DNA of 63,118 nt, counting the filler, from Licmophora abbreviata (taxonomy: Eukaryota), in NCBI GenBank assembly GCA_900291995.1. It is 6 parts of 6 records of this genome, joined end to end, with 100 filler letters (N's around TTAATTAATTAA, not from the genome) between each part and the next. Parts side by side here need not be neighbours in the genome. Positions count along the whole stretch, not along the records: positions 38,013 to 43,433 come from OLMU01004849.1; 5 more parts are not named here. One strand, written 5' to 3'. The notes under the pieces were generated by a model. It was not told where the DNA came from and searched no databases. It worked only from the letters and a program-made list of their open reading frames with translations. This document shows, one piece after another, positions 1-63,118 of this stretch; the stretch's first letter is position 1; each line of letters begins with the position of its first letter. The translations under genes and the position numbers were made by a program.

Positions 1-1799
1 TCCGTATTGAGAGACATACTCATCGGGTGGTTGAATTCCCATCTTATCTTTCAGTGGGTAACCCCGGCTCACCATGAGATTGAAAAAGTGATGAATTCGA
101 CCAAAACGTTCTGGTCCTTCGGCACGGGGTTGGCAAACGTCCCGGTCGGAAAATTCAAAGTACTGTTTGCCCCTCCCTTCAAACTTGCAACTCCCCGGCA
201 CGTGCATGCCACTCATGTGTGCAATTTTGGTATTGGAAATTGCCTTTTGCCAGGTCCTGTTGGGAATCTCATCTCGACGACCGAAGTCAAAGACCTGCCT
301 ATGCATTCGACTCTCGTCCATTCCGTATGGGTCTTTGCCGTCAAGCAGGTGACTGTGTAGGAGCTCAGTAGGTGAAAACACCAATCGTTGCCGCATGCGT
401 CGTCTTCTTGGTAGTACTGGTCGATTTCGTCAATAATACTTCCGATACTCGCAGCTTTGGCATAGTTGCTCTCTTGCCACAATTTGTCGTTGGTAACGAT
501 CGGCAGGAAGGATTCCGACGACTGTCTATCTGTAGAAAGATGAGGTCTTGGGGTCTCTCCTGGTTGCCCCGGTGGTACCCAATACTCGTCGATGTCCCAT
601 GTTGCGCTATACGGGGCCAGGCCCTTGAAGTGATAGAGCGTTTGGTGGTAGAAGTGAAGCTTTGGGAAATCAGAGTCGCACTCGAAGTACTTTTGATGCC
701 CCGTGGCAGCTAGTAGAACTGTACCCTGTTCAAGGAATGGTGCCAGAGTTTCCTGGGCCAAGTTCAGCTCCGGCGAGTCAAGCGTCGCCTCGACACCCAC
801 CACAATCTGTTGGAAACCTGTATTCAAATGGTGCTGAACGAACTCGGGAAGGTACTTCTGCCCTCGCATTCCAAAAATGGCCGTCATGAGCCCAACCTTG
901 AACTTCGGTTGCGTAAAGTAGCTCTCAGCCTTCCCAACAATCTGAGGTCCCGCATGTCCCACTGCTGCTGTGTGGAGCGGAATGTCCACCTCGGTCACGC
1001 TGTGCGTCTGCGGGTCAGTTGCTTCCGACCCTGGTGCGTCCCGGTCGTGGTGGCGTATGGAAAAGCTCACTCGTAGTGCCCTATCATTCGAACGTTTAGA
1101 CGCTTCCACAAACTCGTCCTTTTTAACCAAGTGACTCACGTTGCAACGCCATATGAGAGTCGTTTCGCCCTGGTTGGGGTCCATTGATACGAGAGGCACG
1201 AGTTCCATTGGCACCTTTTTACCACACTTTTCGCTCACGTCACACTCGAGCTGACAGTACATGGTTGTGTTTGCTGCAAGTTCTTGGTACTTTAGGAGAC
1301 GACCCTCGGTGGGATCTTTTGTTGGACACATAGTTTCCACATCGACTTCTCTCCCCTTGCGTGTGAACCAGTCGCCGGGAAAACCAAAGAGATCTACATG
1401 CACACTCTGATCGTCCTCCTCGAAGGAAGTCGTCAGTCGTGCGCCCAGCAGGAACAGTCGTTGATAGAAAAACGTTCCAGGTAAGGGCTTACCGGAGACA
1501 GTTGTGTTGTGAACTTCTGGAGAGACCAAGAGTTTTCGAAATAGTGATGTTTCGTCCTGGAGGAGATCCTCTTCTGCTTTTCCTCTCGGACCGGCGCGTG
1601 GCATTTTATTGATGTCTACACCATGCGATAAATCTCGCCCTGCCACCGGCGGAAAGACAGTCGGTCGCAGCATGGAAGGGACGCTGATTCCACGGGTGCT
1701 CTTCATCAGTATCATGTCGACTACGACGGACCCGCCCATCATTCCTAGAAGGAAGGCCCAAAGGGTAAGGTGACTCCTTGTCAAGGCCAAGGGAACCAT
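1..1799 (-). CDS. GT92/DUF23-like (GT-A fold) type II membrane glycosyltransferase; one frameshift near 270-370; runs off the left edge
   Basis: N-terminal TM (LWAFLLGMMGGSVVV), then 'YLPEFVQHHLNTGFQQIVVGV' and the DxDE motif 'WDIDEYW'. The ORF stops at 213, but a shifted frame reads 'NRTWQKAISNTKIAHMSGMHVPGSC...IHHFF...DEYVSQYG' without a stop to base 1. Confidence 0.6.
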
Positions 1800-2258
1800 T
1801 TTGGCAGATACTGGGGAGGGCAACACGATATTTGTGGCGCTCTTCCATTGTGAAGCGAAATCACCGATGGCGTTGAAGCCGATTGTGCTCGTGATTGAGT
1901 ACATATGCCATCGCAACAGGACGAGAACAAAAAAGTGAACTCAGTTTCGGATGGTAGGGATGCCACTTATTATCATGATACTTTCAATATATACAGTGTC
2001 GAATGTATAATTCTAACACAAGCAAAGAGGGATGACGTGTGCACAGGCTTGACAGGTTTGAAAGAGTTGGAGATGAGTGCTTCCTTCATCAGAAGAGTAG
2101 CAACTCATCAATGTGAAACTGTGGTGTATAAACAATGCTTCTCTAATAATAGTTTTAGACGTTCGACCAGTCTTCTCTAGTCTCGCCTTTTTTTATAGCA
2201 AAACACTCATCGAGGCTCACAGATTCGTTCCATCATTCGCGCAAGCTAGACAAACTCT

Positions 2259-4153
2259 CTAGAACCCACCAACTTCCTCCATGCCGTCTTCAACATATTT
2301 GAGAATATTCTTCATGAATCGATCAACGACGCGCGTCTGAAGAGCAAAACACGACAGCAAGAACGAGAAAAGCAGGCGTCGTTAGCGGTCGAGTCTCTCT
2401 CGACAATAAACAAACTCGCATGCCGATACCATGTTCAGCAGAACTCACTTGATTCACGACATCGGTTCGATCCATTTCATTCAAGGGTTTCTCGCTCAAT
2501 TCACTCAAATTTTCCGTAAAGCGCTCCAACATTTCCTGATGATGCTCAAACCTCTCCTTTTGCATCCTCTTCGATTCCTCCGTGAGATAGTAGGCAAAGG
2601 TATACGTGTACTTCAGCACACGCCGGCATTCCACCAACTGTTCATTGGCGGTCCTTAAGAACTCCACATCCGTCCACTTTGCATGGGCATACTCGGACGA
2701 TTCCTGCAACAAGATCATTCGCGCTTCTGTCTCCTTCAACTGTTTCTTGGCAAACTTTTGCGCCTCGTCGTGCGCATGATAACGCTTGTAGTAATGCAGG
2801 TAGCGATCCAACTCTCGCTTTGCTTTCGCAGCATCCGACTCGTCACGAGGATTACTGCCATTGTCAGAATCAAACTTGTTGCACTTGTAGTACCCACCGG
2901 TATTGGCCCCATGGTTGTTCCAGTCGCCCGAGCAGATCCAACAAAATTCATGACGACAGCGTTGGCATGTCATGTGGTTGCATCCCTGATTCTTTTCAAT
3001 CCGACTGCTGCACTTGGGACATGCCTTGGTATTGGCGAGAATCCAATTGGCCGTTTCGCTCTCGTTTCGGCACTTTTCCCTCCACCGTGCCAATTCGGGA
3101 CACGAAGACGGCATATGCGGTTCGTCTCCACAGGCCAGACAAAAGAGAGCAAGACAGTCGTTGCAGGTAATGCATCCGCCCTCTTGTTCCTTGGCGGTCG
3201 CATTGGTCGCACAGGCAATCTTGTCACACCCCTTTCCAGGACACCAGCGCGTGAGAGCATTGCGATCCACAAAGGAGCGCAATTGAAATTGTCGATACTT
3301 GGCAATATCAGGTTCGTTCCCAATGGCGGCAACGTCCGTTTCCAACAAGACTTGATGACAATTGTTGTCGGGACAGGTCTTGCACAAACAGGCATCGACA
3401 CCCTCGAGCAACATGTTGTGACAAAAGTCTTTCCAACAGTCTACACAGAAGGAGTGATGACATGGCAAACTCCACATAGATTCCGGCGTGACGGACTCGT
3501 AACAAATGTCGCAAGTTTGGAGTTTTGTAAAAGAGCGCGTCGTTCGTGCACACAAAGACGAGGAAGGCGAAGTAGTAGCAGTGTTGGACAGCCCGATTCT
3601 CGTTTCAACTCCACAGGTTTCCAGTACTTTGGCAGAATCTCCGTAGTACGACTCCATCAACGCTTCCTTGTTGAAATTGTAGTGACGCAAGAGGACCATA
3701 CCGACCGACTCGCTGACATCCAAAACCTCACAGACGTCATTGACTCGTCGATTCATTTCCGGAATGAGTTCCTTGCTGTTCAGCATGAGAATCGTAGAGG
3801 ACGACGATGAGGAGGAGGATCCTGTAGGTGCGGGGATAAAGCAGGAAGTAAATTGAGATAACCGTGAGAAAAGGTAGGCTGACTAATCCCCCCGAAAGTT
3901 TCAGCTTTCAGTTTCAAACTTCTTGATTTTGTGTAGACTCCAGTAGGAGTTCTACGTGACCCAATCACAAAACTACGACGCACTCACCATCGACGACCGG
4001 AGCTGCATTCGGGTTTTCCGACTCGGTGGCCCAGTCCATTTCTTCTTCGTCGTCTTCATAGAAAGACGACTTCATAGCAGTATCGTTTTCCTCTGCTTCG
4101 CTGTCATCCGAGTAGTCCGAGTACGCGTACTCGTCTTCGCTGTCAGAACTCAT
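2259..4153 (-). CDS. ARI: ARIADNE-family RBR E3 ubiquitin ligase; 3 exons (4153-3988, 3821-2449, 2336-2259)
   Basis: Acidic N-terminus, RING1 (CDIC...CHHSFCVDC), IBR (WCPGKGC...CLACG.EPH.P..C), RING2 (KACPKCSSRIEKNQGCNHMTC...CWIC) and Ariadne domain (RYLHYYKRY, LKYTYTFAYY). GT-AG introns restore the frame and the end TRVVDRFMKNILKYVEDGMEEVGGF*. Confidence 0.92.
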
Positions 4154-4784
4154 CGTGATTGACTTTTCTTGTTTGGCGAAGGGAGGCTGCGCTCACGGAT
4201 TTGCAGTCGGAGTGGCTAAAAATCAGAAATTTCGAGACTTCCGGGATGCTTCCGACAGCAAACCAGAGGCGAGTGAGGAACGAAGCGGTCAGTCGCTCCG
4301 TAGACTACAACGAAATGCGACAAGGAGACGTGAAGCTGCCACCCCGTCTGATCTGGGAAAAAAGTAAGAACGAATGAGAAGAAGTGAAGGAGCCCGCGTG
4401 AGCGGAAAAGTTGGTAAACCGATACGTGCATTGAACTCACGTAGAATCCTACACGAATTCTTCAAAAGGATGTTCAGTCTCCGGGTGCTCTTTACGAATG
4501 AATGAATGTATCAATCGGTCGATTGATTCATTCACGCCGTGCAACAATCTATCATCGCTATCATACTTCTTCTAGAGGCTAAATGTCGTCCCTCTTACCA
4601 GTCGAGACAAATTGTATCGTTAGACTTCTCACTCTTGTAGGCTACGGCATAGACTACCGATACTATTTGTAGCTGGCTAGACTAGCATTAGCATGTACCA
4701 ACCTTTTTTCTTCTTCTCTCGAGAAAGAGTGAAACGCTCCATGGCAGCCTCGTCACAGTCACGTGTGTTCGACGATCCTATTTT

Positions 4785-5966
4785 CTATTGCTGCGGCTGA
4801 ATCAATCCAATTCCTCCTGCGTTTCGCTTGTACACGACACTGATTTCACTGGAATCTTTGTCACGAAAGACATAGAAGTCATGATCAATGTAATCCAAGG
4901 CGAAAATTGCTTCGTCGATCGAAATGGCCGTGCTCAAGTCGAAACTGAAAGACAGATAGAAAGGGTGATCATGTAAGAATTGATAGTGATCGATCCCACA
5001 GCAACGACCGAGGCTGTTGTGACCTCTAGATATCGTCCACGTTACAACGTGCACTCGTCGTGTCGTACCTCTTGATCTTGGTAACTTTGGGAGCTTCGGG
5101 GTCCTCAAATGTTTCGTCCGATGCTGCTGCAACCTCTTGCTCAAGAACCTCGAGTTCGTCCAGGGCTGTCTGCAAGTCATCGCCCGTCTTACTCCCTCCG
5201 TGATATCCGTCCAATCGACGTTCCTTGTACCGAGTCAGTTTGCGGGTCTAAAGTGTAGAGAGTATTGAGAATACAGAGAACGCATAATCATAGTGCATAG
5301 AAAGAGGAGGGAGGATCGCGATGAGTCAAATGAACAATGGTGTACCGCATTCTTGCATACTACTTGATAACTTCACTGTACTCACCAAGCGATCGGCAGC
5401 TTCGTCGATACTCGCGTACATGTCGGGACTTTCTCTCGTCGAACGAAGCCTGGTTCCCTTGACGTTCGTTGTCACTTCCACGCGATGAGCATTCTTGACC
5501 TGAGCATGAATTCAAGAAGCAAGTAGGAGGGGGAACGAAGACAGTGAGATACACGGTAGGAAAGAGCCGATTCTCCGCTTCGGTACGGCGCAGCTGCCCC
5601 TTTTCTTCCCGCCAGGTTTCAAGTGACACCCCTTCCACGTAGCTTTCTACACAAAATTACCGTACTGGATCTTGTTGGATCCCCATGTCAACGCACCTTT
5701 GGGTTCTTGTTGACGCTGAGATGAACCTCGCAGTCGACAATGGCTCCCTTGCTCTGCAATTTTCCCAATGGCCGTTCCATCTTTTCGTTGACATACTGGA
5801 TGAGCGACGGCGTGAGATCAATGTTATTTCCCGTGATTTCGATGGGAACCGCGGCTTCGGCGGTCTCGGACACTTTCAACAGACTCAAAGTAGAGCGTGG
5901 AGAAAACGCGACCGGGACAAAGGCCAGAGAGGGAAGGAGAGACAAGGATAGTACTAACAGACGCAT
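4785..5966 (-). CDS. Plastid-targeted long-form ribosome hibernation promoting factor (HPF/PSRP1); 4 exons
   Basis: Signal peptide with 'SLAF', 'IEITGNNIDLTPSL..YV.EK', 'DMYASIDEAADRL-TRKLTRYKER', and C-terminal 'ISIDEA...LDYIDHDFYVFRD...SVVYKR..G.GLI'. GT-AG introns join these segments in frame. Confidence 0.88.
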
Positions 5967-6587
5967 GCTTGTTTGATTTTGGAATCTACGAACGACAGAG
6001 TGCTCTTCACGACAGGCCTTTCGTTGTGAGCCGGTCAGCTGTTCGCGAAGGACTGATTGTTTGTGTGTATCACGAAGTGAGCGGAGACTGAATTTCTCGG
6101 ATTCCTCTTTTGTCAGTCGTGGACTAATCCTAAAGGAATCTTCAGTGAAATCAACTCACCCAAAGTCAACGCGAACCCGAAGACGAAGAGGGATTCCGTA
6201 TCGCGCTGTCCAACAACAGTTTTGGCGCGCGCCGAAAGACGAGGGATTGATCTCACTCATTCCTTCATTCAAGACCCTTTTAGACCCCGGGAGTCTATCG
6301 GCGATGCATCCTATCGTTCGTGTCCAAGTAGAAGCTCACACTCTGCGTCTTTCAACATTCACTGCTGTCTCACAAGAGAAGTGCAAGGTGTTGTGCGCAG
6401 TCTCGACTGGTAGACAGCTATAGAAAGTATCATAGTTCTCACTAAAGCTCAATCCTCCGTAGTGTGTTCTAGGGTACTCTTCGCATCCAGGGGAAACTGT
6501 GCGTATGAAAAACTTGTACGAATAGATGAGATCATGATGAACGTACCATAGTACCACTACTCCTATATATATACATATATATATGAA

Positions 6588-7268
6588 TTAATCCAACGCT
6601 GGGTTGACTTCAAAGTTCTTGACTGCAAAGGACGATCCGCATCCACAGGCCGATTCCGATTGCGGATTACTGGCCACCACAAAGGCCGACTTGATCATTT
6701 CTTGGACAAAGTCGATCGTACTTCCATGAATCAATTCCAAACTCGCCTCATCCACAACGACGCGAGCCACAGTTCCACTTTCATCCTCGTTACGAAAGAC
6801 GCGATCTTCCTCCTCTACAGGTTCTTGGGAATCTTCCAGAAGCTCGAATTGATATTGGAACCCGGAGCAGCCACCGGCATCGACAAAGACGCGTAGATAC
6901 ATCTCGTCCAAGGACAGGTTTCGTTTCGTGGCGAGGTTTCGAATCCGTTGGGCGCACGAAGGAGTGATGGATATAGAATAGTCATTGGAAGAAGCAGGCT
7001 TGGCAGTTTCCAGTGCAGTACTACTAGTAGTAGGAATGTCCATCATTCGTACTTTTTCTTCTTCTTCTTCTTCTTCTTGGCTTGATGCAGACGTTTTTGT
7101 CACCACAACCATAGTGCGGTGTTGTGGAGGCGCTGACACATATCTCATCAGTCTCGTTTTCGTCGAAGCAAGTACCCGATTCCAGTCTGCAGCAGTGGTC
7201 CGTTGGGACACTTGCAGCAGTCGGCGAATGCCTTGACGTAACACAGGTTTCATCATTACGGCTGACAT
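6588..7268 (-). CDS. ISCA2: Mitochondrial iron-sulfur cluster assembly A-type carrier (ISCA2/HesB family)
   Basis: Motifs 'LRVFVDAGGCSGFQY' and 'NPQSESACGCGSSF'; Arg-rich mitochondrial-type presequence. Confidence 0.85.
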   Translation of the reverse strand: MSAVMMKPVLRQGIRRLLQVSQRTTAADWNRVLASTKTRLMRYVSAPPQHRTMVVVTKTSASSQEEEEEEEKVRMMDIPTTSSTALETAKPASSNDYSISITPSCAQRIRNLATKRNLSLDEMYLRVFVDAGGCSGFQYQFELLEDSQEPVEEEDRVFRNEDESGTVARVVVDEASLELIHGSTIDFVQEMIKSAFVVASNPQSESACGCGSSFAVKNFEVNPALD

Positions 7269-7747
7269 GCCTGCACTTTCTATACTCGATCGATCGAGGA
7301 GCTTTGGATGTCTCTTACCACGCAAACAAAAAAAGTACAACTAGTAGTTCGATCCCGCCGCTTGTATCATCTATCTTGTGTGCCTTCTTGTGTGAGACTA
7401 GACTTTTCGATCGAACTCTCGCGCAATGTTTGGTTTCTTCCTTCGCACGTGAGAAAAACCCGGAGGCTTGCGCACTGACGTGAGAGGAAGGCTGCGTTGG
7501 TCCGTTCTCATTTTGTGAGAACGAGAAACGTCGTAGAAACAGTACGGAGAGCCTCGTAGACCGTGCCACCCAAGTTTGTGTCAGCGCGCGCGAGAAAGGA
7601 GAACGATGCTGGTATAGTCTAGACTAGACTATAAGCTATTGCATTCGCTCTTTCGATTTCGAGAAACCAAGCTCAAAGTCACTATTAGAAGAGCAGCAAA
7701 TTCATCAGGTTTCGTTCGTGCGTGGCTTGTTTCATCATCTTCACAGA

Positions 7748-10112
7748 ATGAAGCTTTCCTTGGCTGCGTTGCTCCTCTCCGCGGCTTCCCGCCACGCCTT
7801 TTCATTTTCGACACTGCCCCGTCGAGCGTCATTCTCGCTCGCACAAGACACAAGGACAGTCCAAAGTAGCAGCAGCAGCAGCAGCAGCAGCTTGGAAGCT
7901 GTCGTCGACAGCAGTGCCTTGATGATCAACAGGAGAATCTCTGCCATGACCTTTCGAGAACTGCAACGGGAATGTGTGTCGAGGGAATTGGATTCTGCCG
8001 GCACGACGGCGACGTTGCGCGCTCGTCTTCGTCAAGCATTGCTCGGGGATGACTATATATGTGAGCCAGAAGATGAAGAGTGTGTCGTACCGGTAAGACA
8101 ATACGGAGAACGACTCGAAAGTGTGCTGTGTGCGGAATTGGAAACAAGGGAATCTCAGAAAGACATGCTCTCTCCTCTCACTCTCACTGATTGTAGCAAG
8201 TAAACTTGGAAGGCCTTGTGGACTTTGCGGACGAGTCGGACCCTGACTTTGAGTACAAGGAAATTCTGCAAGAAGTCACGGAAAAGGCAGAGGTGGGACA
8301 CTGGAAGGCGGCCACGCGCAGACTCAAAAAGTTGACCCGTCGCTTTCCTCTCAAAACCATCCCGGAAGAAACCTACATTGCGACGCTGCAAGCCTGCATG
8401 GCGGATCGATTGCATGGGGCTCGAGCGTCGGAACCGGCTCGGAAAGTCGTAGAGAGCATGGCGGATGCTGGCTATGAAATCCCGGTAGACGTAGCGAACC
8501 ACTGTGTGCAGAACTGTCTGGGCTACGGCCCGAATGCGACGCACGATGGGTGCGGGGGGATCGATACGGCCTTGGCCATGATGGCGGCCATTGAAACCAC
8601 CAGTAGCAGCGGACCCGATATCCTGACGGCTGAGTCCTATAGCAGGCTCGTTTCAGCTCTTGTTCGCAACCACGAGGTTGAAGAGGGGATGGCCAAGTTG
8701 AGAAGCATGGTCGTTGACCATTCCTTCACTCCGTCGTTGGAACTCTTTGCTCAGGTTGCCATGGCAGCCAGTTCGGATGATGCCGAGAAGACGCTCAGTG
8801 TTCTGGCATACGCCAAGGCGGCAGGATACGAACTAGACACGGTGGCGGCGACGGAAGATGGCCGGAAGATGCTCGCGGCCGGTGTGATTGCGGCTGAAAA
8901 GATGAACAACCTCGGTTTGGGATTGCGACTCCTCACTGCCGCCAGCAAGGCCGAGGGATGTGCACCGGATCGTGGCGACGATCTCGTTTCCTCGTCGTCC
9001 TCGGCGGCACAGCGGGCGAGTATGCTCATTCACAAGCGTGCCATTAATGCTGCCGTGAACGAGGGAAACTGGCGATTGGCTGTGAAGCTTCTCGGGGTCA
9101 TGACGGAACGCTCCCTCAAACCCTCCCCATGGCTCTGGCGGAATGTTGTCACGTGTTGTGCAAAGGCCGAGAAGAGTCGAAAGGCAACGGCTCTCTTGCT
9201 AGACTGGGTAGGTCATTATTTTATATGAGCGATCTTTCTCAATTTGTGGAAAAGAATTTGTTTCTCATCCTTGAGCAATCCCATGCGTACCACCACACAG
9301 GTTAAACTCGCCAACAATGGTGAACTCGAAAAGCCTCCACTGTCGGTATTCAACACGGTTGTCAACGCCTGTGAAATTTGCGACGAGCACGAACTGACGC
9401 TCGTTGTTTTGGAGACAATGAAGAATACACACCAGACGGAAGGAAACACGGTCACTTTCAATATTGCTTTGAAACGACTTGCTAAATTGGGCAATCCCCA
9501 CGGCTGTGAAGGTATCATTATTGGTATGCTACAGAATGGAATCGAACCCACGGTGGTCTCGTACACTACTGCGATCGCGGCTTGTGTCGGTTGCGAACCG
9601 AAAGATGCGACTTTTGCTTACGAGTGGCTAAAGCGGATGCGCTCAAGGAACGTGTCGCCGAACGTACTGACGTACAACACCGCTTTGGCAGCTGTCTAGA
9701 TGGCAAGCTGGAGAACACCATACTGGGATCCACAATTGCAACAGAAATGGTGGAGGACGTTGAGAGGCAGGTGGCCGGCGGCACTGACGAGTCGCAGAAA
9801 GATGCTATTTTCACAAACGTTCTTCCCGACCCGTACACAAAGGGTCTAGCGCGACAGCTGATGAAACAGCTGCGTGAGAACTGGAGAAGCGGTGACATAA
9901 ACATGCAGGAAGCGAAAGCAACTGTTCGCGTACCTCTGCTCAAGTTGGTTGACTTCCAGAAGACCGACACTGCTCAAAGCTTGAAACTGCAGAAGGAAGA
10001 GGCGGAGAAGAAGCGCGAAAAGGACGAAGATCAAGTGGAAGTAACGGAGGAAGGCGAAGCTGAGCTGGAGTATGCATCAACTGAGAGCCTGCGACGAGCA
10101 GCCGAAGTGTAG
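7748..10112 (+). CDS. Plastid-targeted SAP-domain plus pentatricopeptide-repeat (PPR) protein; exons 7748-8091, 8197-9207, 9301-10112 with a 1-nt frameshift at about 9693
   Basis: Signal peptide ending 'AFSF', SAP motif 'MTFRELQRECVSRELDSAGTTATLRARL', and PPR-like repeats 'PTVVSYTTAIAAC', 'PNVLTYNTAL', 'LSVFNTVVNAC'. Confidence 0.78.
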
Positions 10113-10383
10113 AGACTCTATACGCCATACAATTACGTCGTACATACGACCTGAACCACTCTAGCACTCATACACTCTCAATGGTTTTTTTTGGCTAAAA
10201 TTTTCCGTAAACCTCCTACTGTAGTTCCACCGGTGCAGTTACGCTAAAGAACAATAGTTTACCCGTGACACAACTAACAAAGACTTATTATGGCTTGAGT
10301 GTATGAAGATGACACTGCACGGCGAGCTAAGGAATATGTCGTCGGAGTAGCTTTGACAAACGTTTGTAGCATGCACGTCCTTC

Positions 10384-13300
10384 TTAGGTGATGACGGTGG
10401 GAGTCTCGGTTCCGCAAAACTCCTTGATGTTGCAAAGTCCGAGCGCGACCTCCACAAGTTCCTCCAATGCATCCGAAACCAGCATGCCAGCGTTGGATGG
10501 CTCGTACTGCTCGATGTACATGCGCACAGTCGCACCAGATCCAGCTGTTCCAGACAAACGGAAGACAATGCGTGATCCATCACTCATGAGGAACCGAATG
10601 CCCTGCTTCTTCGCAACGGATCCGTCAACGGGGTCGACATAGGTGAAGTCGTCTGCGGTAGCGATTGTGTATTTTCCAACGGTGCGACCCGCGTTGGACG
10701 CAGTGTCGGCGCGCATTTTGTCCATCATGGCTGTAGCGCCAGTCTTGTCCATGCCCTCGAAGTCCCATCGGCAGTAGTAATTGCGGCCGTATTTGGCCCA
10801 GTGCTTCTTGACAATATCTTCGACCGTCACGAGAGGAGTGGAAGCATCTGTGTTAACAGATGCGAGAACGGAGAGCCATGCTAGAACCGCCCAGATACCG
10901 TCCTTCTCGCGGATGTGGTCCGAGCCAGTTCCGAAACTTTCCTCACCACAGATGAAAGGGGTGTAATCGATGCCGCCATAGATAGCCTTGGAATCCATCA
11001 AGTTTCCAAAGTACTTCCAACCCGTGGGCGTCTCGAAGAGATCGAAGTTCATGTCCTTCGCAACACGGTCGACAGCCCCACTTGTTGGCATGGAGCGTGC
11101 TACTCCCTTCAATCCGCCTTGTGTGCGGAAGAAAGGAATGGCATCGGCATATGCAGCAATGACGGCGAGAGAATCTGAAGGCGTCACAAAGAACTGAGAT
11201 CCGAGGATCATATTACGATCGGCGTCACCGTCAGCCGCAGCGCCAAAAGAAGGCACCTTGCGACCGCCCACGTCAATCTTGAGTCCCTTCTTGTCGAGCC
11301 CCATGATCTCGACGAGCTCTTTTGCGTAAGTAAGGTTGGGATCAGCGTGCCCACCATTGAAGTCGTCCTTCGGGATGGCGTTGAGGCAGACATCCTCGGA
11401 TTGACCGAGCTCGTCAACAAAGACTGCCTTGGCGTATGGCCCATTCACGCCGTGCATGGAATCGTAAATCATCGAGAAGTCATCGCGGTCCAACAATGCC
11501 TTGATTGCGCTGAAGTCGAAAATACTCTTGAGAAGGTCGACATGGCTCTTCGTTGCATCAATGACTTCGACATTGACCTCCGTGCTTCCATCCGCACTGA
11601 CAACCGACGTGTTTCCAACAGAACTGAGATCCACAGTGGGAAAGTCGGCGCAGATCTTGTAACTCTTGATTGTACCCGTGTTCGCGTACATGGCGCTTGT
11701 TAGCTTCTCAGGGGCGGGTCCACCGTTTTCGCAGTTGTATTTGATTCCAAAGTCCTCCTCTGGACCACCAGGATTGTGACTAGCAGTCAAGATGAACGCC
11801 CCAAAAGCCTTTTGCCAGACGGGACCACGCTCGCGAATAATTGCCGAAACTGCAGGGGTGGAGAGTAGTCCATCCTGTCCAATCCAGAAACGCTTCACAC
11901 CGTTGGCCACACCCATCTTGATGATCGTCTGAATGGCATCAGGGTTAAAATAACGTCCGTCTCCTCCAATCACGAGCGTTCCCTCCGACACATCAGTACC
12001 AGATTCCTTGATCGCATCAAACGCCGCCTGGACAAAGTTGTTGAGGTAGTTCTCGCTCATGAACAGCTTCGTCTTCTTGCGTAGACCCGACGTACCCGGC
12101 TTCTGCCCATCAATCGGAGACGTTGATACAGTTGTTGGCTTGAGGAGACCCATACCAACAGCATCTGCCAAGTCAAGATCGCCAGTGACTTCTCCAGCAG
12201 GCACTAACTTGGATTCATCGCTGCTATTGACAATGGAAACTTCACCGACAAACTTGGTCTGCTTGCCCATCCGCACCAATCCTTTCACCTTGAGGCGCTT
12301 GCACATCACCAAGGAAGGAATGCCTCCCGCTGTGGCTTCCTCCAACGCTCCCACGAGCTTGTATTTCTTGCTGTCCAGCTCCATGACGGGAGCGACGCCA
12401 CCGCAGGCCGGGTTGAGGACCGGACGGTGGTCGGGCGTGAGCACGTACGCATCGCTTCGCAACAGCAGCAAATCGTTGCACTTCTTGACGGGAGCAAAGC
12501 GAGTACGAGGGACCACAATGGCTGTGGCACCCTCAAAACACTCAATGGCAGCGCCCATGGCAGTTTCGAGCTGCACCACCTTTTGCGACGAGTCGTCCTT
12601 GGGGTCGACCGTCTTTTTGTTCTTAATCATGGGAAGTGGAATGAAGCCGCCATGTGTATCAATGATTTCCTTCAGCTTGTCGATACGAATCCACAAGTTG
12701 TTGGTATTGAAGAAACGATGCTTGGTGACATCCTGGAAGGAGGCTTCGTCCTCGTCGGCGCACATGGCAGACTCACGGAGTATGAGCTGGTTGTCGCTGT
12801 TGCGGAAGGCCAAATGTCCCCCCTTCTTGTCGTTCTCAGTACGTTCACAGCATTCCATCATGAAGGGTGCTTCAGTCTGAGCAAAGTGCGTGAGGATACT
12901 CATATCGAGGGTGGCACCAAGGTTGTCCGAGTTGGAAACAAACATGTACTTGAATCCGCCGGCGAGGAGTGCGTCGAGGCGGCCGGAACCGACCATGGCG
13001 GCGTACAAATCACCGTGACCAGGAGGACACCACTCATTGTCTGGGTTGCTTTCGCAAACGGCAGGCTGAACGAGGATAGATGAGAGTGGAGGGTCACAGA
13101 GCAAAGGGTAAGCAAAACATTCAATCATGATTTGTCAATAGCCATATGGTGGCACAAAAGAAAGTACAGTACGTACCTCAAAGGTGGTGGCATCCAACTT
13201 GGGAACCTTGTTCTGCATCATTTCAATTCCGTCTTCAGCAGCAAGTTCGGGATACTTTCCCTTCAAGAAGGCTAGCGTGTCTTCGCTGGTCGAGAAGGAG

Positions 13301-13831
13301 TTCATGAGCATGAACTTGACCTTGAATCCGTAGTCTTCTCGCATCTTGATAACCTGCTTGGCCGTCAAGTCGAGGAAGGTGTCTTCGCCCTTGACTTTGA
13401 GGAGAGACTTGGCCTTGTCCAGACCCATGCCAGTTCCTAGACCGCCATTGAGCTTTAGGACTACTGTCTTGGCCAAGAGAGAGGTATCGGGCGGGGCCGT
13501 AATGGACGTGCTTGAAACTAGGTCGGGGACGGGGGCAATGGTCGATTCAGGGATCATGCCGCTAGCTCCCGAGACGAGAGACGTAAAAGTAGACTCAAAC
13601 GCCGCGATAGCGGAATGGGCAATGCCCTCTTCCTCCATCTTGGCCTGTAACAGCACCAAGATCAGACGTGAATTTAGTCGAGTGAGTACGGAGACAAATT
13701 CGAGGAATCCAAGTTTTGGCGGGAAATTCGATTCGAAATTACTAGGACTTTCTGGTCGCCACTCGACTCTTGTAGGCAAAATAAGACCCTGCTGCCTTCT
13801 CTCTTACCTTCACTGGTTCAAAAGACGCCAT
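10384..13831 (-). CDS. UGP1: Bifunctional UDP-glucose pyrophosphorylase / phosphoglucomutase fusion; 3 exons
   Basis: UGPase motifs 'KLNGGLGTGMGLDKAKS', 'WCPPGHGD', 'SNSDNLGA' and 'RFAPVK' are followed in the same frame by PGM motifs 'GQKPGTSGLRKK', 'TASHNPGG', 'DGDADRN' and 'GEESFGTG'. Exon 1 is MASFEPVK followed by gtaag. Confidence 0.95.
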
Positions 13832-13972
13832 GGTTCCACTGTTTTCCGTCTTGCGAACGCTTTTTTGTGAGGCGCAACGGGACCTGCACCGACCGTTTGA
13901 CGAAATCTCGTTCCGGAGCAAGATTCGGATGCCTTGGTACAAACTGTGCGTAAAAACTTACGTAGAACGATA

Positions 13973-14072
13973 NNNNNNNNNNNNNNNNNNNNNNNNNNNN
14001 NNNNNNNNNNNNNNNNTTAATTAATTAANNNNNNNNNNNNNNNNNNNNNNNNNNNNNNNNNNNNNNNNNNNN
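13973..14072. other. Artificial contig spacer N44-TTAATTAATTAA-N44
   Basis: Identical 100-nt spacer with stops in all six frames, seen five times in the window. Confidence 0.97.
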
Positions 14073-14174
14073 GGCGCACAAAATAATGCAAACTAACGGG
14101 TAGCAAAGCGTCGATCAAATTCAACATTGCTCGTATTATATATCATACAGTACTCATCATTGGAGAGCGAAACT

Positions 14175-15335
14175 ATGACGCAACCCTCGCCGCACATTAA
14201 GTTCCCATCGAGACTGATGACGGACCGCCAGAAGAAGACCGTCAAGAGCTATGTGCACCGTGTTGAACGCACTCTTTCTACCCAGAGCGGCCGACGTGGC
14301 AAAACGCCCTCGCGCATCGAGTTGGAGGGATATCTCTGTCTTCTGATTGCCGCTCGTGTGCACAAGCGCTTTGATGATTTTCATTGGAATTATATGAATC
14401 GCAATGCAAGTCTAGTAAAACCACGTACCATGATTAATTGGTTGCTCTTTGTGGAACATGTGCCTGAGCTCGACTGGTGGGATCGCACCATTCATCTTGG
14501 GTCCACCAAAAACGTCCTTCGATCCAGGCTGTATAATATTTTTGAAATGGAATCGATAGCCACGGATCCCACGGATCTCAGTCTAGAAGTCCAGGACGAA
14601 GTTGTTCATCGTCTACTTGCATTTAACTCGACATCCCACTGGTCACCCCGTCCATCCGGTCGCCCTCGAGTACGAGTAGCGGCAAGACCCGCTCTGTGCA
14701 TGGACAACCCAAATGACTACTACGATATTCCACGAAGCGAGGACGACGGCCCCCCTTATGAATCTGATTCTGGTGGTGAAGGGGAGCACTTAGTTTCAGC
14801 TACGGACCAGATCGAACCGACGTTCTTGTGGGAGAACGGCTGTGAGGATAGTGTCATCAGTCTTGACACAATGTCCATCTCGATGGACAGTGTCAACATC
14901 GGCGATTCGGTTGTTGACGATGAGGACGGAACTGGCTCGCTTGTACTTGTACGCAGCAGTTGTGTCGACGACCATGATGATCTGTCGAGCTTCGAGGAGA
15001 TTTCGGTGCGAAGCTCTTCCACCCTCATGTTGGATGAGTGGGACGTCATGTCGGATGTCCAGCATCATTCGGTTTTTTCAGGCATTCCTCCGGTGTCCTA
15101 TCGAGAGGCACTTTTGTTGAGACCTCCCTCACTACAAACGCCACAATCCGTTGCGGTAGAAGGAGCACCAAAGCTCAAGTCGTCGCGTTTTTCTCCTACC
15201 CGAGAAAACAAGAGCGAGAGAACTGTTCAACATGTCGCCGACGATCAATACTTCGACTCTCACTTCATCATGGACGGTGTCAAGGGAAATCGACGTCGAC
15301 GGGCAAAGGAAAGGTTCAAGGGTTGTTCCTCCTAG
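14175..15335 (+). CDS. Hypothetical protein
   Basis: Long ORF with an acidic/Ser-rich C-terminal half and 'SYREALL'; no family recognised. Confidence 0.6.
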   Translation: MTQPSPHIKFPSRLMTDRQKKTVKSYVHRVERTLSTQSGRRGKTPSRIELEGYLCLLIAARVHKRFDDFHWNYMNRNASLVKPRTMINWLLFVEHVPELDWWDRTIHLGSTKNVLRSRLYNIFEMESIATDPTDLSLEVQDEVVHRLLAFNSTSHWSPRPSGRPRVRVAARPALCMDNPNDYYDIPRSEDDGPPYESDSGGEGEHLVSATDQIEPTFLWENGCEDSVISLDTMSISMDSVNIGDSVVDDEDGTGSLVLVRSSCVDDHDDLSSFEEISVRSSSTLMLDEWDVMSDVQHHSVFSGIPPVSYREALLLRPPSLQTPQSVAVEGAPKLKSSRFSPTRENKSERTVQHVADDQYFDSHFIMDGVKGNRRRRAKERFKGCSS

Positions 15336-15642
15336 TAGCCATCGTTCTCGTGAGGGCGCGGTGGCCCTGGTGGGAGGTTGCGTGGTGGATGAAGACGTCT
15401 AGCGACGCGTTAGACATCTGGATTCCAATGCGCTACTGTACACATTTCTATCGATCGCTAGCAAAACGTATGCAGTCATGGTATGATGAATACACATGCT
15501 ATAGCTCTAGGAGTAAAGCTTCTCCTACTTTTCTCATCTACATCGGTTTACATATCATTGGACATTGATGTTTGTGAAAGGCGTACCGGATACGTATTTA
15601 CAAAACATGCCTCCTGCGGCTTGTCATTCTCTTAATTTTCCC

Positions 15643-15981
15643 TTATAATCCCTCCAGGTTCAAGGAAACGTTGACACGAAAGTCTTCGTTCCAATCTAAA
15701 ATTCCACTTCCCTTGAGTACACTGGGAGTGCGCGGCTCTTCTTGTCGTCGTCGTCGAGGCGACTTTTCGGACAGTGCTGCAGCGATCCTTCCGTCGCCCA
15801 AAGGATCTTCTTTTGCAATGAGACCGGCGGCTCGTCCTTGTACTGCTAGGTGAATGTTCGGAGGAAACGGCGAAGACGATGATGCCTCGGATGATACAGG
15901 CGTGATCAGCAGTAGCACCAAGGACACTGTTACTACTACTCCTAGTAGTAGTGCAGGAGTCAAGTGCGAGTTTGGCATCAT
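15643..15981 (-). CDS. Small hypothetical secreted or membrane protein
   Basis: 112-aa ORF with a hydrophobic N-terminal signal-like segment. Confidence 0.35.
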   Translation of the reverse strand: MMPNSHLTPALLLGVVVTVSLVLLLITPVSSEASSSSPFPPNIHLAVQGRAAGLIAKEDPLGDGRIAAALSEKSPRRRRQEEPRTPSVLKGSGILDWNEDFRVNVSLNLEGL

Positions 15982-16404
15982 GCTGGGAAGATTAGAAGTA
16001 TGATAAAGTATGACCTTTTGGTGTCAATGAGAAAGTTCTTCTCACATGCAGTGTGCGAGGCATAAATGCCGCAGACTCAGCCGGTGTGTGTGTGTGTGAG
16101 TGACAGTTCTGGTGGGTGTGATGTCCGCCCCGCTCGTACAAACTGCTGACGTCTTTCCTTTTTCAGCGCTAAAGATCCAACCTTGTTAGGATATCAGCCT
16201 CAAGAAGCAGCGAATACACGCTTGGGAGTGAGCAGCAGCTGCAAAGAACAACTCTGCATTACTAAATCTTAGAACTGAAGAAGTGGATGAAAACATGTCG
16301 CTGCGAGCTCGCAAACAGACTTTGCAATCATGGAGCTCATGTTTTGGCGCGTTTCGAAAAAAGAAAAAATGAGACACAAAAACTTTGGCAACACCCCCTC
16401 GACC

Positions 16405-18042
16405 ATGACGGTGAAAACATGCAGTGCTCTCGTCGCTTTGTTCCTCTGGCTATGGACGAGTAGCTCTCTGACTACGAACTTTGTAGTAAACTCGTTTTCG
16501 ATGACACCATCCCATCGTGATGATGTCATGCAACGACGACCACGAGGGTCAAACTTGGTCTGTCGTAAAACTAAACGCCGGTCGTCGTCGTCGCCATCAC
16601 TAGGAGGCTTCTGTGGAAGAACTATCGTTCGGCATCAAGCAGACACAGAGAAAGGAGTTCGTCTATCGAATGATGAAGAAGATATGTTTGGATTTCCCCG
16701 AGATACGGTCGCATCTCCATTGATGGTACTGTTGATTTCCCAGTTTCTCTTGTTTATTGGAGTTGGGGCTGTCATTCCGTCTATCCCATTGTATGGAAAG
16801 GAGATCGGGTTAAGTAGCAGTATGAATGGGGTCGTCATATCTGCTCCAGCGGTGGCCTTGTTGCTGCTTTCCAAGTTGGGAGGCAATTATGCAGACGTGG
16901 CTCGAAAGCCGGCCATGCTTCTTGGTATGGCTGTGATTGCTGCCTCGGATGTTGGCACGGCATGTGCGAATGGGATCGGTACTTTGGTACTAGCAAGATT
17001 AGGATTGGGTGCTGGTCGGTGTCTGTCAGAAGCGGGTGAGCGAGGGATGCTTGCTGATCTGGCGGGGCAAGTGCCTGAATTGCGAGGTCGTGCGTTAGCG
17101 GCACAGCAAGCAGCAGTGGCTTTGGGGATTGCGATTGGAGCTCCGCTGGGAGGCCTAATCGTTGAGAACTATGGTCCTAGAGCATCCTTTCTATGTGTCA
17201 GTGCGGCGGCTCTTGTGACGTTGATCCTGTACTTCTTCTTACCGGAAACTGTGGGACTGGCCGGAAAAGACGATTCTGCAAGTAATAAGAATGGTGACGA
17301 CAAGACGAGTCTGTTAGAGGCGAAATTGTTGGCCCCCGCAGAGGCGGTGGATAGCACCAGAGAAACAAGCTTTTCCAGAGGCGAATGGGCTGAGTTGCTT
17401 TCCATGCGAGAGTGGAGAGGCTTGGCGCTCTGTCAAAGCGGAGCTAGTTTCGGCTTTGCCGCCAAGATTGCCAGCATTCCCGTCCTGGCTTCGCAAGTCC
17501 TTCCCGGTGGAGCGGTTGGTGCCGGGGCGCTTTTATCTGCCGCGGGTCTCAGTGGTATCGTCGGTGCACCTATCGGTGGTTGGTTGACGGACCAGATGAG
17601 CTCCAGGTCCACTATCATTCTCAGTGGCGTTGTCAGTGCTTCGGGCCTTATTCTTGTTCCGTTCGCGCTTGGACTATCATCATCATCAGCCGACAGTAGT
17701 AGCATCAACGATCTCTTCGCTGGCATGACGGCTCAGGCTGCTGCTTTCTCTGCTGTGGTGATTGCGTGGAGTCTGGGAGCGTCTGCGCAGGGGCCAGCAA
17801 TGACTGCCTTGGCACAAGAACTGGCACCGGAGGGAGCTGAAGCAACCGCCATGGCACTGCCGAGAGCCACAGGAGATGGCACATACATTGTCGCGCCATT
17901 CATGCTCGGCCTCATTGCAGATTCTGTTCTGTCTATACCCGGTGTCGAATGCGCCTTTGCGGGTTGTGCAACTCTCCTTGGAGTTCTGGCGCTGGCCCTG
18001 CTGAGTGCTGATAAAGATTCAGAAGAACACTCTTCCACATGA
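16405..18042 (+). CDS. Major facilitator superfamily transporter (DHA1/TetA-like), probably organelle-targeted
   Basis: About 12 hydrophobic segments, motif A 'GGNYADVARKP' repeated as 'GGWLTDQMSSR', 'GAPLGGLI', and an N-terminal signal-like extension. Confidence 0.85.
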   Translation: MTVKTCSALVALFLWLWTSSSLTTNFVVNSFSMTPSHRDDVMQRRPRGSNLVCRKTKRRSSSSPSLGGFCGRTIVRHQADTEKGVRLSNDEEDMFGFPRDTVASPLMVLLISQFLLFIGVGAVIPSIPLYGKEIGLSSSMNGVVISAPAVALLLLSKLGGNYADVARKPAMLLGMAVIAASDVGTACANGIGTLVLARLGLGAGRCLSEAGERGMLADLAGQVPELRGRALAAQQAAVALGIAIGAPLGGLIVENYGPRASFLCVSAAALVTLILYFFLPETVGLAGKDDSASNKNGDDKTSLLEAKLLAPAEAVDSTRETSFSRGEWAELLSMREWRGLALCQSGASFGFAAKIASIPVLASQVLPGGAVGAGALLSAAGLSGIVGAPIGGWLTDQMSSRSTIILSGVVSASGLILVPFALGLSSSSADSSSINDLFAGMTAQAAAFSAVVIAWSLGASAQGPAMTALAQELAPEGAEATAMALPRATGDGTYIVAPFMLGLIADSVLSIPGVECAFAGCATLLGVLALALLSADKDSEEHSST

Positions 18043-18208
18043 CTGCTTGGTTTTCGCATACTCCAGAGACTACCGGTAGACACCTTCACACGTCGGATGG
18101 CGTGCTGCTATTTTTACTGCTACGAATTAAACAACATTTTCAAATCTCTACTTTTTCATACTACGATGTACCAAATCAGATTCTCAGGCATCCTCATCCC
18201 GGCTGCTT

Positions 18209-20507
18209 TTACGCCCATGGCGTTCCAGAGATAGGTGGCGATGACTCTGCCTGCAGCGGCGGGTAGTAGACCTGCCCGCCGCTCCCCATGCGAGGCGCCA
18301 GTGGTGGAGGAGACGATGCTCTATTCTGGACACTTGTGACAGGTGGCGTCACCAGTTCACGGCCTGAATCATCCACGGCATCCAAAGATAATCCCACCGA
18401 ACCAAGACTGACTTCCGATCTTCCGCGGAACAAGCCCTGGAGAGCGTCATCACTTTCCCGGCGTCGGAGACGGTTCAAGCTTCCAGAACTCCTTCGAACC
18501 GTTTGTTGACCCGAGAAGGGAGTGGTTGGCCGAGGTGTCGACGATCGAGGGCCATCTTCCAGAAGAATGTCCATTCCGAAAAGACTTGTGTTGGACGCAA
18601 GCCCAGACGTCAATGACGTCGTAGAAGGAGGCATCCCCACCCCCACAGACTCTGCCCAGGACGAGAAGCGTTTACGACACTTCGACTTGCGACTTGCATC
18701 CGGCTGGCTTTGTTCGCCACGAGGAAGAGACGAATATTCTGAAGATTTGGCGGGACAGAACAAGAAGAACTCATCTTCATCGTCGCTCTCTGTGAGCGAC
18801 CCAGTCTCGTCAGCGGCGGCTTCAGCATCAAACATGGCCATGAGCGCCCCTCCACTGCGAGACGGTGCAAGGATCGACCTAGCCTTGGCGACCGGTTTGC
18901 CATCAACGGCATAGCTTCGATTGGCCTTGTCTCGAGAGGACGCCAGTCGGTGGGCACCATGCGGAAGAGGAAGGTGCCTAACAGCGTCGGCGCTTGCCCC
19001 AGAGCGAAGAGATAGTAGCGAGTCCGCTGCCCTGAGGTGTTGACCACCCCCTTCTTTGTCATCGACCGACAGAGCCAAGGAAGAAGACGAAAGCGGATGC
19101 CACGTGTTCAATTGAGACCTTGCTGGTGGGACAGTCTCCTCGCTGACTGGCATTGGAGGCAGCGCTCCCCAGGGGGCGGTACATGCCCGTTGATCCAAAG
19201 TCGAACCAAACTCGGCAATGGCCACGTCTGGTCGCATGGGAGAATGCAGCATTGCTTTTTGATTCATGCCAGTGTACCCGTACAGGAGGTGGTCCCGGAC
19301 ATCTTCAGACGGCGGTGCAGGACGCGGGCTACCTTCTACGTCGTCTGGAGACGGAAAAATTGGGAAGCGAATGCTTGCGACTTCCAGTGCTTCCAGGAGT
19401 CCTTGGTGTCAAGGTGATCCTCGGCAGCGGTGTTCTTGGACTCGGTACGCTTTTCTTTTCTGGAGACTCAAAACAAAAGCCTTGTGCCACTGGGTGCCGT
19501 GGCGAAGCCTCTGAATTGCTCATGCTACTCTCATCACACGAGAACGGCGCAGGCATCTTGGTCGAGCCAAACATGTCTTCGTCATCACTGTCCTTGCTAC
19601 TGGCGTCGAGCGAGTAGAGGAGAGTCGACGCTCCCACGTGCAGCGGAGGTCGGTGGTTCTTGGAGGGAGACATCCCCGGTCGCTTGCCAGAAATGACGGT
19701 GAGGGGGACGTGTCTGGGAGAGGATCGCGCAGAGCCTGAGGTGCGAAAGATCGAAGACTCGCCCCCTCCACCGCGGGTGGTCGCTGACCCTGCCGGTGAG
19801 CAAGTTCCACTGTAGAGGTTAAAGGAGGATGCCCTGGGCCGACTCGGTTGACTGCCCCCTCCTCCAAGGAACGTTGACAGAGGGCTCCTGGAGTCGAAGG
19901 ATGAAGCCTGACGTACAGGCGACTGCAGCGACAGTCCTTGCATGCCAAGAATGTCAAGTTCACTATGAGGGTTCTTGGAATCGGCAGTTCGCGTGGGAGA
20001 GTCAATCAGAGTTGAGGTGCTAGACTCAGACTGAGATGGCGCATGGAACCCACCAAAGGCAGACAGCGGACATCCGTTTTCAGAAGACGACTCAGCATCA
20101 GCTCCACGACCATGGTCAAGAGATCCTCCGCCAGTGCTGATTGAATGCGCCGGTCTCTTTCGTCCACGGATACCGCCACTGTTCGAAAAGAACCCCATAG
20201 AGTAGCTGCTACTTCCCACGTGGTTCCTCGGTTTCAGTATGAACGGCGACGAGAAGCTGCTACCCCCCTGCTCTTCGCCGACGCCTAATGACGCAGATCT
20301 GTTTCTTGGAGATGGCCTGGAGCTGCTCTTCGAGTCTACATCCGACATGGCCCTGGACGCTTGGCTGACCAAGGCCGGGGAAGAATAGGATGGGCAAAAG
20401 TTTGACCTCGGGTCCTCCGGAGACATGTCCTTGATGACAATTTCATTTACAGGAGGAAGTTTTGGCCGGCCGCCGGCAGCTGACGATGCCTGTGGCTGAA
20501 CGTCCAT
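18209..20507 (-). CDS. Ser/Pro-rich, probably disordered hypothetical protein; two ORFs joined by a 1-nt frameshift at about 19355-19364
   Basis: ORFs 19329-20507 and 18209-19267 have the same composition. The shifted frame 'PIFPSPDDVEGSPRP...YTGMNQK' runs open into the second ORF. Confidence 0.6.
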
Positions 20508-21142
20508 GGGTCAGTCTTGATATCGATACAAGCTAGTTGCAGACCCTCTAGTTCTACCCGACTTTTCAAATCTTTCTTTTCCCCAAACTACGCCCTGGAA
20601 GTCTTCCTCTTATTCTGGGTCTACTATTTCAATAATACACACGGAAGAAAAATCAAATCGCATGAAAGCGGCAGTTGCTCTCAAATATCCATTGTGAGCG
20701 ATCTTCGCAGTCCCAATTCATTCCTTCTCGACATGATTTCGATATTTCGGAATGTGTGGCGAGATGATATCAGATACTCCCTAGCTTGGCAACTCCGACA
20801 TTCTTTCGTACGTCATCGTGTCTAGAATGTAGAGATGTACCAGATACGCAACACGCAAAATTTCATCTGCCATTCCAGCTGGGAATGAGCGCTGGCACGC
20901 TCGTTCCATAGAACTCTTTGCCGATAACCTGATAAATAACGTCAACCGCTTGCGGTTGATGTTGCCGTTTGTGGAACGAAGTCGAGTGAGTCGAGTAAGT
21001 CGAAGACTATTCCTCTCTGATGATTGCTCAAACCACCTTTATAAATAAACGAGAGCTCGAACTTGAGGCGTATCTTTTTGGTCTGCAGTCCGCTTTCATA
21101 CAACTGTCAACACTTTCCTTTCCTTGCTTTCGAACGAAGACA

Positions 21143-22027
21143 ATGATGAGAACGACGGCCGCTCTTTTCGTTGCCCTATGCGGTACATGCGCTGCGTTCG
21201 CGCCATCTACCAGTATGGTACGTTGGAAGTAGACGAGGGAAAGAAATTTCGGCCTTCCTTCGTTCTGTACGACGTCGTGGGTCCTGGCTGCCGGTAATAT
21301 TATCGTCCGAGCCCCACTTTTCTCACATACTTAGCCCTATTTTTGTCTCTCCCTTTAGAATCCTCGAGCCACGGCTCTCTCTGCAGTGACACTCGAGGAT
21401 ATGCCGGGTGCTACCAAACCGTTTGGGGTGTTCGACCCACTAGGTCTGGGAAACCTGGGCTCCGACGCAACCTATGCCTGGTTCCGTGCTTCCGAACTGA
21501 AGCATTCGCGTGTCGCAATGTTGGCGACGACCGGTGAGTGATGCATGTATATTGAATGAATTGGTTTGGGACCGTTTTTTGTCAATATGCTGTCTCGCTA
21601 TGTGGATGCTCTTCCTCACCTCTGACACGTTCGCTAATAAATAGGCTACTTGGTCCAGGCCGCTGGCGTTCACTTTCCGGGTATGCTTAGTAGTGACGTT
21701 TCCTTCGAATCCCTGTCGAGTATGAAGCCATTGGATGCATGGGAGGCTGTTCCTGATGCTGGTAAGGCTCAGATATACTTTACCATCTTTTTTGCCGAAT
21801 TTGTCAATGAAGCGCAAGGCGTACACTACACCAAGGGAGGCCCGTACCCCACAATTGTCTTTCCACCCATAAGCTTTGCCGAAGGCATGGACGCAGAACA
21901 GCTCAAGGCACGTCAGTCACGGGAGCTGAATAATGGTCGATTGGCCATGATTGCCATCATGTCCTTCTGTGCCGAAGCCAATATCCATGGAAGTGTGCCA
22001 GCGCTCGCAGACAATCCCATGTTTTAG
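21143..22027 (+). CDS. Fucoxanthin-chlorophyll a/c light-harvesting protein (Lhcr-like); exons 21143-21217, 21359-21533, 21645-22027
   Basis: 'CAAFAP' presequence, 'FDPLGL', helix 1 'WFRASELKHSRVAMLA' and helix 3 'RELNNGRLAMIA'. Confidence 0.93.
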
Positions 22028-22130
22028 ATAATAGTAGGGACTATACTGTAATCGCATTCTAGCTTTTGGTCATACGGTCGTATCGTCCATATTTGTCGTC
22101 AGTGATGATAGCGCTCCTATTTACGCCTTA

Positions 22131-23090
22131 TCAAGTTAGATATCTTACTTTTTCGAGCCCATCTCTTCCTTCTTGGATCCCATCACTTGCCTCGTTTTGC
22201 TCCTTCTCATCTCTCTCCATCTCCTCCACCAATTCCTCTACTTCATCATGCCGTACTTCAATTTCATCTCCATTCGGATCCTTCACAACCTTGACGAATC
22301 CGAAATGCCGTGCCAGTTTCGGTACAACCGCAAGCGTCACTCCCAGTCGAAGAGGCTCCGTAAACTTGACCGTGATCCACGCGACCGCCAGATTCGCAAA
22401 ATGAGGATTCTTTTCAATCACATGAGAGTAGGGTCTCGTAAAGGAAAAGTGTTCCATGTACTCGACGACAAGGGCAACCGTCGTTTTGGTCTCTTCTTCT
22501 CCTGGAGACGAAATCCATTCAAAGATAGTGAGTGGATCGAGGAGGCCCGAGTCGATTCCCACAAAGAGGGAAGCCAGGGTCGTGACGTAGACACCAAAAT
22601 AGGTTCCCACAAAGACCGGTCCGTACTGACGCATCATTTCTCCCGCCGTCTTGGCACCCTTGGCACTGACACGGCGAGCGCGAGTGGCTCCGGCCCGAGC
22701 ACGGTCTCCGGCGGCCCGCGCGCGGTCTCGGAAGGAGGAGGGTGGCGGATCGTCGTTACTGTTTTGGGGGACACCTTGCTTGTTGTTGTTGTTGTTGCCT
22801 TGCTTGTTGTCAGACGCAGTCGTCGTGGCGCTGAACAGTCGGATGTGCTGATTGTATGGGAAACAGTCTGCTATGGAAATTGGAGTGGAGCAGCGGGACT
22901 GAGTGAACCTGCTGGACTGAGTGTCGCGGTTTATGGTGGGCGCGGTAACAAAATAATCAAGGCCATTCGTCGACATCATCGAGGACGGTCGCGACGCATT
23001 CAACCACGCATTCGAAGCATGCCTCCATCTTCTCCTGGACGACTGCAGAAGCCGTCGAGAAAGTGTGGAAGCAGCAGATATCGTCGTCAT
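22131..23090 (-). CDS. FAM210/DUF1279 mitochondrial membrane protein
   Basis: Mitochondrial-type presequence, 'MRQYGPVFVGTY' and 'ANLAVAWITVKFTEPLRLGVT...P'. Confidence 0.8.
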   Translation of the reverse strand: MTTISAASTLSRRLLQSSRRRWRHASNAWLNASRPSSMMSTNGLDYFVTAPTINRDTQSSRFTQSRCSTPISIADCFPYNQHIRLFSATTTASDNKQGNNNNNKQGVPQNSNDDPPPSSFRDRARAAGDRARAGATRARRVSAKGAKTAGEMMRQYGPVFVGTYFGVYVTTLASLFVGIDSGLLDPLTIFEWISSPGEEETKTTVALVVEYMEHFSFTRPYSHVIEKNPHFANLAVAWITVKFTEPLRLGVTLAVVPKLARHFGFVKVVKDPNGDEIEVRHDEVEELVEEMERDEKEQNEASDGIQEGRDGLEKVRYLT

Positions 23091-23576
23091 CCCAGCACTA
23101 TGATTTGTGGTCTGCGTTGTTGGTAAGATGCTTGGTGTGTGGAAGAAAAAGAGAGTGAAAACGAACCGTGGGGTGGAATTTGGAATCGAATCTCGCACGA
23201 ATCTTTTCTCGCGGGGGTACGCGAGCTGCGAGCTCCAGAAACACCCAAGATTTTCTCTCTTACCCTTGAAACTTCTTCCGAAGTGGTCTCTCAACCACAG
23301 CATCGATGCGACGAACAATAGGCCTGCCATTCTACTTGGTAATACACAAAAACTTCGATAGGAGGATGGGTAGTCTACCTCGATGCTAGTACGTTCCTTG
23401 GAGAGTAGGTACTCAACTAACTACCTCTAGTAGAGTAGCATGTCGACTACAGCTTGATACCGGCCATTCGCGCGTGTTGACTATTTTCTTTTGTACTTTT
23501 TTGAAATCTCTCTTGTCATTCGCAATCATACGCTAAGTATGTCGCTCTATGTAGCACTACAGTAGCAGCTCTGCTT

Positions 23577-25199
23577 CTATTTTCTCAACGCAAATCGTCC
23601 CAATACTCGAGCTGGTTCTCCATCACACACTTGCGACTTTCCCACCACGCCCAGCCTCGTCAAAAGGTCCGATGCCTTTTGCAGCAATGCCAAGTCCTCG
23701 GGGAGTGCGCGTTGGGGCTTCAGATTGCCCGGTCGACTTGATAGCATCTCGAACGCCTTGCGAAAGTCGCCAGGGTTTGCCTTGACGTAATTGTTCAGGT
23801 GGCTCGGTATGACATGATCAAAGTCAAATCGAACGCAGACTCGATCGACCCATTCCAAGGTGCGATCGGGTTCTCGATCTAGAATCAACTTTGTCAGGAT
23901 GGGTGGGCAGAACAAGGCTCCATTTCTCGAAAGAACGTCGAAACTCCGTACATCGGCATCTGGACCTTTCCATGTCCACGGATACAGCGATAGAGGTACA
24001 GCACCGTCTCCCAAATTGCGTAGGGACGGGTCGATGTTACGCGCTTCGTTCCATGCCTCCCCAAAGGGCACGACATCAATTTGTGATGGAAAGAAAACCA
24101 AGCCGAACTGTACCATTCGTCGCCATCCTTTTTGTCTTGTTTCAGGCGTATCCCGAACAAGCTCATTGATGCTGTCTCGCGCATGAAACAACATGCTCCG
24201 GGGATCCTCTGCAATTATGGGAGGCGGGGTGTTGGTGACACTCACCACCGCATCCGTAGTGAGCAACGTTTTGGTAGGTCTATGAAAGAATGCCGTTTCG
24301 GAAAAGGCGCCGACCGACTGAAACTGGAGCGGGCCTAGTATTTCATAAGGAATCTCATGCGCCCAAACGGGGGGTTCGTTGGAGAATTTCATATTCTTGC
24401 TGTTGCGTTTCTTCTGCAATAAGGATGACTGTGTCCCACCGCTCGTCAAGTCGGGCAACTCTCGCAATCGATCTCCTCGTTGCGTCACTCCCAAGAATTC
24501 AATCGGCAAGTCCACTGGAAACGCCCACTGCCCCGGTTGAATCCACGTGGTAGCTTGCGGAAAGTACTGCGCAAAACTCCCGAACGTGGCCTTGTGTTCC
24601 AGAGCCGCAGACCCCAAGACAATATGTTGAATGGTCGAATTCTGTTGTTCTTCCAGTTCCCGCATCATGGCAATCAGCTGAGGTGTCGGTGCGACGGGAT
24701 TGTGCACCCAGAGGCCTCCGCCACTCTCCTTGGATAGCTTTACAACGGTCATGCGCACTGGCACATTGACGTTGACGATACCCTGAAGCTGATCAAAGGT
24801 CCAGATTTGGTTGGGAATGACCGTTTCATTGACTGTCGCGCGCCGTGTGGAAGTGCTGGCGAGTGGGAGTAAACTAAAGGCAACCTTACCGAGGGGCCAG
24901 GAGAGAGATGCGGGAAAGGCGGGTGTCGGTACTACAGATGTTGGTAGAGAACTGGCAAGAGAAGTCTGGGGCGCAATAGCAGTCGCTGCAGCAGTTGTGA
25001 CAGCTACTACCTGCCGAAAGAATCGACGGCGGTCTAGCGGTGTATCCTCTACCGAATCAGCGTCATCCTGATGGTACGAAGCCTCGAGGGGTCTCAAATT
25101 GAGACTATTCGTCGGACTCAAGTTTGGCGCGAAACTTTCGACGAAAAACAATGAAAAGGCCGACAGAAAACTCAATAAAATTTGGCATCGCAGAGTCAT
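23577..25199 (-). CDS. DUF4336-family protein with bipartite plastid and twin-arginine signals
   Basis: 'ESFAP' cleavage motif, 'RRRFF' plus hydrophobic stretch, 'VPVRMTVVKL..GGLWVHNPVAPT', 'EHK', 'FSETAFFHRPTKTLLTTD', 'IPSH'. Confidence 0.82.
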   Translation of the reverse strand: MTLRCQILLSFLSAFSLFFVESFAPNLSPTNSLNLRPLEASYHQDDADSVEDTPLDRRRFFRQVVAVTTAAATAIAPQTSLASSLPTSVVPTPAFPASLSWPLGKVAFSLLPLASTSTRRATVNETVIPNQIWTFDQLQGIVNVNVPVRMTVVKLSKESGGGLWVHNPVAPTPQLIAMMRELEEQQNSTIQHIVLGSAALEHKATFGSFAQYFPQATTWIQPGQWAFPVDLPIEFLGVTQRGDRLRELPDLTSGGTQSSLLQKKRNSKNMKFSNEPPVWAHEIPYEILGPLQFQSVGAFSETAFFHRPTKTLLTTDAVVSVTNTPPPIIAEDPRSMLFHARDSINELVRDTPETRQKGWRRMVQFGLVFFPSQIDVVPFGEAWNEARNIDPSLRNLGDGAVPLSLYPWTWKGPDADVRSFDVLSRNGALFCPPILTKLILDREPDRTLEWVDRVCVRFDFDHVIPSHLNNYVKANPGDFRKAFEMLSSRPGNLKPQRALPEDLALLQKASDLLTRLGVVGKSQVCDGEPARVLGRFALRK

Positions 25200-25607
25200 G
25201 ACTTGGTCTGCTGATCACATCAAAGGCAGTTTAGATCCTCCACTGAATGCACATGCTATTCCTGCGCCGGGGGCGGCGGCGGCGAGTTCGATGCGTCGGC
25301 GGTCCTCACTCGCGGTTCCCATCGTGTGGTGTTCACATACGTGGGCGCGGGAAAGTCAGTCCCGAGTCTGAGTCACACTTCCTGAGGTGTTGCTTCGTCG
25401 CTTGCCTGCTGCGACATAACCCTCACCCTTTTTCAAAGTCAGGTTGTTCTCATCACTACTCGCTCGCACTTGTGTACATGGACGAACGAGGAGAAGTCGT
25501 ACCAAAAGGAACCTCAGCACACTCTAATAGCAGCGTCATTTTCTCTCTCTCTAGCTTTAGCTCTCTTCACAGTCATCTCGCTCGTCGAGTGCAGCAGTGC
25601 GCACCAA

Positions 25608-26570
25608 CTACGAAAACAACCTTCCAAAGATCCCTTGCCTGAGTCTCTTTCTCATACACACAATGGTAGTAGAAGCGTTCTTCATGTTTCCCTTTTGCGT
25701 CGGCAACAGTGTCGTAGCTTTGGGATCTTCCCATACCTTTCTATACCCCAACTTTCGATACAATCGAATCGCAGGAGTATTCCTCTTTTCCACATACAAA
25801 TAGCACTCGTCATATCCCCATTGGTTACGAACCATCACTTCCGTCTGGGTCACCAGTTCCTCTGCGATACCACGTCGACGAAACTTGCGTCCCACAGCGA
25901 GATTGCTCATGAGCGGTGCCGTCGCCATCGTCCCGCTGCTTTGCAAGTCGGTAGTCGGTATTCGATCCACTTCAATCCCCACCACGCCCATGCACGTAGT
26001 GCCCCTGGTGCACAAGAGCAGTTCCGATCGTCGGTCGGTACCGATATTACCGATGCGTCGACCATAGCGTCTTCGGAATTCGGTCAACTGAGATTGATAG
26101 AGAGACTTGCGTTGTCGATCGCTGAGTGACTTGGCACCGCCTCCGACTTTGTTGGTCCTGAGTGAGAGATGAGCATATATATATATAAAAGAGTCAGATT
26201 TGAGTCCCCGACTGTTGTTGTTGGACATCATTTGCACTTTCAGAGTCGAAGATACACACCAAAAGGCATCTGTGAAAAAGTCAGCAGCCTGAGCGAGCTT
26301 CTCTTCGTCTCCTTGACTCGGTGCTGTTTTCGCTCCAGGACGCAGGAGGAAGGCTCCCAGTCCAAAGATGGGAGCTGTGGATACTCCAAAGGCTGCTGCC
26401 ATGGAAGATGTGGAAAGTAGTAGTAGTAGTAGTAGTAGAAATGTTCCCGTGAACAGCGGAACTCTTCGCAAGGAGTGATGGGGTCGGCTCGTTGTACAAT
26501 CTGAACGGCGATGACGCGTGCGAGGACATAATTTTGGCATTCTCAGGATCGATCGATTCATTCGTCGCAA
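25608..26570 (-). CDS. GNAT N-acetyltransferase, probably plastid-targeted; 102-nt intron at 26158-26259; start uncertain
   Basis: Acetyl-CoA-binding 'MSNLAV..KFRRRGIA' and 'YLYVEKRNTPAIRLYRKLGY'; poly-Leu signal followed by 'AAAF'. Confidence 0.85.
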   Translation of the reverse strand: MRRMNRSILRMPKLCPRTRHRRSDCTTSRPHHSLRRVPLFTGTFLLLLLLLLSTSSMAAAFGVSTAPIFGLGAFLLRPGAKTAPSQGDEEKLAQAADFFTDAFWCVSSTLKVQMMSNNNSRGLKSDSFIYIYAHLSLRTNKVGGGAKSLSDRQRKSLYQSQLTEFRRRYGRRIGNIGTDRRSELLLCTRGTTCMGVVGIEVDRIPTTDLQSSGTMATAPLMSNLAVGRKFRRRGIAEELVTQTEVMVRNQWGYDECYLYVEKRNTPAIRLYRKLGYRKVWEDPKATTLLPTQKGNMKNASTTIVCMRKRLRQGIFGRLFS

Positions 26571-26918
26571 GATCTCAGGATGCTTCGTTTCAATCTTTGG
26601 TGGTACTACGTTATTAACTCTTCTCTTCCATCCTGTCTCACGTCGGATGATGGTTTCATAAGAACGAGTCGAAACATAACAACAACAACAACAGCGCAGT
26701 CTCGATTTTTTGTTTCAAGGAATAAACACGTCAGACCTCGTGATGAGAGCTCGAATCTCGGACAAACAATATTCCGCCGGAGAAAAACGAAAAAGGGATC
26801 AACGCGACGACAATGGCCTGAGCTATTATGTGTCACAGAAACGAACGCATTCAAAGCTCATACAAGCTGCAAAACCTCACACGACTCCCTCTCATATCAA
26901 TCGTTTCCAAGACGAACA

Positions 26919-27128
26919 ATGTGTTACAAGCAAAAGTGTCGAGATTGCAAAAAGGTCACTTGGGGTGGATGTGGGAGGCACATTGAATCGGCGCTCCGAG
27001 GGGTTCCTGAATCAGACCTCTGTTCCAATTGGAAGGAGGGTGTACGAAACCCATGCGGCGAAAAGAGGGAAGGTGCGGAAGATACTGAAACCAACAATTC
27101 GTGGACCAGTCTCTTTGGATTCAGGTAG
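26919..27128 (+). CDS. Small Cys/His-rich protein (69 aa)
   Basis: 'MCYKQKCRDCKKVTWGGCGRHIESALRGVP...C' matches a small-protein pattern MC..CxxC.K.TW.GCG.H that I recall from other eukaryotes and bacteria. Confidence 0.65.
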   Translation: MCYKQKCRDCKKVTWGGCGRHIESALRGVPESDLCSNWKEGVRNPCGEKREGAEDTETNNSWTSLFGFR

Positions 27129-27264
27129 TACTTTGAATTAGTAAGAGTGGTGCCCCCCGGTTGTGGGTGTACTTCCATACAAAATCAGAGTGTGTAACCT
27201 ATCCATATTTAGAACCTATCATCGAACGGACGATCCTACACTCCAAACCAATCGTCCATCGCGC

Positions 27265-28256
27265 TCATCCATGCTTCTCCAGCACGGCCAAGTACCCTTC
27301 CTTCGTCTCCTCTGGAGACCCCGCTGCTGCGGGTTTCACGATAAGCTTTAGTCCAGGCAGTGTCTCTAGCTCCTCTGCATCAGGCAGGCCCCGTTTCACC
27401 AGTATCGGATTCGCCTTGAGTTGCTGCACAACATGGGTCGCTCCCTGTGCATGCAGAATCACCAGTTTGCCGCCAGGCGTGAGCAGCCGACTGGCCTTTT
27501 CGAGTGCCAAGGACATGTCGGGAATGTCGTGCAGTGACGAGCAAAAGATGATGCTATCGAAACCATCCTTCGTGTCCTTGTTGTAATCGTGCAGAAAGTC
27601 GACCGCCTCGAAATGGACGCCCCTTGGTTGCAAGTTACGGGCATGACGAATCATCTCCGGTGACAAGTCTACACCATGTATCGCCGACGGCTTTAGACCA
27701 CACTCGATCAAAGTCGGTACCAAGACACCGAACCCACATCCCACATCCAAACAACGTCCTTCTTTCCTTGTGCTATTGTTAGATCTCATTTGCACAGCCT
27801 CACTCACAACGCGACACGCCCGTTCCACTCGCTCTTGCACCACGCTCGACATGGTCCCCGTAATACTCCTCGCCGCCTTGGCATCGGCGGACGCATCCCA
27901 CGTGAGTTTCTGAAAGGCATTGCGCACGTCCGTTTCCGTCATGGCATGCGTCACATAGAGTCGCTCCAACTCGGCCTGAGCACGCTTGGCACCGTCCAGA
28001 ACAGAGGAAGGCAAGTTGGCTTGTTGCAAGAGATCCAGTGATGCAAGACGTGCATTGTGCAATTGCAGTTCTTGATATAATGTCGTGGCAGATAGCAGGT
28101 GCGGTGGCAGTTGAGCTCGTAACTCTTCTATGCGTCGGGCTGTTCCTTGTGCAATGTCCTGGGGCGAGGTGCCGCCGTAGGTCTTTTCGAGCTGTTTCCA
28201 AACTTGCTTTTGTGTAGTCTTGTCAGCAGTCTTTTGTTTTCTTCCAAAGCCACCAG

Positions 28257-28288
<32 letters not shown>

Positions 28289-28476
28289 GTAGCAGCAGTT
28301 CCCCCGAAACCCTTTTTGGCGGCGAATAACACACATGAGGATGATTGTGTGGAAGAGAATATTCTAGCAGATCCACCCGGCGCGACAATGAAACTGGAGT
28401 CGCATCGTCGGCACAGTAGTACTACTAGAACAAGCAATAACAACCAGAACATCATCGGGCTATTCCACAAGAACAC
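27265..28476 (-). CDS. Class I SAM-dependent methyltransferase with signal peptide
   Basis: Motif I 'CLDVGCGFG', 'GVDLSPEMI', 'FDSI...SLHD' and 'LTPGGKLVI'. Confidence 0.85.
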
Positions 28477-28935
28477 AGTCGGCGGCGGCGTATCCTATGA
28501 TAGAACTCTTGCGTGTGAATCGTACGCCTGTGCTCACCGAAACAGTACAAGTAGGGCGGTATCTGTCATGGCGAAGTGTGGATGACCACATGGCACACAC
28601 TTCAAACTTCCATCCCCCAAAATCCAAAACGTTTCCCGCATCATCTGACGCCGTACAGACTGTCGCGGCATAGCAATCGATCCAAGAGACCCGGAATTTT
28701 TGAAGTGATGCCAAAACTCAAAACTCACGTCTGTCTGTCGCGATCCTCTTTTTGTTTCAAACTTCTCTAAATTGCCATGAGACACTATACTATACTTTGG
28801 CAGCCGGCGACTATGAGATAATGGTGGCGTCGGTCCAACGCAAGGCGACGCTGTGTCAAAAAATGAGAATGTACTGAAGACTAGACTCTTCCGTACGTAC
28901 GCTCCTCCTGAGACGCAAGAAAGTGAACAACTAAA

Positions 28936-30866
28936 ATGAAGACTTGCTTATTTGTTTGCCGGCGACCTTATTTTGAGAAAACGATTGCTCTGTCTTTGTT
29001 GTTTGCTTCTTCGTCAAGACTGGTCATGGTGAGCGCCATGTCACTGCAAGAAGTCACGTACGATCAAGCTCGTCTCGTGCGACTGAAGGAGGGCCACAGT
29101 GCGGCCATGCCCTTGTATCAGGAGTGTCTCGAATCAAGAAATCGTTGCAAACACAACCCACACCAAGATTGGACTGCAGCGACTCGTATTGCCGCGTCTC
29201 CCGAGACTCCTTATCGACATGACGCAGCATGTCGACTGGACGCTTGTTTAGATGGTGGTGATAGAGTGCAAGATTTACAGTCCCTCTTGAAGGACAGTGG
29301 CTACACGACACACAACATTCAACGTCTACTGAGAGTTCCAGAAAGCAAGTGGGCGTCAGCACCGATTTATATTCGACCCTGTCGTGCCGGTGATACCCGC
29401 ACAGTTCCTTCCATTGCTATTCCGAGCCAAGAGAGTGGTACCCAGCAGTCCTCTCTCGAGTGTCTCGTTGCGTTGTTCTTGTTAGGACTTGCAGGTAGGT
29501 CCTATCTATCTATAACCCGTGCTATGATTGCTCTGTGGAATGTACGCTGCGATACTCTCTTCTGACTTGTTTTGCGTGTTATTGTAATTTGCACCACTCT
29601 TCAGCCCCACGCCAAACACTGTCTCGATGCTTGTTGGGTGGACAAGAGAGCATCGAACTGTTGGAACACTTTGGCTTGGCCTTTCAGTGCAGTGTAGATT
29701 CCTCCCTGGTTGTTCCGTACGTGCACATTATGCCGCTCACCAGAATGTTGGAATCTGAGGATGCTGCTACTGCTGCGAATCCTCTTTATCTGGTGACGGA
29801 TTTGCATCCGAGTGTCTTGTCTGCTACCACGGTGGGAACTCGAAACGAAGGTGCTGTCATGTACATTGGCCCCGACTCGTTAGCGCTGGTGCAGCATATG
29901 CAGCCATGGTTGGATACATGGTATGCTACTTCTACCAGGGCAAGAGAGCACCAGGAAGATCGGTCACTTTCGGTTCTTGACGTGTGCACAGGCAGTGGTA
30001 TTCAAGCCTTGGCTGTGTTGTCGCGATTCCCTCATGCTCAAGCTCTTTGTGTAGACGTCAATGAACGAGCGCTGCGGTTTGTAAAGTTCAATGCAGCCCT
30101 GAACGGCATGTCGGAACGTGTACGCGTTCTGCAAGGAGATTTGATTCAAAGTGTGGGCCAAGGAGGCGATGCTGGAGAGACGACAGTCGATCTGTTGCAG
30201 TGCATAAGGCGAGCCTGGCATCAAGACCTGGGGCACAGCAGACTCGCGTTGTTCGACTTGATTGTCGCCAACCCACCCTTTATCCCGGTACCTCCCGATG
30301 ATGACATTATTCGGAAACGGTACGGGCTCTTCTCGTCAGGAGGTACGAGCGGTGAAGAGGTGCTGGAGGGAGTTGTAAGGCTGGCCGCGAAGCTATTGGT
30401 CGAATCGGGAGGTATATTGGGGGTAGTATCGGAATATATGAATCCACCAAGAAGAGATGTTGGCTCGATGGACGAGGAAGGAAAAGAAGTAGAGGGGACA
30501 GAACTTTTGAATCGACTACAAGAATGGTGGAAGTCGTCCAGCGATGCTGCTGCGATTGCAATCTTGCTTACGAACGAGATTCCTGTGGAAGCATCTGTCT
30601 ACACGACTCGACGAGCTGAGTCCGAGTCAGAGAAGGAGCTTTGGGAGCGTCACTTGGGGCTTTTGGGAATTACACACGTCTCACCAGGTCTCCTGTTTGC
30701 ATATACTACGACAAGCGGCGACGCCTTGCCATCGCCATCAAGATTAACGAAAGTGCAGCATTCTCTTATTCCAAAGACATCCGCCGGATCGGTTTGGACT
30801 CCATCGAATGGCGACGCCATAAACTTTACAAGGACCTCAGTGATGGAGAACCTATTCCAATGTTGA
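28936..30866 (+). CDS. HemK/PrmC-like (NPPF) SAM-dependent methyltransferase; intron about 29495-29604
   Basis: 'VMYIGPDSLAL', 'LDVCTGSGIQAL', 'DVNERAL' and 'DLIVANPPFIP'. Confidence 0.8.
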
Positions 30867-31365
30867 GGCTATTTGGCAACCACTGACACTCTGTTGCACC
30901 TAGCACTGAACGTCAGCCGGTTCTTTAACTGCCGCGACTGATGTGGTGAAAGACCTCCGGTGGCGTCATGGGTAATAGAGTAGTCTACCGGTACCACTTC
31001 CTGATTTTTTGAAAAAACGTACTGCCGGTACAGAATCCTTTTCCGGACATACTCGTACTCAGATCTTTGCACACTTCAAAATAATTAACGGTCGGGTGGG
31101 AAATCTATCCTACAGACACTAATACAAATTATGCGTTTTGCTTTGTATCATTTTATTAGGCAATTAATATCGTTCATTCATAGAACTATCAAGTCAGCTG
31201 AGCCGATGTGCCATACCCAAATTTTTCCCAATTTTTTTCCAAATTTTTCGGGCCCGGGCAATTTTTTGCGCGTCGCAAAACATTGCTCGATCACAAACTC
31301 ACAATTTAGCCTTCCTTGTTCTGTACGGTACTAGATCCAGGTAAGTCAAGAGTCACCAGTCAGCC

Positions 31366-33004
31366 ATGGAAGTCTCTGAAGCAAAGCCCAAGCCCAAGCT
31401 CTCCAAGAAGTGGGTTGGACTGGGACTGCTAGTAGTTGCCGCCGTCGTGGGTGGCGTTGTGGCGGCTGTGGTCGTCACCCGCGATGACGGCAATAGTGGA
31501 GGCGATGCGCAAGGGAATCGTGTGAACCCCTTGAACTCCGGTACTGTGCCTCCCACCGTCGGCCCGTCGGAATCACCATCGGATTTACCGTCCTTGTCTC
31601 CATCGGTGCGTGCTAGCGATGTTCCGAGTACGGCGCCCTCGACTTCCCAGGCTCCTACCACCAGCTCTCCTTCGCTGTCCCCATCGATGGTTCCAAGCGA
31701 ACAACCGTCTATGGTACCCTCCTTAAATCCAACTATCACTCAGGTAATTGTTCCAGTGAATCCAGTTCCGGACAATCCTCCCCAAGGCTACTTCAACTAC
31801 GATATGAATGACGACAAGTACGGTCCACACCGATGGAATCGTGTCAATGTGAACAACGGTCCCCTGCGCGAGTTCAGCAGGAATGGCTTTGGTGTCTGGA
31901 AAGGACACTGGAACGACAAAGACCCGTTGAATAATCGTTGCGATGGACCTGCTCGTCAGCAGAGTCCCAAGAATCTCGTGGAAGCTGCGGGAGGCAGAGA
32001 ACCGGGCTGGTGTGACGCCGGTCACGAAATTCGGAGCAAGGTATGTATATTGTATCAGTATCATCGTATGATGCTAGGAACGGCGCTTCACTCGATTCGC
32101 TGGAAGTCAAGTCTCAAATTTTGTGATTTTTTCCGCCTTTTCTCAGTGCGGTTCGTATCCTTTGAATAGTGACGAGTACGAGCGGCAGATCCTACCGCAC
32201 AAGCTGAGTCTGGTCATGAACCGCCGCCCCTGCCTTCAGGTTGACCAAGGCCGTTGTCAAGAGAATAACCCTCCTATTGCGGACTATCCGAGATACAGCA
32301 GCAGTCTCTCGTCCTACTCGGACTTGATCAACTTTGATGTCAAAGTGCCAGGCGAACACACCCTTGAGGGAGTCCGCTTTGACGCCGAGATCCAAATGCT
32401 GCACACTCATGTGGACCACCGTCGCATCAGTTCTATTGGGGTTCCCGTCCGGGCGACCGGCAGCGGCTACAACGAGGAGTTTCAAGCCGTCCTAGATGAG
32501 TTTCAGTGGGCCTACGAGCGGGACGCAAACGAGTGTGCCGGTGGGAGACGCAATCTCCGGCGATCGGACTTTAATGCGACAGGCCGGGGCAGTCGTTGGG
32601 AACACGAGTTCTCGACGGCGAATAGTCCTGCATTTGCTCGGCGGGAGCTCCAGAGAAATCCGTTCAATCCGTATACGGAGGCATTCATGCCAGACATCAA
32701 CTTCTATCGCTATGACGGCAGCACCACTGACCCGCCGTGCTTTCCACTCACGTGGTGGGTTATGATAGAACCCATGATTATCAGTTTCGAGCAATTGAAT
32801 CAAATCAAGTACCTGCTGTTTACTCATGTGGACGGCCAATGCCGGAAGACCAGTGTTCACAATGAAAACCAGGAAGTGGTGAGGCCGATTCAGCCTTTGG
32901 GTGACGAAAGAGGTATTCAGTACTGCCCAAAAGGATCCTTCGAGCCAGATGAACAGAAAGGCAGAGGCGACGGTAACAAGTGCCGTGCGGCAAACAAGAA
33001 GTAG
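31366..33004 (+). CDS. Membrane-anchored alpha-carbonic anhydrase-like protein; intron 32041-32146
   Basis: N-terminal TM, PSxxPS stalk, 'GPHRW', 'QQSP', 'PGEHTLEGVRFDAEIQMLH', 'FYRYDGSTTDPPC...WWV' and 'RPIQP'. Confidence 0.82.
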
Positions 33005-33390
33005 TAGTTTATATACAGGACGAATCTCATGAATGAGTCTGTCAGTCGTCTGCATGCCATGTTTGGGCACGAAAGTAGAATGTAACTCAGTGCTATAACT
33101 AAGCTTGGCGATGTTGTGAAGACGTCCTCGTACCTCCTCCAGTGTTCTAGACGAAGGTACCGTATTCAAGGCCTGACTGTAAGGATGGCGTTGGCCGCAT
33201 GGGGAAGCTCAGAACCTCACCTACCCAAACGCCGACAGCCACTCATCATCATCAACTTCTTGCAAAAAAATAGCGTAGTCATTGGTCATGGACCGGCGCA
33301 TGAACTGGCTGGACTCTCATCGTGTCCGTGCCGCGAGACAGTCTGCACTCCTATCACACTAGTCTACCATCCTCCTCCTCATTAGTACTC

Positions 33391-34002
33391 ATGGACCCCC
33401 GCGAACGCGATGCCTTGGCATTGAAAAAGAAGCAGACGCGGGAATTGTTGGATCGCGCCTACCAACGCGTCATTCGGTCGCAGCTCGAAAAGTTGCCCAC
33501 CCACCCGCAAAGCAGTAGTCAAGAACAAGAAGAAGCATACCAAGAGCAATTGAAACAAGAACGAGAGCATCGAACTGCCAGTAAGAGCAGCAGCAAAAAG
33601 TACAGCAAGGACCAGGAAGAACTCTTGCGTGAGACGGGTCTGAGTGGGCAGGTCGTTGCGCTCATGGGGAAACATGAGGATGGTGGCGATGGCAAGAAGA
33701 AGAAAAAGAAGCGAAAGGAGCGCCAGGCTATGAAAAGCAAGCGGTCAAGACAAGAAGATGCGGATAGTAGCAGCAGCGATAGCGATAGCAGCAGCGACGG
33801 AAGGAGACGACGACGGAAAAGGAAACGACGCAAGGACAAAAAGAAGAAGGACCGAAGGAAAAGAAGCTATGACAGTGAGGAAAGTAGTGCTCATGCGACG
33901 AGCAAGAAACAAAAAAGAGATGAAGGTGGCAAGAAGAAGAGGAGGCGAAGGACTTCAAGCCCATCATCAGACAGGAAGCAGGAAGCAACAGGCGATGGGT
34001 AG
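33391..34002 (+). CDS. Lys/Arg/Ser-rich hypothetical (probably nuclear) protein
   Basis: ORF of about 200 aa with poly-K and poly-R NLS-like tracts. Confidence 0.6.
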   Translation: MDPRERDALALKKKQTRELLDRAYQRVIRSQLEKLPTHPQSSSQEQEEAYQEQLKQEREHRTASKSSSKKYSKDQEELLRETGLSGQVVALMGKHEDGGDGKKKKKKRKERQAMKSKRSRQEDADSSSSDSDSSSDGRRRRRKRKRRKDKKKKDRRKRSYDSEESSAHATSKKQKRDEGGKKKRRRRTSSPSSDRKQEATGDG

Positions 34003-34674
34003 TTTCGTCGTCGATCATACAAACTATCTATAGCAGTATGATACCAAGCATGATAGAGAAAGCGATCCGTGTGGCACGAGGTATCGTAGTAATATTAGAT
34101 AGCAACAAATGGAAAGCAGCTCTCGAGGATGAGATCTCGATCGAACTTAGCACTGCCCTACAGGTCAGTGATCTCAGGACTCTACGTTTCTCTGGCTAGC
34201 TCATGCAAATGCTCTTGGTGGTGGTTCGAAAGGTGTTCGAATGGACAAGGCGACGTACTAACCGATACTTGCACCGCTGCCATACGGCATAACCTGACCC
34301 CAGGCATGCGGAGCCTTTGGGTGATGCAATGTTCGAGCTCACAAACCATGAGACAACAGACGAGCTCGTCGAACTCCACCGCGCACCGATGGCCACGAAC
34401 ACGCGCGCGTTGGCTCAACGCTTTTTCTGCATCAGCTTTCGCGTTGCTGCGTGGACGTGGTCCTTTGTGCCACAACATTGCACTTGCGCGTCGCCTCTGT
34501 CCATCTTGTACACACGCTGGCGTCGTGTCAGAGCAGGATTGAACGGCCTATTGTCTTTCTGTGTGACTTTGGCTTTAATTTAAGAGTCTCTGACACAATC
34601 CTGGTGAAATCTGGACGAGAAGCTGGAGAAATTGACTCAAATTAAGTCTCAGTTTCAAACTTATCGGTACCATC

Positions 34675-37600
34675 ATGGTGGGCCATTTTCTACACGGCGG
34701 GCATCACCACTCGGGCCGACGACGGAACGGCGCTTCTCAGCGGGCGAATCGCGGTCACGAACGCCAGAATGGGGAGACAGCATCGCAGTCGTCCCCCATG
34801 TCGACTACCAGCACCGGAGAACCTTACTATCCGCCGCATCACTTGACAGCCGAAGCCGTAGCTGCACTGCCCCCTCCGGGGGTATCGGGTCCGACGGGGC
34901 TTTCGTTTTCTCCGTTTCTGGTTCGACGGAAGGAGCAGAGTGAAGATGAGAGTGCGTGTACGGAGGAGTCTCTCTACCTGGCCTTTGTTTCGTCGCTTCC
35001 CAACAAGAGCGACGCGACCAACGTCAGTGCAACCAGTACCGCAAGTGCGAAAAAGAGCCGACTGGGCAGCAACACGAAAAGAAGGTCCACTTCAACGTCA
35101 AACCAGCACGGGGAACGCCAAATATGTATCGTAGATTGTGCGAAGATGATGCATGGTAGCGACGACGACATTACTCCGCCGACGATTCGTCCACTACTAA
35201 GGTCTGGCCGAAACGTCACTGTGACTCGATCGGCAACGACATCCTCTCAACAGCAGCGCGAGCAACAGGACTCGCTAGAGGAACGACTGCGACGGGAGCG
35301 ACAGCGGATGCATAGCAGTGGAGGAAATGCCACCCAATTTTCGTGGACTCCATATAAAGCGTCAGATGGCAACACAGAGCTACGAGTCTTGGTGCCCAAT
35401 CGTGGAAGTATATATGTGCAACATACCGTCAGTCATGAGTACAGTGACTTGGCCTCACCTCCACCATCTTTTCAATGTCTATATGACAAGATGCAACATG
35501 GGGTGGGTGCCATTGATCCTCAGCTATCGCCTGACGGCACCATGGTGGCCTTTGTCTTGTCCGGAGATATCTATGTGGTGCCTATTTTCGCTGAAGAGAA
35601 CAGTGAGCCGCCACGCCCGATCCAAATCACGCATGGAGCACAGCCTCAGCAGCATGGGCCTCCAGCAGCGGCACAAGATACAGCTTGGTCTTCCTCGTCA
35701 TCGGTCGCCTCAGTTCTAGCGCAGGATGCGCCTCGACAAACAGTCTGTGTGACACACGGATTGGCGGACTTCATCGCTCAGGAAGAGATGGATCGATATC
35801 AGGGTTACTGGTGGTCGCCCGACAGCGGCGGCATTCTGTTTGCACGTGTGGACGAGTCGCCCGTTCCTGCGTATCGCATCACGCATCAAGGAAGAGACGG
35901 GAGCTCTTCCTCCTTACCGTCGACGACTGGTGGTATGCTCAACAACAACGAATTCAGTGGCGGCGAGACGTCCTATGAGGATCATAGATATCCATTTGCT
36001 GGGCAAGCGAATCCGCACGTACAGTTGGGATACGTTCCGATTGAGCGCGCCAGCATTTTCTGCGTGGACGCGTCTGTTCGAATGCAGGTCGATGAAGAGG
36101 AGGGCAGAGATGAGGATGACTCGAACTTGTCGGCGCAGCACGTGGCGGTTGATATTTGGGAGAATCAAGTTAAATGGCTGTCTCCTCCTCGAGAAGCGAC
36201 TGAATATCTAGCACGTGCTGATTGGCTACCGGACGGGTCGGTGTGGGCACAATGGCAGAGCCGGAGTCAATCAACATTGGTCTTGTGTCGGATAGATATG
36301 ATGACCGGCAAGACGCGGACCCTGCTGACCGAACGAACGAACACGTGGATCAACTTGCATCACATGATGTATGTCTTGCCAGCGATCCATCCTACCGACT
36401 GTGACTTGGATTCGGCCAGCCGACTTCATAATTTGCCGGGAGCCCCCCTTCCGGAAGGATCCTTTTCGTTCTTGTTCGCGTCAGAACGGTCAGGGTACAG
36501 TCATTTGTATCTATACACTTACATTCCCGGGATCAACAATGAGCAAGCAATATTGCTCAGGACGATCTCGGCGGGAGACTGGATGGTGGAGAGTATTGTT
36601 GGTGTTGACACGGACAGAGATATTGTCTATGTAACTGGAACGTATGATTCACCTCTGGAAAAACACTTGTATGCACTTCCCCTTCGCTATGCCGCGACAG
36701 CTTTGGGTCCTTCCACCCCATCCGATGATCCACAGAGCAGTTTGAGTGATGTAACCATGGCGTCCCCGGGAAACGGAACTAGCGGTCGTGGTATGCGAAG
36801 AGGACTGAAGTCAGTAATGAGCGCTTTGAGTGGTGCGGCGAAACCGCGGTTGCGAAGTTCTAACAGTTCCACGATGAGTACCACCGATTCAATGGATCCT
36901 GTACCGCCCCTTCGCCTCACAATGGAAGCAGGAATGCACACTGTGTCTATGGATGATGACTGTCGTCTGTTTGTCGACTCGAGTTCCGATTTGGAGCGTC
37001 CTACACAAGTGAGCGTCTTCCGAATACCTGAGGAAGGTCCTTTTGCTAGAATACAAGGACCCGGCTCGTCGCTGCACGTATCACCGCCGCGGCTGCTGTT
37101 TACAGTTTACGATGCCTCCGGAGACGACCCCGACGCTCTCGTCCCGTCACTAGATACCTCAGAACGACTCAGAAGTTTGATTCCTCCCGAGATGTTGTCG
37201 TATCCAACTTCAGATGGTACGGAAACGTTGTATGCAGCACTGTACAAGCCGGATCCGCGCGCGCACGGCCCCGGTCCTTATCCCCTCGTATGTGCCGTGT
37301 ATGGTGGTCCTCATGTTCAACGTGTCAATCGTTCCTGGACCCAGTGCGCAGACATGCGTGCCCAGCGCTTATGCTCTCTTGGCTTCGCGGTCGTCAAGTG
37401 CGACAATAGAGGTTCCTCTCGACGAGGAGTCAAGTTTGAAGCAGCCGTCCATCGTCGGTTGGGACGACTGGAAGTGCTAGATCAAGTTACTACTGTTCGT
37501 CAGCTGACCATGAGGGGTATTGCCGATCCTTCTCGTGTTGGTATCTACGGCTGGTCGTACGGCGGATACTTGGCGGCCATGTGCCTGAGTCGAGCTCCCG

Positions 37601-38176
37601 ATATCTTCCACGCAGCCGTGTCGGGAGCCCCTGTAACAAGCTGGGAAGGCTACGACACACACTACACGGAGCGCTATATGGGCTTACCCTCCGACAATCC
37701 CTCTGGGTATCGCGAATCGGCGGTCTTGGACCACGTTCCCAATATGCGTGGCCGTCTTATGCTAGTTCACGGTCTGATTGACGAGAATGTGCACTTTCGT
37801 CACACGGCTCGTTTGATCAATCGCTTGATTGCTGCCGGCAAGGATTACGATTTGCTCATCTTTCCTGACGAACGACATTCTCCTCGTCGTCTTCGCGATC
37901 GGCTGTACATGGNNNNNNNNNNNNNNNNNNNNNNNNNNNNNNNNNNNNNNNNNNNNTTAATTAATTAANNNNNNNNNNNNNNNNNNNNNNNNNNNNNNNN
38001 NNNNNNNNNNNNAACAGCGCATTAGCGATTTCTTCTTGCGGCATTTGGGACTTCCACAGGCTCTTCAGAGTACACCTCCTTCCACTGCAATGTCGTCGTC
38101 GGCGACGGCCGTGGGCGGTCAGACAACAGCGACTGCAGATGGAGGCGGTGTGCGTACCGTGGCAGGTCACCTGTAA
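34675..38176 (+). CDS. Dipeptidyl peptidase IV/8/9-like (S9B) peptidase, interrupted by the artificial spacer 37913-38012
   Basis: 'QEEMDRYQGYWWSP', 'VYGGP', nucleophile 'GWSYGG', 'YDTHYTERYMG', 'HGLIDENVHF', 'FPDERH'. The frame continues across the gap as M-E-QRISDFFLRHL and stops at 38176. Confidence 0.92.
37913..38012. other. Artificial contig spacer
   Basis: N44-TTAATTAATTAA-N44. Confidence 0.97.
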
Positions 38177-38224
38177 AGTATGCCTATCATACTATTAGCT
38201 TACGACTTTCACAAGCTCCGTGTT

Positions 38225-38252
38225 GTAGTAGTAGTAGTAGTAGTAGTAGTAG
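38225..38252. repeat. (TAG)n microsatellite
   Basis: About 9 tandem tag units between convergent genes. Confidence 0.85.
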
Positions 38253-38288
38253 ACTGTTAAAGTCTACCTGGTCTCGCTGTCGTTCGCA

Positions 38289-39076
38289 CTACTTGTTACC
38301 ACTTCCGCTCAACTGGCCCACCGCCTGTTTGCGCACTTCCTTACTAATTCTCGCTTCAATCCTCTTATCCTCTTCCTCCGCAATCTGCTCTCGCACCTTC
38401 CGATAGGAGGGGTACCGAATCAAGACGTAGGTATTGTAAAAGGCCACTCCTACCAAGCATCCCGCCACAATCTTTCCAAACAAGTCATCGTAGGCCCAGG
38501 TGACACTGGCCATTAAAAAGTAAAAGAGAAATCGCCAGACGGCGCTAAAGAGAAAGCCAAAGTTGACGGCAATCATGACGCGCAAGAACTTCAATTGCGT
38601 TTCCATGCAACAGACCAGGAGACCACCGCAGGAGGCATAGACGGCCAAGACAAAGGTGGAGGGATCCGGAATGCCAATCATGACGAGAACCTGATGAAGG
38701 TGGGGGGTGATGTGAGATGGGGTGAGTATTGGAATTGTGTCATTGGAACAAAGTAGCATGGTCGAGTCGAACTAGTCGTATGTCTCCAAGTCCAACTTTC
38801 TGCAGCAAGGCGACGAAAGTCTCTCTCTGCGTGTCTTGCAAGGATTGATGCTCACACCCTCCTCCTGGTTTCAGTTTGACTCACCGAACAGGCAATGAGT
38901 GCTACGCTGACTCCCATATTGGCAAGACGCATGGTCAGAATGACGCCGGGCAGATCGCCATCTTGCACAGCGGCCGGTGCGGCCCGACTCGTGTTGTTGA
39001 CAGAGTCGACTTCCAGGACTGCTGCAGGAGCTGGTGCATCGGCAGCTGGGGTCAACCAGGAAGGAGAATCTGCCAT
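38289..39076 (-). CDS. COPI-associated / TVP15-like Golgi membrane protein; 2 exons
   Basis: 'MRLANMG', 'FVLAVY..CGGLLVCCME' and 'NFGFLFSAVWRFLFY', with several TM segments. Confidence 0.7.
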
Positions 39077-39406
39077 TGTGAGAAAAGAAAAAGAGAGCGA
39101 ACGACAAGCTGCTGCACTGTGCTGCCGGCTCACTGCACTCGTTGTGTCTCTCTCCCTGGGTCGTGCCCCTTCTACAAATGACGTACAAGCAGTACTGAGT
39201 TCCACGTACCTGGTATCGTACCACAGCTAGCATCACGATACCTTTTGGGAGGCTACATTTTTCGCCTCAACGGTTGAGTTTCGAACAAACGCATCGATGA
39301 AAACACAAAACTGAGAAAAACCACTTGAAAGACCCCATGACAAAGATCTCTCTCTTTGTGACGACGCCGTACATCCCAAAACAACAACAACAACAACAAC
39401 ATCACC

Positions 39407-40471
39407 ATGGGCGCCTCTTCTCATCAGGAAGAACTCTACAGTATCGATTGTTGCTCTTCTCACATTGCCTTGATTGTCAGCAGTCCAACCATCGATGACG
39501 ATGACGACAAACTACAAGACAATCAAGAGTGGAACAACAAGGAAAAGTCAGTTCCGCAGGGGGAATCGATAGAAGTAGCTCTCGACAAAGCTGCACCAGA
39601 CTCGAATCATACATCCTCGACCGTACAGAACCACGAGGATGAGGAAGATGAGGAAGACGAACTTGCCAGGACACCTGAATTCTTTTCCAATGACCATGAT
39701 GATGATGATGATGATGATGATGAAGCATCCGTTGACCGTACAACGGCGACAGCGGGACAAGACCAAAGTAGTAGTGGTAGTTTTCATAATGAAAGTCTTC
39801 AAGAAGAAGGAACGAGGGAAAGTACGACGACAGACGAGGCCTGGAGAAAGTTAAAGGCATCCACACTACTGCTGGGTCAAGTTTTAGACGACACGACGGG
39901 CTTTTCGTACATATGGAAGGGTCTGCAAGATCACGTTGTGGAACTGGATGAACAAGCCAAAGAACGATCGGAAGTTTACAAGGAAGCGTCCAGTCGGGTG
40001 GGTGATTGGTGGAAGCATACTATTCAGTCGAGTCATGATCATGATGATGATGGCAGTGTTCCGACGAGCGGTGCAAGGAGTGCAACTCACTCGACAACAA
40101 CGGCAGGTGAGGTGCGTGTCGAAAGTCTTGCGAATGAGAAAGACGACACTGCAAAGCCTACAATAGAAGCATCGGAATCGACACCACGACAGTCCTTGGA
40201 GCAAGATCATCATCATCATCATCACAAACTACTAAAATCCACAAAGGACAAGCTACGGTCATTGGATGAACAACATCAATTGCTAAAGTCGACAGCGGAA
40301 AGACTCACCAAGGGGGCAGACTTTCTCACGCGAACAATACTGAGTGGTAGTGGTATTGGAAAAGGTGATGAGAATCGTATGGATGGTGGAGCTACTGTAA
40401 GAGCGGGCCCATCGCCGGGCACGATGAAACTTCATTCTGTAATGGAGCGGCCAGGGGGAGCCAATGTCTAG
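39407..40471 (+). CDS. Acidic low-complexity hypothetical protein
   Basis: 354-aa ORF with poly-D and poly-H tracts. Confidence 0.55.
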   Translation: MGASSHQEELYSIDCCSSHIALIVSSPTIDDDDDKLQDNQEWNNKEKSVPQGESIEVALDKAAPDSNHTSSTVQNHEDEEDEEDELARTPEFFSNDHDDDDDDDDEASVDRTTATAGQDQSSSGSFHNESLQEEGTRESTTTDEAWRKLKASTLLLGQVLDDTTGFSYIWKGLQDHVVELDEQAKERSEVYKEASSRVGDWWKHTIQSSHDHDDDGSVPTSGARSATHSTTTAGEVRVESLANEKDDTAKPTIEASESTPRQSLEQDHHHHHHKLLKSTKDKLRSLDEQHQLLKSTAERLTKGADFLTRTILSGSGIGKGDENRMDGGATVRAGPSPGTMKLHSVMERPGGANV

Positions 40472-40512
40472 TAGAGCCTGTTGGGATTCGAATATTTACA
40501 AGGCCGCCTCTA

Positions 40513-42561
40513 CTACGTTTTGCTTTTAGTAGGCAGCTTCTCTTCGTCTACGCGCGGCAAGTGACTTCGATAGTTGTTGCCATTGGTACTCGGAGCATCT
40601 CGCTGATAGGTGTCGACGTGATGACCGTTCGTCATGGCAAGGGAACCGCCATTGGTGTAACCATTGATGGAATGGCCATTCGAGACCCGTGCTTCCGATA
40701 GCTTGGAGTAGTTATGATGTTGGGCGTGTTTCGATGTCTTCGTTGCAAGCGTCTTGAGCGCCAACACGACCAATATCATCAGCACGACGCTGCCGCACGC
40801 CAAACCCACTCCGACTCCCACACGCCACAGCGATATGGGACTTCTGGCGGCATGCGCCAAACAGGTAGGACCGGTCCACAGCAAGGAACATTCACACGTG
40901 TGATTGCGCAGGGTAGACATACACGTCCCGCGTCCTGCGTATCCACCGCAGTCATGGTCGTGCTGGCAGGATCCGCCGCCCTTCATGATTGACAGCAAGG
41001 GGCGAGTCTGGTCCGGTAGCTTGTATCGATCCAAGTGAGACTCGATGAAGTGTTTCGTAGGACGAGATTTTGGGGAACACCCTATTGTGTGCTTTGATTC
41101 TTCAGCTGCTTGGTACACTCTCACATAGTCAATCTCGAGCGACGCGGGAAGGTTCTCGCAGAATCCTTCTGGGAGCGCACACGAGCGACAGCAGGGATTG
41201 CCGCAATCGTAACATTTGCATTTACAATTCAGAAAGTACGCATCCGGCATGGCCCAATCCTTCGACACAGCCAAGTTCATCAACAAGTACATTGGTTCAC
41301 TGGGAATTTCGGTCCCAGATACTCGCAGACTTTCACCAGGAATACCCGACACGAGCTTGCCGTCTACATACCATCGGATGTAGCCATCGTCATGCTTGCT
41401 AGGTGGCTCCCATTCGACTCGATACAAGTGCTGATGGAAAAAGTGACTGCTGTTGAGCAGCATATTGGTCGAAATAGCATCTGTCTGATAGGACTCCATG
41501 TCGTTCTCCCAGAAGCGTGCTCCGTAAAAGTATGTATTCAAGGATGCCTTCGTTTCTCGACCGTATTGAATGTCAGGATACCAAACTTGAGTCTTGTTGC
41601 AAAGCACATCAAGGGATGCAGTGAGTCAGACTGTGAGAGGGTCGATGGCCAAACAATGAACAATACTCTTCATACTTTAAGTTTCTTACCGCATTCGGAG
41701 CATGTCCCACTTTCGGTCGATGTTTTTCTATGCCTGGTGCCACTTGCAGTGATGTGGACAAGACAGGAGCCGGCCAAGATCGCATGTACATGGTTTCGAG
41801 TAGGTCGATTTCGGGAGCGCCGCGTCCTAGTTTTGACGTACAAGAGTTGATTTCTTGCTGTCCGAAGCGCGTCCTGTCGTCGCAGACATTGGTACTGTAC
41901 GGCCAGAGTCGTTCCGTCGACTTGATATAGGTCGCCCGAGCCAGGTTGCCCATCATCCAGACTTTGTAAAACGTCGAATTCGTTAAGGTGTGAATGAGTG
42001 CAGGCATGAATAAACCAGACTTCTGCATCAGATTGAACAAAGACAGACTGGTCAGGACTTACCTGCCGGCCATAGGCCTCCGATCCTAGGATCGCCAGGT
42101 AATTTGACGGAAACCTCAAGAATTCCTCCTGTAAAGCAAAATTTGTTCCAGCTCTGCAACATGCCGCTTTGAAAGTTCTTTCTTTCTGTCTTGTTTTCTC
42201 CCATAGGAAAATCCTTTGGTTTAGCATCGATGGTCAAGTTGAGCACGCCGTTTGATGTCGTAACGGCATCATGGCTGTAGTAGTGAAGAGGGTTGTTGGT
42301 AGCGTCGTTTTTGTCAAGGGCTGTCCATCGAGGGTCGTGTCCATCGTGAAACGTTCTCCCGTCCTGCTGAAACTCATCTGAAAAGACCAGCCTGTAATGC
42401 CGGTCATCTCCAACAGTGAACGCGGTGGTACTTCGAGAGAAGTCGGGGGTATCGGGATCGACCCAATCAGGCTCAGTGGCGGCGATCCAAAATAGACCGG
42501 ACAAGACGAGAGTTCGAACGAGAAAAGTCCCGATTCTGCAAGGAGCGCTCATTAACACCAT
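40513..42561 (-). CDS. KRE6/SKN1-type GH16 beta-1,6-transglycosylase; 3 exons
   Basis: Signal peptide, 'WVDPDTP', 'LVFSDEF', 'QSGMLQSWNKFCFTGG', 'GLWPA.WMMGNLARA', catalytic 'GRGAPEIDLLE', 'IPSEPMYL', 'IDYVRVYQ', then a Cys-rich segment and C-terminal TM. Confidence 0.9.
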
Positions 42562-42818
42562 CGAGTACTGTCTATCGTACATTTCCTGTCACTGGTTGAC
42601 CACTGTCGTGGCGCTCGGCCTCCGACAACGCTGATCTATACCGGTCGTTACCTACCAGGGTACCATCATCTGCTGAATCAACTCCGGAAGTTTGGAAAGG
42701 GCGCGCCCAATCAATCACAAGTCACGCATGACGGGAGCATTTGAGTCCCGGAGTTTACGTAAACCACTTATTTTGTATTATTACTTGGCCTCTTCCTCCA
42801 ACCCGAAACCGGGCAGAC

Positions 42819-42895
42819 ATCAGGAGATTCCGGGTTCGAATCCCGGGCGGAATTCTTCTGTTCCGTTGGCCCAACGGTAAGGCGCCTGACTACGG
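42819..42895 (+). tRNA. Circularly permuted tRNA-Arg(ACG): 3' half 42819-42854, 5-nt spacer, 5' half 42860-42895
   Basis: Joining 42860-42895 to 42819-42854 gives a complete cloverleaf: acceptor GTTCCGT/GCGGAAT, D arm GCCCAACGGTAAGGC, anticodon arm CCTGA-CT-ACG-GA-TCAGG, T arm CCGGG-TTCGAAT-CCCGG. Confidence 0.9.
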
Positions 42896-42900
42896 CTCGA

Positions 42901-42906
42901 TTTTTT
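42901..42906 (+). terminator. Putative RNA polymerase III T6 terminator of the permuted tRNA
   Basis: TTTTTT 5 nt after the 5' half. Confidence 0.65.
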
Positions 42907-43200
42907 ACCCTCGGGGCCCCATGCCGCTTCACTTCTTTTTTGTTGCTGTCTTCAGTTTTGGTGAAGGTGGCCAACAACTACTGTACCTCTTCTAGCTAGA
43001 TTATCAGTAGCCCAGGCGACGAATGTCAGCAAGATGCTTACTAACTAGCTTCCGACGTCTTGACGATGCAGCTCAGGAACACTGCCATGCTGCAGAGGTG
43101 TGACCCCATTTTTTTTAATGTCCATACACTGCTATTGCCCATTGTCGCATATATATCCATGGAATACTCATTACACGCGAGCTAGGCCATGCTCTCCGCA

Positions 43201-43433
43201 AGGATCCAACTTCGCGCCCATCCTTTTCACGTGCGGTATCGTCTTGCTACTATCTTCTTCTGTGGGACGATTCAAAGCCAACGAGTCTGACCGACGGCGG
43301 ATTGCTTTTGCTTTCAGTAGAGCATTTGCCGCCCTCTTGCTCGCTCACTTTGACTTGGTACGCTTGCCGAGTCTCTCCTTCGTGTTCGAGCAATGTTCCA
43401 CAGTTCCGATACTGGAGTACAACGGGGTTCCCA
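43201..43433 (-). repeat. Near-identical copy (allele or paralog) of the 3' end of the gene at 43534-44736
   Basis: Matches 43534-43753 apart from a few SNPs and a 13-nt indel. Confidence 0.9.
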
Positions 43434-43533
43434 NNNNNNNNNNNNNNNNNNNNNNNNNNNNNNNNNNNNNNNNNNNNTTAATTAATTAANNNNNNNNNNN
43501 NNNNNNNNNNNNNNNNNNNNNNNNNNNNNNNNN
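43434..43533. other. Artificial contig spacer
   Basis: N44-TTAATTAATTAA-N44. Confidence 0.97.
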
Positions 43534-44736
43534 AGGATCCAACTTCGCGCCCATCCTTTTCACTTGCGGTATCGTCTTTCTGTGGGACGATTCAAAGCCA
43601 ACGAGTCTGACCGACGGCGGATTGCTTTTGCTTTCAGTAGAGCATTTGCCGCCCTCTTGCTCGCTCACTTTGACTTGGTACGCTTGCCGAGTCTCTCCTT
43701 CGTGCTCGAGCAATGTTCCACAGTTCCGATACTGGAGTACAACGGGGTTCCCACGGAGGAGTCGGTAGACGATATCCACGGAAGCATCTGCCATTGCGGC
43801 GTGCTCGCAGGGGTACAGGTGTGAGACAGGATCTCGAGTTACCATAATCTTGGGTGGAGTAGCATCCACAAGAGGGCGAATGATCCATCTGTAGTATCGT
43901 TCGGCAAGGACGTTTGGTTTGAATCGTTCGATACTGACGTTGCGAACTTGCAACGTTTGATACTGGTCGAATGCGTGGTTTAGGGGGAGTCTTCCATGTG
44001 CGTCGGCATAGCAAGCTCCCTCAGGGAAAGATCGCAGAAGCCTCGGGAGATTTTCGAATTGGCTTGTATGCCAGGTAGCATAGTGAAGCGGCAGTCGGCC
44101 TAAATGGTCTCGTGTGCTTATCTGATCAGGATACAGGTTCATGACTAGTTCGACAGCACACCGAGGAGCATCAAACTGTACAATTGCATGAGTAATGAGC
44201 CACGGGATTTCATTGGGGACAATATCGTCCAAGTTTCGGTCCATTGCCGCCTTGAGAACTAGCTCAGTTTTGTCCAAGGCAATTTTCAATTCAGGTCCGT
44301 TGTCGAGATCTTCCAGAGACGAAACGTCCTGGAATCCTTTCCCTATTGACAGTCTGCCCCACAAAGTCTTCAGCGTAGCCCATACCCAGAATTCATCAAA
44401 TACGGGGCCGAATCCTACTTGTAGCAACTGCTTGGTAACTTCCGGAGACCCGTGGAACAGAGCCAGTGAATACACCTTTACCACCTCATACCTCTTTCCA
44501 TAATACACGTCCATGCTTGGGATATTCGCTCCCCACCAGTCTGACTCTTTCAATTTATTCAGCAAGAAGCGAACAAGCTCAGGAGATACGGCCTTGGGAT
44601 ACTTAAGAGCGAAGAGAAGAGCTAGACGGATCTCGTGGGGGTCGAGGAGACTTGCGGAATGATCCGTCAGCAGTGCGAGCGCCTTGTCCCATTTTCTGTG
44701 TCCCACCAGATTTTCATACTTGTCCATCGGAAACAT
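43534..44736 (-). CDS. Hypothetical protein with ankyrin-like 'GRLPLH' repeats
   Basis: 'DHLGRLPLHYA', 'DAHGRLPLNHA' and 'LYPCEHAA...VYRLLR.NP'; this pattern is common in expanded diatom families. Confidence 0.65.
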
Positions 44737-45325
44737 GGTAACTAGGAGTAAGATACGCCCGATTGTCTCCTCACAAGGCCAATGAGAGCGTCCAGAGGGT
44801 CGTCAATGCATACGCCATAGTCACTGTTCCTCAACATACACGTGAACCCTTGAATATGAAGTTCACTTTTTGTTTCGGACGGCGGGCGCGCCAAATTTAC
44901 TCCAAGTCGAAGTAGTCGGGGATATATCCAAAGGCTCATAGCCTACTCAAGAGTTCAACTTGCAGTACATTCAACGGCATCTTAGTACTGCGTACGCACC
45001 AACTTGGAGGATGCGAAGCCTCTGTGACGCGTGGAGTCGTCGCAGGGTGTGTGATGAACGTCGGCTTTTGTCTCATCTTGTCGTCGGAGTGAGAGTGAAG
45101 AAAGAGAGCCTCTCAATTGACGTTGGGAAAGTCTCGTTGGCGATTCAAATACTCCTCCCTACCAAACTGTTGTGAAGAGTCGCTGTGACTTGCTAGAAGT
45201 CTTAAACGAACGAATTTTCAGGTGAGATTTGGCTCAGTTTTGCTTGGAAGAACAAATTGAAAGTACGTGATGGCTCACGTCTTTCCTTTCTTTTCCCTTA
45301 ATCTTCTGATAGGCTGTTATTCAAC

Positions 45326-48300
45326 ATGCCGCAGTATCAAGCTGTTGCCCTAGCGGCCCTGCTTACTGCCTCCTATGCACCCGAGACGGCCTCATTCGGA
45401 ACGCTTCCTACCGCCAATCGTCGACTCTTAACTGGCCGTACGTTTGGCATGCCCACTCTCAAGAGCGCCGCCACAGCTACTCTCAGTACCAGTGCCCCAT
45501 CCAGGACCCATCATCCGTCGAAGACTCTCACCATGTTGGTTGAAACCTCCGGTGGTATGGAAGAACTTCAGGATATGATCGACAACGATCCTCAGGTAGT
45601 GCAACAGGTACGGAAGAGTCCTAGCTTGTGGAAGATGGCTGGCTACGCCAGTATTCCATTGAGCGCTGCCTTGGGCTTTGGATTAGTTCCATCGCAGCGT
45701 CTCGCAGCCAATACGGTGGGTGCGGTCGTTACGGGAGCGCTGGGTGCCGTCGGAAAGACGAAAATGGATGACATCGCGGAATCGGCTGCCAAGCCTGCCA
45801 TTGCGCAGGCCATTCTGGACCACGGACTGGAGGACCCGAAAAGGACTTATCAGCAGGTTCATGGTATTCAGAATCTTTTCGGTGTCTTGGATGAAGACTT
45901 TGCGGGCATGTGCACTGAGATCTATCAGACGTACCTGTTGGGCATGGTCAGATACAATTTCACGCCGAAAACGTCCGAACTCAAGGAGCTGGATGCGCTC
46001 AAGACGATTCTGAGCATGGACAATCTTATGGTGGGCGAAGCGCATGCAGCCGCTGCCGCCGAGTGGTATCGTAGCACCTGTCTGTTTACGCCGGAAGAAG
46101 ATCTGGACGACCCGGAGCATCCCGATCGCATGGCAATGGACAAATTCCTCTTTCTGACCGAGCGTGCCTTGAAACAAGGAGGAGAAACCGAAGAAGCGTT
46201 TGTCTTCGAAATGACGCGTACGGCGAAGGCAATGAATTTGGAATTGAACACAGCGTTGGAGCGAGTGGCCAGTGTTATTGAACCCTTCTATCAACGTGCT
46301 TTGAAGTCTACCCGCGGCAAACTAGGAACGGCACAGGTTTCGTCTGCCATGTTGGAACGGGCGCGCAAGACTCTTGGTGTCGATGATGTCACGGCACAGG
46401 ATATGCATATTGCGTGCTTCAATGAGGAGGTAAAGGAGCTAATGGGCATAGGGGACAAGAATGAAGAAGGCGAGGAGCCCTCTGTGGCAGATCTCAAGTT
46501 TTCCGACGGGGCCATGGAGCGCGTAAGTTGACGTGTATTCCATCGTCAGAAGTGGTCAAGTGCCAAAGGGGAGACTATCTAATTCTTATGTGATCTGTTC
46601 TCTCTTCTCTTTCGTTTCACAGTTGAGCCAGCTGAGGGACATCCTAGGGTTGACCGAAAGCGACGGCAACTACGAAATTGAGTCTGAAGCGACACCTCTC
46701 TTCCAGGCCACCGCATTGAATGCTATGAAGGATTTGCTGGCCGGTACCAAGAGCCCTGATGAGGCCTGGGAGGAAATGAATGTCCGTCGCGAAGAGCTGC
46801 TGCTTCCGGACGGCTCTACTAAGAAGCTCATGTCGTCCATGGTGATGCAAGCCCTCGGCGGTCCCCTGGAGGAGACGAACAAGTTTGCAAAGGTCAACAA
46901 CGAGGCGGCAACCTACGACCACTTACTTGAGGCACTTGAGGCCAAGGAGGCGCTCGTTTCAATTTTGACGAAATCAGGCTGGGATGAATTCGAGAACTTT
47001 GACGAGACGTTCTGTGATCCCCATGATCGCTTTTCCGCCAACGGGTTCTTGTCCTCGATGGAGCGCCGAAAGCTCTACAAGATATTTTTGAATCGCTCGG
47101 TTCGTAAATCCGAAGACGGAAAGCTCAGCGAGGAAATGTACGAGAAAGTAATGGAAGTGAAGGGGTTACTTGGAATTGACGACCGTGATGCAGAGGCGGA
47201 GTCGCACAGCGTCTTTGGACCCGAGTTGTCAAAGGTACTCCAGTCTGCCATGCAGGAAATTTTGAACGATTACACGCCCGACTTGGTTAAGAATCTTCAG
47301 AAGACCATCGATGGGGTCGTGGAGAACTACCGCCTTTCCAATGATTACCTCCAGCAGGTTGGCGCAGGTTTGTACGGGAAGGCCGTAGAAGCGATTAACG
47401 CCGAGGCTCCAGGTGGCATCCCCACTGCGGAACAGAACGAAGCATTGGACTCTCTTCGAGGCTTGTTCAAGCTATCGAAAGAAGACACCTACGAGTCTCA
47501 TATGGAACACTTTGGTAGTGTGTACAGGAAGAGCGTGCTGGAAGCAATGGGATCCACTGGTGTCATCCTGCCAGAATTCCGAAAGTCGCTAGAAAAGCTT
47601 CGCGGCCGTCTTGGCGTTTCGGAAGAAGCCTGCAAGCAGGTGTTCCTGGAAGCTGTCGACCAAAAAATGAAGCCTATGGTAGAATGGATTGTGAGTGAAA
47701 TGGAACGTACCATGCTCACACAGCAGCAACTCTCACAGAGGCGAGGAAAAGACATGGGTGAAGATCTTTTTCAGACTGGGAAGGGTGCTGATGTAAGTCA
47801 TCGACGACACGCCGCTAATCAAACTTTTCTTATTCGAGTATTCTGACATGCTGTGTTGTTACCGAAATTCTGCAGGGTGTTCTTGGAATTGGCGCTGAAG
47901 TCAATGTTATGAGCGACATTATGAACCTTGTCGATTTTTACACCGAGAACGACATTGCGGAGAAAAAGGAAGTCGGTACCCAGACTGTGGAGAAGAAGGT
48001 ACCCGCTGATGAGGAGGGAGGGGACGAAAAGACCGTGACGGAAGAAGTCCCAGTCTACGAAACGACCTACCCCGTCACTGGTCTTGAGATTGGCGCCCTC
48101 GATCAAGAAATGGCAGAGCTATTGTACCGACAGTTTGTCGTTGGGGGCTTTACGACGCAGGGACCACAGGGGGCCCGATACGAAGGGGCCAAGGCGACGT
48201 TTGGAGGTATTCTCGGCCTGACGAGCGAAAAGATGGAGGAAATCAGCGGAAACATTGGCAGCACAGTGTACGACAACTTTATCTCGAACGCGATGCGAAC

Positions 48301-48934
48301 CAAGGGTGCAATGGACCAGCAGGACATGATGTTCCTTGCCAACATCCAGGGCAAGCTTGGTCTCTCCTCCGAACAGAGCGAGAAGCTATTGCTCCAATCT
48401 CAAAAGAAGATTCTGTCGGAAGAAATCGATGGAATTATGGACAATCCTTCCCCGGAGCGTCTCAAGGCGTTCCGAGAGAAGTGTAACACCATGGGAATGG
48501 ATTTGTCCGAGGACGTGGGCATTTCGCTGACGAGACTGGCCAAGATGTTTGAAGGCGAGCTGATTCCGGGCTTGAAGAACGGTGACATCACGGTCGACAG
48601 CGTCGACACTTTGACCGAGATGCAAGAGAGTTTGGGCATGTCGGAGGAAGACTGTGCGAGCATCTTTGAAAGCATCCTCGGTCGGCTGGCCAAGTCCACG
48701 TACGAGCTGATTGCTGGTGAGATCCTTCGGGGGCGTGAAGAGAACTCTGCGGATCTCATTAAGGAGCTTGTGAACTATGCTAGCTTTGTGGACGGTGAGC
48801 TTGGCCTGAGCGTCCCCGAGGCCACTGGCTACCAAATTTTCAACCTCTATGAGGCTCTGGACTTTGAGGGTGAAGATTCAGAGGCTGTCGAGAACAACAA
48901 GGCATTGCTCAAGACATCTCTTTCTTTGTCATAA
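45326..48934 (+). CDS. TIC110-like plastid inner-envelope translocon component; exons 45326-46522, 46623-47791, 47876-48934
   Basis: Bipartite presequence ('TASF'), two N-terminal hydrophobic helices, and a roughly 1100-aa acidic alpha-helical body with 'LYRQFVV' and 'GSTVYDNF'. Assigned from architecture and recalled similarity. Confidence 0.7.
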
Positions 48935-49047
48935 GTATTATGTTTACAAATGGAAACCTCACAACTTAGTAGTAGTGATTCACACAATTTGGGTTTACAT
49001 GTTACATTCCTCTGACCGCCAATCATACATTCTTCACAAAATTAACA

Positions 49048-49722
49048 TCAAGGCCCATCCTCGATGACGATTGCTCCTGCATCCTGTAGCATTGGAATCA
49101 GCTTGCCCTGGAATGCCAAAGCCATCAAACCAGGTTTGTCGTCACTAACTCCCGCATCGAAACCTCCCACATAGGAGCCTCCAATCCAACAGCTCGGCAC
49201 CGAGCTCTTCCCCGTGAGCTTCCCTAGCTCTGCTCGCATTTGATTGCCCTCATCCCAATTCTCGTCGAGAGGAACGATCTTGTAGTCGATGATATTCGGA
49301 ACCATGTCGAGTGCTTCCAACGCACTCTTGCAGGACGGAGAGGTCTTCCAGAGGAAGACCACCATCGGTGCGGACTGCGACAGCTCCAGCACCTTGGTCC
49401 GAACTGACTCCCTGTCATACTCGCCAGCAATTACGCTCGTCAAGGTGACTTTCAAATTCTCCCCCCGTTGGCTCGATTCTTGTGCGATGCGGGCTCGAGA
49501 CTGAATCGACTCGACGAGCGACTCGAACATGTGATCCAGCGAGCGGTCGTTCTTGTTGTTGTTGCTGGGTTCCATCGCAAACAGAGGATGGCGACTGTGA
49601 CGCGTGCTGGTTGGCGGGAGGAAGGCAGCATCGTGAACTCTTCGGCTCTCGGACACAGCTGCGAGTAGTAGTAGTAGTAGACCTAGTACTAGTGTTACTA
49701 GTTGTGATGCAATGACGTTCAT
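49048..49722 (-). CDS. Glutaredoxin-like protein with signal/transit peptide
   Basis: 'VVF...SPSCK', 'LGKLTGKSSVPSCWIGGSYVGG' and 'GKLIPML..AGA'. Confidence 0.8.
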   Translation of the reverse strand: MNVIASQLVTLVLGLLLLLLAAVSESRRVHDAAFLPPTSTRHSRHPLFAMEPSNNNKNDRSLDHMFESLVESIQSRARIAQESSQRGENLKVTLTSVIAGEYDRESVRTKVLELSQSAPMVVFLWKTSPSCKSALEALDMVPNIIDYKIVPLDENWDEGNQMRAELGKLTGKSSVPSCWIGGSYVGGFDAGVSDDKPGLMALAFQGKLIPMLQDAGAIVIEDGP

Positions 49723-49890
49723 TCTGTTGGAGGACACCACAAGACAGGTCGATTCATTCACGCTGACTTCTCTAAGAAAACAATGGCGCTGGTGACCATG
49801 GAACGCTTGGCCAGACAATGATGATGGTCCGAACAACGGCTCCCAACACAGTGACGACGACGAGACTGTATCATACATACATTGCCGCGC

Positions 49891-49929
49891 CAATTTTGAA
49901 TTCCAATTTTGAATTCCAATTTTGAATTT
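49891..49929. repeat. Three tandem 13-nt units CAATTTTGAATT(C/T)
   Basis: Read directly from the sequence. Confidence 0.85.
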
Positions 49930-49935
49930 TGGGAT

Positions 49936-50109
49936 GTCAGGAACTTTACTACGAAGTATCATACGTAAGTGTATCATACTGAATCGAAATACTCGTACGT
50001 AGATAGATCGAGGTTCCTAGAGAAAAATGAAACATCAGCTAGACCTATCGTACTTCTACGAGCGGCCAACTTGCTCTTTCGACAGAATATAATAATAATA
50101 CTACAGTGT
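49936..50109. repeat. Dispersed repeat, copy 1 (copy 2 at 60661-60794)
   Basis: Core of about 110 nt with 4 substitutions relative to copy 2; both copies end in AGTGT at a contig end. Confidence 0.9.
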
Positions 50110-50209
50110 NNNNNNNNNNNNNNNNNNNNNNNNNNNNNNNNNNNNNNNNNNNNTTAATTAATTAANNNNNNNNNNNNNNNNNNNNNNNNNNNNNNNNNNN
50201 NNNNNNNNN
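50110..50209. other. Artificial contig spacer
   Basis: N44-TTAATTAATTAA-N44. Confidence 0.97.
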
Positions 50210-50623
50210 ATCATCATTGTGCAATTTTGGACGAATTTTGAATTTTCGATTTTTGACGAGTAGAGTAATGCGCCTACCAGTACACCAGTACCGTCGCATT
50301 GGTATGTTTGATTGGAATGATTCATCAAAAGTCAGTATGTGACTAGCCTTCTCCTTTCTAAGTTCTTTATGTGTCCCTGCTAAAGATGGGTTTATGCCGT
50401 TAGCTCTTGTCTTAGTCACCTGCTCTTGCACTACGTATTTCTAACTAAAACTGATACCAGGGTGCGTCTCCATCGACAGTCACTCTTCGTGGTCATGCCA
50501 TTGCTTGTGCTGGTTGTATGTATTGGCAGCAGTGGTAGCCTTTATGTTGGATAGTATCCTAGATTGATACATTCGATTCGCGTCCCTTTGTCATACTAGA
50601 ACAATACTCTCTTGTAATACTCT

Positions 50624-51225
50624 TTACAAACAAAAGAGTGGAAGAATAAAGAGGAGTGGCAAGAGCAGTGGGACAATCAAGAGTGATAGTCCACACGTGC
50701 ACGTCGATCCAATCATGGCCATGACAATTATGCACAGAATCGACAGGGAAACCATGAAGCAACCCCCGTGTTGACGGGGAGACACGTGGATGGTTATGTG
50801 CTGACACGGTGTTGCTGGAATGACACCATAGTCGGACAAGCAAAGAGCAGAGTCCGTATCCAAGACTTTGGCATTCCAAATCCAGACGGTATCGTGCATG
50901 CCAGTAGGCAGCTGCTGCTTCTTGGACATCTGGACAATGGTCGCCGTGAGGCGAGTCTTGATCGAGACAATGTCTTCCGTATATGGATTCACCTGGAGGC
51001 AGTAGGTCTACGGGACAAAGGCAAATACGAGCAGGCGGCGGTTAAGAGACATCACAGTTCCTTCGAATCGAGAACAAAATCATCGTGTTTGTACGCGCGC
51101 ACCTGTCCACTCGCGAATCGAAAACACACATTCGTCCAAGATTCCTCCGCGTTCTGGATACAGTCATCAGGCTGCTCTCTTGTTCGGGGAGCGGCAGAGA
51201 GGAAACGAGAGCGAACGACGGCCAT
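50624..51225 (-). CDS. Ubiquitin-like domain protein with C-terminal TM helices, paralog B; 2 exons
   Basis: 'FRFASGQ', intron, 'TYCLQVNPYTEDIVSIKTRL...VWIWNAKVL...LSDYGV...ITIHV', then two hydrophobic segments. Confidence 0.6.
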
Positions 51226-51648
51226 GGTGAGTGAATGATAGTGAGAACTGTTCGACAAAAATGGCGCGGCATGAAGAAGCATCGTCATCGGTTAAGAACA
51301 TGTCAATGCGAGGTTCGAACTCCATTAAGTATCTGTCTGTGTTTCGTCCCGGCAAAATGAGGTCATCCCAAGGCGGAGTCTCACGACTTGACTCACGAAT
51401 TCTTCGTGATGTCTCCGGAGTTTGTGGGTGGAGTAGGGGTGCAACTGTAAGAGCAAAAGTAGTAGATAGCGTGAGTTCGAATGGACGCAGCATCAGTCCA
51501 CCTGATTGACGGTTGTTCAATGAGAGAGAGATTGGAGCAGAGTTCTCGTCGTGTCTATCATACTGTCAAGTGACGATACGTTCATGATTCATCATTCATT
51601 CTTTCTATAGAGATTTACAATGCAGGGTGCAGCAGGTCTTTTTTTCCA

Positions 51649-52273
51649 TTACTTGTCCGAAAACACCAATAGCAATGGCAATAGCAATGGTACAATCCAT
51701 GCCGAGAGCGATGGTTCTGCGTAGTACATGCGTGCAATGACATACAGGAGTGCCAGAGCCGGGAGGAGGACCATGCTGCTTTCAGAGCTGGCGTTTTTGC
51801 CACACAGTACCACGTGAATATTAATGGGAGTGCTGTTGACGCCATAGTCGCTCAATGTAACATCCTCTTTGGACAAGACTTGGTTGTTCCAGACCCAAAC
51901 GGTATTGTCCAGAGCATCAGTCTTGGAAGTAGTAGCATCCGTGATGTCCTCCGTCATTTCGCCGTCTGACTGCATGAGGGTGTAGAGACGAGTCTTTAGG
52001 GTTCGAATGTCTTCCTTGAGCGGATTCACTCGAAGGCAGTATGTCTGTGAGAAGAAAGCGAAAGAAAGTGTCAGGCATGTTTGGCACGATTGTCGTCATT
52101 TTTTTGGCTTGACACTGTATGAGACTCACCTGTCCATTCGTGAGTCCGACAAAGACCGTAATGACTTCGGTGGAGTCGCTTCCTTCCTTCGTACTGATCA
52201 GAGGACGCTCCTCCAAGGGAGCAGCAGAGAGGACGCGGGGGCTGTCGGGGGCGGTGATGGAAGAGTCGGTCAT
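51649..52273 (-). CDS. Ubiquitin-like domain protein with C-terminal TM helices, paralog A; 2 exons
   Basis: 'VFVGLTNGQ', intron, 'TYCLRVNPLKEDIRTLKTRL...VWVWNNQVL...TLSDYGV...INIHVV', then two hydrophobic segments. Confidence 0.65.
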
Positions 52274-52594
52274 CGTGATACGGAGTGTGTTTCTTGAAAA
52301 TTGTGCTGACACCTGTCGGCGAGATGAGTTTTGTGAGAGTTTGTGAACTTGATGCAAGCTCGTCGGGAATTGGGACTCACCACTTCAATCGTGACAAATC
52401 AATCGTTCGTGGCAAACAAATCAGTACTAGTTCCTACGTAGCATTCTACCTATATTGCCAGAACCGCTGAGGATTGGTTCACATCCTTCACAGGAACAGT
52501 GTGGAAGGGATCCGGCGGGATTCTGAACTCGAAGAAGCACGACTGGCTAGTCGAGCGAGTCGATTCTCATGTCTCTCCGTCGCACGACTTTAAC

Positions 52595-52623
52595 ATTCGA
52601 AATTCGAAATTCGAAATTCGAAA
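52595..52623. repeat. (ATTCGAA)4 tandem array between divergent genes
   Basis: Read directly from the sequence. Confidence 0.85.
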
Positions 52624-52782
52624 CTGGGTGGTGAACTTTGAACTTTTCAGATGAACCATGACGACGAGGACTACATGATACCAGGTAGACCTACACAGCC
52701 ACCGGCATCGTGGTATTGTGGACAAAAATGATTGCTAGAGGAGCGTCGGTCGTGTGGGTCTGACTTTTGGATCTCTTTGACC

Positions 52783-55602
52783 ATGGCGTTTCCACGCCCT
52801 CCTTCATTGAAATCTGCCAACGTAGAGGACCTCATTTTGTACTTTTATGCCACTCCGTACGGTGAGGAATCCACAGATTTCCTTGTGTCGTCCCTCCAAA
52901 GAGAGCACTACGACGCTCTGCCTTGGAATGTGCAGTGGCGTCTGTGGTGTCGACGCTCCTCGCTACAAGGAGCGATCGCTCACATTCAAAACGAACAACG
53001 AAGCTTTCCATTGGAACCCCTCATGGCGCAGCTGCAGGCATGTTTGCTCTCTCAGAAAAAACAACATCACAGTGACCACGACGACAATCATGACTTGTTT
53101 CCACTCCTTCCCGTGCGTTTCGACCAGTTTGCCTGGCAGAACGATTGCATGCTGAGAGAGTGGAATCGCGTCACACACTACCATGTGTTGCGTGACTTGC
53201 AACGCTGTTCGTCGCTATTGTCACGCGAGCAGCAACGGGACGCGACGTACATTGTCTCGTGTATTCAGGAACTCATGGGCAATAATAAAACGGATAATAC
53301 TAGTGGGGTGTCGTGGGAAGTTAGGCTGGAGACACAGGAAAAGACAGTGCCTCTGCCTCGAGCGACGCTCACATTGGACGAAATCATGGCAGAGAGGGAA
53401 CGAGAAACGTATGAATCTGGGGATGAGGCAACCACATTGCCGACGTTAATTTCTCCCCAATTTCAGGCCTATGTCCAGTCCAAAATGGAAGAGGGCCGAA
53501 GGGACAATAACCAGTCGATGCGACTCCAGCTGTGCACACTATGGAACACGATTGGTCGTGCCCCCCGAGGCCCCACGGCTGCGAAAGTACTTGACAAGTT
53601 GCGTTCTCTGTCCGTACCACAGCGGCATTCCCTGTTGAGCTGCGTCGTAAACAAGGGGCGCTCTGATCCGCCCAACTCTGATAGTACGCGTGTGACTGCA
53701 CGCCGGGGGCACGCTTGGATGGTGGCTAGTCTTGTGGAAGGTAGTGGCGGATCATCGTCGCTTGACTTGAACACGGCAAAAATACCGTTCGCTCCGTTGC
53801 CGCACGAGATCTTGTTCTACGCGTCATCGGATCAACAAACGTCGCTACTGACAAAGACACAGACCTATCTACAGACAGTGTCATGTCCAAACATCAGTCG
53901 TGTTGTGATGGTGTTGTGGGGGCATCTCGTACGTCGTGCGCCGGACAAAACCAACGACGATATTCTTTCGGTGGTTCGTGCATGCCGGGAATGGCTGCCG
54001 GCGACACATGCCATGACGAAGCTGTATCGGTCGATGTTGTGCAATTGTTTTGAAAACACCATGGGATGGCAGAAGCATGAGGAAGTACAGCTGGTTTGCT
54101 CATCTGCCACTGAGTTTGTGAGCGCGCTAGTGGGGGAAGAGAGTTCAGATACTTGGGGTAGGATTTTCGATCGACAGTTTTGTACTGACGTTTTGCTTCC
54201 TTTGCGACAGAGATTGTGCATGGCGATTTGTACAAACGAAAAGAATGAGAAGAATGCTGCAGTGTCTCAAAGCAGACTTCTCCTCTTGATTTTGAAGCGT
54301 CTGTTGATGGACAACACAGCACGTCGACAAAGCATTCTGCGGTCGAGCCCACACGTGGCCTGGGTCTTGCATCTGTTTGGGGAGCTTCCTGTCTCGCGGG
54401 AAGGCGTAAATCTAGCGGTATGTGGTGACGAAAATATTGGATTGCATATGAAACAGCTCTTTGAACTGTCTTGTGACAGTTTCGCGCTCGAGTCGATGCA
54501 AGAAGAAGGCATCTACAATTTGGAAAACGGTCCTTCAGCCGCCTTGCTGCCTCGACTGCATGATTTTGTTTCATCGATACTAAGTGTATCCGAATCGATG
54601 GAAGATTCAGAGTGCAGTTTGTCTTGGACAAGGCACGTGTCTCACCTTGAGTTCCCCAGATACCACAACGAAGCAATACATTCTCAATGGATAGAAATGC
54701 TTGTAATGACAACGAGAGGCCCATCCCAGGCCACACAGTCACTACATCAGCAAGTCTGTCGACGTTACTGGGGATCGGAAGGGAGATGCTCTAGCGACCG
54801 TATCCAGTCACTTGCAGAGTTGTTGCTGCAGAGTTCGTCTTGTTCAAAGGCTGGCTCAGCCAACACACCACGGGATGTTGCGCTGGCAAGGCTCATACAA
54901 TGCACTCCTCCGGATTGTTTATTTGCACATTGTTCTCCAGGAAAGATTGTATCTATCCTGACGAACCTGCTGGTATGGGCTGGATGCGACCGTGTCGAAG
55001 CCGCTTCCGTCATTTTGAGTGGTGTTGTTGTATGTCTGTTCCGAGGACAAACAGAAGATTCGATTCGAGACCAGTGCTATCGTGAGCTGTATGACTTCCT
55101 GAAGCCAGATGTCCCCGACATGCTCTCAGTGGCCCGATCTTCCTTTGACCGGATATCCTCTCGTGTCAACCAGGAGTTGATCGAGTGCGATTGCTTGGAC
55201 GGCTCGAGCTGGTGGAGAGCTTTCTGCACCGTCGTGGAAGGATGCGAGTTTCCACCAACCGACCCGAAAGATGACACGCCGGAGATTTATTTGGAAGAGG
55301 TGGACCAGCATTTTGGTGGAGAGATTGGGAACAGCGTGTCATTGGTAGGTCTCAAACGAAGTCGACCCAAGAGTCCTATCGCCATTGAGGAACGAACGTC
55401 GCGACGTATTCGCGCGTCCGTCGACACTGTGATTTTGCAGGTTTGGGGAGAAGTTCCCAAAGATAGTGCCGATAGGAAGTGCGAATTGGATTCAAAAGCT
55501 GGTCTGACACCGAATTTGAAGGAGGTGGTCGCCGAGGAGGGAAATAGTGAGGATCACTACGAGGACTACGATGAAGACAACGATACAATCTTGCTACTTT
55601 GA
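52783..55602 (+). CDS. Large hypothetical, probably alpha-helical protein (about 940 aa)
   Basis: Uninterrupted Leu/Cys-rich ORF; no family recognised; 5' end uncertain. Confidence 0.7.
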   Translation: MAFPRPPSLKSANVEDLILYFYATPYGEESTDFLVSSLQREHYDALPWNVQWRLWCRRSSLQGAIAHIQNEQRSFPLEPLMAQLQACLLSQKKQHHSDHDDNHDLFPLLPVRFDQFAWQNDCMLREWNRVTHYHVLRDLQRCSSLLSREQQRDATYIVSCIQELMGNNKTDNTSGVSWEVRLETQEKTVPLPRATLTLDEIMAERERETYESGDEATTLPTLISPQFQAYVQSKMEEGRRDNNQSMRLQLCTLWNTIGRAPRGPTAAKVLDKLRSLSVPQRHSLLSCVVNKGRSDPPNSDSTRVTARRGHAWMVASLVEGSGGSSSLDLNTAKIPFAPLPHEILFYASSDQQTSLLTKTQTYLQTVSCPNISRVVMVLWGHLVRRAPDKTNDDILSVVRACREWLPATHAMTKLYRSMLCNCFENTMGWQKHEEVQLVCSSATEFVSALVGEESSDTWGRIFDRQFCTDVLLPLRQRLCMAICTNEKNEKNAAVSQSRLLLLILKRLLMDNTARRQSILRSSPHVAWVLHLFGELPVSREGVNLAVCGDENIGLHMKQLFELSCDSFALESMQEEGIYNLENGPSAALLPRLHDFVSSILSVSESMEDSECSLSWTRHVSHLEFPRYHNEAIHSQWIEMLVMTTRGPSQATQSLHQQVCRRYWGSEGRCSSDRIQSLAELLLQSSSCSKAGSANTPRDVALARLIQCTPPDCLFAHCSPGKIVSILTNLLVWAGCDRVEAASVILSGVVVCLFRGQTEDSIRDQCYRELYDFLKPDVPDMLSVARSSFDRISSRVNQELIECDCLDGSSWWRAFCTVVEGCEFPPTDPKDDTPEIYLEEVDQHFGGEIGNSVSLVGLKRSRPKSPIAIEERTSRRIRASVDTVILQVWGEVPKDSADRKCELDSKAGLTPNLKEVVAEEGNSEDHYEDYDEDNDTILLL

Positions 55603-55967
55603 ACGCATGCGCTTCTAGAAATATTTCAGACTTGACCAGTGCGCAGGCATAGCGCATGCCTCAATTGCTCTATTCGAAGACGTCTATGTAGTCGACCTAG
55701 GAAGCAATATCGCTTGGAGCGTAACGCTGCACCCTCAAAGGCCCACAGAGTAAGAGTTTGGCGGCATGCAAATACCGATATCAGATATCACGGCTAGCAA
55801 ACTCGCCCGACTCGGCTCATTCGAGACGAACAGAGAAAACCCGGAGGTAGATCTCGTCGCAACCTGTGATGAGGTGAACCGAACACAACGCATGTAACAA
55901 AAGAGGACGCGCGGTCCTTTCCTTCCTTCTCTATTGTCCTAGCTTGTCCGCTAAGCAATAGTCGTGT

Positions 55968-56486
55968 ATGATGAACCCTCCTTTCCGGGAAAGCAAGCGC
56001 CAGAAGCAAGAAAATCGCCAGAGACAAGGCATTTCGTCCCAGGACATTTTACGGGCCACTACCAGTACGCTTCCATCCCAAAGCAGCTCTGCAGTAGCAG
56101 TACAGCTTTCCAACGGTGCCTTAGAGGGTCTCCGCATGTGTCATGAGGCTTTCCTAAGTCTAGTGGCATCCGAACTAGCAGCACAGCATGAACGAAACGA
56201 AGAAGCCTCGTCCAAGACATCGACTGCCGCACAGACGCCACAGCATGTCGTGTCGTGCCTCGAACGCTTGAACATACTTTCCCAAGGCAAGCTGCAGCAA
56301 CTCTTGCAACAGAATCAGAGCTTGCGAGTGGAGAAGGCTGTGCCAGGTAGAAAATCGAAAAAGCGCAAGCACCCAGCAGTGACGCAGGAAATGCTGGACG
56401 AGCAAGAACGACTCCTGGCCCGGTCTCGGCAGCAAGCATTACTTCGTCAGGGGAAGACAGAAGAGGCCAAAGTTGCAACTAGATAA
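55968..56486 (+). CDS. NC2-beta/Dr1-like histone-fold protein
   Basis: 'CHEAFLSLVASE', 'TPQHVVSCLERL' and C-terminal 'TQEMLDEQERLLARSR' resemble Dr1 motifs. Confidence 0.6.
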   Translation: MMNPPFRESKRQKQENRQRQGISSQDILRATTSTLPSQSSSAVAVQLSNGALEGLRMCHEAFLSLVASELAAQHERNEEASSKTSTAAQTPQHVVSCLERLNILSQGKLQQLLQQNQSLRVEKAVPGRKSKKRKHPAVTQEMLDEQERLLARSRQQALLRQGKTEEAKVATR

Positions 56487-56545
56487 TGTCGCTGAGCTAT
56501 TAAAAAATTGTTGCCATCCGTATCGTCGTCTGGATGTATTCGTCA

Positions 56546-57358
56546 TCAGACTGCAGTACTACTAGTAGAATTTTCTTGTTCGGGGTGTCGTTTCTTGGAT
56601 GCCAAAAAGACCAAGGCTTCCGGGACAAGAATGAAGAGCGTGGCTAGAATATACTCCTCTGGCGCCACTTGTGTCGTAATATGATGACAACAGAGGAGAT
56701 TCATGATGAAAAAGACCCACCCTCCGAGACCAATGGCAGCCGCAACGAAGACTCGTACCCCCGTTTCGACCAACACCACCATCCAGAGACAGCTCACCAC
56801 GAAGCACACTGCGGCGGCAGCGGGATACGTGAGCCATTCCAAAGATCGAGTGTCGAACTGAAGAAGGGAGAGTATCACAGCAAAGCTGGTAGTGGCCTGG
56901 CCCACGGCGACAAGTCCGCATCGTCCCCACGAGGCCGAGGCGAAGGAAAGACCGAGCTCGAGTGCGACGAACAGAGTCAGGCTGACGAGCGCCACTCGAG
57001 CCCAGGGGTAGGTCGTCCCCTTGGTGACAGCCAGGGTGAGAGAGGCGGCGATACCCGCAACGGCGATGGCCTCCAGGATGTTGTGATAGGGATGGATGAG
57101 GGATTGGACTGTCTCGATGAAAGTAAAGGGTGAGGCAACCAAGAGGATAGTCATGTACTGCAGCACAAGAAGGGCAAACACTCGTCTCATGAATTCCATG
57201 CCCCTTTCGGATTCAGATTCAATCGAGGACTCCAACAGCGCATGTACAGTCATTTCTTTTGCAGATCCCCCGGTGCTGGTGGCGACCACGACGTCTTTAC
57301 CATCCGCTGCTGATGCGGCGCCGAGCAGCGGATCGCTTTCCTTGTTGCTGATGGCCAT
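56546..57358 (-). CDS. TMBIM/Bax inhibitor-1 (Lifeguard)-like membrane protein, paralog A
   Basis: 'EFMRRVFALLVLQ', about 7 TM segments and 'PEEYILATL'. Confidence 0.7.
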   Translation of the reverse strand: MAISNKESDPLLGAASAADGKDVVVATSTGGSAKEMTVHALLESSIESESERGMEFMRRVFALLVLQYMTILLVASPFTFIETVQSLIHPYHNILEAIAVAGIAASLTLAVTKGTTYPWARVALVSLTLFVALELGLSFASASWGRCGLVAVGQATTSFAVILSLLQFDTRSLEWLTYPAAAAVCFVVSCLWMVVLVETGVRVFVAAAIGLGGWVFFIMNLLCCHHITTQVAPEEYILATLFILVPEALVFLASKKRHPEQENSTSSTAV

Positions 57359-57945
57359 TGCTTGATTCCGATCGCCTTGTTCGATCAACACCACAATGAG
57401 ATTGAGTGATAGCTTCCTATCCTGAACAAGCGGATCATGAAAGAAACGCCGCGGATCTTTGCTCTTCTCTCATCATCATTGTCGACGCATAATGGTCAAT
57501 GTTGAATGTGTACCGGTTTCCAGAATTTTCCGGTACGTACAAGTACGGTTGACAAATTCGAGCGGTCGACAGATCTCTTCGACTCAATAGACGCAAGCCC
57601 GGATTCCGGATTCCTGAAGGGAATACTTGGACGGAGTGTTTGATGGCGCGCTGCTCGTCCAAACTTGATGGGTTTGCCTCGTCCTTGTCTCAGTATTTCA
57701 TACGAGATGGTACATGAGCAGTCTACCGACGGCACTGGTGTAAGGCGCCTGTGTGCTGAGCCTCTCATCTTTAAAACGGACAATCAAATGTGGATGGGGG
57801 TGTGGTGTGTGCCATAGCTACTACTAGAGGTAGCAGCAGCCATGCCGTATTACCCAAAAATTCGGATGAGTGTAAGTATATTCTTCAATATTCATAGCTA
57901 GCGGCTACGTTGTATGTACTCCTTCTGAATACACATCTTTCAATT

Positions 57946-58806
57946 TCATACCATGGCACCGCTCTCGTCACGTTCGGAAACTCCCCCTTCCTCTATATCC
58001 GTAGCATGAAGCCCATTGTCGTTCCCCAAACAGAGGAAAGATTCCGGGACCAGTACAACAAAAGTTGCAAGAATGTACTGCTCTGGCGCGAATCGAGTTG
58101 TAATATGGTAACAGTAACGCAGGGCCAGGAAATCAATGGCCCATGTAAGTAGACCAATGAGCACGGCACCATGGAAGGTAATCCCCGTGTGCATCAGGAA
58201 TATTATCGAGCTGCAGCATCCGACGGAAGCCACACAGGTAACTTTGCCATTCGAGAGGCACTCCGACGGACGGGTCTGAAACTGAAACGAAGCCAGTACC
58301 GTGGCATAGATGGCTGTGATCTGACCCAAGGCAATAAATCCAATATTTGTCCATGGAGCATCGGCTATCGCAATCGTGATCCCAAGCTCGACCGCCACAG
58401 ACAACGTCAAGAAGAGGAAGGCAGAACGTGCCCAATGCCGGCGAAGTCTCTTGGCACAAGCCATGAAGAGGGATGAGACAAATGCCACCTCTGCCATAGC
58501 GAGAAGAAAATCAGAGTCAGACACTTCTATTCGGTGAGAAGAACTTTCGATGAGAGTGAAGAGAGAGGCGAAAAGGAGAATAGTCGCGTAGTGAAGAACT
58601 AAAAGGCCGAACAACCTTCGCATGAAAGCCATACCCTTGTCCACTTCGGTTGCCTTCGATGATTCCAGAAGGTCGTACACGCTTGTTCGGCTTGTGCGAG
58701 ATACATTGGTGTCTCTTACGAAAATGATATCGGATGAGGTTTCAGGGCCGATGGAAGGGTCTTTGCATGTTCTTTCATCTCTTGTGCGGACCGTGGCCGT
58801 CGTCAT
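57946..58806 (-). CDS. TMBIM/Bax inhibitor-1-like membrane protein, paralog B
   Basis: 'AFMRRLFGLLVLH' and 'PEQYILATF'; colinear with paralog A. Confidence 0.65.
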   Translation of the reverse strand: MTTATVRTRDERTCKDPSIGPETSSDIIFVRDTNVSRTSRTSVYDLLESSKATEVDKGMAFMRRLFGLLVLHYATILLFASLFTLIESSSHRIEVSDSDFLLAMAEVAFVSSLFMACAKRLRRHWARSAFLFLTLSVAVELGITIAIADAPWTNIGFIALGQITAIYATVLASFQFQTRPSECLSNGKVTCVASVGCCSSIIFLMHTGITFHGAVLIGLLTWAIDFLALRYCYHITTRFAPEQYILATFVVLVPESFLCLGNDNGLHATDIEEGGVSERDESGAMV

Positions 58807-59226
58807 TCTTGACGATTTGCCTATCGTTCTTCACGATGCGTAGCCTTGAGTCGACGGCCTTGAGAAGACAGCGGGAAGGCGAAGGCTTCAGATCCCTTTT
58901 GACATCCACTTTTGCTGCTGCTGATGATGATGATGAGTGGTGCTACAAAGAGCTACGTTCGCTAGAAGCGAGACTGAGTTCACGGTTCACGGGGTTCACG
59001 GAAAAGAAGTCGCTGAAAACGTCTTCTACGATGGCGTCCGGTACGAGCTCAAACGAGATCGTGAACCTCCATTCCCGTGTGTATGATATGAAATCTCGTA
59101 GAGCGGTACGCGATTGCATCAGCAAAAAGGTTCGCAACATGCGGCTATGCTAATACCGCCGTTGACACTACCAACCTACTTGAAACTAACACGATGTCTA
59201 TGTTGAATGACTCAGACAGACAGGAG

Positions 59227-60277
59227 CTAGCAAGTCCATGGTGTCTTTAACGTCCATTCGTCGCGAAGTACTCGCGGTCTGGACAGACAAAGCCCGTTTC
59301 TTCCAATCAATGTTCTCCATTGTATGATAAGCGTGCACGCGTCTAGCGACCTCACTCGCAAGCAGGCTCGGTATCTCAGCTGATTCGGCGCTCTTTCCTC
59401 CTCTGATTCTTTCATGGCTAGAGTGAGCATTCTTCCCTGGACAAATACGCTGCGAAAGCGATTCGCGCAAGCTTTCCAGATTCGTCTATAGGTGCGTCGG
59501 TTTCTTGTAAGCCCGGCCAGTAGTGAACTTCCACCTTTTTCAGGGCAAACTTTCTCTCGGGGAACGCTTTTTCAGGAGCTCCCTGCTGATTGTCTGGGTG
59601 GAAGGGACCGAAGTGTTTCTCAAACACTTGCTGCGGTCGAAGTGGGCAAGATCATTAGAACATCTGCTTTTGAAAAATGCTCGTTTCTGAATGTAGCATC
59701 CTAGTTGAAAACTCTTACCATGATTGGAACTTTACACAGCTTTCCACTCGGATTTTCAATAACAACAATCACATGAGGGTTCTTAGCTCTGGCCCACAAT
59801 TTGATCTGTGCCATTTTCTACAACAACAAAAAAGGTCGTGGATGCAAGCCTCGTGTGATCGATCGAGATTGTTTCTGTATGACATGTTGGTGTTGTGGAG
59901 AATGCGGTGCTTGTTTCCAGTCAAGTTCGAGTATGTACTGCATGGCAGACTCGCCCAAATAAAGTCGGGCACAACGGATAGATCTCTCTCTGGACTAAAG
60001 AGCATGATATCCAAATGCTTAGAAGAGTTCCATCTGCGAATGTATATTGGTGGCGTTCCGGTTGTTCTACATTGTGAGGAACACGCTGGTTTTTCGCACG
60101 ACTCGCAAAGAGCAATTTCAAATCCTTTCCAGACCACCAGTCTGTTGCATAACAATCTTGATCCCATTTGACAAGATGTTGACGGTCATCAAACGTAGTT
60201 TTCCGTTTCGTCCGTTTAATAGTACCTGTATGCATCCCAGTACCATGAAAGGAGATTCGATCGTTCTTTCGGAACAA
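59227..60277 (-). pseudogene. Fragmented C5-cytosine methyltransferase-like gene
   Basis: Ordered motifs spread over different frames: 'SFHGTG' (motif I-like), 'PDFIWASLPCSTYS' (motif IV), 'PHVIVVIENPSG' (motif VI) and 'AEIPSLLASEVA' (motif X-like). Confidence 0.55.
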
Positions 60278-60660
60278 GAAGTCTTGTTCGGGCGCATCGT
60301 CCGACTCGCTCAGGTCACTGCTCGTACGAGGTTATGTAGGTAGGGGGACGCGCCATGGTCCAGCAATCCGATTCTTTGTCGGCAGAGGCACACATCCTGG
60401 CTTGTTGCTGCTCAACCAACTTTTCCAAATCAATGACTTTTTGCTGTAGGGATTCTAGACTCTGTCGCAGCGTCCCGACGTGATTGCCCAAAGCTTCCGT
60501 ATCTGTTGCCAAGTTGGTACGCTCATACTCAGCGAACCGAAATGACCAAGTCGCCCTGTCCCACATTCTCGAACATCGAATCCTCCAAAATCCATTCTTC
60601 CGCTGTATTGGAAGTGAGCTCCAGCCGCTTTATACCATTGAGCGCTTGTTGCCGCACAGC

Positions 60661-60794
60661 GTCAGGAACTTTGCTGAATCGAAATAGATAGATCGAGGTT
60701 CCTAGAGAAAAATGAAACATTAGCTAGACCTATCGTACTTCTACGAGCGGCTAACTTGCTCGTTCGACAGAATATAATAATAATACTATAGTGT
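60661..60794. repeat. Dispersed repeat, copy 2
   Basis: Matches 49936-50109. Confidence 0.9.
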
Positions 60795-60894
60795 NNNNNN
60801 NNNNNNNNNNNNNNNNNNNNNNNNNNNNNNNNNNNNNNTTAATTAATTAANNNNNNNNNNNNNNNNNNNNNNNNNNNNNNNNNNNNNNNNNNNN
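60795..60894. other. Artificial contig spacer
   Basis: N44-TTAATTAATTAA-N44. Confidence 0.97.
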
Positions 60895-62212
60895 TGTTGT
60901 TCCTCTCGATATCCGACTCCTTAATTCCCTGGTTTACCGCCTGGGTAGTCGATCCCCGCCTGAACGACCGACTCACTCCATATTCGACCCTCACATCAAC
61001 CTGATCACTGATGAGGTTGGTCTCGACCTGGATGTCACAGAGGACATCGAGTATCGCGACTTCGAAATCCCTGGCCTTGGCTCTCCGCGTCGCAGATCGC
61101 CGGAAGATAGGCCCCCTGTCAATTCCCCCCTGGCGGTACCATTCGACCGCTCTCATCATCCATTTTCGTGGTTCTAGCCCGGATCGGGTCACCGCCGCGA
61201 GCGGAAGCAGGTGATACAATTCGCCTGTCTCGCCCTTGAACCTCCCCAGCAGCGCCGCCACCACGTGAGGGTGCTGGAGGTCACGCCCACTCTCCTCAAG
61301 ATGGATCCGCACGCCCGTGAGATCCATGAGGGGGGTCTCCTCGCCTCGTAGGCCCCCGCAAAACGTCACCACAGAGAAGAGCGCCGGAAACAGCACCTCC
61401 TCTTGCTGCTCTCTCGTCCCGCCATGTCCTCCACATTCAATCCACCTGCCCTCAAACCTCGACATCAGCTCCTTCATCACCTCGATGGATAGCGCCAGGT
61501 CCGGAATGCTCTTATCTCCCATCCGTTTGTGCATTCCTAGGCTAAATCTTTCGTACCAGTCCGTGTAGGTGGGACACGACGTCTGAAACAGCTTGGTCGT
61601 CTCCCTGGCCATGACTGCAACCCCCGTTCCTTGCACCGAGGCGTGCCAGACATTGGAGTACCCGCTACGGAGCTTCCTGGCCGTCTCGAACTGAATCGTC
61701 GCTTCGTTCTTCCCCGGGTCTAACGACCGAATCAGGGTGGCACATGCAATACCCATCCCAACAGTGTCCTCTACCGGGTGAGGTCCAAGGTCAGGGAGGG
61801 GTCGATGAATACCTAAGAGCGAGCTCTTGGATATTATCATCTTCGCCTGGCTACGGGTGCTCGAGACGGTGCCGGACTCCCTAGCCCAGAAGGCGTCAAG
61901 GTTAGCTCGCCGGATGCACCCGAGGAGAAGAGAGTCTCGGTGGTCGTCGCCGCAAGGGTTGCGCTGCTGGATGTTTCGAAAGTGGCATAGATCACACTGG
62001 AATGGGCAGCACAAGTTGTCCCCCTCACGGGCAACGGTGAATCTCTCCGACTCCTCCTCGAGAATCAAATCATTCCCATCTTCATCCGTGGGTCTACGGA
62101 TGGGGTACTCCTTGCATCCCGTCGAGTCATAGCACCCCCCGCACCACGCTTTCCGGCATGGTTCCCAGCCGGCTCGCCCTGAGGAATAGTTTCCGCAGAA
62201 AATCCCGTCCAA
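60895..62212 (-). CDS. Tyrosine recombinase of the element, truncated at the gap
   Basis: Cys-rich N-terminus 'CPFQCDLCHFRN', 'IRRANLDAFW', catalytic-like 'GGLRGEE', 'GRFKGE' and 'GVSRSFRRGSTT'. Confidence 0.8.
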
Positions 62213-63118
62213 CCAGCAGATCCCCCTTTTGCATTTCGCGCAGTTGCCCTTCCACCTTGTCCATGAATCGGGAACCTCGAAGCCTCCAGGGTCTGTGGGA
62301 GAGGAGGGGAAAGCATACGCCCAATATTAGAGGCTCATGTTGACTCTTGCTCCACACTTCGGATCGGGTGCACGGAACAGTGAAAATCAGGTCTGCTGTC
62401 TTCTGAAGAGTCTTCCGCCACATTGCGGTCATCAAGCGCGGCACAACGAAAATGTGTATGGAAGTGGGCTGCCGGTGGATTACGCGCCCCAATCTCTCGG
62501 CGGCCACATCAGCCGCTGCAGGCGGGGGTACCCGCCCAAGCGTAAGTCCCCCCCGACTTCACCGTCGAAAACCAATCGTCGGGCTCCAGTTCCACTGCCC
62601 CTTCAGGCAGCCAAGAAAACATCCATTCCCGGAGGGCAGGGGACCGGTCGACCGCCGAGAGATGAAGGGGAATAAAGGAATGGAACGGCGTCCCAGCCAT
62701 CACCCCAGCGCCGTGGTCTCCCCGCGAAAGCCCGTCTGTTCCTTGCGAAATCATCCGCGTCCCGGCAACGTGGATCACTCGCAGAATGAATCCTTCGGCC
62801 ATCTCCAACTTCCGCAGGCGCACCACAAGCTCGAAGAGGGTCCGACTGGACGAGGTCCCCCTATGGAATGCCGACTCCGCCGTCGAGTTGTCGGTAAAGA
62901 GGAAGACCTCACAGTCATTGAGAAAACCGTCCCCTTTCGCGCGCTCGAGGCTCTCCACTAGGTTCCGTAGTTCCCTGTAGTTGGACGACGACTCCTCCGC
63001 TAGGGTCCACCTTCCGTGGGACCAGTGGAGCCGTCCGTCTTTGTAAAGTGTGACCCCGAACCCCAGCCCAGAAGCGTCCCCGAAGCCATACACCACGTTG
63101 ACCTCTCGTGTAGCGCGG
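62127..63118 (-). CDS. C-terminal part of pol (RNase H domain), frameshifted at about 62530
   Basis: 'FGDASGLGFG', 'SSNYREL', 'FTDNSTA' and 'HVAGTRMISQGTDGLSRG'; the shifted frame continues 'VPPPAAADVAAERL...HIFVVPRLMTAMWRK'. Confidence 0.78.

Follow-up and report, generated by a model that had tools for sequence, protein, structure and literature searches.

A probable type II permuted tRNA-Arg(ACG) gene in a diatom, one of a multi-copy gene family

In permuted tRNA genes, the tRNA's 3′ half is encoded ahead of its 5′ half. The hosts named in the literature consulted, which includes PlantRNA 2.0, tRNAscan-SE 2.0, Chan et al. 2011, Fujishima and Kanai 2014 and Yoshihisa 2014, are Cyanidioschyzon merolae, Ostreococcus, Micromonas, Auxenochlorella, the nucleomorph of Bigelowiella natans and Thermofilum. 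The relevant sections of reviews dated from 2014 (PMC3978253) to August 2026 (PMC13578239), together with those of the 2025 Auxenochlorella paper (PMC12636532), name as hosts only a single red alga, a few green algae, a nucleomorph and an archaeon. The type II genes of Ostreococcus, Micromonas and the B. natans nucleomorph are broken between positions 37 and 38 (PMC3978253, Table 1 and sections 4, 5 and 8). The same review describes for the prasinophyte and B. natans genes a relaxed hBH-type splice motif suited to the eukaryal endonuclease, a short intervening sequence (of 5 nt in B. natans and of 11-64 nt in green algae), AT-rich sequence upstream and a T-stretch downstream. In C. merolae, where six of 11 genes are of type II, it describes a cut at a bulge-helix-bulge (BHB), a circle, RNase P and tRNase Z processing and CCA addition, as well as a TATA-like element upstream and a T-stretch downstream (PMC3978253). 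The tRNA-iMet and tRNA-Tyr genes of Thermofilum pendens also have permuted halves that are joined via a BHB-like motif (PMC3218864, passages on these two genes). In Auxenochlorella UTEX 250-A, genes with reversed halves were noticed via an incomplete tRNAscan-SE set of tRNAs (PMC12636532, passages on tRNA genes). We found no report of permuted tRNA genes in diatoms or other stramenopiles in the full-text literature searched, a scope that leaves most subscription journals outside, and the initial annotation of the locus described here, which knew of no such precedent, agrees with this.

The locus lies in the window, i.e. the whole stretch of DNA that we analysed (63,118 nt, filler included), taken from an assembly of Licmophora abbreviata (GCA_900291995.1). 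We consider it very likely that it is a functional type II (37/38) permuted nuclear tRNA-Arg(ACG) gene, and that it belongs to a multi-copy family widespread in diatoms. Its design is the known one of type II genes, and all the traits listed above for prasinophytes and B. natans recur here. What is new is the lineage, the diatoms, which are ecologically major. Unlike the prasinophyte and B. natans genes, this one sits in a stramenopile (diatom) nuclear genome and encodes the isoacceptor Arg(ACG), which is absent from the 34 permuted genes tabulated in PMC3978253 (O. tauri has Arg(TCT) and C. merolae Arg(CCT)). The family also differs from theirs in being multi-copy, in coexisting with linear genes and in having some members 4-9 nt behind another tRNA gene. 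These many copies, the linear genes alongside, its linkage with other tRNA genes and the tandem intermediate that it preserves are its unusual features. The logic of the proposed pathway and the flanking elements are common to C. merolae, but the genes of that alga also have junctions at 20/21, 50/51 and 59/60, carry extra ectopic introns and are single-copy (PMC3978253). The T. pendens genes are archaeal, with a 59/60 junction, encoded CCA, linkers of 1-7 nt and additional introns (PMC3218864), and Auxenochlorella is a trebouxiophyte green alga (PMC12636532).

The window gene can be read from end to end on the + strand, to which all coordinates refer. The leader AAACCGGGCAGAC (42806-42818), delimited from the sequence and from folding, would pair with C32, U33 and C35 and with the trailer. 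It is followed by the 3′ half of tRNA-Arg(ACG), from A38 to U73 (42819-42854), by a 5-nt linker, CTTCT (42855-42859), forming the loop that closes the acceptor stem, and by the 5′ half, from G1 to G37 (42860-42895). The trailer CTCGA (42896-42900) comes next; its C+1 completes the G36-G37-C bulge of the predicted splice motif, and positions +2 to +8 pair with the leader. The unit ends in a T6 run (42901-42906), a putative Pol III terminator. Both halves are delimited by the sequence, by ARAGORN on the swapped halves and by a covariance model. The order of the halves, the linker and the break at 37/38 had been given to the base in the initial annotation, which also stated that no other tRNA half lies nearby; on re-reading, neither half is found again within the window.

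The 3′ half begins ATCAGG and is made of A38, the 3′ strand of the anticodon stem, the variable loop AGATT, the T arm (CCGGG/TTCGAAT/CCCGG), the acceptor 3′ strand GCGGAAT and, as its last base, the discriminator T73 (42854). The 5′ half is made of the acceptor 5′ strand GTTCCGT, U8, the D arm, the anticodon stem CCTGA and the loop C-U-A-C-G-G, in which the anticodon ACG (42892-42894) is followed by G37. A B-box-like GGTTCGAATCC lies in the T arm (42833-42843), and an A-box-like TGGCCCAACGG in the D arm (42867-42877). Once the halves are swapped, ARAGORN makes a single call, a tRNA-Arg(acg) of 72 nt, which is the tRNA that the annotation had assigned. The resulting cloverleaf has stems of 7 bp (acceptor, with two G-U pairs among them), 3 bp (D) and 5 bp (anticodon and T), and it retains U8, the GG of the D loop, U33 and the TTCGA of the T loop.

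In its native order, the gene is overlooked by standard scanners, as had been anticipated. Run over the 63-kb window as it stands, ARAGORN reports 0 tRNAs, and it still reports none at 42700-43000 when introns are allowed; Rfam gives no match at gathering level for the window gene. The best sub-threshold Rfam match is YrlA / Y RNA-like (RF02553), a tRNA-like non-coding RNA. It scores 23.2 bits against a gathering threshold of 69 and was rejected as a family assignment; the likeness is limited to the order T arm, acceptor stem, D arm. Our own scan for permuted tRNAs passed one of its three candidates when run on the real window; 30 dinucleotide-preserving shuffles gave none. We also built a covariance model, R1, from 64 environmental genes alone (alignment A2), with the window left out. 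Its search of the window returned a single full-length match, at 42799-42907 on the + strand, with 108.4 bits and an E-value of 2.7e-28. In the window and in the 123 listed metagenome loci, our scan revealed Arg(ACG) units only and no other permuted tRNA species. Calls with other anticodons were discarded, being cases where ARAGORN misplaced the junction at the Arg(ACG) units themselves.

The environmental genes come from metagenome contigs, which we scanned once with a pattern made of the D arm and the anticodon arm. This pattern matches linear and permuted genes alike and revealed at least 123 loci. There are 129 matches listed (128 in the 123 loci, plus the window), at least 79 of them permuted, at least 37 linear and 13 unclassified. 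Among the latter, L030, L039, L073 and L096 are cut by a contig end (L073 has just eight bases before the match), and three of these show the permuted order as far as visible. L011 copy 2, L064 and L086 are decayed or interrupted permuted copies, and the six further ones are other cases. The 79 listed permuted matches represent at least 68 distinct genes, window included, with at least 27 distinct mature sequences and 15 acceptor-stem variants. To judge from its sequence, then, the window gene is one of a large family and not a singleton: the search for further permuted genes yielded at least 67 besides it on metagenome contigs. The type II permuted gene proposed in the initial annotation is supported by sequence and, strongly, by comparison. 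Linear genes of the same tRNA family amount to at least 10 distinct genes among the matches listed, against at least 68 permuted ones, so that the permuted order is the commoner encoding of tRNA-Arg(ACG) among these matches. Another 20 distinct linear genes among the matches listed form a separate GGTC-type family.

The listed permuted genes are uniform in layout. The junction is at 37/38 in 68 of 68, unlike in C. merolae, whose endonuclease is apparently broader in specificity (PMC3978253). Linkers range from 3 to 21 nt among them, 5 nt being the commonest length, and both linkers and flanks are unrelated from gene to gene. When rearranged, all 68 are called tRNA-Arg(acg) by ARAGORN. In the native DNA of these genes, the program reads no Arg(ACG) gene, save in the tandem locus L059. 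There, two units lie 19 nt apart, and ARAGORN takes the middle of the tandem for a conventional gene carrying a 19-nt intron. L059 is also the exception to another rule: apart from it, no gene among the 68 listed has a 5′ half immediately upstream or a 3′ half immediately downstream. This arrangement matches the tandem-duplication model of origin (PMC3978253, legend of Fig. 5). Contigs carry up to two permuted copies, and some listed relatives follow an ordinary tRNA gene (for Met, Lys or Val) at a distance of 4-9 nt. One mature sequence is common to linear and permuted forms.

No listed sequencing run contained half or more of the stretch's sampled words, which might be taken to favour an assembly artefact or a chance resemblance. 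Either is extremely improbable. The same layout recurs on dozens of independent contigs, which excludes an artefact of assembly, and also on a contig from marine metagenome run X1. The absence of permuted tRNAs from the 30 shuffled windows and the E-value of the covariance model argue against chance. Run X1 and run X7 are among four DNA runs aligned to 41800-43433, each with small shares of the stretch. The X1 contig is colinear with 42819-42894 and is thus a permuted copy, with different flanks. It differs at four positions (42851 A>G, 42852 A>C, 42861 T>G and 42862 T>C), which convert U2:A71 into G2:C71 and U3:A70 into C3:G70, i.e. two further compensatory pairs in the acceptor stem. In run X7 (organism B), one record passes from the 5′ half straight into the 3′ half and is a linear copy.

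The cloverleaf shows evidence of constraint in the permuted genes. We aligned 65 of them (64 environmental genes and the window; alignment A1), with the structure specified by hand. Pairing is 100% in the anticodon, T and D stems and 99.1% in the acceptor stem. Compensatory double changes occur at seven stem pairs across these 65 genes, giving a covariation score of 0.224 against 0.114 in shuffles (none of 500 reach 0.224), and slid registers score far lower. The window itself provides a private compensatory pair, U3:A70, the single AU against 64 GC in alignment columns 53/80. Its two sides sit in separate halves of the gene.

Linear genes of the same family exist, so the permuted genes are not demonstrably essential, and the linear copies in some diatoms mean that a permuted gene need not be the only source of tRNA-Arg(ACG). 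This redundancy leaves room for another role, in which the linear genes do the decoding and the permuted ones give rise to a stable, functional circular or tRNA-like RNA, regulatory or otherwise. The best, though weak, Rfam match, to YrlA, points the same way. We nevertheless regard such a role as very unlikely. The anticodon loop with its ACG anticodon and each of the four stems match those of the linear genes exactly, and a T or G discriminator with a short, unconserved linker fits removal by RNase P and tRNase Z. Among the matches listed, the permuted form is also the commoner one, and the known algal product is an aminoacylated tRNA (PMC3978253, section 5).

A different objection is that the locus could be a dead relic of tRNA-Arg(ACG) genes that had introns and stood in tandem, with halves kept tRNA-like only by conversion from working linear copies elsewhere in the genome. 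The family provides the ingredients: linear copies exist in diatoms and share a mature sequence with permuted ones, L059 displays the tandem layout from which relics could be cut, and some copies have decayed (L011 copy 2, L064/L086). Gene conversion from linear copies could indeed mimic some of the conservation. But all 68 listed units still yield a cloverleaf despite their unrelated linkers and flanks, and the flanks themselves carry features without counterpart in an intron-less linear gene, which gene conversion cannot explain. These features, to which we turn now, make the relic very improbable.

In a functional permuted gene, leader and trailer would build the splice motif together with the anticodon loop. 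The central helix predicted for the window consists of C32:G-3, U33:A-4, an A34/C-5 mismatch and C35:G-6. It is framed by the bulges A-C-A38 (A-2, C-1 and A38, the predicted 3′ cut) and G36-G37-C (the predicted 5′ cut). The outer helix, which joins leader positions -7 to -13 to the trailer, has U:G, C:G, G:C, an A/C mismatch and three U:A pairs. Checked against the sequence, the BHB pairings proposed in the initial annotation are right, including the A34/C mismatch, which itself speaks against the motif. G-3:C32 and A-4:U33 occupy in this gene the position of the anticodon-intron pair, which eukaryal splicing endonucleases use (PMC3978253, section 8). The unconstrained minimum free energy (MFE) fold of 42803-42904 recovers the permuted cloverleaf and the leader-trailer helix, and two of its aspects count against the motif: it replaces the central helix by -5:G37 and -6:+1 pairs, and its z-score of -0.81 is not significant. 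Weak z-scores of this kind are usual for tRNA-sized, GC-rich RNA.

The comparison of the listed permuted genes is more telling. Position -3 is G in 52 of 68 and position -4 is A or G in 66 of 68, while +1 is G in none of them. The leader pairs with all four of C32-C35 in 33 of the 68 when bulge length is left free, against none of 65 control windows. In the outer helix, -7 and +2 are paired in 55 of 65 genes (28.8 expected), using six pair types, and -8 and +3 in 42 of 65 (26.0 expected); for neither did any of 5000 shuffles score as high. Slid registers give lower leader-trailer pairing, and the covariation of the flanks persists in 46 flank-distinct genes. This is hard to reconcile with a dead relic, as are the conserved G-3 and the purine at -4.

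The motif that emerges is not the strict hBHBh′ one, which we dropped. Pairs 34:-5 and 35:-6 are formed in only 24 and 28 of 65 genes, and a 3-nt leader bulge fits 14 listed genes better. As an alternative, -6 and +1 are paired in 38 of 65 genes (28.7 expected; 30 of 5000 shuffles as high), a pair that at times extends the outer helix. The seldom-formed inner pairs and their occasional replacement by -6:+1 imply that the predicted motif is of the relaxed hBH type described for green-algal type II genes. The energy of the whole leader/trailer duplex shows only a modest gain (-4.53 kcal/mol for matched against -3.71 for mismatched flanks; 26 of 5000 shuffles as low). Compared with this energy and with the MFE, position-specific covariation is the informative test.

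The remaining flank features concern transcription. In the window, the B box lies 5′ of the A box, a reversed order that counts against a working gene. The sequence otherwise reads as one transcription unit. There is no T4 inside the gene, the T6 run starts five bases past G37, and an AT-rich, TATA-like stretch, TTATTTTGTATTATTACTT (42768-42786), lies upstream, 33-51 nt 5′ of A38, as a putative TFIIIB/Pol III promoter element. The same signals mark the family. A T4 run between A38 and G37 occurs in none of the 68 listed permuted genes. When the acceptor end and discriminator read TTT, the next base is T in none of 25 cases, though T makes up 28% of linker bases. By contrast, 40 of 65 genes have a run of T4 or longer within 12 nt past G37, compared with 21 of 337 control windows taken upstream, and the putative terminator of the family lies 3-7 nt past G37. 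Upstream, there is a TATA peak 50-36 nt 5′ of A38, with an AT fraction of 0.80 at -40..-36 (63 genes). The avoidance of internal T4, the terminator and the TATA peak likewise argue against a relic. We infer the promoter role of the AT-rich stretch by analogy with the TATA-like element of C. merolae (PMC3978253, section 5). The relatives placed 4-9 nt behind a Met, Lys or Val tRNA gene suggest dicistronic transcription from the adjoining gene as another way of coping with A and B boxes that come in reversed order. With this evidence, we have high confidence that the window locus is a working permuted tRNA gene, whose expression we infer.

The production of the tRNA can be outlined from red and green algal precedents, for which the permuted pre-tRNA pathway is documented (PMC3978253, sections 5, 6 and 8), and each step is put forward on this analogy. 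Pol III would be positioned by the upstream TATA-like element or, in some relatives, by the adjoining upstream tRNA gene. It would start about 8-12 nt upstream of A38, transcribe the leader, the 3′ half, the 5-nt linker, the 5′ half and a short trailer, and stop in the T-run. The RNA would then fold into a cloverleaf with its acceptor stem closed by the linker and its anticodon loop open, and leader and trailer would form the relaxed BHB anchored by G-3:C32 and A-4:U33. The tRNA splicing endonuclease is expected to cut after G37 and before A38. A tRNA ligase would join G37 to A38 into a circle of 77 nt (Trl1-type ligase homologues are stated for diatoms in the part of PMC4090602 that deals with them). 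RNase P and tRNase Z would excise CUUCU from the acceptor loop. CCA would be added and A34 deaminated to inosine, allowing CGU, CGC and CGA to be read.

The neighbouring genes indicate the hosts. Flanking the tRNA locus are Tic110-like ORFs and a gene of the KRE6/SKN1 beta-glucan type. For the KRE6-like ORF, the best matches with a name come from Amphora coffeaeformis (52% identity) and Fistulifera solaris (54%). A UGPase-phosphoglucomutase fusion is encoded in the window as well, and its nearest Atlas cluster is eukaryotic, with Bacillariophyta as the commonest phylum (score 0.93). Taken together, the KRE6-like homologues, the flanking ORFs and the fusion make the predicted diatom origin of the window well supported. 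Among the metagenome contigs, the permuted gene on L007 (and on L058) has a diatom pyrenoid shell protein gene (Pfam PF25192, E-value 1.6e-67) as its neighbour. The protein encoded there shares 82% identity with one from Skeletonema marinoi and 66% with one from Thalassiosira pseudonana. The linear gene on L044 adjoins a phosphoribulokinase gene whose identity to its Thalassiosira, Detonula and Skeletonema counterparts is 87-89%. Judged by these neighbours, the permuted contig L007 is from a Skeletonema-like centric diatom and the linear contig L044 from Thalassiosirales, so that both layouts occur in Thalassiosirales. The window is a second diatom carrier beside the Skeletonema-like one, and its best named protein matches are pennate.

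A broader reading is that in diatoms, centric and pennate, the majority of tRNA-Arg(ACG) genes have their halves in reversed order, as a proliferating multi-copy family whose origin is the tandem duplication of a gene with an intron (L059 preserving the intermediate), with a minority of linear genes. We lean towards this reading with some reserve. If it holds, circularisation of a pre-tRNA by endonuclease and ligase would be routine in the translation of a main ocean primary producer. The genes would be invisible to every standard diatom tRNA annotation, and they would be the first stramenopile nuclear case. Specialists would be surprised that such genes lay hidden in a major, long-sequenced algal group. 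A wide distribution in diatoms would bring the phenomenon into stramenopiles and into algae that are ecologically dominant and genetically tractable, in which the origin and purpose of permuted tRNA genes become testable. It would also mean that diatom tRNA gene counts, and analyses of codon usage and tRNA adaptation, overlook such genes. Related organisms would offer a natural comparison between the linear and the permuted encoding of one and the same tRNA, which bears on the origin of permuted genes and on any benefit of the circular route, and the family would offer a simple experimental system for promoter logic with the B box before the A box.

In the TCTGA/TCAGA subgroup, the PP2C neighbour on L063 leads to Atlas clusters that are generic (Streptophyta) and uninformative about the taxon. 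When the window was compared with the metagenome loci for synteny, tblastx on sequence without the tRNA returned one match, which is unrelated, and tblastn recovered only the tRNA itself.

At the metagenome locus L059, two permuted tRNA-Arg(ACG) units stand in tandem on the minus strand; their starts are about 96 nt apart, and 19 nt separate one unit from the next. There is no T-run between the two units, and in the middle of the tandem ARAGORN calls a normal tRNA-Arg(ACG) gene that is interrupted at 37/38 by a 19-nt intron. The tandem-duplication model of permuted-gene origin predicts just such an arrangement as its intermediate. Another locus (L011, minus strand) has an intact permuted gene and, about 185 nt further downstream, a second match; this second copy lacks most of the T arm and is a duplicate in decay. 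Record 7 of the DNA run X7 ('organism B'), a 151-nt contig aligned at window positions 42817-42847, has a leader containing GTAG and a matching 3' half, and the sequence beyond this half forms neither a good acceptor stem nor an Arg 5' half. Possible readings of this record are a chimeric unitig, a degenerate copy and another permuted gene.

Some permuted units closely follow ordinary tRNA genes. At six of the loci listed, only 4-9 nt separate the end of the ordinary gene from A38, the first base of the 3' half. The upstream gene is tRNA-Met (CAT) at L022, L052, L088 and L093, tRNA-Lys (CTT) at L032 and tRNA-Val (TAC) at L109. With such short gaps, the spacer itself is the leader of the bulge-helix-bulge. 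The two genes probably form one dicistronic Pol III transcript, driven by the internal promoter of the upstream gene. Among the Met-linked units, no T4 occurs within 60 nt in L021, L022 (where the contig ends early) and L052; a T4 is present within this distance in L088 and L093.

Among the metagenome matches listed, two tRNA-Arg(ACG) genes carry an insert, about 86-87 nt long, that splits the T loop. One is linear, adjoins a PRK gene (L020:1001-1230, plus strand) and is split between GGGTTCG and AATCC. The other is permuted (L064/L086, minus strand) and is split, upstream of the pattern match, between CCGGGT and TCGAATCC. Both inserts start with GTAAGT and end with CAG, i.e. they have ends like those of spliceosomal introns. 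They are CA-rich, and homology between them is not clear. These genes could be dead copies struck by introner-like elements, or they could represent an undescribed type of tRNA intron.

Genes of the beta-glucan (chrysolaminarin) pathway are abundant in the window. A single open frame of 916 aa (10384-13134, minus strand) encodes a fusion of UDP-glucose pyrophosphorylase with a complete phosphoglucomutase, whose closest Atlas cluster is mostly Bacillariophyta, and a KRE6-like gene lies at 40513-42582. The window also contains paired 44-base N runs, with 12 real bases between them, at five sites (13973-14072, 37913-38012, 43434-43533, 50110-50209 and 60795-60894). These look like masked stretches rather than assembly gaps; one of the five is downstream of the window's tRNA gene, at a distance of about 530 nt.
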